DNA of 64,000 nucleotides from Fistulifera solaris (taxonomy: Eukaryota). The stretch's first letter is position 1, and every line of letters starts with the position of its first letter. The notes beneath the pieces were generated by a model. The model was given only the letters and a program-made list of their open reading frames with translations. It had not been told where the DNA came from and made no database searches. This document shows, piece after piece, positions 1 through 64,000 of this stretch. The stretch lies in contig AP026136.1 of NCBI GenBank assembly GCA_030295235.1, positions 1,240,001 through 1,304,000 on the forward strand, written 5' to 3'. The position numbers and the translations under genes were made by a program.

Positions 1-1107
1 TTGACGGCGATGAAATGAACTTGCGCGTCACTCAGAGTTTGACGGCACGAGCTTAAGCCGAATTCATTTCAATTCAGTCAAAGCCATGGTTCAAGCCGGT
101 TCGAAGGGTAGCTTCATCGCTATTTCCCAGATAATTGCTTGTGTAGGAGAGCAAAACGTCGAAGGAAAACGTATTCCTTATGGTTTTAAGAAGCGCAGTC
201 TACCCCATTTTTCGAAAGACGACATTGGTAGCGAGTCACGTGGTTTTGTCGAGAACTCGTATCTGAGAGGAGTATCTCCTCAATAATTTTTCTTTCATGC
301 GATGGGTGGACGAGAAGGTCTCATTGACACGGCCTGTAAAACTGCTGAGACAGGTTATATTCAGCGCCGACTTGTGAAAGCTATGGTGACTGTCATGACT
401 AGGTATGACGGAACACTACGAACATCCTCAGGGCAAATAGTTCAATTTTTATACGGTGAAGACAAAATGGACGCATGGTGGATTGAAAAGCAAAGATTTG
501 ATTCGTTGACGCTGAATAAGGTCTCTAATGCTCGTTATCGGATGGACACTACCAACACCGATTTCCGTCTTGACGAACAAGGGTTACCTTTTTCTTCAAT
601 CCGAGTTGCTTGAAGACTGTCGCCGTGAGCCTGAAGTGCAGATATTATTGGACAAGGTGCTTGAAACTATTCGAGATGATCAAGCTACACTTCGCATTAT
701 CATGAAGTATCGCGAGCCCAATCGTGAATCAGATCCAACATCTTATGCTCCAGGCAACGTGTTGCGTGTGATCAACAATGCCATTCGATAATTTAGATTA
801 GATCGCAGCAAACCCAGCGACTTGCACCCCAAGCAAGTGATAGAAGCGGTGTCATCGCTACTGGATCGATAAGTAGCTGTAGTCGGTGATGACCCGCTTT
901 CCGTTGAAGCGCAAGCCAACGCTGTACTGTATTTTGATCCGCAGTCTTCTCGCCTCGAAGCGTGCTATCGGCCAGTTCCGCCCGACTAAAGCCGCGCTCG
1001 AATGGGTTGTGGGAAAAATCGAAACACGCTTCTTTGTGGCAAAAGTGTCTGCAGGCGAAATGGCCGGTGTCTTGGCTGCCCAATCTATTGGTGAGCCTGC
1101 TACCCAG
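1..1107 (+). pseudogene. RPB1: RNA polymerase II largest subunit pseudogene fragment (runs off left edge)
   Basis: DGDEMNL at 3-23, then [36 protein letters not shown] and AAQSIGEPATQ. In-frame TAA at 54, 284, 789 and ~870, plus frameshifts and a large internal deletion near 62-70. Homology stops before the expected MTLNTFH. Confidence 0.9.
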
Positions 1108-1729
1108 ATACGAGCCCCGCGTATTCCTTCCAATACAGTCCTACATCACCTGCTTACTCTCCGACAAGTCCAGCGTACTCCCCAAATCGCGAGGAGTGAC
1201 TGTAAGGGACGAAATAGGTCGAGATTTGTTGTAAGATGGACTTTTTTAGAGCAAAAATTGATAAAAATGAGGGTTCTAACGGGTCTATCTTTGCCAGCTT
1301 TTGTCACTTTAGAACAGCAGATAGATAGAGTCTTGCTCCCCTCGGCCGATTCGGTCCAAATTCAAGGCCTCCTTATTTTCGGTACTAAGAAAGAAATAAG
1401 TCACATTGAACTGAGTAATTCTTCGGATGGATACACTGATATATATTTGATTGCATAGATAAATTCAATCTAGTCGATTTGGGCTGAAAAGGTAGCTGTT
1501 ACAATAATGAGGGGAGCAATTAAATGTCTTAGCGGTAATAAATACTAATTAGACACGGTGCGACATAATGTTGCCATTGAGGCTGAAGGCGTGACTAAAC
1601 GTAATCAATAAATCGTCCTTGGTACCGGTACCGGTACCAATAAAGTACGGAATAATTGTCATTGTTGCATTTCGACACAAATGCATTTGGTTGCATCGCA
1701 TTACTTGTAAGTATTTGTGAAATCTCAAC

Positions 1730-2589
1730 ATGAATGCTGCCACCCAAATTCTAGTATCGACATCTTATAAGGATAAATGCAATCAATCAGATATTTCAAG
1801 ACAGGCAAATCGACCCAAAAATCCTTTAGCCGTGACAGCGTTGCAGTTACTCCAGCAAAGACAAGAACAAAACAATACAAATAAAAATTCTTTTCATTGA
1901 TACCGCATTCCGAAGAGCCATGGCTACGACTGAATTTCCCTGGAATCTATGAGTTGACGGGTTCTGCTGGTTCAGGCAAAACTCAATTGGCATTACAATG
2001 GGCCTTGACTGTCGCACAATCTCGAGACGAACACGCCGCGCCGCGTACAGTCTATTATCTCAGTTTGAGCTCGCTTTCACCCAAATTAGAAAGGTTAAAA
2101 CAGATTGTCACGGAGCAAAAGAACTTCTGTGACAGAAAGAACATCGAGGAAGCCGCCGACAGTTCATTGCATCGAATATGGACTCGTCGCATTGTACAAA
2201 TTGATGATTTCTGGGACGCATTGCACGAATTGACCCAGCGCACGGACGTACATGCGGTGGTGTTAGACTCCTTGGCGGACTTGTTTCGTGGGGGGGACTC
2301 ACATATCAATCATACGGAACGATCAAATCAACTGTTTCGAGTAGCGCAACAGTTGCTGCAACGAAATATTCCCTGTCTCGTGTTGAACCAAATGCAACTG
2401 GAAGATCGTCCTGCTCTAGGGATCTCTTGGGCTCATTGTGTGACACGACGCTATCGCATTATACAAGCAGAATCTAATACTTCGAGTGGTCGACTCCGGA
2501 TATTGAAGCTGGAGCATGCACCTGAATTTGGCTCGCAACAAGCGTCCTTTGAAATACATCGTGGCGGCATTATGTCAATAAATTATTGA
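1730..2589 (+). CDS. RAD51 paralog (XRCC3-like)
   Basis: Walker A ELTGSAGSGKTQL, Walker B VVLDS, VLNQ and PALGISWAHCV. The ATG 1730 frame encodes TALQLL and joins the 1897 ORF through a 1-bp indel in the T-run near 1891. Confidence 0.8.
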
Positions 2590-2670
2590 AAGCCTAATTA
2601 AAGCGAATCTATTAGTCCCAGCAGTTTGAAATTGAAACTGATAGCGTTATATTGATATATGTTCAAGCAG

Positions 2671-4284
2671 TTACCTAACCAGCATCGTGTCCTCGGGCAT
2701 GGGAAAGGACAGAGCAAACGCTTCGACGCGATTTCGAAGGTCATCTAGTTCGCTTTGTATCGACGCATCCGCCTCTAATAATTCAATAAAATTCTTCAAT
2801 GCCGCCTTTTCATATCGTTCCTCTGTCAGGCCTTGCACTCGTTGCGCCAGTTGATACCCTTCATGTAGAAATTGCGCAACTTTGTCGAAATCTCCCTCAC
2901 GCAGTCCACGGGTCGTCAATGCTGGTGTTCCTAAGCGCACTCCTCCCGGATTCAGGGCTGACGTATCTCCCGCGATTGTGTTCTTGTTGGTTGTAATACC
3001 AGCTAGTTCTAGCACCTTTTCTACTTTAGCTCCCGACAAAGGCCGAACATTCCACAGCAACAAGTGATTGTCCGTACCACCTGTAGCCAGTTGGTAACCG
3101 CGCTCCAGCAAACCTTCCGACAATGCTTGAGCATTGTTCACTACTTGACGAGCATACTCTCGGAATGACGGTTGTTGTGCTTCTCGTAACGCTACGGCGA
3201 GAGCACCGATCTGATGATTGTGTGGTCCTCCCTGTAACATGGGAAACACAGCTTGATTGATCGCATCCATGTATTTCTGTTTCGCAAAGATCATGCCCGA
3301 TCGCGGTCCTCGCAGCGTTTTGTGCGTTGTTGAAGTGACAACATCGGCGTAGGGAAACGGTGAATCAACGACACCGGCTGCCACAAGACCGCTGATATGC
3401 GCCATGTCGACCATGAACAAGGCCCCCACACTGTCAGCGATTCCTCGCATCTTGGCATAATCCCACTCGCGTGGATACGCCGAAGCCCCAGCAATGAGTA
3501 ACTTGGGCATAAACATCTGAGCCCGCTTTGCCAGTTCGTCGTAATCGAGTAATCCGGTACTTGGATTTACAATATAAGGCATCGATTCAAAGTAAACACT
3601 CGTCGCCGACACTTTCCGTTTGGTTGTTTGAAAGCCGTGAGTCAAATGTCCACCACTGGGTAAATCTAAACCCATTATGCGGTCGTGCGGTTTCAACAAA
3701 GCCGTGTAGACAGCAAAATTGGCAGGACTTCCCGAATACGGCTGCACGTTGACACCCCATCCTTCGTCGTCGTTGTCCTCGTGATCCGTTAAGTTAAACA
3801 ACTCCAACGCTCGTTGCATGCACAATGATTCTAACTGATCAATATAGACGTTTCCACCATAGTACCGTTTTCCCACTTGACCTTCGCTATACTTGTTCGT
3901 CAATCCACTCCCCAGAGCGGCTTGTACCGACGGACTGACAAAGTTCTCCGATGCGATCAACTCCAAACCAGATCTTTGACGCTGTTCTTCCGAAGCAATC
4001 AAATGGGCTACTTCCGGATCGTGTTGCTTGAGCAACTCAATGTGGGGTCGTGGTTTATTGGTAGAGTCTTGCTGCCGCAGTGAAGAGTGGTCATGGTATT
4101 TGTTCTTGTGTGATTTGTCGATATGCGTCGCAGCCGCCTCAGAAAGAGAATAGGATAAGAGAGCTTTCCGTCTATACTGCTGCTTTTGCGGCTTCTGATC
4201 CAATACCCATCCTGCAGTGTATCGAAGTGTGTGAAAGAAGGCAAATGCCTGCAGGAAGAATAAACGATGAACCAGTTTCAACAT
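2671..4284 (-). CDS. SHMT: Serine hydroxymethyltransferase with N-terminal targeting extension
   Basis: [25 protein letters not shown]-lysine motif [10 protein letters not shown] and GGPHNH. First ATG at 4284. Confidence 0.97.
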
Positions 4285-5108
4285 TTGCAAAAATGAAAAG
4301 AAAGAGCAGAAGTCGTCTTTGTGGTATAAACTAAGAGATGCTTTTGATTTCCCGAAATGCCAGCGAGCGGATCTTAATAAAAGCGTTAGTAGAAGATGGT
4401 GAAGGTGAAGAATAGATGATTGTGAAGTCGAAGTAGATGGTGTTGATTATTTTGTTAATCATTGACAAGGAATGAATACAATGAGCAATGAGGACGAGTT
4501 TCTGCGTCATTCGCGTCCATCCATCGAACGGACGACGGATCTACCAAAGATCTTCACTATTCACTCTACAGTTACAAAGTGCTGGTTCCTGCGCTCCTTG
4601 ACTGAATTTCAGTCACGATCGAAGAAATTGAAACAGATGACACGGCAACAACGAAGTCCACAAATGCTCGTACTAAGTGTATGATCAGATGTATGGGCAT
4701 TGATCGTGATGCAACAAATACCAGGTAATCATCATTATTCTTAACGTAATGTATCATCGTTTCTTGACTCCGAAAAGCTTTCGTATGGGTGACAAGCAGA
4801 CTCACTATAAAATCAAAGTGTTGACGACTCTCGCCTTCCGTGACTGAATTTAAGGAACAAGGAACCCAATGGTACTTTTTATTTTTTTAAAAATCCTTGC
4901 ATTTCGTAAAGATAAATCTAGTTAATATTTTTTACCGCTGTTTCTAAGGTTCATCTAATTTCATTCTCAGCTTGTTTCAATGAGAAAATCCTCCGCAGTA
5001 AAGCAAAACAGTAGATGCACCATTTAACATTAGGTTTTTCAATTGATAAATGTCGATAAATGTAGCTCGACGTAGAATATTATTAAAACTCAAGCTCACA
5101 TAACAGAC

Positions 5109-6053
5109 TTATGAGCCTCGGCTGCTTGTTACTTTCCTTCGAGCGGCATTGTACAGGGTTGTCAAACGTTTACGGTAGAACTTCCTCTCGTCTTGGCCCC
5201 GAATGAAGAGCTCGCGAAATTTGTTGTTTGAGAAAGAGCCGATACCGAATGCTGGAAGGATACGTAAGCCACGTGCAAATGAAACAGTCGCAAACTCTTT
5301 TCTGATCGTCGCAAAGCGATCGGCAGTCGTCGCTTCGGGAAAATTGAAATAGTCCATGGCGTGGATGTGTAAAGGAGCGGTTAATATTTGAGCACTCACG
5401 GGTATCGCTAACGCCATGGTCAATTCCGCCGTATTTCGTTCCCAGCCTCGCTCATGTTCTAAATACTTGGCTACACTCGGAGCCGCGTAGAATGTTGCAT
5501 ACATGGTAGCCGTGTCGCGTGCGGCAAACAGGCCGAACGTTCGTAACGGAGTTTTGCGTTTCGCAGCCTCAGGACAACCAAAAACTTTGGCAAATACGGA
5601 ATCTCTCCACGCCAATAAAGAAATGTTTGCCACAGCTGATGCCGCAACCTTTCTTTGCTTGCGTGCTTCGTCGTTGCGTATCTTTTGAACATCTAAAAAC
5701 ATTTCGGAAAGATTCGCAACAGCATAGGTACCGAAGTAGACAGCAAACGTTAAACGGAACGACAAACCTCCGAAGAATACGCGCGGCTTTGCTACCATCT
5801 CGTGAGTAGCATTCCTTATCGCGATGAGAAACTTTGCAGAGCCCGAGATATCTTGCACAATGCACTTGTCAATGATCGAAACTAAGGGAGACACAAGAAA
5901 GGACGCAGCAAAAGCGCACCCAATCTCTTTCGGAGCGCGTGTCTTGGCAGCCTCGATAAAATCATGAGGTCTTACATCCGAAAAGATGAAGGCGCGGTAC
6001 CACAAATCTTCCTGTTCCTCCTCGACTTCGAACTCCAATTTTTTGTTGCTCAT
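5109..6053 (-). CDS. Uncharacterised mitochondrial-carrier-like membrane protein, paralog A
   Basis: Intact 314-aa ORF with SPLVSIIDK, APLHIHAMDYFN and ARGLRILPAFGIG motifs. Two paralogs lie in the window. Confidence 0.75.
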   Translation of the reverse strand: MSNKKLEFEVEEEQEDLWYRAFIFSDVRPHDFIEAAKTRAPKEIGCAFAASFLVSPLVSIIDKCIVQDISGSAKFLIAIRNATHEMVAKPRVFFGGLSFRLTFAVYFGTYAVANLSEMFLDVQKIRNDEARKQRKVAASAVANISLLAWRDSVFAKVFGCPEAAKRKTPLRTFGLFAARDTATMYATFYAAPSVAKYLEHERGWERNTAELTMALAIPVSAQILTAPLHIHAMDYFNFPEATTADRFATIRKEFATVSFARGLRILPAFGIGSFSNNKFRELFIRGQDERKFYRKRLTTLYNAARRKVTSSRGS

Positions 6054-6526
6054 TTTTGTTACTACGTAAGTGTAGTTTGTAGATCTAGTATCGCGGCGAA
6101 AAAGCAGGGGATGATTGAATTAATATGATGATAACCGAGCCAAAGAGGAAACAGAAAACGCTGATAATGATATGCTTACTTGTTATGATCGACCCTTTGA
6201 TCATCTCAAGCCGATACTTGTAAAGGTAGCAAGATGCCGGAAGGTGCCGAAGAAAAATTCTCTCCCTTCGAACAATAAAACTGCGAAGAAATACATACGT
6301 ATAACGTACATACAAAGTAGGGACGAAACGATTTAGAGTTAGCGGCACAGAGGACTCATGACTGATTATGTTGTAGTCATGGCAAAAGTGAGTACTTTTA
6401 GTCTTTCTTTCTTCTTTTACAATTGATCCTTTGTTAGACGAGGTCCGTGCCGGTCCGAGCTCGTGCTTGACTCCGAAGTCCGAAGGCGGACACCCTGGAC
6501 CCTGGGGAGTCTGTCAAAAGTTCATA

Positions 6527-6795
6527 ACGTCATCACTGACGTAAGTGATAGATTTGCAGTAATTATCACAGACCGGAATCAAATGACCACGTGGCATGGG
6601 CAATGCGGCACTGATAGATTGATCTGATTGGCTTAGAAACAGCACAAATCAAATCATTTGGGTAGACTTGGTCAAGTATTACCTCATCGTTTCCGTCGGA
6701 AGGAAATCTTCAACTTGTTATGTGGTGACGTGGCGTCGACGTGGAAAATAATCGTACATACACAAACGAGAGGATTGTAGTGGAAATCTACGTCA
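6527..6795. promoter_or_regulatory. TGACGT/ACGTCA (bZIP/CCRE-like) cluster in a divergent promoter
   Basis: ACGTCA at 6527 and 6790; TGACGT at 6537 and 6726. Confidence 0.5.
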
Positions 6796-6882
6796 CACCA
6801 CATTCATTTTTACATGGGCACACCATTCTTTCCACAACTTTGTCAAACGTTTCAAGATTTTGCATTTCTCTGATCAATCAAG

Positions 6883-7827
6883 ATGAACAACAACCCGAAA
6901 CTGGAATTCAGTGCTGAAGAGGAGGAAGAGGCCCCTTGGTACCGCGCCTTCATCTTTTCGGATGTAAGACCTCATGATTTTATCGAGGCTGCCAAGACAC
7001 GCGCTCCGAAAGAGATTGGGTGCGCTTTTGCTGCGTCCTTTCTTGTGTCTCCCTTAGTTTCGATCATTGACAAGTGCATTGTGCAAGATATCTCAGGGTC
7101 AGGCAAGTTCATAGACGCTATTAAGAAAGCGTCTCATGAAATGGTTGCGCAGCCACGCACTTTCTTCGGTGGCTTGTCCTTCCGTTTGACATTTGCTGTC
7201 TATTTCGGGACCTATGCTGTTGCCAACCTTGCTGAAATGTTCCTCGATGTACAAAAGATTCGCGATGATGAGACCCGTAAGCAAAGAAAGGTCGCGGCGT
7301 CGGCTGTGGCGAACATTTCCTTGCTAGCATGGCGTGATTCCGTCTTTGCCAAGGCGTTCGGTAATGCGGAGGCTGCTAAACGGAAGACTCCCTTGCGTAC
7401 CTTCGGTTTGTTTGCTGCCCGTGATACAGCCACCATGTACGCTACATTCTATGCTGCTCCTCGGGCTGCCAAGTACTTGGAGCATGAGCGAGGTTGGGAG
7501 CGTAACACAGCGGAATTGTCCATGGCGTTGGCGATTCCTGTTGCCACTCAAGTCTTGACTGCCCCGATTCACATTCACGCCATGGACTACTTCAATGTTC
7601 CTAAGGCAACTACCGCTGAACGCTTTGCTACAATCAAGAAAGAGTTCAACACCGTCTCTTTCGCACGCGGTCTGCGTATTCTTCCCGCATTCGGTATCGG
7701 TTCTTTCTCCAACAACAAATTCCGTGAGTTGTTTATCCGGGGACAAGACGAATCCAAGTTTTATCGTAAGCGCTTGACGACCTTGTATGATGCCGCGAGA
7801 AGAAATACTACCAAGGCCTCCAACTAG
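6883..7827 (+). CDS. Uncharacterised mitochondrial-carrier-like membrane protein, paralog B
   Basis: Intact 314-aa ORF, highly similar and head-to-head to paralog A. Confidence 0.75.
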   Translation: MNNNPKLEFSAEEEEEAPWYRAFIFSDVRPHDFIEAAKTRAPKEIGCAFAASFLVSPLVSIIDKCIVQDISGSGKFIDAIKKASHEMVAQPRTFFGGLSFRLTFAVYFGTYAVANLAEMFLDVQKIRDDETRKQRKVAASAVANISLLAWRDSVFAKAFGNAEAAKRKTPLRTFGLFAARDTATMYATFYAAPRAAKYLEHERGWERNTAELSMALAIPVATQVLTAPIHIHAMDYFNVPKATTAERFATIKKEFNTVSFARGLRILPAFGIGSFSNNKFRELFIRGQDESKFYRKRLTTLYDAARRNTTKASN

Positions 7828-8498
7828 TTGGCCGAAATACACCCTTTTCGAGCTAGTTTTTACTTGTTTCTAATTTTATCAGAAAATCAAACGTTCACTT
7901 ATCCACATCAAGATCTGCTCAATCAAGTATCCTAACCATCTTCTAGCAGGTGAATATAGCTCCAGCGATCACCAAAGCTCCCTAAGACGCTTAGCGCTAA
8001 ATTTTCTTTGTTTCCAAAAAATGGAGATAAGGCAGAAGTCGCTTGTTTACACAAGATCTAGATTTAATAGATAATCCATCTTTATTAATATCCATGCCAC
8101 TAGGGCATAGGTTAAAGAGATAACTACGACGCAATCAATCTGAGTTTCAGTTTTCTGTGGACTAGAGAGGTGCCTAGTTTAGTCAATCGTGCGTGCGGAA
8201 GGAAGGTCTGAGGTCGGAGTGGAAGATTCACTTTAGCAAATTAAGAACTATTCGACTACACTATCGTTTAGTGTACTCGCGCTGTTCAACGGATGCATAC
8301 TTTGTATCCAATCGAAGCGCAACGTCTCGCGTTAACCTCGTCCGCTAAACACAATGATGAAGACTTGCGCTTTATCTTGTTTGTTGCTCCGGTAATATTT
8401 CATTTGCGCAGCTTGCATTTCATTATTAAGTCACGTTGCAAGTTTACGTGTATTTGTAGCAAAAAAGTATTTGACTTGCGAGAAGCGGAAAGAAAACG

Positions 8499-11400
8499 AT
8501 GGCGATGAGTTACGTGCCGACGGAAGAGGAAGTGGTGCGTATTTTGTTAGCTGATAGCAAATCGCTCATTGAGCAACAAGCAAAGTCCCTCTCACCTTCT
8601 TTGCGCTCTGATTAATATTGAATCCAGCCTTATTACAATTCCCTCTTCGCGATGGCGGATACTCAACGAGGTGGCTTGGTCGGAGGCGCTCAGGCTAAGC
8701 AATTCTTCTCTCGGTCTACGCTACCGGAAGAAGTGCTCAAGAACGTTTGGACGATCGCAGATCAACCCACGACGAATTCATTGGATAGGCCGAAATTCGC
8801 TGTAGCAGTAAGACTCATTCAACTCATTCAAAATGGAGTGAAAGGTCAAGGAACGGATTTGCGAGCCCCGGAAGGAGTCGTTTTGAAGCCTGCGTTTTTT
8901 GAAGGAGTGCCTTTGCCTCCTACGGAAGCTCCTCCTCAACAGCAGCAAACGCAGCAACCAGCCCCTCCTGCTCAGCAAATGCAGCAGGCGCAGCCACTGG
9001 ATATGCCCCTTCGCCCTCCGATGCATCAGCAACAGCCACCGCCCGGACCACCCCACGATAATCGAGCTTTGACAGTTCAAGATCCTTATATGCTAAGTCC
9101 TACCGAACAGGCTCGCTACGAGGAACTTTTCCCCGCATATGCTCAACCAGATGGTTTTGTTTACGGAAAGGAAGCTGTGGAACTCTTCTTCAAATCGGGT
9201 GTCCCTAAAATTGATCTAGCAGCAATCTGGAAAATGGTGGATGAACCTGTCGACAATCGTTTGGATAAATTGGAGTTTGCCATGGCAATGCACTTGATTG
9301 TTTGTGTGTCGAGAAAGAACTTACCGATGCCTCCGTCCTTGCCGATTTCACTGAAACAACTTAGGTCGCAACGTCCTCAGCAGTCTCCTGGATTGTCACC
9401 CCAACCTACATTACCCGTGGCAAATGCCATTTCTTCCCCGCAAATGCAACCGAAACAGGGCATTCTCCCTCCACCCATGCAGTCGCAGCCGGGCATGGGT
9501 ATGCCGCCTCCGCAAATGCAGCCTCAGCAGGGTATGGGAATGCCTCCTCCGCATTTGCAGCCTCAGCAGGGTATGGGAATGTCTCCTCCGCATATGCAGC
9601 CTCAGCAGGGTATGGGAATGCCTCCTCCGCATATGCAGCCACAACCACCTCTGGGCGTGGGCATGCCTCCCCCGCAAATGCAGCCACAGAAGAGTATGGG
9701 AATGAATCCTCTGCAAAGGATGCAACCGCTACAGGAGGGTACCGGTGTGCCTTCTCCGCCGATGCAGCCACAACAGGCGATGGGCACGCCCCTCCACAAA
9801 TGATGCAACAACCTAGTTCGCCCAAACCCAACATGCAACCCCCTCCGCAATCCATTCCGAGTCCGTCTAGAGGTTCCATGGGTATGGGCATGCCTCCTCC
9901 GCCCTTGCAGTCTTGGAGTGCACCTTCTATGGAGCAAAGTCACATGAAGCACGAAAGCATTGGAGGGAATGTGTCTGTCATGTCGCAGTTATCGGCACCG
10001 CCGCCGTTGCCTTCCGGCGGAGCAAGCATATCGGATGCCTTCGATGGATTAGATGGCATGGGATCTGGACCGACCGACATGAATAGTTACTTGGCGTCAG
10101 CGCCACCCGTACACACCGTATCGTCCATTGATGCCGCGAATCAACAGGAAGAAGCCCTTGTACCTCCATCTGCACCCGTCACAATGCAGCCAGAGTTGCC
10201 CTCGCCTCAGGTCAAACCTCATTTCGAAATGCCGCCGCACATGCGCTCGGGGATGCCGGCAACCGGTCTCAGTACCACTTCTGAAAGTCAAGACCTGGAA
10301 CAACTAAGGGAACTTTTGCAAAAACTTCAGGCAGAAAATATTGCACTTAAAGCTCAGATGGGTCATCTCGCCGAGGAAGAGTCTGTTGTTACTAAGCAGG
10401 TTTCCCAAACAGCTGCAGAGCTAAGTCAGTTATCCAGTCAGCTCACTCAAGTTCGGGCGCAAATGCTCGCCAGTAAGGCACGTCTGATGGAGGCAACGGC
10501 GGAACTAAACGTCGCCAAAGAGCGAAAAGGGTACGTGTGACTGGATTGATCGTGGAAGTAATAATGCGTAAGAATAGCCCGAGAACTAACTTTAACAACC
10601 GTTCTAGTGTGATCCAAGATTTGATTACAGAAGTGTCATCTACGAGAGAGGCGATTGACGATGCTACACGAGGGGTAGAAGAGAGTCTGCAACAAGTTAA
10701 GCTCCAATCCGTTCCGCCGCCCTTGCCTCAAACGAACTCTCTTGAGGGAGACCTCTTTGGGTTTGATGCTGCGCCAGCTCCTGCCCCGGCGCTTGAAGAA
10801 ACTGCTGTACCGGAGCCGCCTAGCCGTTATGATTCTTCACAATACACGGCTCCTAAGGAACCGATGCAATCCCAGGGGCACCAGGACAACTTTATTCAAA
10901 CGGCGCCGTCTCAGGCGTCATACGACGACAGCATTAACGGCCACCACAAACGTGAGAATTCTTCTGGTTGGTTTTCTGGCGGAATTATGGGTGGAGAGTT
11001 CGGTGGGGCGATGGGACAGGCCACCAGTGCGCCTTTGTCACTGAACGCTAGCGCGGGGAATGTGCTCTCGCCCCAAGCTATCAATGAGTTGAAAGCAAAG
11101 CACAGAGAGGCTGAGAATGTAGCTCGCGACGCTGAAGAATCCCGGCGTCAAATTGTTGCCCAAACGGATGAGCTCAGGCGTTTGGCCGACGAGGCCGAAA
11201 AGAACTTAAGAGAATACTCGAAAGAAACCGATGAAAAAAAGAAGAAGAAAGGGATGTTTGGAGGTGGACGAGGGAAAAGAAGGATGAGGTACGTTCGCCG
11301 ATCAAATCTTGTTTTACATGCTAAGCACGGTGTCTAATTTAAGAATTATATTTGATGGCAGAAACATGCTAGCGATCTAGCAGAGGATGCCCGAACGAAG

Positions 11401-11767
11401 AAGGAAGCTTTTCTGCAGGCACAATCACAGCTGAATGACGCAATTTCACTGGCAAAAGACACGAAAGCCGAAGTAGAAAGATTGGCGAAGGAGATTGAAG
11501 ATGCTGAGATTTCTGCAGCGTCTGCAGCGTCGATGGAATCGGCACCGCCCGCAACATCAGCCGCAATCGACTTTACCGTCTTATAACCCTCCTGCCGAGA
11601 GCCAATCTCAACCACCTAATTACGGCGGCTATTCGGAGAGCCCATACGGTGTCATGGGAGGGCCTTCGAACTCACCCTACAATCCTTCTGTCATGGGTGG
11701 AGGCGGCTTTGAGATCCCCACACCAAGTGCTACTTACGATGTATACGACAACCCTTTTGCATCTTAG
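8499..11767 (+). CDS. EH-domain endocytic scaffold (Eps15/intersectin-like)
   Basis: Two EH domains (LPEEVLKNVWTIAD; LAAIWKMVD...EFAMAMHLI), a P/Q/M-rich region, coiled coils and a terminal NPF. Introns at 8535-8627, 10531-10607 and 11289-11361. Apparent 1-bp indels near 9790, 11277 and 11549. Confidence 0.85.
9485..9805 (+). repeat. 39-bp coding minisatellite (QPQQGMGMPPPHM)n
   Basis: Units of cagcctcagcagggtatgggaatgcctcctccgcatatg, near-perfect at ~9519-9640 and degenerate on both sides. Confidence 0.9.
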
Positions 11768-12430
11768 TCATCGTCAACTGAACTTCAAGGATTGTAATTA
11801 GTCGGAAACCGTATCAGTTGATGCTCTTTCCACATGACAACGGTTATAGTTATAGGCTAGTTTAGTAAATATCGTGGCCAAGATCCGCTGTAATCGTCGT
11901 TTATAATCGAAGGTTGCTCGCAATTGGTTGTTCGTCGTGCTTGAAGCAACGGTCTAGAGCAAATAAATCGCGGTGGGTCATGCTGGCAACTCTCACACGA
12001 AGAAAATATTCGGTAACAAAGAGTTCATGACTGAATTCCAGTCGTGGTATCTTTGACACTAACCTTGGTACATTTCTCTACGGGGTCTACATGAAAGTAC
12101 CCAATTTCCAGCACTTCCAGTTTGATCTATAGTACGGAGTAATTTTTGAAGGCCTTCTATACGCTTTACACGTGTCACCAAGTACCTCTGTTCGTGCTAT
12201 TCTCCGTGTCATTTCGTCGTTTCATTCTTCGCTATCAATCCAAATATCCTTTCTAATACTGAAAGAGTCGCTCATTCCTTCCCCTCAAAGATTTTTTTTC
12301 TCCTATGAATTAGCGGGGCATGCCCGTTGGCAAGTGAGGTTACTTTGAGATTTTACGTCAAAAAAAATCGGTCCATCTTGCGTTTCCGCTGTGTTCTGTA
12401 CCAATTCATCACAGCAGACGTCCAGCTAGA

Positions 12431-12979
12431 ATGATTATGGAACGCAAACGTAATGATTCGAACGAGGAAGAAGGCCGCACTGTCAAGCGAAGACGGACGG
12501 CGATTTTAGACGCATTTCAATCAATCTCCCTGACTCGAGAATCGCCGCAGCGAGAGGAGTCCATGAGTACGACTGCGAGCAGTTATTTCGATGATGTCGG
12601 AAACAATGATGAGGAAGATGACGATGAAAGCGACGTTGGTGAAGCACCGCTACTTTCCGATCGAGAAGAAGTAGAACGGCAAGTCATGTTCGATTTGGCT
12701 TTTGGTAGACCAACAGGAACACGGAGACACCCTGTTGACGAAAAGGTAGAAGAATGGATTCGTCGTGACTATCTGATGAGGCAACGTTTTGAGCGATATA
12801 TTTCTCCATCAACTCCGCATCAAGATGATATGCATTTAGACCACGGATCCGTTTATAGAGAACAGTCCGGATCTTCGTTTTCCCCTGAGATGGTGTACTC
12901 TTCTCTACAAAGGTCGCAATCGTTGTCCGACCTCAAACAAGCCGTCGACGATAGTATGGACATTGACATGACTGATTAA
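12431..12979 (+). CDS. Hypothetical acidic protein with possible NLS
   Basis: 182-aa ATG-initiated ORF with KRRR and an acidic tract. No family recognised. Confidence 0.6.
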   Translation: MIMERKRNDSNEEEGRTVKRRRTAILDAFQSISLTRESPQREESMSTTASSYFDDVGNNDEEDDDESDVGEAPLLSDREEVERQVMFDLAFGRPTGTRRHPVDEKVEEWIRRDYLMRQRFERYISPSTPHQDDMHLDHGSVYREQSGSSFSPEMVYSSLQRSQSLSDLKQAVDDSMDIDMTD

Positions 12980-14532
12980 TTATCGAAAACATGCGATTCA
13001 ATTTGCATTAGAGAAGTAGAGATTACTTGTTGCTGCTGAAGTCGTGTTCATGGTCAACGGGCATCTTGACGTTGAAATAGATCGTGCGGAAGTTTCCATC
13101 AATTTTGTCAAGTTGGGAGCAACCCATTGAAAGGTTCATGGTGGAGAAACCCGGTTGCTTGATCTTCGGGAACTTCGTAACGGGGCCAAACCATAGCAGA
13201 CCTTGTGAAGCTCGAATTGATTCTGACGCTAACTTCAGGAACACTGAAACGAATCCACTCGTAACCTTCAATAACAATCTAAACTAGAAAAGCGTGCCAA
13301 ATGCGCCGTAGGCGAAGAAAAATTGGTTAAAAGCACGTTTTAGCTTAAAAATCATAGGAAATATGAAAATGAAAAGGTTGTTAATCCTATCAAAATTTGG
13401 TAATGATTAACTTTTGGAAGGATGAACTTTTTGCAATGAAAACTATGGGGAGGTGGGAAAAGGCGAGGGAACGTAAAAGCGATCGATGTTCAGTTTGTGA
13501 CGTCGCGATTTGCTTGGAGGGAAAGTCAAAAACCTACACAACGGAAACTCAAGCCTCGCCTCGCCGCCCGCCCTCCGCCTCCCACCCACGCAACTCGGGA
13601 TCCAGTCACACCTAATCGAGTCTTGTTTGTACCAACTTCAAATACCGGTATTGGATTTTTCAATACCTCAATACTGGTATTATACCGGTATTGTACCGTA
13701 CGGTATTGCGGTATTCTAGAGCCCGTTGAACTGTGGTCGAGCACGCCCTCTACTTCGCAAATCATAACTCAACGAAAACATGTCGGATAATAACAATCCG
13801 TGGTGTTTTAAAAAGCCAGATTGGAATATATGTGAAAAAGTGAAACGAAAAATGGAGAATTGAGTATTGAGTCGAATGTCAAGATTACATTCTGACGTTA
13901 GGAAATTAGGAATAAATATTAGTATTTATTTGTTGTTTAAATTGTCTGTTGAGAGGTTGTCTTGCGTGAACGATTGGACCGGTAATTTTGAAATTACAAA
14001 AGGTTTTTTCGAATTGTGTAACCTTAGTGTGTAAAAATCATCATAGTGTGTAAAAATAGGGTTTTACTGGTACCTGGTACGGTACCAGTAAAGGTTACAG
14101 CAAAATAAATAACTCTTTGATACGTAAAGGCCCAAAAAATGACCACAATCGCCCTGATGTCATACTGGAAACTAGAACTTTCCTTCACTGAAAACACATA
14201 CATGAAGCAAGACACGAATCCTGACCGGCATTCAACCGGCATTAATTACTATCACTCAATAAGCAAAAGCGGAAAAGCCATAGGTCATAGGAAGGTGGGA
14301 ATAGTACATCTACGACAACAGACACCTGCCCAATCGGATTCAATTTTCTATAATTCCTTAAATAATGCATTACTCAAACTTCCGTCAGGGTCATTAGGTC
14401 ATCGGTGAAAAGAAACAAGAAACCGAAAAGCGGAGTGCCACAAGTGCCTCATAAATGTCGATCAACACCACTTTTGGCCCACCCACTCCTGGCTTTCATC
14501 ATTATTTTTCTTGTCATAACAATATCGGCACC

Positions 14533-15920
14533 ATGACGTTCACATCGCTTTCATTGACGCTGTCTCTCATCTTTATTTTCATAACAAAAATTGAGGCTCA
14601 TGGCGGCCTCGTTTCCCCCGTAGCCGCAATCAAGTCGCCCGCGTGCAAGGCTCGGAGGCCTCTCGACAAGGTGTGCCAAAGCCTGAGTATTGCTGGCAAT
14701 GCTTGAACCGCAACAATGGAGTTTGCGGTAAGGCCGGATCAAACGACTATGACGCTTGGGTCGATTCAACAGGAAAGCCAATGCCTTGGGCGTCAGAAGC
14801 AACTTATCAAACTGGTCAAATTATTCAGGTAGAGTTGGAGATTACCGCCAATCACTGGGGCCACTTCGAGTTTCGTGCGTGCCCAAAAGGAAGACAAACA
14901 AATCAAAGCTGTTTGGATCAGTATCCATTGGAATTTGTTCAAGATATTAGCTACGGAATGCCAAAAGACTTGAACTATCCAGAGCGCGGTTACATTACTG
15001 GAGACAAATCAAGATTCGTCATGAAATTTCGTTTGCCAAACAACTTGTCCGGCTCGCAAGTTCTTCTTCAGGTAAGATTTTTGTGGTCGCTTATAACTTT
15101 TTCATCAGCCGTACCCACCATCTCACCCAATGTCTGCTTTTATTTAAACAGTGGAGATACATTACCGCAAACTCGTAAGTGCATGGAACAAAAATGATAC
15201 GAAGGCCTGCCAAACACAACAAAGACTAACAACTTGTTTCGTTGACATGCAGATGCAATCCTCCAGGTTACAAGTCCTATTTCAACGGCTCATCCAATGC
15301 TGATAAGAAAGTCATTAGCAGCCAATATGTCAACATTCTTCCAGATTGCCAACTTCCGTTTTCAGTTATTGGTGATGGTGTCCCGGAGCAGTTCTGGAAT
15401 TGCGCCGAAAGTAAGTGTTGGCATCTTTCCTAGCATAAAGTGAAACTTTCTATCGTCCTCACTAAACATGTTTGGTTTCACTTTAGTTTCCGTGGGTCCG
15501 ACATCGCCAAGTGCGCCAGTTGCTCCAATTCCGAGCCCTGTGCGAGCCCCTAGCCCCGTCAGCCTACCCACACCTGTACGAGTTCCCACTCCAGTCTCTA
15601 CTCCCGTCCGTGCACCAACTCCTGTCGCTGCACCCGCCAAAGCCCCTGTTACGTCTCCTGTTCGGGCGCCAGCTATTTCTCCGGGCGCAAGCACTGGATG
15701 CTGCTCTCATGATTTCAAAACCTGCATAAATTGGTGCGGATCTACCAAATCCCAGTGTCTCGCTTGTCGTACGGATGTGACATGGCTTCCCAATGGAAGT
15801 CTCCAGTCATCGACGTGTTCCGCACGTTGGGGAGCTTGCAATAGCCGACGCCAAAAGTGTTGTGCCGGTTTGGTTTGCAAAAGGCAAAATGCTTGGTATT
15901 CTCAATGCACAACTCCTTAA
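14533..15920 (+). CDS. Secreted lytic polysaccharide monooxygenase (AA15-like) with P/T linker and Cys-rich C-terminal module
   Basis: Signal peptide ending IEA|HGGLVSP(RSRN) places His at position 1. ITANHWGHFEFRACP supplies the second His; QWRYITANSC and EQFWNCAEI follow. Introns at 15072-15151, 15175-15252 and 15411-15486. One base is missing in the C-run at 14615-14619. Confidence 0.85.
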
Positions 15921-17212
15921 TTCCATTTCAGAGTTTATAACTAGTACAATAGAGATTACAATTTCCTTGAAAGTATTACTACGGCGCCCAATTACAATGC
16001 ACGCCTCGATTCATGATGATGTAGTGTTATTACTATTTTCTGAAGTGTAGACTGAACTTAGCCACAACTGCATCTCAGTCATAAATTAATATTTTCTAGA
16101 GAGGCACCTAGAACTAAATGATCCGATCATTTCATATTTTTTTTCATAAATTGAATGATCTACATCTTTCTTTAATTATACCAACATTACCATCTGTCTC
16201 GATTCATAATGTCGAAAAACGTGCGAATTTGTTATAACAAAATACTATAGTTTCAAAGTGTAAGCGCAACTTCGCCACGACTGCATTTTAGTCCTGAATA
16301 TATTTTTTTCTTTTTCGCGCCGCACTCGCAACATAAAACACCATGGTGATGGCGAGAGGACGCGCTCCGCAATCAACAAACATTTATATCCAAGCTGAAA
16401 AGAATGACACGCTGTACGTCCTCGAAGAATTACATCACTTTGTTTTCGTCGCTCTCATGCGACGACGATCAAATAGTTTTAGGAAACATCGAGCCATAGA
16501 CGCGGGTGAGCTTGCAGAGGCAGCAGAAAAGGCTCCGTATTCTTTTCGTGTCATCATCAGCTTTTAGTAAAGAATTGAGGGCAGCTATAATATTAAACAA
16601 GAGTCTGTCGCTTTGCCGTACGAGTAAACGTCGTACAAGTGGTACACTTACTGACAGGTACCCTTCCTCATTCCCGACGTTCGGAGCAGTAAAGGATTGA
16701 CAATAGCGTCCCCGTTAGGATGCAATCGTGCTCGATCGGTAAACAGGGTCGCTTCTATGTTATTTGTCGACGAGAAAATGACTCAAGATGCTGTTGCTGG
16801 CTATAGAATGGAGAATAGGCGGAGACGATCCACAAATGCGGTCCAGTCAAGGATCGGTCCGCCGTTCGATCCGAGCTAGGATATCCGGACTGCACCGATT
16901 CGGTACTTTGCATCCAATCTAGACCAAGAACGACTCATCCACGATGTTTAGTTGCACGCTTGACTGACTGGACCCATCTTGCTCGGATGAGCATTGTCGA
17001 AATAGATCCTCGATCGGATCGTTTAAGTGCGGCATTCCTTACATCGACCAGCCCAGGATGCACCACGTTACAAGTCATGCCGTTATTGGATGTTATTTTA
17101 GTCCTGGGTTCTAGCAGGAAACACCTGTCATGGAAATGAGTTGACAGGCATCAACTTATTTTTCTCACAATTACAAAGTTAGCGCAGAACAACGAACATC
17201 TTATTCAGAATC

Positions 17213-18688
17213 ATGAAAGCTTCTCTCGTCTTTTGCGTTTGGATAACTACCGTTCTAGGCGCCGATGCGCTTCGTCATCGCAAGTTGGTACGAGCGCAGG
17301 CTGAGAAACGCATCGATCATGAATACATTGTCGTCTTTCGTGAAGGAACAAACTCCAAGGACAAAGTCACAACGCTGTCGGCGACGCTAATCGATTGCTC
17401 TTTCCGATTCACCTATGAGGACGATCAGTTTCAAGCTGCAGCGATTGGGAACATGTCTGCGGTACAGCTCTCTACTATGCTGGAAGATCCGGATGTTTTG
17501 TTCATCGAAGAGGTAAGTTTGTGACAGATGATTGGAGCGATAGCTACACTAGCTAAAGCTTACACTTGTATCACGTATTTTTACAAACTTTAGGACCAGA
17601 TTGTGGAAGAATTCGCTGTTCAGGAAGCCCCATCGTGGGGGCTTGATCGCCTCGATGAGCCCTCGTTCCCTTTGGATGGCAATTACGCTTACAAGTACAC
17701 TGGAAGAGGGGTTAAGGCCTTTGTGATTGATAGTGGGATCGCGAATCATCCCGACTTGAGGAATCCGACATGCGGATACACTCCATTTGGCAACTGCGTC
17801 GATACGCGAGGACATGGTACCCATGTAGCAGGTATCATCGGCGGATCTACTCATGGAGTCGCTAAGCAAGTCGAGCTCGTTACTATTCGCGTATTTGATT
17901 CCGAGGGCAGAGGCAGTACCTCCGGTCTCATTGCCGGTCTTGATTACATTCGCAAGGAGAAAAGAAATGATCCGCGACAGCCAATGGTTGTAAACATGTC
18001 CCTCGGTGGTGGCTACAGTCAAGCTATGAACAATATGGTCAACAGCGTTGTGGATGCCGGAGTATTTGTGGCCGTGGCGGCGGGCAATACGAAAAACGAC
18101 GCCTGCGGAACATCTCCAGCATCTGCGGAGCGTGCCATGACAGTGGCGTCCTCTAACAACTACGACGACCGTAGCAGCTTCTCTAATTACGGACCCTGCG
18201 TCAACGTCTTTGCTCCTGGAGAGGGAATCATATCCACCTGGATAGACAATCGTTCCGTCCTCCGCTCTGGCACTAGCATGGCAAGCCCACACGTTGCCGG
18301 AGTCGCCGCGTTATATCTGGAGGCTAATCCTAGCTGGTCCCCCGCGCAGGTCATGAGTGCAATAGAAAATGATTCCGTAAAAGGAGTCATCAGCGACGTT
18401 CGCGGTGCGCCCAATCGTCTGTTGAATACCCAGAAAATTGGAGGAAATGGCGGTGGTGGAGGCGCAGGATGTTGCTCTTACAACTACAAGGACTGCATGG
18501 ATATCAATGGTTGGTGTGGAACAACGCAAAATGAATGCTCCAGGTGCCAGAGGGATGTGACTTGGTTGTCCAATGGGAAGCTCTCCGGTTGTTTGGCGCG
18601 CTGGGAGAATTGTTTACACGGAACTTGCTGCCCCGGTATGACTTGCGAATATGTGGGCAAGTGGTATTCCGCGTGCACTCCTGCTTAA
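17213..18688 (+). CDS. Secreted S8 subtilisin (proteinase K-like) with I9 prodomain and Cys-rich C-terminal module
   Basis: Signal peptide and EYIVVF prodomain. Catalytic triad in [12 protein letters not shown] and [11 protein letters not shown]. Intron at 17513-17593. Confidence 0.93.
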
Positions 18689-18969
18689 GAAGTAGATGTT
18701 CGGATAATAGTCGAATGTCTGGTCATACGGAGTTAAAGGTGTATGGTGTATAGATGAATTAGCAATTGGCTCATCCAACGTACCTGACTTGCTATTTTGT
18801 TAAAAACCTTCGCAAGATGACCAGGAGACCTAGGTTTAGCTACAGTGTTATTTCGAGAAGGGATGCACTGACTACTGAGCAACTCACAGCAAAGCCGCAA
18901 GTCTTTTTAAGGTGACAAGGTAATACATTTATTGAAACTCTAAATAGTATAATTAGTGTGTTTGACCAA

Positions 18970-21108
18970 TTATCGAACATACGCTTCAATGGCAGACGAA
19001 CCGACGCGATGGCAGAAATCTCCAAAAGCTTCAAACGGCTCTCTTTGCGTTTTCCACATTTTCAAAATTGGTTCAATCGTCTTCTCTAGTTCGTTCACGT
19101 CCATCTTTGCCAGGAAGGGGTACGCTGTTCGAGTGAGAACAGGGCTACCTCCCAACCAGACTTGATAACTTTGCGGACCGTCACCTACGAAGGCCAATTC
19201 CGCCATGTAAGGGCGAGCGCATCCATTAGGACATCCGGTCATACGAATCAATATTTCTTCCTGATCGAGATCCAACTTGGTAAGAACTGCCCTTATACGT
19301 TCGAGATAGCTCGGCATGAGACGCTCAGCTTCTGTCTGAGCCAATCCACAAAGTGGCAACGCTGGGCACGCCATGGCCAGGCGATTGAGAGGATCGACTT
19401 GCTCGAGGGGCTTGATACCATGCTGAGCGAAGATGGCCTCAATGCCTGCTTTGTCTGCCGGATCAATGTCTTTGAGAACAATAGACTGAGTAGGTGACAT
19501 GACCATGTGGAGATTGTATTTATCCACGATAGCTCGAAGAGCACTCTTGAGCTTGAAGTCGCCTTCATCCTTGACACGACCGTTTTCAATGTGGACACCG
19601 TAGAAAAGCTTTCCATCGCCTTGATCCCACCATCCCATCCAATCATGATACTTGAATTCTTGAATGGGTTTCCCACGGTTGAATAGGCTTGCCAGAGTAA
19701 CTTTCAACAAGGGTGCGGAAATTGTCGATACCAAGGGTGTGTACCAAATACTTCATACGGGCATTAGCGCGAACATCACGATTTCCGTGATCTCGTTGTG
19801 CCGCCAAGATACTCTTCATGACTTCCATGATATCTTCTTTTGGAACGAAACCCAAGTGATCCGCAACTCGGGCAAATGTAGTTTCCTTGTTGTGAGTGCG
19901 GCCCATACCGCCACCCACCATGACATTGAAGCCTTCTAAATTGCCAGCGTCGTCGGTAATAACAATCACACCAATATCGTTTGTGTAAATGTCGAGACTG
20001 TTGTCCCCCGGAACCGTAACACCAATCTTGAACTTTCGCGGCAAATACCGATCACCGTACAATGGTTCGACGGGATCATCAAGCACAATCCCTCGACCAT
20101 TATCGTGTGTCATGACTTGATCAATGTTGAAATGCTCCACATCCTTGTGCCAGAATTCTACACTCGCTGCCTTTTCTCCATCCAGCCATATTTGCGAAAA
20201 AGCCGGAGTCATAGGTCGGAAAAGCTGCGCAAAGACCTTGGAGTATTCTCGGGCGTACTTGTATTCGGGTGACTGAAAAGGGGCGGGTGTGCACATGACG
20301 TTACGACTGACATCTCCACACGCACCGACGGTGGAACTTCCAATGTTCATGATAGTACTAATGACGGTTTTGAGACCACCTTTGAGAATACCGTGAATCT
20401 GAAAGCACTGACGCGTCGTGGCTCGTAGATCACCTTGTCCGTAGTCTCGACTCAAGTCATCAATGGTGCGATACAACTCCGGAGGCAATTCTCCAGCGGG
20501 TTGTTTCAATCGCAACATGAATTGATAGTCCTTTCCTTTTCCTTTGTACTCACGATCCGATTGTTGATAACTTCCATGATATTTTAGAATTTGGTACGCA
20601 TCTTTGCTGATACCGGCTTCTTCTGTGGCAAGTTCCTGTGATGAGACGTGTGAAAAAGTGTGTGAGTGAGAGCATGCGGAATGCAAATATAACGTGCGCA
20701 CTATGACAGAAAAAAAAACATCGATCAGAGTTTACCCAAATCGTCCACTGGCTTGTGGGACGGGGCCTTTCTTAGCCGTCGACATGTATCGATCAGACGG
20801 GGAAAGAATATACTGCATCACTTCGTCGTTCCTATGTAAAACAAGCATACTGTTGCGTGCTGCAATTCAGCATGCTTATATTAGCCACAAGTCACACAGA
20901 AACGTACCGTCAAAAGAGGCTTGAGTAAATGATCAGAATCTACTTTCAACGATTCAATCTTGGCGAGTTTCTTCTCCTTTGGCTTCTCCAACACCATCGA
21001 TAAAGATGAAGAAGAGGATTCGCCAAGTGACCGCGCCGAAAGCTGTGAGACGGTAAACGCCTGCACAGCCGTTGCCAATCCCGCTATTATTGCTGCCGAA
21101 TACTTCAT
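18970..21108 (-). CDS. SiR: Ferredoxin-dependent sulfite reductase, plastid-targeted
   Basis: Signal peptide with VQA|F; YLPRKFKI, GGGMGRTH and the siroheme/Fe-S ligands ACPALPLC and TGCPNGC. Intron at 20636-20907 and a 1-bp indel near 19673. Confidence 0.93.
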
Positions 21109-21436
21109 TGTCCGTTTGAAGTCTTGTACAAGAAAGGTAGTAAACGCAATGAAAGACTAATGTTGATCAATAAATCACTCCTCCGATCGGAAAGTGTGTC
21201 ACTGCTATCTGCGGTGTCGAAATCTCCAGACACACGAAAGCAAATACAACGGCGAAGAGAAAAGCTAGAGAGAAAAAAAAAGATCGGATGGTTCCTTGAC
21301 CTTCTGGACGGGTACTTTCTGTCGAATAGCACCTTATACCTTCTTTCTTCCGTTCGGTCACAGCACACCCAATCTTCAAGACAGTCGAAACAATCCGATA
21401 TCCGATTGCTTTTTTGTGTGGCTATACGTTCGTCGC

Positions 21437-21444
21437 TGACGTCA
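21437..21444. promoter_or_regulatory. Palindromic CRE TGACGTCA upstream of SiR
   Basis: ctgacgtcag lies ~330 bp upstream of the SiR ATG. It is a single site and could be chance. Confidence 0.3.
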
Positions 21445-21811
21445 GACGGATGGAAGATCAGGCGGATGAAGAAGACTCAATCAATTTTCCGTTGGAAAAA
21501 CTTCAAGTACCGCTCCGATGTGATAGCTAGAGTTCCAGACATCGGACGACCTCGCATGATAGGGCAAAACTTCCTCTTGGATCCCCCACGGAACATCTGC
21601 TTCCAACTGCGGGAACTTCAGTCACTATTGATGTTGTGCGATTGCTAGAGACACGAAAGACAAATAAATAAAATCGACTGATAGTTAGCAAAGATTAGGA
21701 ATAGAACGATACCATCATGTAGAGTTGGATCGTTGTAATAAATAGTGGTTATTCAAAAATGTGAAGGGCATGTATAAGAGGAAAAAACAATCGCGGCGTC
21801 TAACTGGTGCT

Positions 21812-22789
21812 TCATGATAGATGTTGCTTTGTGCGTCTCTCTTGTTCCTTGGCTTTTCGGGTCGCCTCATCCATAAGAATAGTAATCTTGCGATTCAATA
21901 ACTTGTTTTCATTATGACCACGAATAAAGAGTTCTCGGAGTTTGTTGTTGGAGAAGGAACCAATTCCAAAAGCTGGAAGGATTCGTAATCCACGGGCAAA
22001 GGCTACCGTATGGAATTCATGAGCAATGATGGCGAGGCGATCCGTCCAGGGCAATGGTTGAGGCCGATTGAAGTAATCCATAGCATGAACGTGCATGGGT
22101 GCTGTCGCAAACTGTGAAACAACAGGAATGCCTAACGCCATGGAGAGTTCCGCTGTATTCTTTTCCCATCCGCGTTCGGTTTGTAGGTACTTGGCAGCTC
22201 GGGGTGCCAGATAAAAGGTAGCGTACATCGTGCAAGCATCTCGTGCGGCGAAAAGACTAAGCGTACGGAAAGGTGTTTTCCTTGCATTCGCCGCTTCGCT
22301 CCCGTACACACGAGCAAAGACTGAATCGCGCCACGCCAGGAGAGAAATATTAGCGATAGACGACGCTATCACCTTGCCTTGTTTCCGTTGCTCGTCGTCT
22401 CGAATCGTTTTTACGTCAAGAAAAAGTTCGGAAAGATTCGCCACGGCATATGTTCCAAAATAGACGGCGAAAGTCAAGCGGAACGAAAGACCTCCGAAGA
22501 ATGTGCGCGGCTGAAGAATCATTTCGGTGGACGAATGTTTCAAGGCCGCCGCAAACGTTCCGTGTCGCGAAATATCTTGCACAATGCATTTATCAATGAT
22601 CGAAACTAAAGGAGACACAAGAAAGGACGCAGCAAAAGCGCATCCGATCTCTTTGGGAGCACGACTCATCGTCGTCTCGATGAATCCGTGTCGCTTAGCA
22701 TCGGAAAAGATAAAGGAACGCCACCAAGGACCTTCTTCACGGGGTTCAGTGAAGAATCGCTTGCTGATTTTACGTTTGAGCTCTTCCAT
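21812..22789 (-). CDS. Uncharacterised mitochondrial-carrier-like membrane protein, paralog C
   Basis: Same motifs as paralogs A and B but more divergent. ATG at 22789 (MEELKRK). Confidence 0.75.
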   Translation of the reverse strand: MEELKRKISKRFFTEPREEGPWWRSFIFSDAKRHGFIETTMSRAPKEIGCAFAASFLVSPLVSIIDKCIVQDISRHGTFAAALKHSSTEMILQPRTFFGGLSFRLTFAVYFGTYAVANLSELFLDVKTIRDDEQRKQGKVIASSIANISLLAWRDSVFARVYGSEAANARKTPFRTLSLFAARDACTMYATFYLAPRAAKYLQTERGWEKNTAELSMALGIPVVSQFATAPMHVHAMDYFNRPQPLPWTDRLAIIAHEFHTVAFARGLRILPAFGIGSFSNNKLRELFIRGHNENKLLNRKITILMDEATRKAKEQERRTKQHLS

Positions 22790-23529
22790 GGTGTAGTAAG
22801 GGATCAAACTAGCAAGTATAGGAAGAAACAAGCGATTGTGGTGAACTTTCCTCTTGATAAAACCCTCGATTTATGACAACAAATAATAATAGAATTCGAA
22901 AACCTTTTGGAGGAAACGTTTTTGGCAAAAGATTCACCTCTTCATTCGTACTTCGTATCTTTTTTTACTGTGGGTAAGTTTGCCAGTTTTTCTTTCCTTC
23001 TACATTCTACCGGATAGTGCACTTCCTCCGGTACTTGGAGAATTTGCTTCCGTGAATTTCAGACCGACGATCGTCAATCGCCAGTTGGCAGTTCCGCAGT
23101 TCCTGAAGTTTCTGATGCAGAATCTAGAATTCGGAATCATTATCATCATCTGAAGTAGAATATTGTCTTTGCCACAGCCACAGCTCTAGTCACAAACCAT
23201 GGGGCTTCTAAAATCCTAGTGTGTGTTCCAGCAAAATCATCCACAGCCCCAACAGTGGTAAGTATTCACTTCCCCTTCATAATTTTGCCATTCCTCAACT
23301 TAGCATAAAGCGTGAAAGCTGAATGATTTTTATTCGTATCAACGTTTCCGGGACTCAACTTCTTGCAGTCCCGGAAAGAACACACGACGGCCGCACTTTT
23401 TTTCAAAACAGTACCGGGTACAAGTAGGGTACGGTACGGTACCCGGTACCCGGTAACAACCCCTCGCGTCTCGCGTCGTTTTCATTTTCTTGCCAAACAG
23501 GCCAATACTTTGTAACTCTCTAGACAACG

Positions 23530-24744
23530 ATGATCGGCCCTTCTACGAAACGAACTTGTATATTATTATTATTTTTGATGATCTCCTCACTGAATCATAA
23601 TCTAGTTCGAACCTTTTGTTTACAGAACAAAAGGAAAAGCCACCTATTATCACGTTTGACCTCCACCAACAAGCGACAGAGTGACGCCAATTTATTACTT
23701 AACAATGTTCTGCAACGGTCGCAACGTGTGCTTTCTACTTTACCGAATAACCAAAACAACAATCAAACATTGTCGGATATTCCTAAAGAGATGCATTCAG
23801 GCAATTCACAGCTGGTCGAATCACTGTTGAATTCTGCTACTCAACGTGCCGATCAAATCCTACGCAAGAAATCAAGTGCATCTACTAAAGGTACTCTATC
23901 CATTTCCACTCAAACAACTGCAAACACAAAACAAGAATCGCCACAACCCATTCACAATTACGGAAAGAATCCAGCCATTACGACAACAGCGTTGGCGCAT
24001 TTGCTCTGGTCGCACGTTCTCCAAGATGCAACACACACCGCGGTGATTGATGCTACAGCCGGAAACGGCAATGATGCCGTCTTTCTCGCTCAGCTATTGT
24101 TTCCGAACTTGTCAAATGATACTGCACAAGTCTCGACAAACCAGTTGCTTTGTCTCGATGTGCAGGAGCGGGCCTGTCAAGTGACGGAACAGCGACTGGC
24201 CGACCTTTGCCACAATCCATTCTGCAAAACAATGTTCAAGTACTGCAACAATCGCATGCCACATTTCCTGATTCTCAGGGACCCGTGTCGTTGGTAGTGT
24301 ACAATTTAGGATATCTACCTAATTCGACGCATTTGGAGGGTGATGACGCTCCGGATAAGAACATCAAAACAAACACTCAATCAACCTTAAATTCTTTGAT
24401 GAATGCGGCTACTCTTCTTCAAGTAGGAGGAATGCTTTCAATCATGACGTATCCGAGATCGGATGCCGTTGAAGATGCGGCGGTACATGCCTTTTGTCAG
24501 GGACTGGCGCTCTTTTCGAGTCAAACACAAGACTGGCGCGGCATGTTTACTGAAAATGATAATAAGAATCATCCGGATCTAGCATTGTCTCCTTTGATTG
24601 ATCGTACGGTAAAACAGCAAATCTATTTCAATTTGGAAAAGTGCTGCACGCGCTAGGTAGCAAATCAGCGTGGCGAGTTCAAGAATACAAAAGATGGGTT
24701 GGATTGATTCGCCGATTCTTGTCACTGCATTTCGAATCAAATAG
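23530..24744 (+). CDS. SAM-dependent methyltransferase (YtqB/MnmM-like putative RNA methylase) with N-terminal presequence
   Basis: VIDATAGNGND, LDVQ, YNLGYLP and GGMLSIMTYP motifs. Apparent indels near 24205, 24640 and 24692; ends SPILVTAFRIK*. Confidence 0.75.
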
Positions 24745-25464
24745 TTTGAACCTTATAAATCAATATTGGGCAGAAGTTATTGTAATTTTTTTTAAAAAGT
24801 GGTATGATTTCATACAACGTAGCACTTTTGTGACATAACTGGTATGAAGTGGAGATCAAGGAATAAGCGGGCGGGACTACATGTAACTTAGCAAAAGATA
24901 ACTCCGCCAGCTAACCATAAATGGAAAGTTGAATACGTCGCATCACGTAAAACCTGTACTTGACGGATGAAACAAGTCCTTAATATGAACCTTCCGGAAA
25001 TGCATCAAACTTAACTTGAATCATTTTCATGGCATTCATGAAGGTACTTCAAACCCTTTCCTCATTATGTTGCAGCCATTAGGTAAATAACCTCTTGCTG
25101 TCTCCACCGCCTAAAAAATGAATCAACAGCGACTACTGCTGGAAGGTACCCGTTCGTTCCTTTGCCTCGCAGCTTCTGGTACAGAAAATGGCCGATCAAA
25201 ATCCTGCAAGACAGCAGGGACCTATCCTGAAGTCAAAAAAAATGAGAGTCACCATCCTCCAAAGAGCAAATTGATTTTTTGGCGAGCCAATTGTTGACTT
25301 CGATCCAATAGAACGCGAAAGTTAGACCAGTCGACCTAAAGAGATCTATTGTGCCGTGATAGAACCATATTGCGCATTAATTGCGACCAGCAAACAAAAG
25401 ATGTTGACGATTGTTGTCGCCTGATACCAGCAAACACGAGACTGACGCATTCAATTCTTGGTCA

Positions 25465-26715
25465 TCACTTCCAAAAACGCGAACTGGCTGAACAAGTTGC
25501 GTCAAAACTTATGTTGCTGTTTCCATCCAAATTGAACTTTGCAATTGCTTCCTGCATGAGTAGACCGAGTCCCAGCACCATGAGCGTGAATGGTTTCGAC
25601 ACGAGACACTGTCGCTGCCACAGTTTTGCGAGTGCCCTGACCTCGTCGTGCGCCTGTGCGCCTTGCAAGAGTGGATGATCCGGTGTATCTCTCCAGAGTG
25701 CCAGCCCTTCGAGTCCCCACATTCCTACCAAATGGTCGGTTGTTTTGGAATACGCTACCGACAAGATGATCAAATGAGCGCGTTGTATGGTGACACGCTC
25801 GTAACACAGAGCGACGAGTGCTTCCATGGCCTTGATTTGCTGTTGTTTCACAAACATGTTTTTAACTTGCATCAGATTGGTAACAAAAGAAGTAAATGTG
25901 GTTGTTTTAGGCAAACTTTGTAGCGCTTCACGTTGAGGTCGGGAGAGAGAAGTCGAAGGCACTTCACGGTCTTCCTGTGAATCTGCTGCCATGAGGAGAA
26001 TCGCAAATAGGTTAAAAGGCTCAAGCTGCTGAACAATTCCTTTAGCTTTCGAGTGGCTCAGGGTAGAATGAGCCTGTGAGTGTTCGTTACTATCTGAGCT
26101 TGCCGCTTGCTCGATTCGCAACAACTCTGTAAGCAAACCCAAACGAGCTATGCGTTGACGGTGGTAGCACTCCACCACCTTTAAAATAAGATCTAGCCCG
26201 GCTTCAAATTCATCGTTTGTAATATCGACGGAAGACATCGCCAAAGTTGTCGTAGTAAGTTCTATCGCGCTGTCGCGAGACACATTCAGCAAGATCGTTA
26301 TCGCTCGGACGAAAGACTCTGACAACCGTGCAGGAAGCCGCGTTTTTGTCGATGCTGACGAAGGAACATCATATGATTGAATAAACGAGATCTCACGGGG
26401 TATAATGAATCCGTATGCTTCCGCTTGTGCAATCCATTCGGTCCAGCAAGAAAGTGTGTCACAATAACGATCCTTCAAGAAACGGTCGATAAACGCAGAT
26501 GAAGGAAATTCTTCAAGAGCTTGCGCGTCAGCGATTAGCCGCGATAGCCATTCGTCATCGTCGTGAAAGACTGCTAGTGTCTGTGAAGGGAACACCGACT
26601 TTGTTGCTTGATAATCGACATAAATTGACATCAATCCGTGTGGACCTGTTGGTTGTCGTCGTTGAATGCATTTTTGTTTCATGACTGAAATGCAGTCGTG
26701 GAAAAGTTGTGTCAA
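25465..26715 (-). pseudogene. Fragment of a large alpha-helical protein (possibly nucleoporin Nup188/205-like), apparently truncated
   Basis: 416-codon open frame without a clear start; sequence beyond 25465 decays into stops. The family guess rests only on weak resemblance (YHRQRIARLGLLTELLR). Confidence 0.35.
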
Positions 26716-26907
26716 CAGTCGAGGCTATAGTGCGTCCAGCCGTCGTCCAAACATCGCCGACAATTCTACATTAATGCATTTTCTCGCAGAAAAGAAAAGC
26801 ATCATCAAGACAAAATAATAATAAATAATGATGGTAAATTTGTATCGTATCTACCTGGTAGCCTTCCATTCACTCGGTTCTATCAAACACACAGGTCTCC
26901 TATTGAC

Positions 26908-27998
26908 ATGAATGAAAATCGTTTCCGTAATACGCAACAAGGTCGTACTTTTCGACACGCATCGCTTCCCCAAGAAAGTCATAGTGCACCATTTGAACCA
27001 TTTACCTTTGTAGTGACTGCGGATACCCAATTTGGGATGATCGATCAGAATAAAAAAGACAATGTTAGTGATTCTTATGCAGAAGTCGAATACAGCCGCA
27101 AAGCTATTGCAGTGATCAATGAGATGAATCCCCGGCCATTGTTTTGTTGCATTTGCGGCGATCTGGTCGACATGACAGCCGAAATTTATACAAACACACC
27201 AAAAAACAAACAACAATCGAAGGCTAGCAAAGATGGCACTAGTAGCACACCTAGGCTATGGACGAAGGAAGAATGCGATGCCGAACAAGACGAGCAATTT
27301 CGAGTCTTTCAAGAAACATGGAATGAATTGAATCAAGACATTCCCTTGGTTTGCTTGTGCGGAAATCATGATGTCGGTAATCGGCCGAACGCGGCTTCGA
27401 TCGATCGGTTTCAGAAACAATTTGGGGATGACTATTTTGCCTTTTTGGGTCAGGGGGGAGTTACAACATTGTCATCAATTCGTCGCTCATCTCACAACCA
27501 GATAATGCCATGGATTTGTACGAGAAACAATTACAATGGATCAAAGAACGTCTTGTCTACGCCAACGAAGTGAATGCTGCCATCATATTTGTGTTTTCAC
27601 ATCATCCTCTGTTTTTGTATGATCAAGATGAAGATGAAACGACATTGCCGGGAACATTGACGATCCAGTGGCCACCAGCATACGTGCATCGCCAGAACCC
27701 TCAGGTCAAGATTCCCGAATCGTACTTTCCCGTACCACGCACGCGTCGAAAGCGACTGTTGGAGTTATTTGCGAAGTACAATGTGGCTGCTTGTTTTGCG
27801 GGACATTTTCATCAGAATCTGGTTCGAACGACCTCTTTCGGTATGGATATGATCACGACCGGGCCGCTGTCACTGGTCCTCCCCTCTGATAACAATCCAT
27901 TTGATGAGCCTTTTGCTGTGGGGTTTCGCTTGGTTCATGTGAAACAAGAGAACGAGACGGGAAAATGTGTGTTTGAACACACTTTTATTCCTTTATGA
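26908..27998 (+). CDS. Calcineurin-like metallophosphoesterase (CPPED1-like)
   Basis: ADTQFG, CGDLVD, CGNHDVG, FSHHP and AGHFHQN motifs. Two homopolymer insertions at ~27442-27458. Confidence 0.88.
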
Positions 27999-28408
27999 TA
28001 CTTCCAAGAAGGTTCGAGTTCGAGTGAATCACGAAAGTCATTGGGATTCGCAAAAGCAGGCGAACGCGAGAGACTTTTTTCAACCAAGACCTGAATGCCG
28101 GTTTTACGATCATCAGCTTCGCCCAACAGACAAGCTTTTAGAAACTCCGATGGCCGTTTAATGGCCGGGTTGTTTTGTTTGTTGTCCTTCAAATGACCGG
28201 TGAGCGGTGAGTACAAGCATTGTGACCCGTCAATAAGTTCGCTCCCAATAAGCGGTACTATAGAATCGATACACACCCATTACGTAACACAGCCTCAACA
28301 AACGCCGCCGCACCAATCACGAAGCCACAATTGTCACAAAAATCTCCTCCCCACCCTCTTCTCAAAAGTTCTCTCTTCAGGCTTTTAAAATAAGAAACAA
28401 TTCCAAAC

Positions 28409-29089
28409 ATGCGTTTCAATTCTTCGGTTCAAAAGAATAACATGGCAGTGAATTGCATTCGCCAAGGAAATATCAGTCATGCGAATGCGCTTCTCACCGA
28501 AGCGATATCTTCAATGAGAACGCAGTTAGACAAATTATCCGTATCATCGGATAATGCGTCGCAACGTAATTTCGAAGATGCTGGTCTGCAATCTCTTCCA
28601 GTTTGTCAAGAATCTCCACAGCATCAAGCACTCCATGAACAACTCTTTGATTGCTCCGCTATTTGCTTTTTCGACCGAGCCTTTCTCATACAGAGAGAAG
28701 ACACCGACAACGAACGACTCGTCTGCGCCACCATTCTTTACAACTTTGCGATCGTCTTTCACTTGGCAGCCTGTGGTGGCAAACGGAGCCATCGCCATCT
28801 TGAAAAAGTATTGAAGCTTTACAAAATGTCCGCTATGGCCGTTGAACGTTATAAGTCACACTCCGCTGAAGCCTATCTTTTGACGTTAGCGATCCGCAAC
28901 AATATGGCGCATATCCATTCTGTCTATTTCAATAGTCGTGAGACACACCAAGCGCTTGATGAAATGCTTCTCATGCTCAAATCTGAAAATTCGCGCAAGA
29001 CGGTCGACTCGTCGAATGCATTCGTCTTTCAACTGAATGCTTTTGTTCATTCTCACAGTCAAAGCGTTCGATTTGCTCCTTCGGCTTAA
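28409..29089 (+). CDS. Diatom-type hypothetical helical (TPR-like) protein
   Basis: Intact 226-aa ORF with a NNMA / ILYNFAIVFH / LAIRNNMAHIH pattern. A paralog relic lies downstream. Confidence 0.75.
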   Translation: MRFNSSVQKNNMAVNCIRQGNISHANALLTEAISSMRTQLDKLSVSSDNASQRNFEDAGLQSLPVCQESPQHQALHEQLFDCSAICFFDRAFLIQREDTDNERLVCATILYNFAIVFHLAACGGKRSHRHLEKVLKLYKMSAMAVERYKSHSAEAYLLTLAIRNNMAHIHSVYFNSRETHQALDEMLLMLKSENSRKTVDSSNAFVFQLNAFVHSHSQSVRFAPSA

Positions 29090-30014
29090 TACTTTGAGAC
29101 GCCCTTATGTTATTATCAATTAGCTATTCGTTCTATTATTACGGGCTTTATTGATATTTTTCGCCGTGTCACGCTGTCTCCGAAAGCTGTCAGTGATATC
29201 TTGCAGTGATGATTCACCTTCTTATCTAGATGTATAAACTCAAGTAAAAATTGAGAAGTCTAATCCTTGCAACGTCAGTTGGCAATGTCTTATGGCAGCG
29301 AAAAGCAGTGGCGTTTTGTCGCCATAACTCTCATTCTGCCTAGAGTATTTCTTCATAAAATCATAGCAGGATCACTTGTCGAAGGGCCCATCAACATTCA
29401 CCAGTCAGCTTTGTCAAACGCCGCTTCCCGCATCAGCCTGGATACTAGGATTTCTAGAGAATCGGAGTTCTGAAAGCAAATCGTAAAGAGTATAGAGACG
29501 CGTGAATCTCGTGAAGTGGCAAGTCTCACCGTTCTCGCTGATTAGATTTCAGTGACGTTCTCAAGCAAATTCGAATACCGCCGTAGATTACGAGGTTTGA
29601 GTTATGATGATTAGAGAGCCTTATCGACACAGCTGCTTGTGAACTTGCGAATTACGAATCTCGTGGAGATGATAGAGGATAAATGATACTCCGTAAGTGA
29701 TAAGAGTGCTCACATGTCAACTTTAACTTTACACAAGGATATAGGGAAGTAGAGAATGTCGATAAGCTGAGAGCTGAGAATGAGACCCTAAAACCTAAAA
29801 TATTGCTAAGTACTAAAAAGCTATATTGCTATTCAACGGGCAGAACGTAAAACACAAAAAGGTCTATGATGTTGATTGTAACCTCCTGTAAACTCTTCGG
29901 TAAACATGTCACAAGTCCCAACCTCAGCAACAAGAATCAAGAATGGCCTTATGCGTTTAAGGCTTGTGCGGAAATCATTAATCATTATTGATTATTTTTG
30001 GTTACTGATTACTG

Positions 30015-30056
30015 GTCACTCGTCACTCGTCACTCGTCACTCGTCACTCGTCACTC
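30015..30056 (+). repeat. Heptamer microsatellite (GTCACTC)6
   Basis: Six perfect copies read directly from the sequence. Confidence 0.95.
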
Positions 30057-30175
30057 ACCACTCACCACCCGTCAGCACAAAGCACAAAAGCCGTCACACG
30101 TCACAGGACGTGGGCGGTGGGAGGCGTAGATCGGAGATCACAAAGCTGGCTTTTCTAGACCGTGATATCACTATA

Positions 30176-30259
30176 ATGGACAAGGACTTGCTAATCTTTC
30201 AACTGAACGCCTTTCTGCACTCGACCGGGCAAGCCTTCCGTACTGCGCCCACTGCGTGA
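30176..30259 (+). pseudogene. 3' relic of a paralog of the 28409-29089 gene
   Basis: IFQLNAFLHSTGQAFRTAPTA* matches VFQLNAFVHSHSQSVRFAPSA*. Confidence 0.7.
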
Positions 30260-30357
30260 TACTTCTCATGCCGCAAAACGAACTTTGTTCGTTAATTAAT
30301 CAAGTTAGTCTAAACACAAAAGACTATTTTATGTATTAGTCAAACAATACGTTCCTG

Positions 30358-31951
30358 TTAAAGCAGCAAGGTCACTGGATTTTCAATATGCCCTTTGAAA
30401 GCAGCCAGCCATTGAGCTCCCACTGCACCGTCAACCACTCGGTGGTCGCAAGACAAGGTGGCGGTCAAGACTTCACTTTCTTGATAAATCGTGTCTGGAT
30501 CATTTGACGGCACGATACGAGTTTCTAGAGCCCCTACTGCCAAGGCACATGCTTGCGGTTCACGAATGATGGGGGCACACGCCTTAATGCCATACATCCC
30601 GAGATTGAGGAAAGTGAATGTGCCCACTCCATTCGTTATTGGAGCAAAGGCATCTGAATTGGGATCCAAAGCTGACACAGCCGTTGCCAGTTCCTTGGAG
30701 ATTGCCTTCAATCCAAGTCGGCCCACATCACTCAATACCGGGGTGTATAACTCATCACCATTTCCCACCACAACATTCATATCCACAGCATCGTACACGC
30801 GAACGAAATCTCCCATCCATGCCGCGTTAACCGTGGGGACCGCCTGCATCGATAAGGCCGCCGACTTGATGAGCAGCTCGTAAACACCGATTTCCGGCAT
30901 TCCCAGCGAGTCGCGCAACTTTAACAATTCATCACAGTTAATATCTACCGTTAAATAGTAGTGCGGAACGTTGCGTTTGGATTGTGCAAGACGCGCGGCC
31001 ACTTCTTTAGAGGAATCACTGAGTGGGTAGTCGGTAAATCCGTCACCGAATGTCGGTGTGGCTGTAGCTACTGCCACCGCGCCTGGAGCTTCCGTAGGTG
31101 GGGCCGTTTCTGCTGCTACAGCTGCAGAAGGAACAAACTCGTGTACATCTGCAGCAAGAATGCGACCTCCGGGCCCTGTGCCAGGAATGGCCGCCAAATC
31201 ATATCCGAGTTCTTTGGCCACTTTGTAAGCTTTCGGCGATGCCACGATGCGATCTCCACGTGCCGACGGAATCGCTGAAACTGCTGCAGGTGTTGATGGC
31301 GGCGGTGTTACCGCTGTGGGAGAACTTATGGGTGCAGCAGGTAATGGTGCCGAGGACGCCGCTGGGGGCGTTGCTGTTTTAGTAGTGCCTAGTGAAAATG
31401 TCTGAAATGCCGCCACATCGTCCGCACTGTCGACTGTAACCATAATGGGTTCTCCGACTTTAATATCTCCCCCGCCTGCTTGTACTAAGATTTTAGCCAG
31501 AACACCATCGTCTTGTGCTTCAAAGTCTACCGTGGCCTTGTCCGTTTCAACACTGCAAAATACATCACCGGCGGCGAACAAGTCTCCTTCTTTGAGATTC
31601 CAAGAAGCAATGGAACCCGATTCCATGGTCTAGTTTTTGTGTTGATTGTGTTTGTTGCATACGATGAAACATGATTGAGTGTTAGAAGTGAAGCAAAGGA
31701 AAGAACAATCAAAGCGAAGGAAATATTTGGTTAGCGCACATGTTTCGGCTCGAACTTGCTCATTCTTTCTTTCTTTTTTTCTTTCGGTTGATTACCTCAA
31801 GAAGACTTACCGGTGACAAACTAGGAAGCCCAACGACATGATGGGGCGGTAAACTCGAGAATGATCGAAGGAGAATGGACTGCTGATAGCGTGTGAAGAC
31901 AGCACTATGCTTCCGTAACAAATAGCGAGTCAAAAGAGATGCTGTCGTCAT
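30358..31951 (-). CDS. DLAT: Mitochondrial pyruvate dehydrogenase E2 (dihydrolipoamide acetyltransferase)
   Basis: Mitochondrial presequence, lipoyl motif VETDKAT, E3-binding motif GTGPGGRI and catalytic DHRVVDG. Intron at 31630-31810. Confidence 0.92.
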
Positions 31952-32394
31952 ATTTGCTGAGGCGATCGCTTAAATGAGTGATGCACTAAACAATGATTGA
32001 AGGATGAAAGGGATTCTCTGAAAGCAGAGAAAGCGTCGACGATAATACAAAAGGAAATGAACAAACGTAATAGGTCGAGGTGTTGTTCATAGTTCATTCA
32101 ACAAACTTCGACCTTTTCTCGTCGTCGTTCATCGCATCGGGATAAGAAAAGAACGGACGCATGGCGGACGCGCGAAAGATTTCTCATTATTTCTCCATAC
32201 TCCATTCTCATGCTCCATGGTCTCCATATCATGACTCAATCCAGTCGTGCCGAAATACGGAAAACAGTTTTGCACTGTATCAGTATTCTATGATGTCATT
32301 GTGTCAGTAGTTATTACATTCATTCTCATTTCCTTTGTTCACTCATCGTACCTGGTAATCATTGATCACTCGTTTATTCATAACAAATTACACA

Positions 32395-33527
32395 ATGAAA
32401 ACCAAGAGGATCTTCTCAATTTACGTGATAATAGGCTTCACGGTTCCTTATGCTTCCGCGCTCGTAACATCTTCATCGCCGTCGACATCTCCATCAACAT
32501 CTCATTTATCACTTGCTTCTCTTTCTTCATCCACCTCTTTTACACGATTTCTTCCTCATTCGGCATCGCGCACTCGGGGATCAATTCAATATTACCTGCA
32601 GAAGCACTATAATGTCTCCTGTCCTGCACAAATTGTACAACACAATGCGTTTGCGTCGACCTTGACATACGAACTGTCATTCACGGCCATCGAATGGGAG
32701 TATTTGACAGTTCGTTTACAACTGCACGTAGAAGAGACTTGTGCAGAGGGATGCTTTTAAGAATTCAAGTTGAACCGGCGTGGACAGAATGTTGGGTCCA
32801 TCAAGCTTTGCGAGACATCGAATACGGCCTGTTAGCGACACCACGGCTCTTGCGACGACAAATGATCTTTTCAGTACACAATTGCACTCAGTATGACACC
32901 ACAATCACAGCAACGAACGTAACAGCATTCACATGGAGGGATTTTTGTTGGAATCATGGCGGTGGTTTACCTTTACCGCTGCCTCCATTAGTCGGGAAAG
33001 AAACACGGCTGATTCTCCCACCGGGTCTGGTCGAGCGCATTCACTCCATAAACAGTAAAGAAGTTTACTATCAACTCGACAATCCGGGTTGGCCGTCCTT
33101 TTACCCGGTCTACACATACATTGGGCGCGTACGATTTCTGCCCCGTCGAACGAATCTTCGGAATGCACTGCCAGATTCCATTCTTCTCGATTGGCAAGTA
33201 CAAGTACGGCCGTATCCTGGAACGAGGCGATTCGTGGAGTGGTTTGTCGAAGCTATTGTGGTGACACTAACACGCAACTTATACATCCATTGCACCGAGC
33301 CGGGGTCAGTCATCAACGTATGGGCGCCGATTGGACGTTCCGGCGCGTTTTGGACGTTGCGTAAGGATTCTTGGTTGGGCGGAGTCTGGGAGGCGCGACG
33401 AACTGATCAACGTGCTCCTTGGCTACAAATCATAGATCTATGGCGTCCATGGACGTGGGGGCGGTCGCTCGATTTACTCCAAACAAATGCGTCTACTACA
33501 TGGACGGATGGGTTCTTTCACGATTGA
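32395..33527 (+). CDS. Hypothetical protein with signal peptide (possibly SRPBCC-like fold)
   Basis: ATG 32395 with a hydrophobic N-terminus. It overlaps a 277-aa ORF in another frame, implying an indel at ~32690-32750. Confidence 0.55.
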
Positions 33528-35560
33528 TTTAGGAAAATGGAAATTCTTGTGTTGTGCTTTAGGACAGTTACGGGAACCACAACACAAACACGCGACTGTA
33601 CAGTCCTCTTCGAGGATCGAAAGTTGAAATTGCAGAGTACCTCGCTCGCGACACAAGATTTCAGATATTGATCCCGTGAGACCGGTATTCGTCAATACCA
33701 GTTCTTCGAGTTGTGTGCATTCATCAAGTTCGGCTGGTACCAGTATTGTTCCAGAGAGTGCATTGTCATTGAAACGAAGAACACGCAGAGTATCACACGC
33801 CAGGCGGATGTCCTCGGTTAAGACACCGCGAAATTGACCTCCACTTAGGTCCAGAGTCTGCAGGTCGGGTATAGGAAAAAATTCTGGAGGAATTTCTCCT
33901 TCTGTGCTTGTCGCATGCAAATCTAGTGCCTCCAGGGAACTCATGTTACTGATCGTGGCCAGTATCGTGCCGTACAATGCTTCATTTGCTCCTAGTAGTA
34001 ATTCTCTTTGGTTCGAATTGGAGAACAGACTTTATAGGGACTTACCCGTGCAAAGGATTTCGTTATACCCATAGCGTTTCTGATAAGATCATTCATAAAG
34101 CGTTAGCTGCTTTTGGTCCTTTGCATAGTCTGATTCTCAATGCCATGACCACGTACCGAGAAGAGGTAATACCCCCAATAAGGATGGAATTGCTCCAGTA
34201 ATGTCGTTTGAGTCCACGTGAAATACTTGCACGTTTCCAACTTTGCCAGTACATTAGGTAAAGAGCCTGTCAGATTGTTCGAACGGACGTTGAAAACTTC
34301 CAAGAAGGGATGGATTGTATCTAGCTCAGATGAAATCGTTCCAGTTAGCACATTGTTCTCCACATTCAGAATACGCAACTGAGTAGACACCTCGAATGCA
34401 TCCAGAGATCCCTGGATATCCATGTTAGTAGCTAGAAACTCTTCCAAGTAGGTGAAGAGACGTAGTTCTGGACGAAATTCGCCATCAAGACGAATACGAC
34501 TAACATGCAAATCGATGAGGCTGTCAGAGTCCACAGTGGAAACCCTAGCGGATTCTATAGTTGAGGATTGTTAATAAATCATTCGAGAGAAACTCGTTCA
34601 TACGCGCCAAAGTGCCATGACGCATACCGGCTAATAATCGAATTCAGAACGAACTGATATACGTACCGAAATCCAACCGAATTATTGCTCCTGTCGCATC
34701 ACAAAAACTCCAATCCATTGACATTCCAAAACATCTTGATTGAGCCAATTTCTGGGCCTTCCCTCTCCACATGCCTTCCATCGCTCTCCTCCTATCGCAA
34801 AATAGAAGACCGCCAGTACCAGGTAGATGTCGTTGCCGAAACTCATTATACTTGCTCTCGGGTGTCCACCATGACGCTGCTTTGGCTTGCGGTGAATGTT
34901 TGTTGACTAAGGCAGTCTCATCCGATTTATTGTTCTGACCGAGCCAATCAACTTGTTCACGTGGACGGCAAGGTCGGTGCGAAAAGACCTTCTACAGACT
35001 GATTTTCCGGACGAAGAAAGAAGAAGGTACAAAACGACGACCACAACAGCACCAACAAGAATAAGCGTCCATCAAGCAGAAATCCATTTTCTCGGTTAAT
35101 TCGTAACGTCCGTTTCTTCTGATTCAGAAAGGACGACTGCAGCAGCCCCAGAGTCTACCAATACCGGTGTCTCTACAGTAGCTACGGGCTACGGGCTCTT
35201 CGAATGTTTCCGTGAAGTCGGATGCGTCTCCGATCGGCACAGGATGTGCCGGAATGTCGTGACGTAGGTCCTGTCTTGGCCCGTCTGTGCATTCCTGCGA
35301 CTCGAAATGCACCCGGATGAAAAGATGGATCGCTACTTAGCGCAACGGACCTGCTATTTTTACTTCGAAGAACGGGTGTGCAAAACAAAGATGGGTTATC
35401 ACCACTCACTGTCTCAGCAGAAAATAAGCGTCGAAATCAGTGTCGTCTTCAGCGTCCCCTGCCTTTGCTTCCTCGGCAATTGACGTCGATATTGTCCTGT
35501 TTGATTCATCTTTGATAACCTTGATGAATGAAGCAGCCCTTTGCTCGTCTCCATGACAAA
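33474..35560 (-). pseudogene. Degenerate leucine-rich-repeat receptor-like gene
   Basis: Plant-type LRR units (LNVENNVLTGTIS, FNVRSNNLTGSLP, LRFNDNALSGTI) are split over several frames with stops. A decayed SPQ-A-W cap region lies upstream. The 5' boundary is approximate. Confidence 0.75.
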
Positions 35561-36078
35561 GTGTAATAAAGACATACGTCAAGGCTTGTTGAACAAAATA
35601 AGAACAAAATACTACGGTAGCTTTTCGGTGGCAGAATACAAAGTACAAAAGCAACTGAGAAAATGAAAGAGTGAAGAATGAAGAATGAAGTTTGACCGGA
35701 TCTGCCTCGTTTGAATTGACCGCCTTCGTCTCCCACATAAAATTGCAGTGTCATTCGTCTTCAGGGGGTCATTACGTGTTACTCCGGGGTATTTGATTTT
35801 TCGGGACTGAAATAGCATCGAGTCATAGCACTTTGAACAAAGAGGTTATAGGACGCAAGCTCGCGAATTCCATTGTTTTTAACTACTTGTTTCTTATTTG
35901 ACATTATAACTATAAAAACGTGCTGCCAATCCTAACTCTCTAAAGTGATCAAAATAGAAATCCAAATGGTCCTCCTTGCTCTTGTGTCGCGCACTGAAGA
36001 CCCGATTTCGCACAAAAACGTCACATCTGCGACCGTCACATTCAATGTTCGTGCGCTAGTTATCAGCTGCACTAAAGT

Positions 36079-37419
36079 TCAATGAATCGAATTGTTCCTC
36101 AAAAGAGGGACATCATTCCATTCCAACTCATCTTGGGAATTAAAATGATCCGTCAAAGTTGTTACGGCGGACTGATCATCAGCCTCCGAATCTACCAATG
36201 GCGCAAGAGGCGCCGGAGGAGCCGCCATTTCCATGTCAGACTTTGCAGTAGTTCTTTCACGAAGAGGAGACACGATACGCTGAACTCCGTCCCATGTCTG
36301 ATGGATGTGCTCGATCGGAAATCCTCCAGACGGAAGAGACATTCCCTGCCCCGTGTAAGTCACATCACGACTGCTGGTGCACTCTGTGAAAGACGAGAAT
36401 GGTACTGGCTGCATGCCCATAGACCCTCCAGTGATTTGAAACTGCTGCAAGCCTTGAGGATAGAGTGCCGATGTCGCACTCAACAATGTCGGGTCCGACA
36501 ATGGTTGCCAGGCCAGCACCTGTGTGAAGTTCGGACCCTGCGGAAATAATAGCTGGGGCGCCGTTGGGTTGGTACACATTGTGGGCATTACGCCGCTACT
36601 GACTTGTCGATGAAGAGTATTCCCCATTTGGGAACCAAAGATATGCGGAGATCCCTGCAATACTTGAGACGGAATCATCGTTGCGTTCTCAGGCTGATAC
36701 AAAATCTGAACGTTCGGGGGCGGAAGAAACATTATCGTAGTCTGTCCGGAATCGTTGCTTTGCATCGACATGGAGACTCGACGAATCGTCGTTTGCCCGA
36801 CTTGACTGTTTCCCTGGAGCTGCTGCGGCTGAGCAGATGTGAGGACTCCCATGGACGGATGGGTCGCGAACAGGTTCTTGTTTGCACGTTGCAAATGGAG
36901 CAGAGAGTTGTCTTGTTGATGGGTGAATGGCAAGCTGCAGCAACTCTTGGCGCTCAGTTGCAGATGCTTCCAAATGGCGAGTTCCCGATCAAACTTGATC
37001 TTCTCGATATGAGCGCGCTGCATGAAGAGTGTTTTCAGCGATGGTGAAATGCACTTCCATTTGCTGGCAATAACAGTCGCCAGACCTTTGAAACCCATCT
37101 TTACGCTCGGTTCTTGGGGATTCTTTGTCTTGGTGAGATCCTTGGAATCACTTCGATCGATTACGAGCGTTGCGAGATCCTGGCTATTTAAGGTGTCGAT
37201 ACTCGATAATTTGCGATCCCCGGCCTGAATGCGAGCGCGCGCTAGTTGAAAGAAGATGTTGTAAGCGCTGAGAGGACGCTTGGGACGCCCGTCTGATTTC
37301 TTTCTTTTCTTTCTAGCGGAAACTTTTTCATCGTGAGAAAAGGAGGTTTGATTGTTCAAAATGGGGTCGATGGGTGAGACCGGATGCGACGTCATGATGA
37401 ATGGCGAAGAAAGATTCAT
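36079..37419 (-). CDS. HMG-box protein
   Basis: RPKRPLSAYNIFF...MGFKGLATVIASKWK, followed by a Q/P/S-rich tail. Start is ATG 37419 or 37395. Confidence 0.88.
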   Translation of the reverse strand: MNLSSPFIMTSHPVSPIDPILNNQTSFSHDEKVSARKKRKKSDGRPKRPLSAYNIFFQLARARIQAGDRKLSSIDTLNSQDLATLVIDRSDSKDLTKTKNPQEPSVKMGFKGLATVIASKWKCISPSLKTLFMQRAHIEKIKFDRELAIWKHLQLSAKSCCSLPFTHQQDNSLLHLQRANKNLFATHPSMGVLTSAQPQQLQGNSQVGQTTIRRVSMSMQSNDSGQTTIMFLPPPNVQILYQPENATMIPSQVLQGSPHIFGSQMGNTLHRQVSSGVMPTMCTNPTAPQLLFPQGPNFTQVLAWQPLSDPTLLSATSALYPQGLQQFQITGGSMGMQPVPFSSFTECTSSRDVTYTGQGMSLPSGGFPIEHIHQTWDGVQRIVSPLRERTTAKSDMEMAAPPAPLAPLVDSEADDQSAVTTLTDHFNSQDELEWNDVPLLRNNSIH

Positions 37420-38131
37420 GCAAATGCGGAAAGCTATCTCTTTCGTCTTCGTTGCAGTGGACAAGCGGGGATGAGGAAATTCAAGCACGGCTTCTTCTGA
37501 AATGAATTGTCTTTTAACTAGGTTGACTTCTTTCAATAAAACCACACGCGTTTGAAAAATGAAAGGATGTGAAATTGACGATTTCAACGAAAATGAGATA
37601 GATTACTTCGCCCGTAATTATTTGACATAATACGTTCCTCTGACTTGGGCTGATGCTTCACTTTCTCTTGTCTCTCCGTTCGCGCTTCTTGGTCCGTGGC
37701 AATGTACTACTTTAACATTAAGTCGCCAGGAAGACCTGGGACTTGCTCGATCGCACCCCGTCCTACAGTAACCTAGATGAACAGGTACAATGATAACAAG
37801 GGAACAGTTTGAACTAGAAAGTAGAAATTGAGAACGAAACTGCTTGAATTTTTTGCGGAGGTTCCGTACCATTGTACCATCGATAAAAGCTTAAATGTTC
37901 TCGTTACTTAGGTTGGTTCCCTAATCACTACACTTTTCCTTATGGGGTTTTCACTTTTCACCAGTACATGAAGTGGACGATTCATGACCTGTTCCTTGTT
38001 AATTCAAGATTAGTCGACCGCAGACGATACCTGGTACACGATACTTGCTCCATGCCCCAAGTGGCGGAGACCAAAGACATGAGACATAGCGGAGGGCGGC
38101 GACCTCGCACCACAGAAGACAACAGACACGT

Positions 38132-38157
38132 TCAAGGGTCAAGGGTCAAGGGTCAAG
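38132..38157 (+). repeat. Heptamer tandem repeat (TCAAGGG)3+
   Basis: tcaagggtcaagggtcaagggtcaag read directly. Confidence 0.9.
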
Positions 38158-38387
38158 ACAGCGAACAGTGGAAGATATTATGGCGTGATGAGGTAATTGT
38201 ACCTACTCCTAGTAGGAAGTACCGTAGTGGAAACTGGAAAGCTTACCGTTGGGTAAAAAAATCTTGGACCAGATACCAGATACCATTTACATGTACTTGA
38301 GAACAAAAACCCAAGACCAAAGTTGTTGGTTGTTGCTAAACGGTGAACGGTGAACGAATTGGCAATTGGCCTCTAGCGACACGTCCC

Positions 38388-38449
38388 GTTAAAATTCTGC
38401 GTCTTCGTGGATGCCACGTAGGATTCTGTACTGGACGCAGAATTTTAAC
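38388..38449. repeat. 16-bp perfect inverted repeat with 30-bp spacer
   Basis: gttaaaattctgcgtc at 38388-38403 and gacgcagaattttaac at 38434-38449. Confidence 0.9.
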
Positions 38450-40063
38450 ATCCTATCATTTTTAAGGTACTACGTACGAGAGAACAGTGAACACACTAAA
38501 TGACTTACGACGCGTCAGGGGTCACGGGTGAAAGGTGAAAGTGATAGGGACCTCTCTCTACCAGGTAGTATGTTCTTGTTCTCGTTTGTTTCTTGGGATT
38601 TCGGTTCATGACTTCTTCCAAAACTGCACAGAGAACGAATAATGTCGAATGTCGAACGGAACCTATAGCCGGTAGCCGTTATCTTTCGGATGTCGGCGAA
38701 GTCGCTTTCAGTCCTAAACCTAAAAAGTGTGTGACTGGTTTGTTGACTCGGGATTGCGTTGGGTTGATCGTAGTACAGCAGACGTGGTTCGCATGACATA
38801 ACTATCTTATGGAACAAATTAAAAGTGAAAAGCTTTTCAGTAGTGGATTAATTGCTACGTAGTAATTACCTTCTGCCAGGTGACAGTGACAGCGTGGCAG
38901 GTGGCAGCCAATAGCCAATAAAATGAAAAAAATTGCGATGTTCGAAGATCGAGATACCTGGTACCGGTACCTGGTAATGATGATTCGCCACTCGCCACTC
39001 ACATGACGACTCACTCATCCCAGTCCCCCCTCTCCCTCCCGTTCATCTGTAGGAAAAAATAGGGTCTTAATTTTGTGGCCATTCTAATAATAGTGCCACA
39101 TGAGCTCTGAGAGCTGCTGATTTGAAAAACTGTAAAATGAATGCCATTTAGCTAGACTTAAAATTTTTTCGGAGTTGGTGAACATTGGTGTTTTTGTGGC
39201 TTCAAAAGCAAAAAGGTCCTCCGCCAGCATTTGCAAGTTGAGGGTAAGTGAAAATCTCTCAGACTTCTGCCAAATAGCTGGTAGTCAGAAAAAGGTTAAC
39301 TCCAGAAAAATGGTTTTGCCGAGTTGCAACATTGATAAATTTCCCAAGGGGGCTACTTGAATTTACGTCGACATTCGAAGCGCTGCATCTTTCCTTCTTG
39401 TTACATTTGGAGCACGAACTGTTGACAAATATCGCTCATTGGTATCACGCTGCTATGTCGTTGGAAGTTACGCTCTCTAGCATTGGTGCAAACCAGAGCC
39501 GTATATTGATAAAGGCGACATCATTCCGAGAAACTTCCCTACCTAGAGTACGTAAACGTACGTCGACTTGGAAACATTGCATCTATTGTCTTTTCATGTT
39601 CAGCGTTCCAATCACTTTCGAATCCTACGTATTGTCTCTATGAAGGTATAGAATGGAATGTAACGATGACATTTGTCGCTGCCGGAGCCGAGAAACGAGA
39701 AATGATGTTGTCGAATTCGATAAGGTCCGGCTATGGTACCTGCATCGATAAAATTCCTACGAACCAACGTGAATTTCACGTAGACTATTATTTGGAGCGT
39801 TGTGTCTTCGCTCTTTTCATTGTATTGATTTCAAATTGATTGTGATCATCTTTATTAGTTAGTTCGAGTGGCTATTGTCATAGAATGGTATTGTTGGCAA
39901 TAGCGAAAAATGACACAATATCCGGGTTCTCCATGATGAGGCGCCGCTTTTCAAGCGACCTTCTTTTAGCATATTGCATACACAACACACAAACAAGCTT
40001 TATGTACAAAGTATTTAGCCAGCAAAGAAAGAACAACCGTACAAATCAAAGAATAATCAAAGA

Positions 40064-40561
40064 ATGAATTTTTTGAAGATTTTAGTTTTCGGTTTGTTCA
40101 TCAGATCGTCGTTGGGGTTTTTATTGCTTTCCCAATCGACGATGCCAACAACACTCCTGCACGCCAACCATTTGCCGACGCCGGAAGAATCGGCGCGTGC
40201 GTTATCTGATTATATGGCGAAAGCACACGAGGACAAATTGAAAGCCATAGCACAATGCGAGAAGAAGTATCAGGCAGAAATTGCAGAGCTCAAAGACAAA
40301 ATTGCACAGCTCGAGCAGAACAAACTTGTTGCCATTTCCAGTGAGGACGACTCGTTTCTTTTCCCAGTTACCAACAAGGCCATGACGGAAAAGATAGCTG
40401 CCTACCGAAGCTTCATTACGAAATATATTGTCAGTGCACAAGAAGATAAAAGAAGGGCGGTCGCAGAAGCAGAAAAGAAAGTGAGAGAGTATTACGAAGA
40501 GAAGCTCCGACAAAAGGAGCTAGACGCTAGCGCAAAAGTCACAGAAAAGAATTTTGCTTAA
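40064..40561 (+). CDS. Small coiled-coil protein, probably plastid-targeted
   Basis: Signal peptide with SLG|F and an internal two-fold helical repeat. Confidence 0.75.
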   Translation: MNFLKILVFGLFIRSSLGFLLLSQSTMPTTLLHANHLPTPEESARALSDYMAKAHEDKLKAIAQCEKKYQAEIAELKDKIAQLEQNKLVAISSEDDSFLFPVTNKAMTEKIAAYRSFITKYIVSAQEDKRRAVAEAEKKVREYYEEKLRQKELDASAKVTEKNFA

Positions 40562-40630
40562 AGAAAACTCGCAAGTGAATTGTCATTAGTCAAGCTTTTA
40601 CTCGATTAGAATTATGCGACATTTTGGTCG

Positions 40631-41818
40631 TTATGCAGCAGGAATATGTTTTCGTTTAGCAATTTCCAGGACAGTCTCTGAGTATGTAGCGAGAGCTTGG
40701 TCAATAGTCTTCCACAGAACAGCTTCTGCCTTGGCAATTTCTGGATCGTGACTTATTTTATCGCGACAAGGGAGAGTCACTGTTTGATGCGGCGTTCCCA
40801 AAGAGAAACGGGGCTGTGTTTCGTCCGCCCCAGACTGGTGAGGTGCTCGAGATATCGATTCGCTGGACGAGCGTAGCTGTTCGGAACAAGAGTTGAGATT
40901 CTGAAAGTAGTCCTTCCAGGCATGTGATTGTACCTTGTGAACTTCTTCTAGCATGACACGGTAGCGTTTCTCGTACTCTGCAGAAGAAATTCGCTGTCCA
41001 TTTGATAAACAGAAGTACTTCATTCCGCCTCTTCCCTTTTCACCTCGCGCGTCGAGAATCTTTTCCGCCAACCTGGATTGATTTGATTTGTATTCATCCA
41101 TCTGTTTCAACTGGGGACCCAAGCGCTGGTATATCGCTGCTTTGTCAGGGGCCTGATACGGAAGGAGTGGGTCGACGGTCGGCGAAGACAAAACATACCC
41201 CGTTAGTTCTTCGATATCCTTTTTTGCGCTTTTTGCTTCATTCGATGTGTAGGAATGGACGAGACTTTGCGCGTGCTGCAATGTTATCGCCATAGAATCC
41301 AGTTGGGAGGGAGGAATGTAAACAAATGGTGAATCTTCCAACAGCATTGTATTGCTGTTGGGCAGCTCCTCAGGATTCAGATTGTTGCGAGATCGTTTCG
41401 GCGCCCGGGGAGCGATATCGAGGTTCAAAACCTCTCCCGTTAGTCTACTGTTTTGTTTCATGAGTGTACTCTGATCCTTCACAATGATAGATAACGGAAT
41501 ATGACACAAACTTTGACGTGATGGCTTGGTCGCAACTTTTTCGAAGCGAACGGTGCTTTCTCCGTTCTTGAAAGAGCTGTGATGTGTCAAATCCTGTAAG
41601 GGAGCTGAAAGTCTTCGCCGGCGGTTTCCGGGGAAAGCATTCCACTTGGAAGTGACATCTTGTAACGGAGAAGAGGAATGTTCGGATGATAGTGTTTGTT
41701 GGAAAGGAATATCTGCATGTGGAGTTCGTTCGACCGTGTTGGAAGCATTTTCGTCGCTCAAAGACGGCACCGACGGGAAGATATCTGAAAGTTGACGTAT
41801 TGGTTGCTTGACTTCCAT
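40631..41818 (-). CDS. Hypothetical protein
   Basis: Long open frame; likely ATG at 41818 (MEVKQP). No family recognised. Confidence 0.7.
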   Translation of the reverse strand: MEVKQPIRQLSDIFPSVPSLSDENASNTVERTPHADIPFQQTLSSEHSSSPLQDVTSKWNAFPGNRRRRLSAPLQDLTHHSSFKNGESTVRFEKVATKPSRQSLCHIPLSIIVKDQSTLMKQNSRLTGEVLNLDIAPRAPKRSRNNLNPEELPNSNTMLLEDSPFVYIPPSQLDSMAITLQHAQSLVHSYTSNEAKSAKKDIEELTGYVLSSPTVDPLLPYQAPDKAAIYQRLGPQLKQMDEYKSNQSRLAEKILDARGEKGRGGMKYFCLSNGQRISSAEYEKRYRVMLEEVHKVQSHAWKDYFQNLNSCSEQLRSSSESISRAPHQSGADETQPRFSLGTPHQTVTLPCRDKISHDPEIAKAEAVLWKTIDQALATYSETVLEIAKRKHIPAA

Positions 41819-42252
41819 TGTAAAATCTGGGTGTAGATGAAATGCTGGAAATGGGTAAGTTGAAAGGAATGGTTGGAATGACGCGAGGACCAAGACGAAG
41901 ACGCACACAAATAATGAAGTAAAATGAAGAAAAGCATTCGGGTCGCTGAACTGAGAACACGCACAAGAAAACCCTGACATAGACCACAAACCAGGCGGGC
42001 GTACCATTATTTAGTAAAGACGATTGATAATTAAATGCAAGGAAAAATACTTAAAAGAAAAACTTTTATCAATCCGTTTTAGTATACTATTGAGACTATA
42101 CTTAGTATGCCGCGCTTCTTTTATGAATATCGGCGGGCGCGCTTGTGCGACGTCATCATTGAGGATTGGACTTGCGTGGACGGCGGGAAGACGTGTTTTT
42201 CGAAGATGCCTGCAAGCATCCGATGACGCTGACGCCCTTGCCATTGTAATGA

Positions 42253-42865
42253 ATGCTATCAATCACTGCACTCACCATAATTTTACTCGCAACGCTACTT
42301 TCTCATGATCTGTGTAAGATACTGGTTATTCCTAGCTTTTTCCGTACGCGCATTTCGGGCCGAAGCCACCAGCAGATGGGGCTTATTCCGCAAGCAATAT
42401 ACTCCGCTACTCTTTTTTTACGGTGCCTAAAGGCATGATTTCGGAATGTGACGCGATGGAACGCGCCGTGTGCGCACTCGAAAGGGATATAGGTATTCGT
42501 GTAGAACGGCTCGACTTGTTGCGTCAGCCAGAAACAGAAGCCATTTTGGGATTATTAACGCAAAAGACGCCTCCCTTCTTGTATCACCGCGAGTCCGGAC
42601 AAAGTCTACATGTACCAACAGGAGGCAATGCAATTGATATGATCCGCTTGCGTGCGTGGGCAAAGGAAGAATGTTGTCTTCCCCATCGGGTGCTCGTGGG
42701 AGTGTTTCTGGCATTGCCAGTCGGGCACCCACTGCGGCTCGTCAACAGCGAGAATTGGAAGAAGAGGAAGACATGATTGAGAATATGTCCTTGACGCCAA
42801 CACAACTGGAAGGAAAACAGAAAATGAAAGAAAGAACAAGAGAGAGGAACCGCAAGAAACCTTGA
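42253..42865 (+). CDS. Hypothetical protein, possibly thioredoxin-like fold
   Basis: Signal-like N-terminus, then ECDAMERAV...VERLD...PFLYHRES. Needs indels or splicing to join, so the structure is uncertain. Confidence 0.45.
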
Positions 42866-43284
42866 TAGTCGAGTGTTGAGGGAAGTCAAGCTTGTCATAC
42901 GGATTGTCGATGAGAAAGGTCGACGCCATGTCGCTCTACGATACATGTAACTCATGATTGACTTTACTACATAACAATTATCTTAAGCATCATGTGTAAT
43001 AGACGTCAATAGACGTCTCGCTTGTTTACATCAGAACTCCGTTGAGGTTGAGCTGCGAAATGATTTTCGTCCTTAAATTTTAAGGTTACTCCGTGAGGTT
43101 ACTCAGTGTGGTTATAATCTCCTTTTCTCTATCCTTACTGCAGATACCTTGAAACCGCAACAAAACGGCCGCCAGCAAAATATGATGCGATGATATGTTC
43201 GTCCCTAATTGTTATCGAAAGGAAGAAATACCTTTCACTACTTTACGGCAAGAACATCTCAGCAGGCTCGAAACACAGAACATC

Positions 43285-43860
43285 ATGATGATGCAAGTCC
43301 TCCGCGCTCCGGCAATCGCGCGTTACGCTGTTCGTAGCAACTTCCTGAGACACTTTTCGACAGTACAAAAGCTTGCAGATTCTAGTGCCGTCGAAGATTT
43401 TCGTAACCTCAACAGCAAAGCCGTCATGTATTTTACTGCTTCTTGGTGCGGGCGTGAGTAACCTAATTTCAATATAAAAGTTGCGTTCTCGCAAAGCCAC
43501 CTCACGGTGTGACTGTCTTCTTCTGTACGTTCGCAGCTTGCAAAGCCATCTCACCCATGTATCAAGAAATGGCTACAAAGTATACGGACATTGCTTTCGG
43601 TAAAATAGATATTGATGAGAATGCTGACTCGTCGATGGAGTACGAAATATCGGCGGTACGTTTTTTGTGAGAATTCGTCAGGTGTGCTATTGTTTGTCGA
43701 TAAATCATTCTGATATACTGACATCGCTTCGTTCCTACTGGTAACACATAAGGTCCCTACCTTCATTTTCTTTGAAGACAACAAAGCTATAGCTCTTGTG
43801 CGTGGTGCTGATGTCAAAGGTTTGCAAAGTAATTTGGATCTATTGCAAAATTCAAAGTAA
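43285..43860 (+). CDS. TRX: Thioredoxin, mitochondrial-type presequence
   Basis: WCGPC is restored across intron 43454-43536. Intron 43656-43752 gives ISA|VPTF. Confidence 0.92.
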
Positions 43861-44052
43861 GGATCTTTCTCGGGGTTCAGAAAGAAGCCCAACAAACGAG
43901 CAACATTTATTCGGATAAGAACAAGAATAAAGTAATTTTATGCGTTTTCTCAGAGAGAGGATAAAGGTGAATTTGTGGGAGTGTATTTATGTCCTGTTTT
44001 GAAAGGTTCAAAATCATGGTGTGTTGCTCAGCTCTCGTTTGCTGCAAGCATT

Positions 44053-45355
44053 CTATTTTGTCACACTTCGATACACGCGGCCCCAACCGGGAAACAACAT
44101 GGTATCCATCACAATGTGAACTCCACACTTCACAAGCTTCCGGATAATTCCATTCCGGTGAAACGCCGCCAAATCTTTGTTTCGACCAATTTTACTACGA
44201 CCATGCAACTCCAGTAACAAACTCACGTGTAGCTGATGCTCTTCTACAGCGTGGCATAGCGATTGCCAATCATTGTTCAAAATAGCGTATTCGGCTCCTT
44301 CCACATCCATTTTGATGATCAAATGAGAGTCATTTGTCATCAAGACGGTTTCTCCTTCAATAGTGTCGACAGACTGATTCCGCGGACAACCACCGTCGAT
44401 TTGTCCGTATGTTTACTGCGTTTGCTCTTTTCAGCCAATATAGAAGATCCTTGTCCAGAATTGCCTTCCACAAACATTTCAATGGGTCCATCGCGGTCCG
44501 TAATAACAGTATCCGTATAAAAGGCTACACTTCGCAAGGGGCAAGGTGTCGTTTGCATCGTTCGCGATGCAAGACGCTGGAGAGGCACTGTTAAAGCTGG
44601 ATTGCCCTAGCTGAAGATGTCAGTTTCCGTCCCATCTCATCTTGCTTCAAACATAAAAATTTACATACCTCCACTCCAAAGTAACAATAATCCTCGGGGC
44701 GCGTTTGATGCGTCGCTTCGCGCATGCGAGAATCCGCCCAATCGTGAATTCCTTCCCAGTGGGCTGCGTTGATAAACTTTCCAAACCGTTTACTCCAACG
44801 GCTCCTTGGTGGTGGATCAACAACACTAGTATAACTTTTTACCATATAACCCGTGTCCAGGTGAAATGACGAGGGGCAGGGGAGATGGTAAAACCCGGCA
44901 TTGACGAATTTGTAGACAGTATCCCCAATGTTGACTCCCAAATCCCAGAATACCCGCCGACATGGTTGTATTGAGACGTTGTGGGGAATAATAGGAGACT
45001 CTTCTGGCTGGAAAACTGCCTTGAGTCCTCGAAGATAATGGCTATTGTCAGCGTGACGACACAGCGTTTCCAACTGAGCGCGCTGTTCGGCAACAACAAG
45101 CGCATTTCGGAGACTAGTTTCATCATCGAACGGTTCACTTTTATGTGAACTGCGCATTAATGATGATCGATCCTTCATTTTAGTAAGAATTGTGGTGGAA
45201 TCTATGGCCTGTGTTGCAAGACGGGACGGTTCCTCCCAATTCATATTGACCACACAGGTGAGAATGACCAAAACAACCACCATGCACCGTAACGTCCCTA
45301 TTTGGTGAGCTCTTCTCGTATCGACAGCCATGGGCTTACGCAGACGCTGCAGCAT
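44053..45355 (-). CDS. FkbM-family methyltransferase with N-terminal TM anchor
   Basis: FWDLGVNIGD, FGVE|GNP across intron 44607-44668, and IIKMDVEGAEY. Indel near 44350. Confidence 0.82.
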
Positions 45356-45497
45356 GATGACCAATGCGTTTTAAGGTCAACAACAATGATTTGCCCGATG
45401 GAGTGGTCCGGTTTTGCCAATGAAAAAAGAAGAAAAGATCAAAAGTGCCGATCCTTGATGGTTGATGGTCGTCTGTCGTGTGAAACGTTCATTTAGT

Positions 45498-45864
45498 ACG
45501 TCAAAGTCAGATTTACGTCACTTTTGGCACTTTATTGGTAATCGGAGTTGACAGCCAGTATACGTAGTTTAAATACCGTAGTAGTTTCCTTTCTGTTTTT
45601 TTGATATTGATTGTACGATTGTCGAGACTACTGTTTACTCTCTCTGACGTCTTTACCAGGTACCGGTACCTCTGACGTCCGACCAGAAATCCGGGACTCC
45701 CAACAGTACATTAATCGCTATATAACCTGTAAGTTCAAAATTTGAATTTTTCACTCCTCATTTCCGAGCCAAGCTCCAAGTTCCTCGTCCAGTCGTCCGC
45801 ACCTCTGTCCTCCACCCAAAATAGAACCAAAGGAATCGGATCCGCGCTTTCACATCACACGTCA
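45498..45864. promoter_or_regulatory. TGACGT/ACGTCA cluster upstream of the FkbM gene
   Basis: ACGTCA at 45498, 45515 and 45859; TGACGT at 45645 and 45673. Confidence 0.45.
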
Positions 45865-47538
45865 AAATAAACGAAGAGCGAGGGCGTTAGACTTGAACAT
45901 TCATTTTGGTGATGGGTACAAATTTCCGTTGCTGGTCAGCCTGTAGTTTGTTGCGGAGTGGAAGGATGAATGAACCTAGAGCTGAAGCATCGCTCTACTT
46001 CGCTGTGTCTTGGCTTGCGAGAAATTTTTCCTAGTCCACGTTCAGGAAAACGTAAGTCTAGCCGCGAATTCGGTGAACCTTTGAAGATTTCAACCGCAAA
46101 ACTGTTAATTGAACGAAGACGAGAGTAGCTGTAATGAGGAATTATTATCAATGGGAATCTCTCCGAACAAAATATGATGGATTCGATTATATCATCTCCA
46201 TATCATTCATGGATTCTGAACACTACTTGTATCATCTTCATCGTTTGGTGCATCGTGTGTATTTGATTATCTCACAAATAATTTCCACTTATAAAACCTT
46301 GTCTCTTTGCAGTCCATTGAGTCTTATGAAAAGGTACAAGACTGGCTCGGACTTGAGTTCGTCGGTTTTTTTCTGCTCGGCCTATTTCGTTCTGTTTCCA
46401 GTCGAGCCGCAAAGGCCACGGAAATCGATTGGGAATGTGTCCGGGGAGGAGGACTCGTTGACTGACATGAGTCCTTGCTAATCGTAAAGGTGGATCGCCG
46501 CACACTGCTGAATTGCGTCTATGCGTATCTTTTCATACTTTTCGAAGATCGACGATAATAGTGACCATTCGTTCATGCAATATACTTTTCTTTTGCCATC
46601 GATGGCGACGCTGGTGTTTCCAAGCTATAAATAGCTTTCAATGATTTAGAAGATAGTTCGTTTGAGTAACGATTGCATTGAATAACTCGGCGCGCTACGA
46701 TCATTGTCCAAGTGATCCACAACAAGTGGTGAACGAAAAAAAATAACATTTTGTATTAGCCGCTGGTATTGCTGAAAGATTCGTTGTAGAGCTCATTTGT
46801 TTTGTTATCGCTGAAGACTCGGTTTGGGTTGTGCCCCATAATTTGAAGTTTGCTTCTATATGATCTTCTTTATTGAAGTGAATCACTTGCTTCCTCCACA
46901 AACCATAATCTTCGACTCTGTAACATCTAGCTAGCGAGGTACCGGTACCTTACCACCAAATTGATGGATTGATAGACATTCCTTTAGAAACACCGCCAAG
47001 TTGTCGACTCGGATTCATGGCACACGAACACTAGGACCCATCGAAACGCGGACAGATCGTCGATACCACGCATCGCAGCAATCTTGACTCAAAATGACAG
47101 TCGCAATTCTGAATGCTGAAGCAGTGCGAATCATGGAGCCAAGATGCACAAAGACGAATAAGCGGAGCAGAATCATCAGATAGAGAATTGTGAATGTCTC
47201 ATGACTCATGACTGAAATCCAGTCGTTGTTGCAGAAATTCAGTAAGTTTACCTGGAAGTGGAAGGTCAAGGAGGTCCGATGGTGACAAAAACGACATCAC
47301 TACCCGGTGAAGCGAAACACCATGAAGAACCGTTTCTTAGCATAAATTGAACAGATAAACAGCTTATCAAAGACTTTCAAGCCCCTCTTTTGTGTTAAAA
47401 GAAAAGAAAATCTACAGCTTGCTCTGTATCGCGTTATCGATCGACTTGCTGTTCTAAAGCATCGCTGATATTTTGTTTTGACTAGCTCCTACGCACCTAC
47501 AAACTACAAAATAATACAAAGTACTCACCTGTAAAAAC

Positions 47539-48520
47539 ATGTTCTTCGTCACAAAAGCACAAACGACGCGACAAGCACACCTCATTCACCAATTTATCCG
47601 CTCGCTCGCTTCTTCTCCCGCAACGACGCATCCTTTTGTACGTTCACCTGTTCAGAAATACCCCCTCACTCCGACTCGACACGTTCCTTCTTATATTCCG
47701 CGTCCTCCCTACGCACGAACCGGGCGTGTTTCTCCCTTCCGTGTGGCTACATCAAATTGCATTACATACCGAAGATCCCGTCGAGTTGCGGAATGCGGCT
47801 CGTTTGGCGCGGCGTGTGCTCGATCTGGCGTGTGCGTCGGTACAGCCCGGCATGACCTCGGATGACATCGATGCAATCGTACACGAGACGATCCTACGAC
47901 ACGGAGCGTATCCGTCTCCTTTGAATTATGAAGGATTTCCAAAATCGGTATGTACATCTATCAATGAAGTTATTTGTCATGGTATTCCGGATCTGCGGCC
48001 TTTTCAATACGGCGATGTTGTATCGCTGGACGTCAGTTGCTACTTGCAAGGTGTGCACGGAGATAACTGTGCGACGATTCTAGTCGGGGACGATGAAGAA
48101 GGCAGTGATGTACAATTAGCACCCGCTCGTCGATTGATTCAAGCTACAAAAGAAAGTTTGGATGCAGCGATTGCGACTTGTCGTCCGGGGAGTTGCTTGA
48201 CATCCATCGGAGCTGCAATTCAAGACGTGGCGGATTCGTACGGATATCATTCGGTCGAAAAGTATAGGGGCCACGGTATTGGTACGGAATTTCATTGTGC
48301 GCCCTTTGTCAAGCACTTTCGCAATCATGATTACTTGCGCTTGCAGAAAGGAATGGTTTTTACGATTGAACCCATGTTGACGGCAGGATGTGCCGATTGT
48401 TTTGAATGGGATGATCAATGGACGGTAGCTACCTCGGATGGTAGTTTAGCAGCGCAATTCGAGCATACAGTCTACATAACCGAAGATGGGGCGGAGATTT
48501 TGACGCTTCCAGATGAATAG
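47539..48520 (+). CDS. MAP1: Methionine aminopeptidase type 1, organellar
   Basis: IPRPPY, SVCTSINEVICHGIPD, GHGIG, FTIEPM and AQFEHT motifs. Indel near 47730. Confidence 0.93.
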
Positions 48521-49797
48521 TTGTCAACTAAATATGCGTGTTTTTCTACATAGCAGAGGAAGGCTTGCTAAAGGCATGACAAAGTCTCTTTTAATGCAAC
48601 CAGACATAGGAATCATTTTGTAGAATCCTTCTTTCAACTGTGTAGCATACCATTTTATATACTGTAAGAATCCTTCTCTTCCTCGGTCCCAGGTCCTGTA
48701 CGTCAAAAAGGCGCATCATAGAATAGGTGTCGTGAAACCTAGCTCAGCCGAAGAAGGGTGCCCCTGCGTCTTTTCGGCTAGATTCTTCAAAAATCGTGCG
48801 AATTCCACCGCACACCGCAAACCATGCGACGAGATCTGACGGTATTAGAGGATGCTCCGCCCACTCTTGCAAAGTGTCCTTGTCGAAACCAGGGACGAAG
48901 GATTCGCGTAACCTTCATACTGATTGTCTTCACAAAAAACATCCTATGCTTGTCGCGTGGTAGTCGGTTGATGCGTGTGAACATGACAAGTCCGGCAGCG
49001 TCGATAAATTTCTTTCCATTAGTCGGTGTCTCGAAGAATCTGAAAGGAATCATCATCTGGTGCTTCTTTCGAATGTAGTGAAAAATCCCGCTCACACAAT
49101 AGTTGCCACGTCTTCTCTTTTCACTGCAACGAAAAACTTGCTCGCAGCTAGCGACATCTTGAAATGTCAAAAGGGAAGGAAATGAGGCGTCCAAAATTCG
49201 AGAACACCCAAGATTTTCTCGTCGCATCAAGCGGTTTTGAAGGACGGTTATCGAGCTTCGAATCGGTGGCGAATGAGTACGGCATCTTGAGAAATACTCG
49301 AATGAAAATAGGAGATTGCTTCAAAAGGAAACAGCAGCGAAAGAAGAAGGTAGGAAGGGAAGAAGCGATAAGAGAGACGTTCGTCAACTAATGACTAATG
49401 AAAATGATGAACGTTACCAGGTAATGAACTGGAAGAAGAAAAAAAGCGAAAAAGACAAGATGGCTCGTGATTATTCTGTCGTTGTGTGGCGTACCGGTAC
49501 TCAGAATAGTAAGGTTGTTTGTCATTGGTCACACGCTTGGTATCGCCGGTCGCCGGTCAACGGTTACAAACCGTCCATCCATCCGGTCGCAGGAAGAGAA
49601 ACTCCGCCGACCGCCGACGCGACGGATCGAGACGATGAAACCATCGAGGAGGAAAACAAAACAAATGATTGCATCACATCACACCCACACAAATAATCGA
49701 AAGTGAAGATCATATCATTCATGACCCAAGAATGCATGTTATATTCCCATCTTTCTTCTCATAAGAAAACTAACGAAGAATCGACACGCGCTTTAAG

Positions 49798-52700
49798 ATG
49801 ATACGGCAATGCTTACTGTCGTCACGTCATCCAAAAGCGAAAGCAAATCACCGTCGCATTCTTTCGAAACGACCGCTCGCGGCTTCTAGTAGTAATCACA
49901 ATCACAATCACAATCGTCACAAAGATAATTCGTCAGATGACAACCAAAGAAACACCTCAAATACAATCACAAATGATGGTGACGATAACAAGCAGAAAGA
50001 AATGAATCACATTATGAAAGCATTCTTTCAAAATCGTAACACCGCAACAAATACTTCCGACAAATCAAGTCATCGCCCTTTCCATCACAACAATAACAGA
50101 AATCACGATAACCGGAATAAACAAATTCAACAGCAGAATTGGCGGTCTTTGCTGCCCAAGCAACAGCAAAACAATCAGACGCCATCCTTGCAGAAGGATG
50201 CGACTCCTCCTTCCTTGACTCAAACGACAAACTCCAACAATACGAATGATTCGATACGGGCCTTTTTTCAAAGTACTTCGGCACGTAAGACGGCTTTGTC
50301 GCAGCCACAACAGCAGCCGCCGCATCAACCTTCTTCTTTGTCGAGCAGTCGAGGGAAATTTCCTTGGGATCTCAAGCCGTTACAAAGGCCGTCGACCGAC
50401 GCGACTACTCCTCGTACTGACTTTGCATCCGTCTTGAACAAATACAAGACGTCTCCTTTGAACATGGAAGAGCAAGCTGAGTCATCTGCTTCAGTCACCG
50501 TAACATTACCGCCAAATACGACGACGACATCGTTACCGAGACCCCCGCCGCGTTCCGGAGTCGGATTGGCGGCACCAGCAAACCCACAGCCGTTCACGTC
50601 GCCTCTCTCCGAGATGATTCGTAAGATGCAATTGGCTCAGCAGCAGAAGCAGCAACAACAACAGCAGGAAAGTGGAAATGCCAATACAATGAATCCTTTG
50701 GCGAATGAACCGCGTTGGAGGACCAGTCCGCTGCGTGCGTTGCGCCATTCGTCCCGATTGAACAATCAGCAGCACTCAAACAACGGCCATAGTAGCAGTG
50801 TCAGCAAGGCCAATGATTTTTTGAAAGCTGCCGACTCGGAACAAACACGACGACGCCGCCCACGCAAACGACAACCCATTCAAGTCGTACTGCCTTCCTA
50901 CAATTTGTCTATTACGGAAACATCTCTCTTGTTTCGACAACCCAAACGTCACATTGAGCGAATCTTGCGACAATTGGGTGTGGGGCAAGTTACCTCACTG
51001 GATCGTGAGCTACTGGAGTTGGTGGCGAGTGAATGTTCGCATTTGCAAGTTGTGGATCAACTGCAAGACAAGGATCATGATTCCGATGAGGATGAGGCAA
51101 TTCGAATGAGTTGGCCGGTGAGACCGCCAGTAGTCACCGTCATGGGACATGTCGATCATGGCAAGACAACTTTAATGGATGCTCTACGGCGGAGAGCACC
51201 CGGTAATAAGATGACGACGGGATCTTCGAAAAATAACAGCAGCAAGTCCGAAAAGAAGAAAGGAAAACCAGCCAATGTTGGAGATATCGCTGGTACGGAA
51301 GCAGGAGGTATCACTCAAGTCATTACTGCGTTTCAAGTAGCACTTGAAGGTTCAGATGCGGCGGTTACTTTTTTGGATACACCGGGGCACGCTGCGTTTC
51401 GGAATATGCGAGAATCGGGTTTGGAAGCCGCTGATGTTATTGTTCTAGTTGTCGCTGCCGAAGATGGACTGGCCGCACAATCTCTGGAGATACTCCGATT
51501 CTATAAGAGTCTTCTGGAACAAAATGTAGACATCTCCTTGGTGGTTGCTATGAACAAAATCGATCAACCAGGAATCAATCTTGAAGAATGTCAATATCGT
51601 TTAGAAAACCAACTTCTTCAAGAAGGCCTTTTGATTGAAGGAATGCCGCAGACCGATGGAGATTGCTTCGGGTCGCCAGTACCTCTGTATCCCATTTCGG
51701 CAAAAGAAGGGACTGGTTTAGATGATCTCATTGAAGGTTTAATTCTTCAAAGTGAAGTAATGGATCTTCGTTCTCCGACGGAAGAACCAGCCAATGGAAT
51801 CTTGCTTGATGCACGAATTGAGAAGGGGCTGGGGGTTGTAGTGGATGCTATTGTACGAAGTGGCAGTCTGAAGAAGGGCGATGTGGTAGTGAGCGGTGAG
51901 CACAAGGGACGAGTGCGAATGTTACAATCGACACAAGGCAACACACAGGTCAGTGAGGCGTCAGCGTCTCAACCCGTGCGTATCATGGGGTTTGACAGTT
52001 TGCCGACCGCCGGTGATCTATTCCGCGTCGTGGAATCCGAAGAAATCGCACAAGAAGTAATAGAAAAAGCTGCCGCGTTAAAGGATACTGCGGAAAATAA
52101 ATCAGCGGTGATAGCAGCTGTTGAAATACAAGGTTCCGGTAAGGACACACTGGATAAAAACTGGCAAAGCAATCTCAAAGAAAAGTATGATATCGAGGAG
52201 GCAGATTCTAGCATCATCCGTGTACCAATGGTGCTCAAAGCAAGTGCTGATGGCACTCTTATGGCACTGCAGGAAGCATTACACTCATTAATGGCGACTT
52301 CGCAATATAAACTGCGTCTCGATATAGTTCAAATGGCAGTGGGGCCTGTATCGGAGAACGACATGCAACTCGCTAATGAGAGTGGAGCCATGGTACTGGG
52401 TTTCGATGTGAAAGTTCCTTCGTTGAACGAAACAGAAGTTCCTGTCTTTCAGAGTAAAGTCATTTATACCTTGCTCGACAGCGTTCGTGATGCTATGGCT
52501 AAGCGCTACTTGCCACCTACAATGGTCGAACAAATTCACGGCAAAGCGGATGTACAAGCAGTGTTTTCTATAGGCGGTGTCAAAACTAAGGTCGCCGGGC
52601 TGCGCGTGCTTCAGGGACGGCTGCATCGCCAGAAAGTGAACGGGGTTGCGATCCAGTATCGTGTGTTGGGGAAAGACAAAACAGTTAAGGTTGCCAGTGG

Positions 52701-52851
52701 AAAAATAATTAGCTTGAAGCAATTCAAACAGGACGTAGACGAGGTTGGAAGTGGTCAAGAATGTGGCTTGGCATTGGAAGGATACGATCAATATGAAGAC
52801 GGCGACATTGTAGAGTGTTTTTCTGTCTCCTCAAAGTATGAATTCAGCTAA
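49798..52851 (+). CDS. IF2: Organellar translation initiation factor IF-2
   Basis: RPPVVTVMGHVDHGKTT, EAGGITQ, FLDTPGHAAF, NKID and GQECG motifs, with a long N/Q-rich N-terminus. Confidence 0.95.
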   Translation: MIRQCLLSSRHPKAKANHRRILSKRPLAASSSNHNHNHNRHKDNSSDDNQRNTSNTITNDGDDNKQKEMNHIMKAFFQNRNTATNTSDKSSHRPFHHNNNRNHDNRNKQIQQQNWRSLLPKQQQNNQTPSLQKDATPPSLTQTTNSNNTNDSIRAFFQSTSARKTALSQPQQQPPHQPSSLSSSRGKFPWDLKPLQRPSTDATTPRTDFASVLNKYKTSPLNMEEQAESSASVTVTLPPNTTTTSLPRPPPRSGVGLAAPANPQPFTSPLSEMIRKMQLAQQQKQQQQQQESGNANTMNPLANEPRWRTSPLRALRHSSRLNNQQHSNNGHSSSVSKANDFLKAADSEQTRRRRPRKRQPIQVVLPSYNLSITETSLLFRQPKRHIERILRQLGVGQVTSLDRELLELVASECSHLQVVDQLQDKDHDSDEDEAIRMSWPVRPPVVTVMGHVDHGKTTLMDALRRRAPGNKMTTGSSKNNSSKSEKKKGKPANVGDIAGTEAGGITQVITAFQVALEGSDAAVTFLDTPGHAAFRNMRESGLEAADVIVLVVAAEDGLAAQSLEILRFYKSLLEQNVDISLVVAMNKIDQPGINLEECQYRLENQLLQEGLLIEGMPQTDGDCFGSPVPLYPISAKEGTGLDDLIEGLILQSEVMDLRSPTEEPANGILLDARIEKGLGVVVDAIVRSGSLKKGDVVVSGEHKGRVRMLQSTQGNTQVSEASASQPVRIMGFDSLPTAGDLFRVVESEEIAQEVIEKAAALKDTAENKSAVIAAVEIQGSGKDTLDKNWQSNLKEKYDIEEADSSIIRVPMVLKASADGTLMALQEALHSLMATSQYKLRLDIVQMAVGPVSENDMQLANESGAMVLGFDVKVPSLNETEVPVFQSKVIYTLLDSVRDAMAKRYLPPTMVEQIHGKADVQAVFSIGGVKTKVAGLRVLQGRLHRQKVNGVAIQYRVLGKDKTVKVASGKIISLKQFKQDVDEVGSGQECGLALEGYDQYEDGDIVECFSVSSKYEFS

Positions 52852-52945
52852 GCTTAAAGACGTTAAAGGTTAAATAGCGGATGAATTCATTTTATTTTGA
52901 AAAAAATTGCAAAGCAGTTGACATAAATCTAGTGTTTTTCTTTAA

Positions 52946-54495
52946 TTAAGATTCTTCATCGGAGGATGTATCGGCGACAGTGTTGCTCGATTTAAAGACA
53001 GAGATGAGAGAACGAACCTCGGCAACACTTGCCGATCCATTTCCGAGATCCAAAGCAGCAAACAATGCGTTGAAGTCTCCATCTGACATGGTTCCCATTT
53101 TGCCGGAGTCTACAATGTTTTTTAGCTGTGCCCGACTAATTAGTTCACCGTACTGAGAGAGTTCGTCCTTCATTCCGGCCACCGAAAGTTGGTTGGCGGA
53201 CTTTCCAATAGTGATTCCTTGAGCCACACGTCGTGCGAAATCCTTTCGTGATCCTTCTTTAGCCGATTTCATTGCGTACATGTGATACGCGGCAAATGCG
53301 ATGAAAAGGGCTCCAACAGCGATGGCAAACATGCCTACAGCAAAGCCCGCACTCTTTTCGTCGCTGCTCTCCGATATCTGTTCTTTAACTGGCTCACTCT
53401 CTCCAGAAGGGGCACTCGCTGGCTGATCAACGGGCGACTCAGCCGGCTCGTCGTCGGGGGTTTCACCTTCAACCAAGACCTTGTAGATAGGAGAGGAGTC
53501 TACGATAGTTTCGCAGTTGTCGCATGTACGGCATCGGTGAATGATTTCACGTCCGAGCAACATTTGGGAGGACGAGATGTGGAGAGCCTTCGTAGGACGC
53601 AACTGTGGCGTGATTGCATGTCTCAGTGTCTACGTAGCAAAGGATCAATTTCAGCAATCGGTCCATTTGAGTTGTAGAAATCATCATTGGAGCATCGAGC
53701 AAGTTCCAGTTGACGGCTTCCGTGCAGGGAGGGGTAGTGAGACCTCCCTTGTATGTGTACACGCCGAAGTCCTGGTTCGTGGGAAGATCGTAAACGTTCA
53801 CGGCAGAGGTAGCATCCACCATGGCGAGCTCTTCAACAGCACCTGATCCTACGGCCGGGCAAGTGATTTTTTGTTGAACGGCAACAAAGTCGTCTTGCAA
53901 ACGACGTCCTTCGGGTACTGCGCACGTTGTTTCAGCGGCGTTAGCCACCTTCTCCCAGCCACGAAGGAAGTTCTCAAAAGGGCATGATCGGCGACGTCAG
54001 CCCCAGAAGAGATCATCGTTCCGAATACGGCGAAGGACTCGCCGGTCGACTCTGGTGAACAACATGAAGCTCGGCTTCGTAGTAGGCTCCTTCGATAGTG
54101 TGTTCCGAAGAGGCATGAACATGAAACTGAAGAGCGTTGAACTCGTTGGGAGTGTGAGGGATCTTCATCGTACCGAAAGAGCAGTTATCACCCTTGACGA
54201 CTTCAACACCGTTCTTGGTGATGCCGTACTTGAGGTCTTCCCAGGTGCAGTCTCCTCCAGTGAAAGTGTACGCACTCATGTCAGTATCGCATTGTTCCTT
54301 GTTGTAGATAGGCACGGGGGATTGCCCATACCCGCTCGTCATGTAGGTGCTTCCGCACTGATTATCTTCGGTATCGACAAAGGCCCAATGATTGGGGCCG
54401 AAACCGCTTTCTTCGAAGTAAGTGTAGAATCCTTGGGCGGCGTTAGAGTGCTTTGCGGCGATAGCCGCAAGGAGAACCGAGAACTGAAGCTTCAT
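52946..54495 (-). CDS. Alpha-carbonic anhydrase with signal peptide, TM helix and EF-hand-like cytosolic tail
   Basis: QSPV, QFHVHASSEH, ELHVVH and GGLTTPPCTE motifs. TM segment FAVGMFAIAVGALFIAFAAY, then DFNALFAALDLGNGSASVAEV. Indels near 54050, 53978 and 53565-53586. Confidence 0.85.
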
Positions 54496-56161
54496 GGTGA
54501 GAAATGAAGAGGAAGGTGAGAGAATAATATTGATGCTGCGAGTAGCAACGACTTGGAGAAAAAAAATGTGCGCCGAATTGCGGATGCACAAGGTAGGGGA
54601 GTTGCGTGAATGCATATGTATGTCGTATCTTGGTCAGTGTGACATAATAAGTAGACCTGCAAGAGACCTCGCGGACTTGATGACGTCTGAGGTTGAATTT
54701 CGTGGCCGTACGTCAGCCACATGTATCGCCATGAATTTTCGGTTTCTTTACAAATTAAGTCTATACCAAACTAGGAAGATGATACTGACGTCGTGACGTT
54801 TCAACTTGAATTTCGGATTGAAGTTTTGCAGCCAATCGGTGTTTAGTGACGTGTTACGATATCTACCAGCAAGCTGTCCATCTTTATCTACGTGAGTTCC
54901 ACGAAGTTGAAAATGCATGGCGATACATGTGGCTGACGTACGGCCACGAAATTCAACCTCAGACGTCATCAAGTCCGCGAGGTCTCTTGCAGGTCTACTT
55001 ATTATGTCACACTGACCAAGATACGACATACATATGCATTCACGCAACTCCCCTACCTTGTGCATCCGCAATTCGGCGCACATTTTTTTCTCCAAGTCGT
55101 TGCTACTCGCAGCATCAATATTATTCTCTCACCTTCCTCTTCATTTCTCACCATGAAGCTTCAGTTCTCGGCCCTCCTTGCGGCTATCGCCGCAAAGCAC
55201 TCTAACGCCGCCCAAGGATTCTACACTTACTTCGAAGAAAGCGGTTTCGGCCCCAATCATTGGGCCTTTGTCGATACCGAAGATAATCAGTGCGGAAGCA
55301 CCTACATGACGAGCGGGTATGGGCAATCCCCCGTGCCTATCTACAACAAGGAACAATGCGATACTGACATGAGTGCGTACACTTTCACTGGAGGAGACTG
55401 CACCTGGGAAGACCTCAAGTACGGCATCACCAAGAACGGTGTTGAAGTCGTCAAGGGTGATAACTGCTCTTTCGGTACGATGAAGATCCCTCACACTCCC
55501 AACGAGTTCAACGCTCTTCAGTTTCATGTTCATGCCTCTTCGGAACACACTATCGAAGGAGCCTACTACGAAGCCGAGCTTCATGTTGTTCACCAGAGTC
55601 GACCGGCGAGTCCTTCGCCGTATTCGGAACGATGATCTCTTCTGGGGCTGACGTCGCCGATCATGCCCTTTTGAGAACTTCCTTCGTGGCTGGGAGAAGG
55701 TGGCTAACGCCGCTGAAACAACGTGCGCAGTACCCGAAGGACGTCGTTTGCAAGACGACTTTGTTGCCGTTCAACAAAAAATCACTTGCCCGGCCGTAGG
55801 ATCAGGTGCTGTTGAAGAGCTCGCCATGGTGGATGCTACCTCTGCCGTGAACGTTTACGATCTTCCCACGAACCAGGACTTCGGCGTGTACACATACAAG
55901 GGAGGTCTCACTACCCCTCCCTGCACGGAAGCCGTCAACTGGAACTTGCTCGATGCTCCAATGATGATTTCTACAACTCAAATGGACCGATTGCTGAAAT
56001 TGATCCTTTGCTACGTAGACACTGAGACATGCAATCACGCCACAGTTGCGTCCTACGAAGGCTCCACATCTCGTCCTCCCAAATGTTGCTCGGACGTGAA
56101 ATCATTCACCGATGCCGTACATGCGACAACTGCGAAACTATCGTAGACTCTTCTCCCATCT
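53485..56161. repeat. Long inverted repeat: ~1.25-kb arms (53485-54740 and 54909-56161) with a 168-bp spacer
   Basis: The mirror-image ORFs are near-identical, and only a few differences were seen by eye. Confidence 0.95.
54681..54968. promoter_or_regulatory. Seven CCRE-like TGACGT/ACGTCA elements in the bidirectional CA promoter
   Basis: Sites at 54681, 54710, 54786, 54794, 54847, 54934 and 54963. Confidence 0.7.
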
Positions 56162-56175
56162 GGGTCCTAGCCTAA
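55153..56175 (+). CDS. Alpha-carbonic anhydrase, inverted copy lacking the TM/EF-hand tail (predicted soluble, secreted)
   Basis: Same catalytic domain as the left copy. With indels near 55597, 55670 and 56079 corrected it ends ...IVDSSPIWVLA* (TAA 56173-56175). Confidence 0.75.
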
Positions 56176-56476
56176 AGTTCTTATTGTGAATACCTATAGA
56201 AAATAGCTTAAATATTTTCATACAGCTCTCTCTTCGTATTTAAGCTCTAGTAAGGCATGCTTGGCGGTTTGCTTTCCTCGGAAGATGTTGGTCGTTACGC
56301 TTGAAATGGTTTTGAATACCATTAGTCTACGTGTTTCGGTGGAAGCCCATGAACGATGCTTTATCATGACTCCTGCATTCCAACTTCGAGGTCTTTTCAT
56401 GTAAGTTCTAATCAAATACGTTCCTGTTGACGTTGCTATTAGATATATCTCTTTGTTTACATATTTCATACTATCT

Positions 56477-58064
56477 CTACACGTAATCGCGTTCTTTCTC
56501 TGAATGCATCTTTCCTGGCGGCTCATTACGGATGTGCCTGCTTGCTAGCTCACATACAACAGCTCCTGTCAGTGGCTTCTTTAGGGCCTCGCTGCTCATC
56601 GACGATAACTCTTCCAGGGTGACGTAACGATCGATTTTTGGCCTTATATATCGCGAGGAAAGCATTTCCCACAAGTACATCATATCAGCCCTTACTTGGT
56701 CACCGTTAACGCGAACATGCTCCGCAAAAATCAAGCAAGGTCGCTCTTTTCATCTTAGATATTTGCAGTTGTTCGACCATTGAACTGATTCCTTGAGCTT
56801 CGTCCTGCGGTTTGGATACACAAACTAGGCGACCGTGCTTAGCTAAAGCTTTTCGAAGCGCTTTGAATTTATTAGGAAAGCAATAATCCACCACAATGTC
56901 AATCGATCCCTCTACGACCCATCCCCAATCATCTAGCATATGTACTTGTTGATCCTTCATTTCGCCTTTTCCGTGTACAAAGATTTCCTCCACACCCGCC
57001 AGTTTCGCCATGCGTATTAGTGCTCGTGACTCTACAGTCAGTCCTCCTGTTATTAATAGCCTTCTCCCCGTCAGGCAGGTGATACTGTAGCAATAGGGAC
57101 GTGCTCTACCGTGATGCAAGGCCGTGAAGGCAGGCAGGTAAGCTGACATCAGACTTGCTACATCGGACGAATCCACTTGATCAGGCACGGGCCACAATCG
57201 ATCCGATGGAATGGATACAAGTTGCGAATTCATTGTCCACTTGGCAATTGCTGCAACACGTGTGCCTACCTCCAAGCCGTACTGCTCTGCTATCGCTGCA
57301 TCACATTGCCGAATGACACCGACAAAATTGGTGCCATACTTTTCACTAGACGATAATTCCGAAAATGAGTCATCAAACGAAGTGAACGCCGTAGCTTCGA
57401 CGGCCACAATAACATCATGATTTGCCGCTATCGTATCTTCCCGCTCCCCGTCTAAATTGCCAAAGAAGGAGCTCCAATCGCAAAACACGCTCGTGCAATC
57501 GTGAGGTTGCGATAGCTCTTGTGTCGGTGCTACATTTTCAAGGACTTCTGGTTCTGGTACAAAATCGTCTGAAAGAACTCCTCGTACGTCTTGTCGTTGT
57601 TCATCTGACTTTGTTTCTTCTTTTCGTTCTATAATGCCGTCATCCTGCTGTTGTTGGCTTTGTTCACGTAGATCTTGTTCCAAATCACAGAGAAAAGAGC
57701 CCCAATCACACATCATGTTTGTGCAGTAATGCGTGTTTGCAAAATCTTCGTCCACGACATTTTCTTCCCCAAACTCTACCGATGAGAGGGAGTCTACATC
57801 GTCGTCGTCGTCGTCGTCGTCGTCCTCTTCCTCTTCCGACGATGACGAGACAGAGGAGGATGACGAGGAGGAGTATGTCGTTTCACTGTCTGCTCGCGCA
57901 CGGTATCGATAGCGCGATGACGATGACTGTATTGATACTCGTCGGTGCTTGACATTATCTCGCCCGTCGTAAGAACTGGATCGATCAAAGGATGAATAGT
58001 TTTCTTCTCCGTAGTTTCTCCCTTCTTTGTTTCTGAGCGTGTAATGATTCTGTCGTGACAGCAT
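56477..58064 (-). CDS. MDR/quinone-reductase-like protein with long acidic N-terminus
   Basis: GTNFVGVI, VGTRVAA, YLPAFTALH, LLITGG and IDIVVD motifs. Indel near 56730. Confidence 0.7.
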
Positions 58065-58533
58065 TTTTGCGGGTTATTGCGTAATACTCGTTCTTGCTAT
58101 CGTACCAAGCGATTGATACTTCCCTGCTTTGAAATCAAAAGGATATACTTCGTTGGTCGACGCTTGTTGGTGATTCTTTATATGTCTTGCTCGAACGTTG
58201 AGTCTTCTTCGTTATGATGGTGGAGTTTCAAATTTTGAACGTTCCAACGGACGAATTTCGTGGTGGCGTTCGGACACGCAACTCTGCATTTAATTTATAT
58301 GCGAAACGTGAAGATCTTTTAACTTTAACCTTAAATCGATTTACCCTTTCGAATCTTATTGCGACACGATACTACGTACTACACGTACCAAGCACCAAAT
58401 CGCCCGATCGAAAAAGATGACGACAATGGAGTACAAGTAATAATTGAAATCTTGCTTCATTCGTATTTGTTGATGCGCTATAACTCGCAGCCAGTTCTCT
58501 CTCAATACAATAAAGCGCGCAGAGCTAAACAGC

Positions 58534-59484
58534 ATGGCAGTTTATTACCAACAAAAGTTTCTAGACGTGTTGAAACTGATTCACAAATTAGAACCATCAC
58601 CCGGTTTTTCGCAAGCTCTTGGAACAACCTTTCATGATTTGGCTTCTTCTTCTTCGTCATCATCATCGTCGTCGTCGTTGTCTTCCATACAAGTCGAAGA
58701 CAAAGGATCGATAGTACGCGTAGAGCTACCCGTTTCCGGCGCCTTGTACGTAAAAAGTAAATCAATTACGCTTTCGACTTACATCGCGATTATGGATGAT
58801 TTGAAGACTTATTCTCTCATGACAGTCGATGGAGGGCGTCCTGGTGTTTCTGTATCTATGAATATGGAAGCAACGGGCCTGTCGTTATCATCCGTTCAAC
58901 GACTGGCGATTACGGCACGGACCCGTAAAGTAGGACGGAATTTAGGCTTCACATCCGCCGAAATCCGAGATGCGGCAACGAATCGCATGATCTGTCACGG
59001 TTCACACATCAAATTCTTGCCCATGGGATTTCTAAGCGATTATTTATTACAGTACGGATGGCCAATCATTCAATGGTGGTATGGATTGCCGCACTTTCAG
59101 CCGCCTGTGTCACAAAAGGAACGCCCTTCCCTGCACGAAGTCATGTCGACCTTTGATTCCAACACCGGATCCTTTCGTGTCAAGCCTCATCATGCCAGTT
59201 TAGGAGGCCCCATTCATGGAGGCTGCCAAGCTGTTTTGATGGAAATGGCAGCGTCTACAGTGGCCGAATCAGCATTGCCGGGATGTTACTTGCAAAGTAT
59301 TTCCGTTGAATATCTGGCCAAACCATCATGTCCGCTTGTCGATACTCAAGTACGAGTGGTGCATCAGGAATCCAATTTCTTGACGTTAGAGGTTCTGCTG
59401 CTATGTAAAGGCAAAATAAAAGCGGAAGGAATACTCAAGTACATGAAGATGGATACGTCTTCGAAATTACAACGGTCCGGTTGA
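58534..59484 (+). CDS. Double hotdog-fold acyl-CoA thioesterase
   Basis: RPGVSVSM, KVGRNLGF, PIHGGCQAVLME and SVEYL motifs. Confidence 0.8.
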   Translation: MAVYYQQKFLDVLKLIHKLEPSPGFSQALGTTFHDLASSSSSSSSSSSLSSIQVEDKGSIVRVELPVSGALYVKSKSITLSTYIAIMDDLKTYSLMTVDGGRPGVSVSMNMEATGLSLSSVQRLAITARTRKVGRNLGFTSAEIRDAATNRMICHGSHIKFLPMGFLSDYLLQYGWPIIQWWYGLPHFQPPVSQKERPSLHEVMSTFDSNTGSFRVKPHHASLGGPIHGGCQAVLMEMAASTVAESALPGCYLQSISVEYLAKPSCPLVDTQVRVVHQESNFLTLEVLLLCKGKIKAEGILKYMKMDTSSKLQRSG

Positions 59485-59573
59485 TAAACATTGTATAGAA
59501 ATAACATCAAATGAATGTCTTGTAAAATCACGTACAAAGTCTATGTCTGAAAGGAATCTTACTTCGATTAGGA

Positions 59574-61133
59574 TTAGGATTGGTAGCGATCGGCACAATA
59601 TTGTCGACAATACGACGGTAGCTTGCGACTCAGTGTGTTTTTATCTTCTACTGAAAACTGCCCTTCCGGCAACGGGATGATTTCAACTTCATTGTTGGGA
59701 CATTCCAAACTAATTCGATTATAGAATTCGCCTTCTCGATACAAATCGGCCGTGACTCTGTCGCAGTCATCACAATACCACCACTTCTCTTCACCAAAAG
59801 GAAAAGGGATACAACTGATGTAGCGACATCCAGGACACGGCCCCGCTTGTTCCATGTCCATATTTGCCAACAATCCCGTCGTTACAATAATCATGACGAG
59901 CGACACAATCAATCCCAAAAAGCGAACAATCAAGCGCTGTGTTTGTTTCATCTTGGAAGCGTCAACTCCAAAGAAATTGACTTTGAGGGGCTCAATGATA
60001 GACCAACCACACGCCAAACCGTATACCAAACCACCCAAATGAGAAAAATTGTCCACATAAGGCTGTAGTATAGAAAGAAACGTTTTTTTGTGAGTTCAGC
60101 CTGTTTAGACAGCATCACAAGAGTCGGGACACCCTGAACCACGTACCGTAAAGCCAATCAGTGCATTCACGACAATATCCACCACCAACCATATCAAGGC
60201 TCGTACATGTTGCCGCTTCGAAGTTTCATCATTCTGTTCCGTAGTTATGAATAGCAAAGGCCAATTCATGGTTATATCGGCAACACACCCTCCGATCAAA
60301 CCAAAGATCCCACCCGACGCTCCGACACTGACGTATTGCGGTAAGAAAATGGCACTTAAAATATTCCCACCGACACCCGGAATCAAGAAGAGTAATACTG
60401 TGTAAAGAGCACCGTGACTTTCTTCAAACGCGCCTCCAATGAACCAAAGTGCCGCCATATTGACGGCATAATGGATCAAGCCGGCATGCAGCACGAGAGG
60501 CGTGAAAAGACGAAACCATTGTCCTTCAACCACAATTTTGGACGTTTCTCGTGCTCCAGCACGAACGAGAGCTTCCGCGGAAGGTCCTATCAAAGGGTTA
60601 ATACTCAGCGGTTCTACTTTCCAGTCATTGAGTCCAAATTCGACGACCATCATAATCGCACACACCGCAATCAAAGCCCACGTAAAGTACGGTCGTACAA
60701 CTTGCGGACGCGCCTCGACGTAATCACTCCACGCCAGATAGGGCGCTTGATGTTGTCGTCGCCATGCGGCATCTTGCGCCCATTCTAAATCCGTGCGAGT
60801 TTGTGCTAAATGATGATAGAGACCGAAAATGCCTCCCGTAACTTGCGAATCGCCATATTTCTGACGACGCTTTTGTTGTGCTAAACGAAAATCAAGGACA
60901 CGGCGTTCTAATTCGGGATCAACAAAGTGAGCTGATGCCGTACTTTCTTGTGATAACACTTGAATGAGATCTTGTAGTGAATAGGAGCGAGGAGGTTCGA
61001 GAGAATCATCATCCCCATGACTTGAAACAGTCGTCATTCTCAGGTGTTCTCGTCTGATAGAATGGTTGTTGTGCGTATTATAGTGTTCTTCTTGCCATTC
61101 ATTTATGCTACGAGAATACAGATAGTTCGGCAT
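59574..61133 (-). CDS. Rhomboid intramembrane serine protease
   Basis: QWFRL, HAGLIHYAVNM, catalytic GASG and DNFSHLGG. Intron at 60063-60146; Cys-rich C-terminus. Confidence 0.93.
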
Positions 61134-61439
61134 GATCCAGAGCGAGAGGCTTTCCAGTGATCATTCGCCGGCAAACCTTTTCTCTAGGAAAATACAAAAT
61201 AAAAAAAAATGATATGATGTGACAGACGCAGAGATGATGCACCGCGCAAAACGCAACCGTTGGATTGAGATTTTGCTGCGGACGCTACGATGTTCGGTGT
61301 TTAAGTACCAAACGTGTTATGGTACATCATGTCGTAGAGTGAATATTCGGTAAATTCCTACGGACGGCAACCTTTATCGTTTGTGTTGTATTGCATCATC
61401 ATCATCATCTCATCCACTGAAGGAATCATCATCGTTTAT

Positions 61440-62463
61440 GTGAAATGCGGCCGCCAACGACTAGCTACTCATTGAAATATTGCGATTGATTAACAAGACT
61501 GAAACAATGCGTAAACGAATCAAACAAAAACAGAACATCATTCCTCCATCCATCAATGCCAATCGGATTAACATTCTTGTACTCTGATTACCATGAGTTG
61601 GGCACGAGAACGCTATCGGATGAAATATAACAAGTGAAATGAGCACTGGTTCGATCCGTATACGTATAGCGTGAAGGTCTTCCGGATGATTCTCGATACA
61701 AAGTAAACAGCAGCTTCCATCGTTCGATGATTGAGAAATGTTGGGGCATAATCTGTCTCCCAAATCGATAATTGTTCTGAATATTATTATTCATCAAAGA
61801 AATAATCGTTTGCTTTCCGTAAGAATGGCGAGAGTACTTGTAGTATGTGAAATGCGGCCCAATGATGTGAATCATCATCGAATGAATCAATGCAAAAATG
61901 GGCGCTAAAAAATAACCGATGTTATCTTCGACTTCGACACGCATAGCGCATACACATACACACACAAGATACACATTGAAGCATTGCGATTGAAATAACA
62001 AGACTGAAAAGCAAAGCACGAACGCGTCAAACAAATATCGTCGTCTCACTCTCACCCATCATCATCGTCGTCGAGGCACAAAAAGTGCCCCCAATGAACT
62101 TGACCTCCATTCTTTTCCCCTTGTTCAACTTGAATTTCAAAATTTAAAAGCGTCGGTAGACTATTAATGTCTTTTATCATATTCCGTAGGAGTAAACATT
62201 TGCTTCTATGTCGCTTCAATCTCTTTAGTTTGCATCGCATCGTCCACGACATCAACAACTCAACACTCAACTCTCAACCCCGACGCGCCGACACAGACAC
62301 AGATACGCATACAGGCTACACATTGAAGGCTCCCGATCGAAATAACAAAACTGAAAAACAATACATCCGTTTCATCCTTCATCATCGTCAAGGCACACAA
62401 AGTTGCCTCCGGTTGACTTGACTCCTTTCTTTTCCCCCCTTTGTTCGATATTTGAATTTGAAA
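61440..62463 (+). repeat. Degenerate direct repeat, about three units spaced ~350-500 bp
   Basis: taacaagactgaaa-like block at ~61491, 61996 and 62343; gtgaaatgcggcc at 61440 and 61848. The segment ~61935-62141 aligns with ~62290-62463. Confidence 0.75.
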
Positions 62464-64000
62464 CGCGGATGTTGCTTGTGAGATACGAGTAGGCGGGCTC
62501 GCACCTATTGAAGAATATTCAGACGCGTATATCGCGACATTCATTCATTCGTGGGTCGTGGTCGTGGGATCCCAACACATGGGGAAAACCGTTGCTCAAG
62601 ACAGAAATACTTAGATAGCTTTCCCTAAATGATTTTAAATTGAGTTTGTGAACACAAACAACATTTTGATTTTCGGTAGAAGCGCATCGCCAAACATCTT
62701 TCTCTCTTTTTTCGCTGCGTTCTTCTTCTTCTCACATCTCCTCTCAAAGGCGACTGAGAGAGGTTTGATGTCCTCCCCGTATTCAGTTGTTGCCAAAGCT
62801 GTGGCCTGCGATCATAGCTTGGGACCGTATGGTTGAATACTCAGTGGGAGCGCATGAAGGGTTGTGGTGCGTATGTCCCGAGGAAGGAGGAGTCGTCTCG
62901 CAAAACGGCAACCTCGTGTCGTCTCTCGACGATTCGCTTGCCTGCTTGCGAGGGCTTCCTGCCTTACCGGAAAACACGCAGTTGGAGCATTGTGCTGGGA
63001 AAAGTTCTTCACCTGAGTTGTGGGATCCATGAGGCGTGCCGAAGAACTGTGTGCGCCAGTGATTGGTGAAGCAATGGTAACGGTTGAGCGGGGTTTGGGG
63101 TTCACCCGCTGAGCAGCTTATGAAAGCCACATTCGCCTTTCCGCTCCCAACCGGATACATGGGCGTTTGTGATCGCTTGTTGACATCTGCTTAACGTCTT
63201 CGGAGCTCTTGCGGTGCTTATGAGTTATCCTAGAAATAGGTTAGCGGTTACGGGCACTAGCAAGGGTCCCCCATATGTCTCAGCACAATGAAAAATGTAA
63301 ACCACGACCCCTTTCATGCTAACACTTGTTCACTTCAAAACAAAACCAAATAATTTTTAATTAATGTATAAATAATACAACGGATGGATGCGCGCAGTGG
63401 GTAATGGCGACGGGCGTCGGGAGAAGCTTCGCCGTCTGATACAGTCCAATTTCGATGCGCTCCAGCGGTTTCGTGGTCGTGCGACTGCTTGTTCACTCTA
63501 ACTTCTCTACCACTCGTTGCGTTCGCTTTGTGCTCTCTCTAGTATTCACTCCAATGTCTTCCAAAGTATTAGCTGCGTTCTTGCGAAAGCCCGAGCATCC
63601 ATCTGTTTGGCCCAGTGTAGCAATGGCACTAGGCAAACTCGGAATGCTGAATGCTTATATGCCAACAGCACCACGGTGCATAGATCAATCACCACTGGGA
63701 GGAGACCACTCGCGAGGCACGCACGTTGCGCCGCTATGTTGAAAACCGATGTTTTGTAGCATGATCGATATAGCATAATCAAATAACGGCCAAGTTTTCC
63801 AGCACGGCGAAATGCAAGTCATACCACGTATCGGTATTATTGGGATAAATGTAAAGAGTAGCTGTTGCACCATATACCAGCCCGGGGAGTCCGATTCTGG
63901 CAAGACATTTTCCAACATCCAGTAACATCCATGTACCAGAGATGATGCGCGTATCGTTCTAGGCCCGGTCTTGGTACTGACCACACCAGTGCGCAGCACA

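Follow-up and report, generated by a model that had tools for sequence, protein, structure and literature searches.

The window, i.e., the whole 64-kb stretch of DNA that was analysed, probably carries a real head-to-head pair of paralogous alpha-carbonic anhydrase (CA) genes, one for a membrane-anchored and one for a soluble enzyme, lying on an inverted repeat whose arms are kept alike by gene conversion and whose shared frame breaks are errors of the assembly (we put the probability of this reading at about 0.62). The host genome would be of the raphid-pennate diatom type, and both genes would be transcribed outward from a common intergenic region of 657 nt (54496-55152). They would have the proximal upstream region, the signal peptide and the catalytic domain in common and differ only at the outer edge. 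There, the left gene would add a linker, one membrane helix and a cytosolic tail of ~110 residues with an EF-hand-like fold, making its product a type I membrane protein, and the right gene would encode a soluble protein of the secretory pathway.

The repeat search returned three collinear inverted blocks of 982 nt (100% identity), 181 nt (99%) and 100 nt (98%), and in a gapped alignment of the arms 1248 of the 1256 columns were identical (about 99.4% at the DNA level). The left arm (53485..54740, minus strand, 1256 nt) and the right arm (54909..56161, plus strand, 1253 nt) enclose a unique spacer of 168 nt (54741..54908). An upstream stretch of ~245 nt, the signal peptide and the complete alpha-CA domain lie within each arm and belong on the left to the long-form gene (52946..54495, minus strand) and on the right to the short-form gene (55153..56175, plus strand). 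Only one other inverted pair of comparable size was found in the 64 kb, and its identity is 79%; an inverted repeat of 1.25 kb with >99% identity is far beyond chance. The near-identical arms and the unique spacer named in a preliminary description of this locus were thus recovered, together with the synonymous mismatches at the outer edge (TCC/TCT at 53495/56151 and CCT/CCC at 53489/56157) and the Val/Ala difference in the signal peptide (GTT/GCC at 54475-6/55172-3). In total, the arms differ at five substituted positions and by two indel events, including some that had escaped that description: positions 54734/54915 are mismatched, the A8/T7 run at 54566 differs in length by 1 nt, and a 2-nt indel gives the left arm an extra AG (plus strand) at 53585-6. 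Past the arm edges, neither blastn nor tblastx detected significant decayed homology, with none beyond ~15 nt. The TAA stop of the short gene aligns with a Glu codon of the long gene, which is suggestive only. A search of positions 50000-59000 against Rfam gave no match.

The inverted arrangement is real and not the product of a fold-back, as the preliminary description had argued. Zero-difference contigs of sample X1 bridge both outer edges into different flanks. One of them (record 4; 53276-53525, 0 differences, depth 18.9) has 41 letters in the arm and 209 in the left flank; the other (record 8; 56121-56796, no differing letters, depth 21.3) has 41 letters in the arm and 635 in the right flank. 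The end of record 4 and the start of record 8 both lie exactly 30 letters away from the outermost mismatch between the arms (53495/56151), which is what one would expect if the reads contain both arm versions; the word size of these contigs we take to be 31 letters. Depth in X1 was 17.7-21.1 over the spacer, about one haplotype copy, and ~35 over the flanks, corresponding to two haplotypes. Mirrored arm bins sum to a depth of 48-83, so that the arms have about twice the flank depth rather than the half that had been named as the sign of an artefact; this is meant as a rough ratio only, since summed contig depth does not equal copy number and single-copy contigs range from 12.7 to 24.3. The zero-difference arm contig (X1 record 5) has a depth of 22.7, below the ~35 expected for two identical arms. 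As the whole arm is spanned by no contig (the longest among those listed measures 809 nt), the linkage of both outer edges to the same centre rests on copy counting. X1 may be the sample behind the window's assembly, and X2 has no cover at 53336-53669 and beyond 56175. Cover of the spacer and the intergenic DNA in X1 is even and looks like DNA.

A single CA gene folded back by the assembler, or haplotypes or homeologues wrongly joined, would be conceivable in an error-prone assembly whose genome holds a second, ~10% diverged version of the locus and whose arm no single contig spans. We nevertheless regard this as highly improbable, given that a different unique gene lies on each side of the repeat, that independent word-based contigs reproduce both outer junctions and the spacer at roughly single-copy depth and the arms at roughly double, and that the short ending is found in a real gene elsewhere (P0002, see below).

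As assembled, neither CA copy is an open reading frame. Each is interrupted three times (near 54052, 53975 and 53566-53586 in the long copy; near 55594, 55668 and 56077 in the short copy), and the frame jumps lie at matching places in both arms: after ...ELHVVHQ, after ...ADHA and before QMLLGRE... Owing to the 2-nt indel, the third jump is not the same in the two arms. The earlier statement that the left gene continues into a linker, a membrane helix and a tail and that the right one stops after the domain therefore holds only when one reads through the breaks, as the frames themselves are broken in the assembly.

At each of the three shared sites, independent contigs have one base more than the assembly. 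At 55594..55595 (plus strand), A should be AA, with +A behind 55594 in X2 (42.1/42.1) and, at the mirror site in the left arm, +T behind 54052 in X1 (56.9/56.9) and X4 (3.81/3.81). At 55668..55672 (plus strand), TTTT should be five T, with +T behind 55668 in X2 (42.1/42.1) and +A behind the mirror site 53975 in X1 (56.9/56.9) and X4 (4/4). At 56077..56080 (plus strand), CCC should be CCCC, with +C behind 56077 in X1 (62.1/62.1, two contigs) and X2 (20.2/20.2), and the correction yields ...STSRPPQMLLGRE... All five of the five relatives fetched have an uninterrupted frame across the three break sites. The three breaks common to both arms are therefore homopolymer under-calls of the assembly and not mutations. 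A homopolymer at 56726, in unique DNA, is over-called, which brings the assembly to at least four homopolymer errors in 5 kb. In the right copy, the contigs restore the frame through the CA domain at the three shared breaks; the preliminary description had held that a true frameshift in this copy would speak against a functional pair, and the missing base is supplied at each of its breaks. A further candidate, +T behind 55079 in one X1 contig (29.6/82.6), was rejected as a T7-to-T8 correction, as it sits 3 nt before the run. Homopolymer errors of the assembly thus break real genes here, and no pseudogene should be called in this region, nor probably in other parts of the assembly, until the gene models have been corrected at read level.

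The extra dinucleotide of the left arm (53585..53586, minus strand; (AG)2 versus (AG)1 on the plus strand in the gapped alignment) is no homopolymer, unlike every proven assembly error here, and no contig difference among the rows listed corrects it. In the bin 53503-53669, the depth is 19.7, of which the listed records account for ~7, and this suggests that an indel-free contig lies on the left arm there. If the extra AG is real, the long copy may be out of frame before the last CA strand, the anchor and the tail. Considering these points, the pair could be real while this haplotype's long copy has recently become a pseudogene through a true 2-nt AG slip, with a second, P0001-like long version in the same run that could cover its function. 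We take this to be possible, though rather unlikely: the downstream frame of 205 codons is fully open and its last ~60 residues match P0001 except for one, so that any break would have to be very recent, and the argument from depth is indirect, since the relevant contigs are not among the rows listed (a further 53 pieces and 271 differences lie beyond these). With a pseudogene, function would be left only to the short copy and to the long version carried by the second, diverged haplotype. The true frameshift that had been considered damaging would then fall on the other copy, i.e., the long one.

Judged by sequence, both copies belong to the alpha-carbonic anhydrases, and CO2 hydration activity is predicted for them. 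The N- and C-terminal pieces score 42.9 and 43.8 bits against PF00194 in the right copy and 42.9 and 43.4 bits in the left copy (cut-off 27), compared to 91.8 bits for the long-form relative P0001. Both copies contain QFHVHASSEH, ELHVVH and GGLTTPPCTE, which were aligned through P0001 to the corresponding motifs of chain 4x5s_A, and their zinc ligands (H-x-H...E-x-H) and Thr-Thr-Pro-Pro turn align to solved CAs. Both start with the hydrophobic N-terminus MKLQFS[V/A]LLAAIAAKHSNA, judged by eye to be a signal peptide. The right copy ends in ...SSPIWVLA, its TAA stop (56173-56175) lying four codons beyond the arm edge, and its product would therefore be soluble. The left copy reads on to a stop at 52946-52948, and the order in the long form is signal peptide, CA domain, HRCRxCxxC motif, acidic/Pro-rich linker, membrane helix and EF-hand-like tail.

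The core of the membrane helix (53288..53344, minus strand; FAVGMFAIAVGALFIAFAA) is the best 19-residue window, with a mean Kyte-Doolittle value of 2.43; a stretch rich in Lys and Arg comes after it. In the structure model of the 205-aa C-terminal piece, an unbroken helix covers residues 68-116. From this we infer a type I topology for the long form, whose catalytic domain would face the lumen or the outside. Residues 126-199 of the same piece (52967..53188, minus strand) are modelled as an EF-hand-like domain of four helices with a pLDDT of 84-93. This domain resembles calmodulin, centrin, S100 and calpain domains over 63-75 residues with an rmsd of 2.0-2.6 Å and Z scores of 6.5-7.5 (8 is advised), and nearly all Foldseek matches were EF-hand proteins, at E values of 0.1-0.5. 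No EF-hand profile of Pfam matched the tail even at E values up to 5, and its loops DSGKMGTMSDGD and DLGNGSASVAEV, inspected by eye, lack the pattern of the canonical 12-residue Ca2+ loop, which we take as the yardstick for them. The best Pfam match of the tail, to a DUF, reached only an E value of 0.1 and was taken as chance.

Seven relatives have the same architecture as the long copy: P0004 and P0007 ('carbonic anhydrase', Fistulifera solaris), P0001, P0003, P0005, P0006 and P0008. Their tails share the conserved AYH, KSxNQLS, YGE and SGKxG...DGD...LFAALDxGxG with the long copy, and they are 58-93% identical to the window over the first 160 residues and 38-79% over the C-terminal piece. None of the seven is a short form. 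Among 30 relatives, the ...SSPIWVLA ending occurs once, in P0002 (343 aa), whose ending is identical and which has 80-82% identity to the window's CA domain and 90% over the last 31 residues. A short-fragment search across the junction gave no further short-form candidate. The CA domain of P0001 is 91-92% identical to that of the window and 80% to P0002. The long and short copies of the window share ~99.4% of their DNA, whereas the window's short copy and its orthologue P0002, the single outside short form in this comparison of within-genome with between-lineage identity, share 80-82% of their protein sequence.

The same ending at this level of CA identity indicates that the short paralogue is old, and an old short paralogue with near-identical arms in turn implies gene conversion. 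An older duplication whose arms are kept alike by arm-to-arm conversion, as proposed in the preliminary description, is therefore supported by the sequence comparison, and the conversion tract would end at 53484/56162. Further substantiating this, X1 contains an arm version that is ~6.5% diverged (record 7; 17 differences in 262 nt) at about double depth (34.1), and the same diverged type in the flank has a depth of 18.7 (record 2; 72 differences in 742 nt, ~10%). This suggests that the diverged second version also has two alike arms. Arms that are >99% identical and are not followed by decayed homology past ~15 nt from the edge would also be left by a young duplication in which recent copying alone made the arms alike. 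We find this improbable, as P0002 has the derived short ending and yet a CA domain 18-20% diverged from both window copies, so that with a recent origin the same ending would have to arise twice, and as the diverged second version seems to have two alike arms too. In metagenomes, a first scan matched 22 stretches, none of which was confirmed, and a second matched 36 stretches that resolved into six loci of 41-54% identity. The contigs of five of these measure 1.4-2.9 kb and that of the sixth (L006) 54.5 kb; at this identity, the loci are too distant for testing the palindrome.

The centre of the palindrome contains a cluster of seven TGACGT/ACGTCA hexamers (54681..54968), i.e., two mirrored pairs in the inner arms and three copies of TGACGT in the spacer (54786, 54794 and 54847). 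Seven occurrences in 288 nt compare with 0.22 expected, and three in the spacer with 0.13 expected (Poisson 3e-4). The centre is also the densest 300-nt window for TGACGT in the 64 kb, where the total count of 50 was reached by 3 of 100 shuffles, with the caveat that the motif is only a 6-mer. According to passages of PMC4915529, which cites Ohno 2012 and Tanaka 2016 for them, TGACGT (CCRE-1), ACGTCA (CCRE-2) and TGACGC (CCRE-3) are CO2/cAMP-responsive elements of a Phaeodactylum CA promoter. The hexamers clustered upstream of a diatom CA gene here are the same as those given in these passages (PMC4915529). However, the species and the CA class are different and the hexamer is also the general bZIP/CRE core, which makes the copies found here candidate elements. 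Both genes would be expressed, and the TGACGT-rich centre may regulate them together, possibly in response to CO2 or cAMP.

In contigs from two studies (X1, depth 17.1; X2, depth 11.2), position 54705 is joined directly to 54931/54930. This junction would be a variant lacking 225 nt (the spacer and the inner arm ends) and hence a polymorphic centre. It would leave a near-perfect palindrome of ~2.4 kb with a loop of just 13-14 nt, and long palindromes with a tiny loop are expected to be very unstable in eukaryotes. We tentatively propose, as an idea that is more doubtful than not, that the palindrome is a conserved but labile regulatory module with a polymorphic centre, in which conversion holds a single catalytic module and its proximal promoter identical between an anchored and a free CA, so that both remain matched in their enzyme properties and, by way of the CCRE-rich centre, in their CO2/cAMP response.

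CAs play a central part in the CO2 uptake of diatoms, which account for much of the carbon fixed in the ocean. Neither a diatom CA palindrome nor a CA with an EF-hand tail turned up in the literature search. The locus is a compact natural case of one catalytic module in a predicted anchored and a predicted free form; concerted evolution would end at a clear point within the coding sequence, and the locus also offers a candidate CO2-responsive divergent promoter. In animals, the membrane-bound CA IX, XII and XIV and the secreted CA VI are separate paralogues, and their genes are dispersed, not palindromic and not homogenised. Like CA IX, XII and XIV, the long copy would be a type I protein with one membrane helix and the catalytic domain outside, and the domains of CA XII and CA IX match by sequence (E 7e-12 to 1e-8). 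The animal enzymes have no homology to the anchor or the tail, however; P0001 matches PDB entries over residues 9-320 only, i.e., over the CA domain, and the tail has no Pfam family. Chlamydomonas has near-identical adjacent CO2-responsive CA paralogues in CAH1/CAH2 and CAH4/CAH5, the latter reportedly an inverted repeat. Unlike the CA pair here, CAH4/CAH5 are of another class (beta, mitochondrial) and both copies have the same ends. Sex-chromosome palindromes, as described in PMC6790999, likewise have gene-carrying arms that are >99% identical around a unique spacer and homogenised by conversion between the arms, and they are structurally variable. Compared to those described there (PMC6790999), the CA locus is ~1000 times smaller, and its arm edge lies inside the coding sequence, where the ends of the two genes differ.

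A repeat search recovered the near-identical inverted arms of about 1.25 kb claimed in the preliminary description as three collinear blocks of 982 nt (100% identity), 181 nt (99%), and 100 nt (98%). Gapped alignment of these blocks placed the left arm at 53485-54740 and the right arm at 54909-56161, with the unique 168-nt spacer, also as claimed, between them (54741-54908). The arms are identical in 1248 of 1256 alignment columns. Substitutions were found at five positions (54734/54915, 54475-6/55172-3, 53495/56151, and 53489/56157): the adjacent pair at 54475-6/55172-3 accounts for the Val/Ala difference already noted in the signal peptide, and both outer-edge mismatches (53495/56151 and 53489/56157) are synonymous, as had been proposed. 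The two indels are one base in an A8/T7 run at 54566 and an additional AG at 53585-6 in the left arm. Only one other inverted pair of similar length occurs in the 64-kb window, and it is 79% identical.

Each arm comprises ~245 nt 5' of the ATG, a hydrophobic N-terminal signal, and an alpha-carbonic anhydrase (CA) domain (profile search, both copies: Pfam PF00194, 42.9-43.8 bits, cut-off 27) with the zinc-binding H-x-H and E-x-H motifs and the TTPP turn. Beyond the arm edge, the left copy (minus strand) continues for ~180 codons through an acidic, proline-rich linker and a membrane helix (Kyte-Doolittle 2.43) into a tail, and the right copy (plus strand) ends at ...SSPIWVLA after four codons. 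Both proposed endings were thus seen, but neither copy is an open frame as assembled. The DNA is eukaryotic, and the nearest relatives with a name come from diatoms (Fistulifera, Epithemia). In its predicted topology the long form resembles the type I membrane CAs of animals, although it is not related to them in anchor or tail. Its stop lies 95 nt from that of the convergent IF-2-type GTPase gene (49798-52851). Neighboring genes contain GTC/TCG triplet runs (57784-57840 and 58639-58695), which are acidic/Ser-rich coding repeats.

As assembled, the reading frame of the CA domain shifts in both copies after ...ELHVVHQ, after ...ADHA, and before QMLLGRE..., so that the domain occupies three frames. 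All five fetched relatives are uninterrupted across these sites. Contigs from four public sequencing runs (X1-X4) were compared with positions 52000-57000; X1 contains 87% of the sampled words and may be the source organism, and X2 is a metagenome from a separate study containing a diverged relative. One additional base was present in X1 at 54052 and 53975 (each 56.9/56.9 depth) and, in two contigs, at 56077 (62.1/62.1), in X2 at 55594 and 55668, the mirror positions of the first two (42.1/42.1), and at 56077 (20.2/20.2), and, at low depth, in X4 at 53975 and 54052. Each of the three break sites is a single-letter run assembled one base short. Since the contigs carry the missing base at runs called too short, the three breaks common to both arms are assembly errors. 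At 56726, in the neighboring gene, a 5-A run was assembled one A too long (X1 21.3/21.3, X4 3.9/3.9). With this A removed, the 452-aa ORF there (56706-58064, minus strand; no Pfam match) would gain ~85 codons, to about 56477, and would be convergent with the short CA gene.

The left-only AG at 53585-6 does not lie in a homopolymer, and none of the contig differences listed from the four runs for 52000-57000 corrects it. If real, which we regard as possible though rather doubtful, it would shift the frame of this haplotype's long copy immediately ahead of the last CA strand. X1 depth in bin 53503-53669 is 19.7, of which the listed records account for ~7 by our arithmetic, and this unexplained surplus suggests that a contig without an indel may cover the AG site. 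On the other hand, a long-standing break is hard to reconcile with the open 205-codon frame 3' of the AG, and with the last ~60 residues of the long copy, which match those of the 511-aa long-form relative P0001 except for one residue.

The palindrome itself could have been created by a fold-back or mis-join, given that no contig of the four runs spans a whole arm within 52000-57000 and that the zero-difference arm contig of X1 has a depth of just 22.7. This is highly improbable, as a different gene flanks each side and a real gene elsewhere (P0002, a 343-aa short-form relative) has the short ending. Moreover, both outer edges are bridged in X1, on the left by a contig at 53276-53525 (0 differences, depth 18.9) and on the right by one at 56121-56796 (no other letters, depth 21.3). 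Each extends 41 letters into its arm and ends exactly 30 letters inward of the outermost arm-specific mismatch, as expected from 31-letter words if both flank-linked versions are in the reads; 31 is presumably the contig word size, consistent with the tool text. The X1 depth of the spacer (17.7-21.1) corresponds to about one haplotype copy and that of the flanks (~35) to two versions (16.4 + 18.7); the mirrored arm bins add up to 48-83, where summed contig depth is not copy number, single-copy values range over 12.7-24.3, and X1 may share its origin with the assembly and so be non-independent.

The proposal that the real palindrome is an older duplication homogenized by conversion is supported by P0002. 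Among 30 relatives examined (E 1e-60 or better), this was the one short form; it has the identical ...SSPIWVLA end, with 90% identity to the right copy over its last 31 residues. Over the CA domain it shares only 80-82% identity with either window copy and 80% with P0001, and P0001 shares 91-92% with the window copies. The short paralogue would therefore predate the split from the P0002 lineage. Within the window, the two CA domains are about 99.4% identical, and such near-identity with an old short paralogue is best read as the signature of concerted evolution, judged from one outside short form. A fragment search found no further short forms, and no decayed homology was found beyond ~15 nt past the arm edge. 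In its behavior the locus resembles a miniature of the conversion-maintained palindromes described in PMC6790999. It is a tidy and testable case with a probable conversion boundary inside coding sequence, of a familiar kind that would not surprise a specialist. Our literature search found no paper on such a CA locus in diatoms. Near-identical CA genes are reported to lie side by side in Chlamydomonas.

X1 also contains a second, diverged version of this DNA, which shows 17 differences across 262 nt of arm sequence (depth 34.1) and 72 across 742 nt of flank (depth 18.7); these depths hint that it too has two alike arms. Most of its listed differences are synonymous (5 of 8 codons in the tail; 20 of 29 listed IF-2 sites are third positions), and two of three amino-acid changes give the residue of P0001, which points to a functional homeologue or allele resembling P0001. 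The two X1 versions of the flanking genes (52000-52744 and 53072-53303) are ~9.7% apart, mainly at third codon positions, so the genome may be hybrid, allodiploid, or highly heterozygous. At sites 52161-52296, X2 has only the diverged version.

TGACGT or its complement occurs seven times in 54681-54968, as two mirrored inner-arm pairs and three copies in the spacer, where window-wide density predicts 0.22 and, for the spacer, 0.13 (Poisson 3e-4); this is the densest 300-nt window for the motif in the 64 kb. PMC4915529 describes TGACGT/ACGTCA as the CO2/cAMP-responsive elements CCRE-1/CCRE-2 of a Phaeodactylum CA promoter, and by analogy the two CA genes might be co-regulated by CO2. An alternative center junction, 54705 to 54931/54930, was found in one X1 contig (depth 17.1) and one X2 contig (depth 11.2), with a shorter side of 30 letters and the letters between the two sides not given. 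As 54706-54718 mirrors 54931-54943, this form would be fused arms with a 13-14-nt loop, and the 225 nt it lacks would include the spacer. Both runs show it at roughly single-copy depth, which makes it a candidate for the center of the second version. A zero-difference X1 contig at 55051-55305 (depth 29.6/82.6) carries, together with the Ala (GCC) version of the signal peptide, an additional T behind 55079, a combination absent from the window.

The tail of the long form shares motifs with seven relatives, and an AlphaFold model from their alignment was confident for residues 120-197 (pLDDT 84-93). Single Foldseek matches were weak (E 0.1-0.5) and nearly all to EF-hand proteins, and VIA-align gave Z 6.5-7.5 (rmsd 2.0-2.6 A, 63-75 residues), below the level advised for helical folds. 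The tail had no Pfam EF-hand match, and its loops are non-canonical by eye. We call its predicted fold EF-hand-like, a label that makes no claim of calcium binding. Longer relatives of 788-816 aa (P0013, P0015, and P0016) contain several Pfam EF-hand families in addition to this CA domain, so the pairing recurs in diatoms.

A second, older head-to-head pair in the window consists of two 314-aa ORFs (5109-6053, minus; 6883-7827, plus) in arms that are 79% complementary. These ORFs match no Pfam family, and a weak "mitochondrial carrier family" lead was all that an Atlas feature search gave. Part of a third copy is present near 22314-22738 (region 21900-22738), and the 842-nt spacer of the pair contains four TGACGT motifs (6527, 6537, 6726, and 6790).
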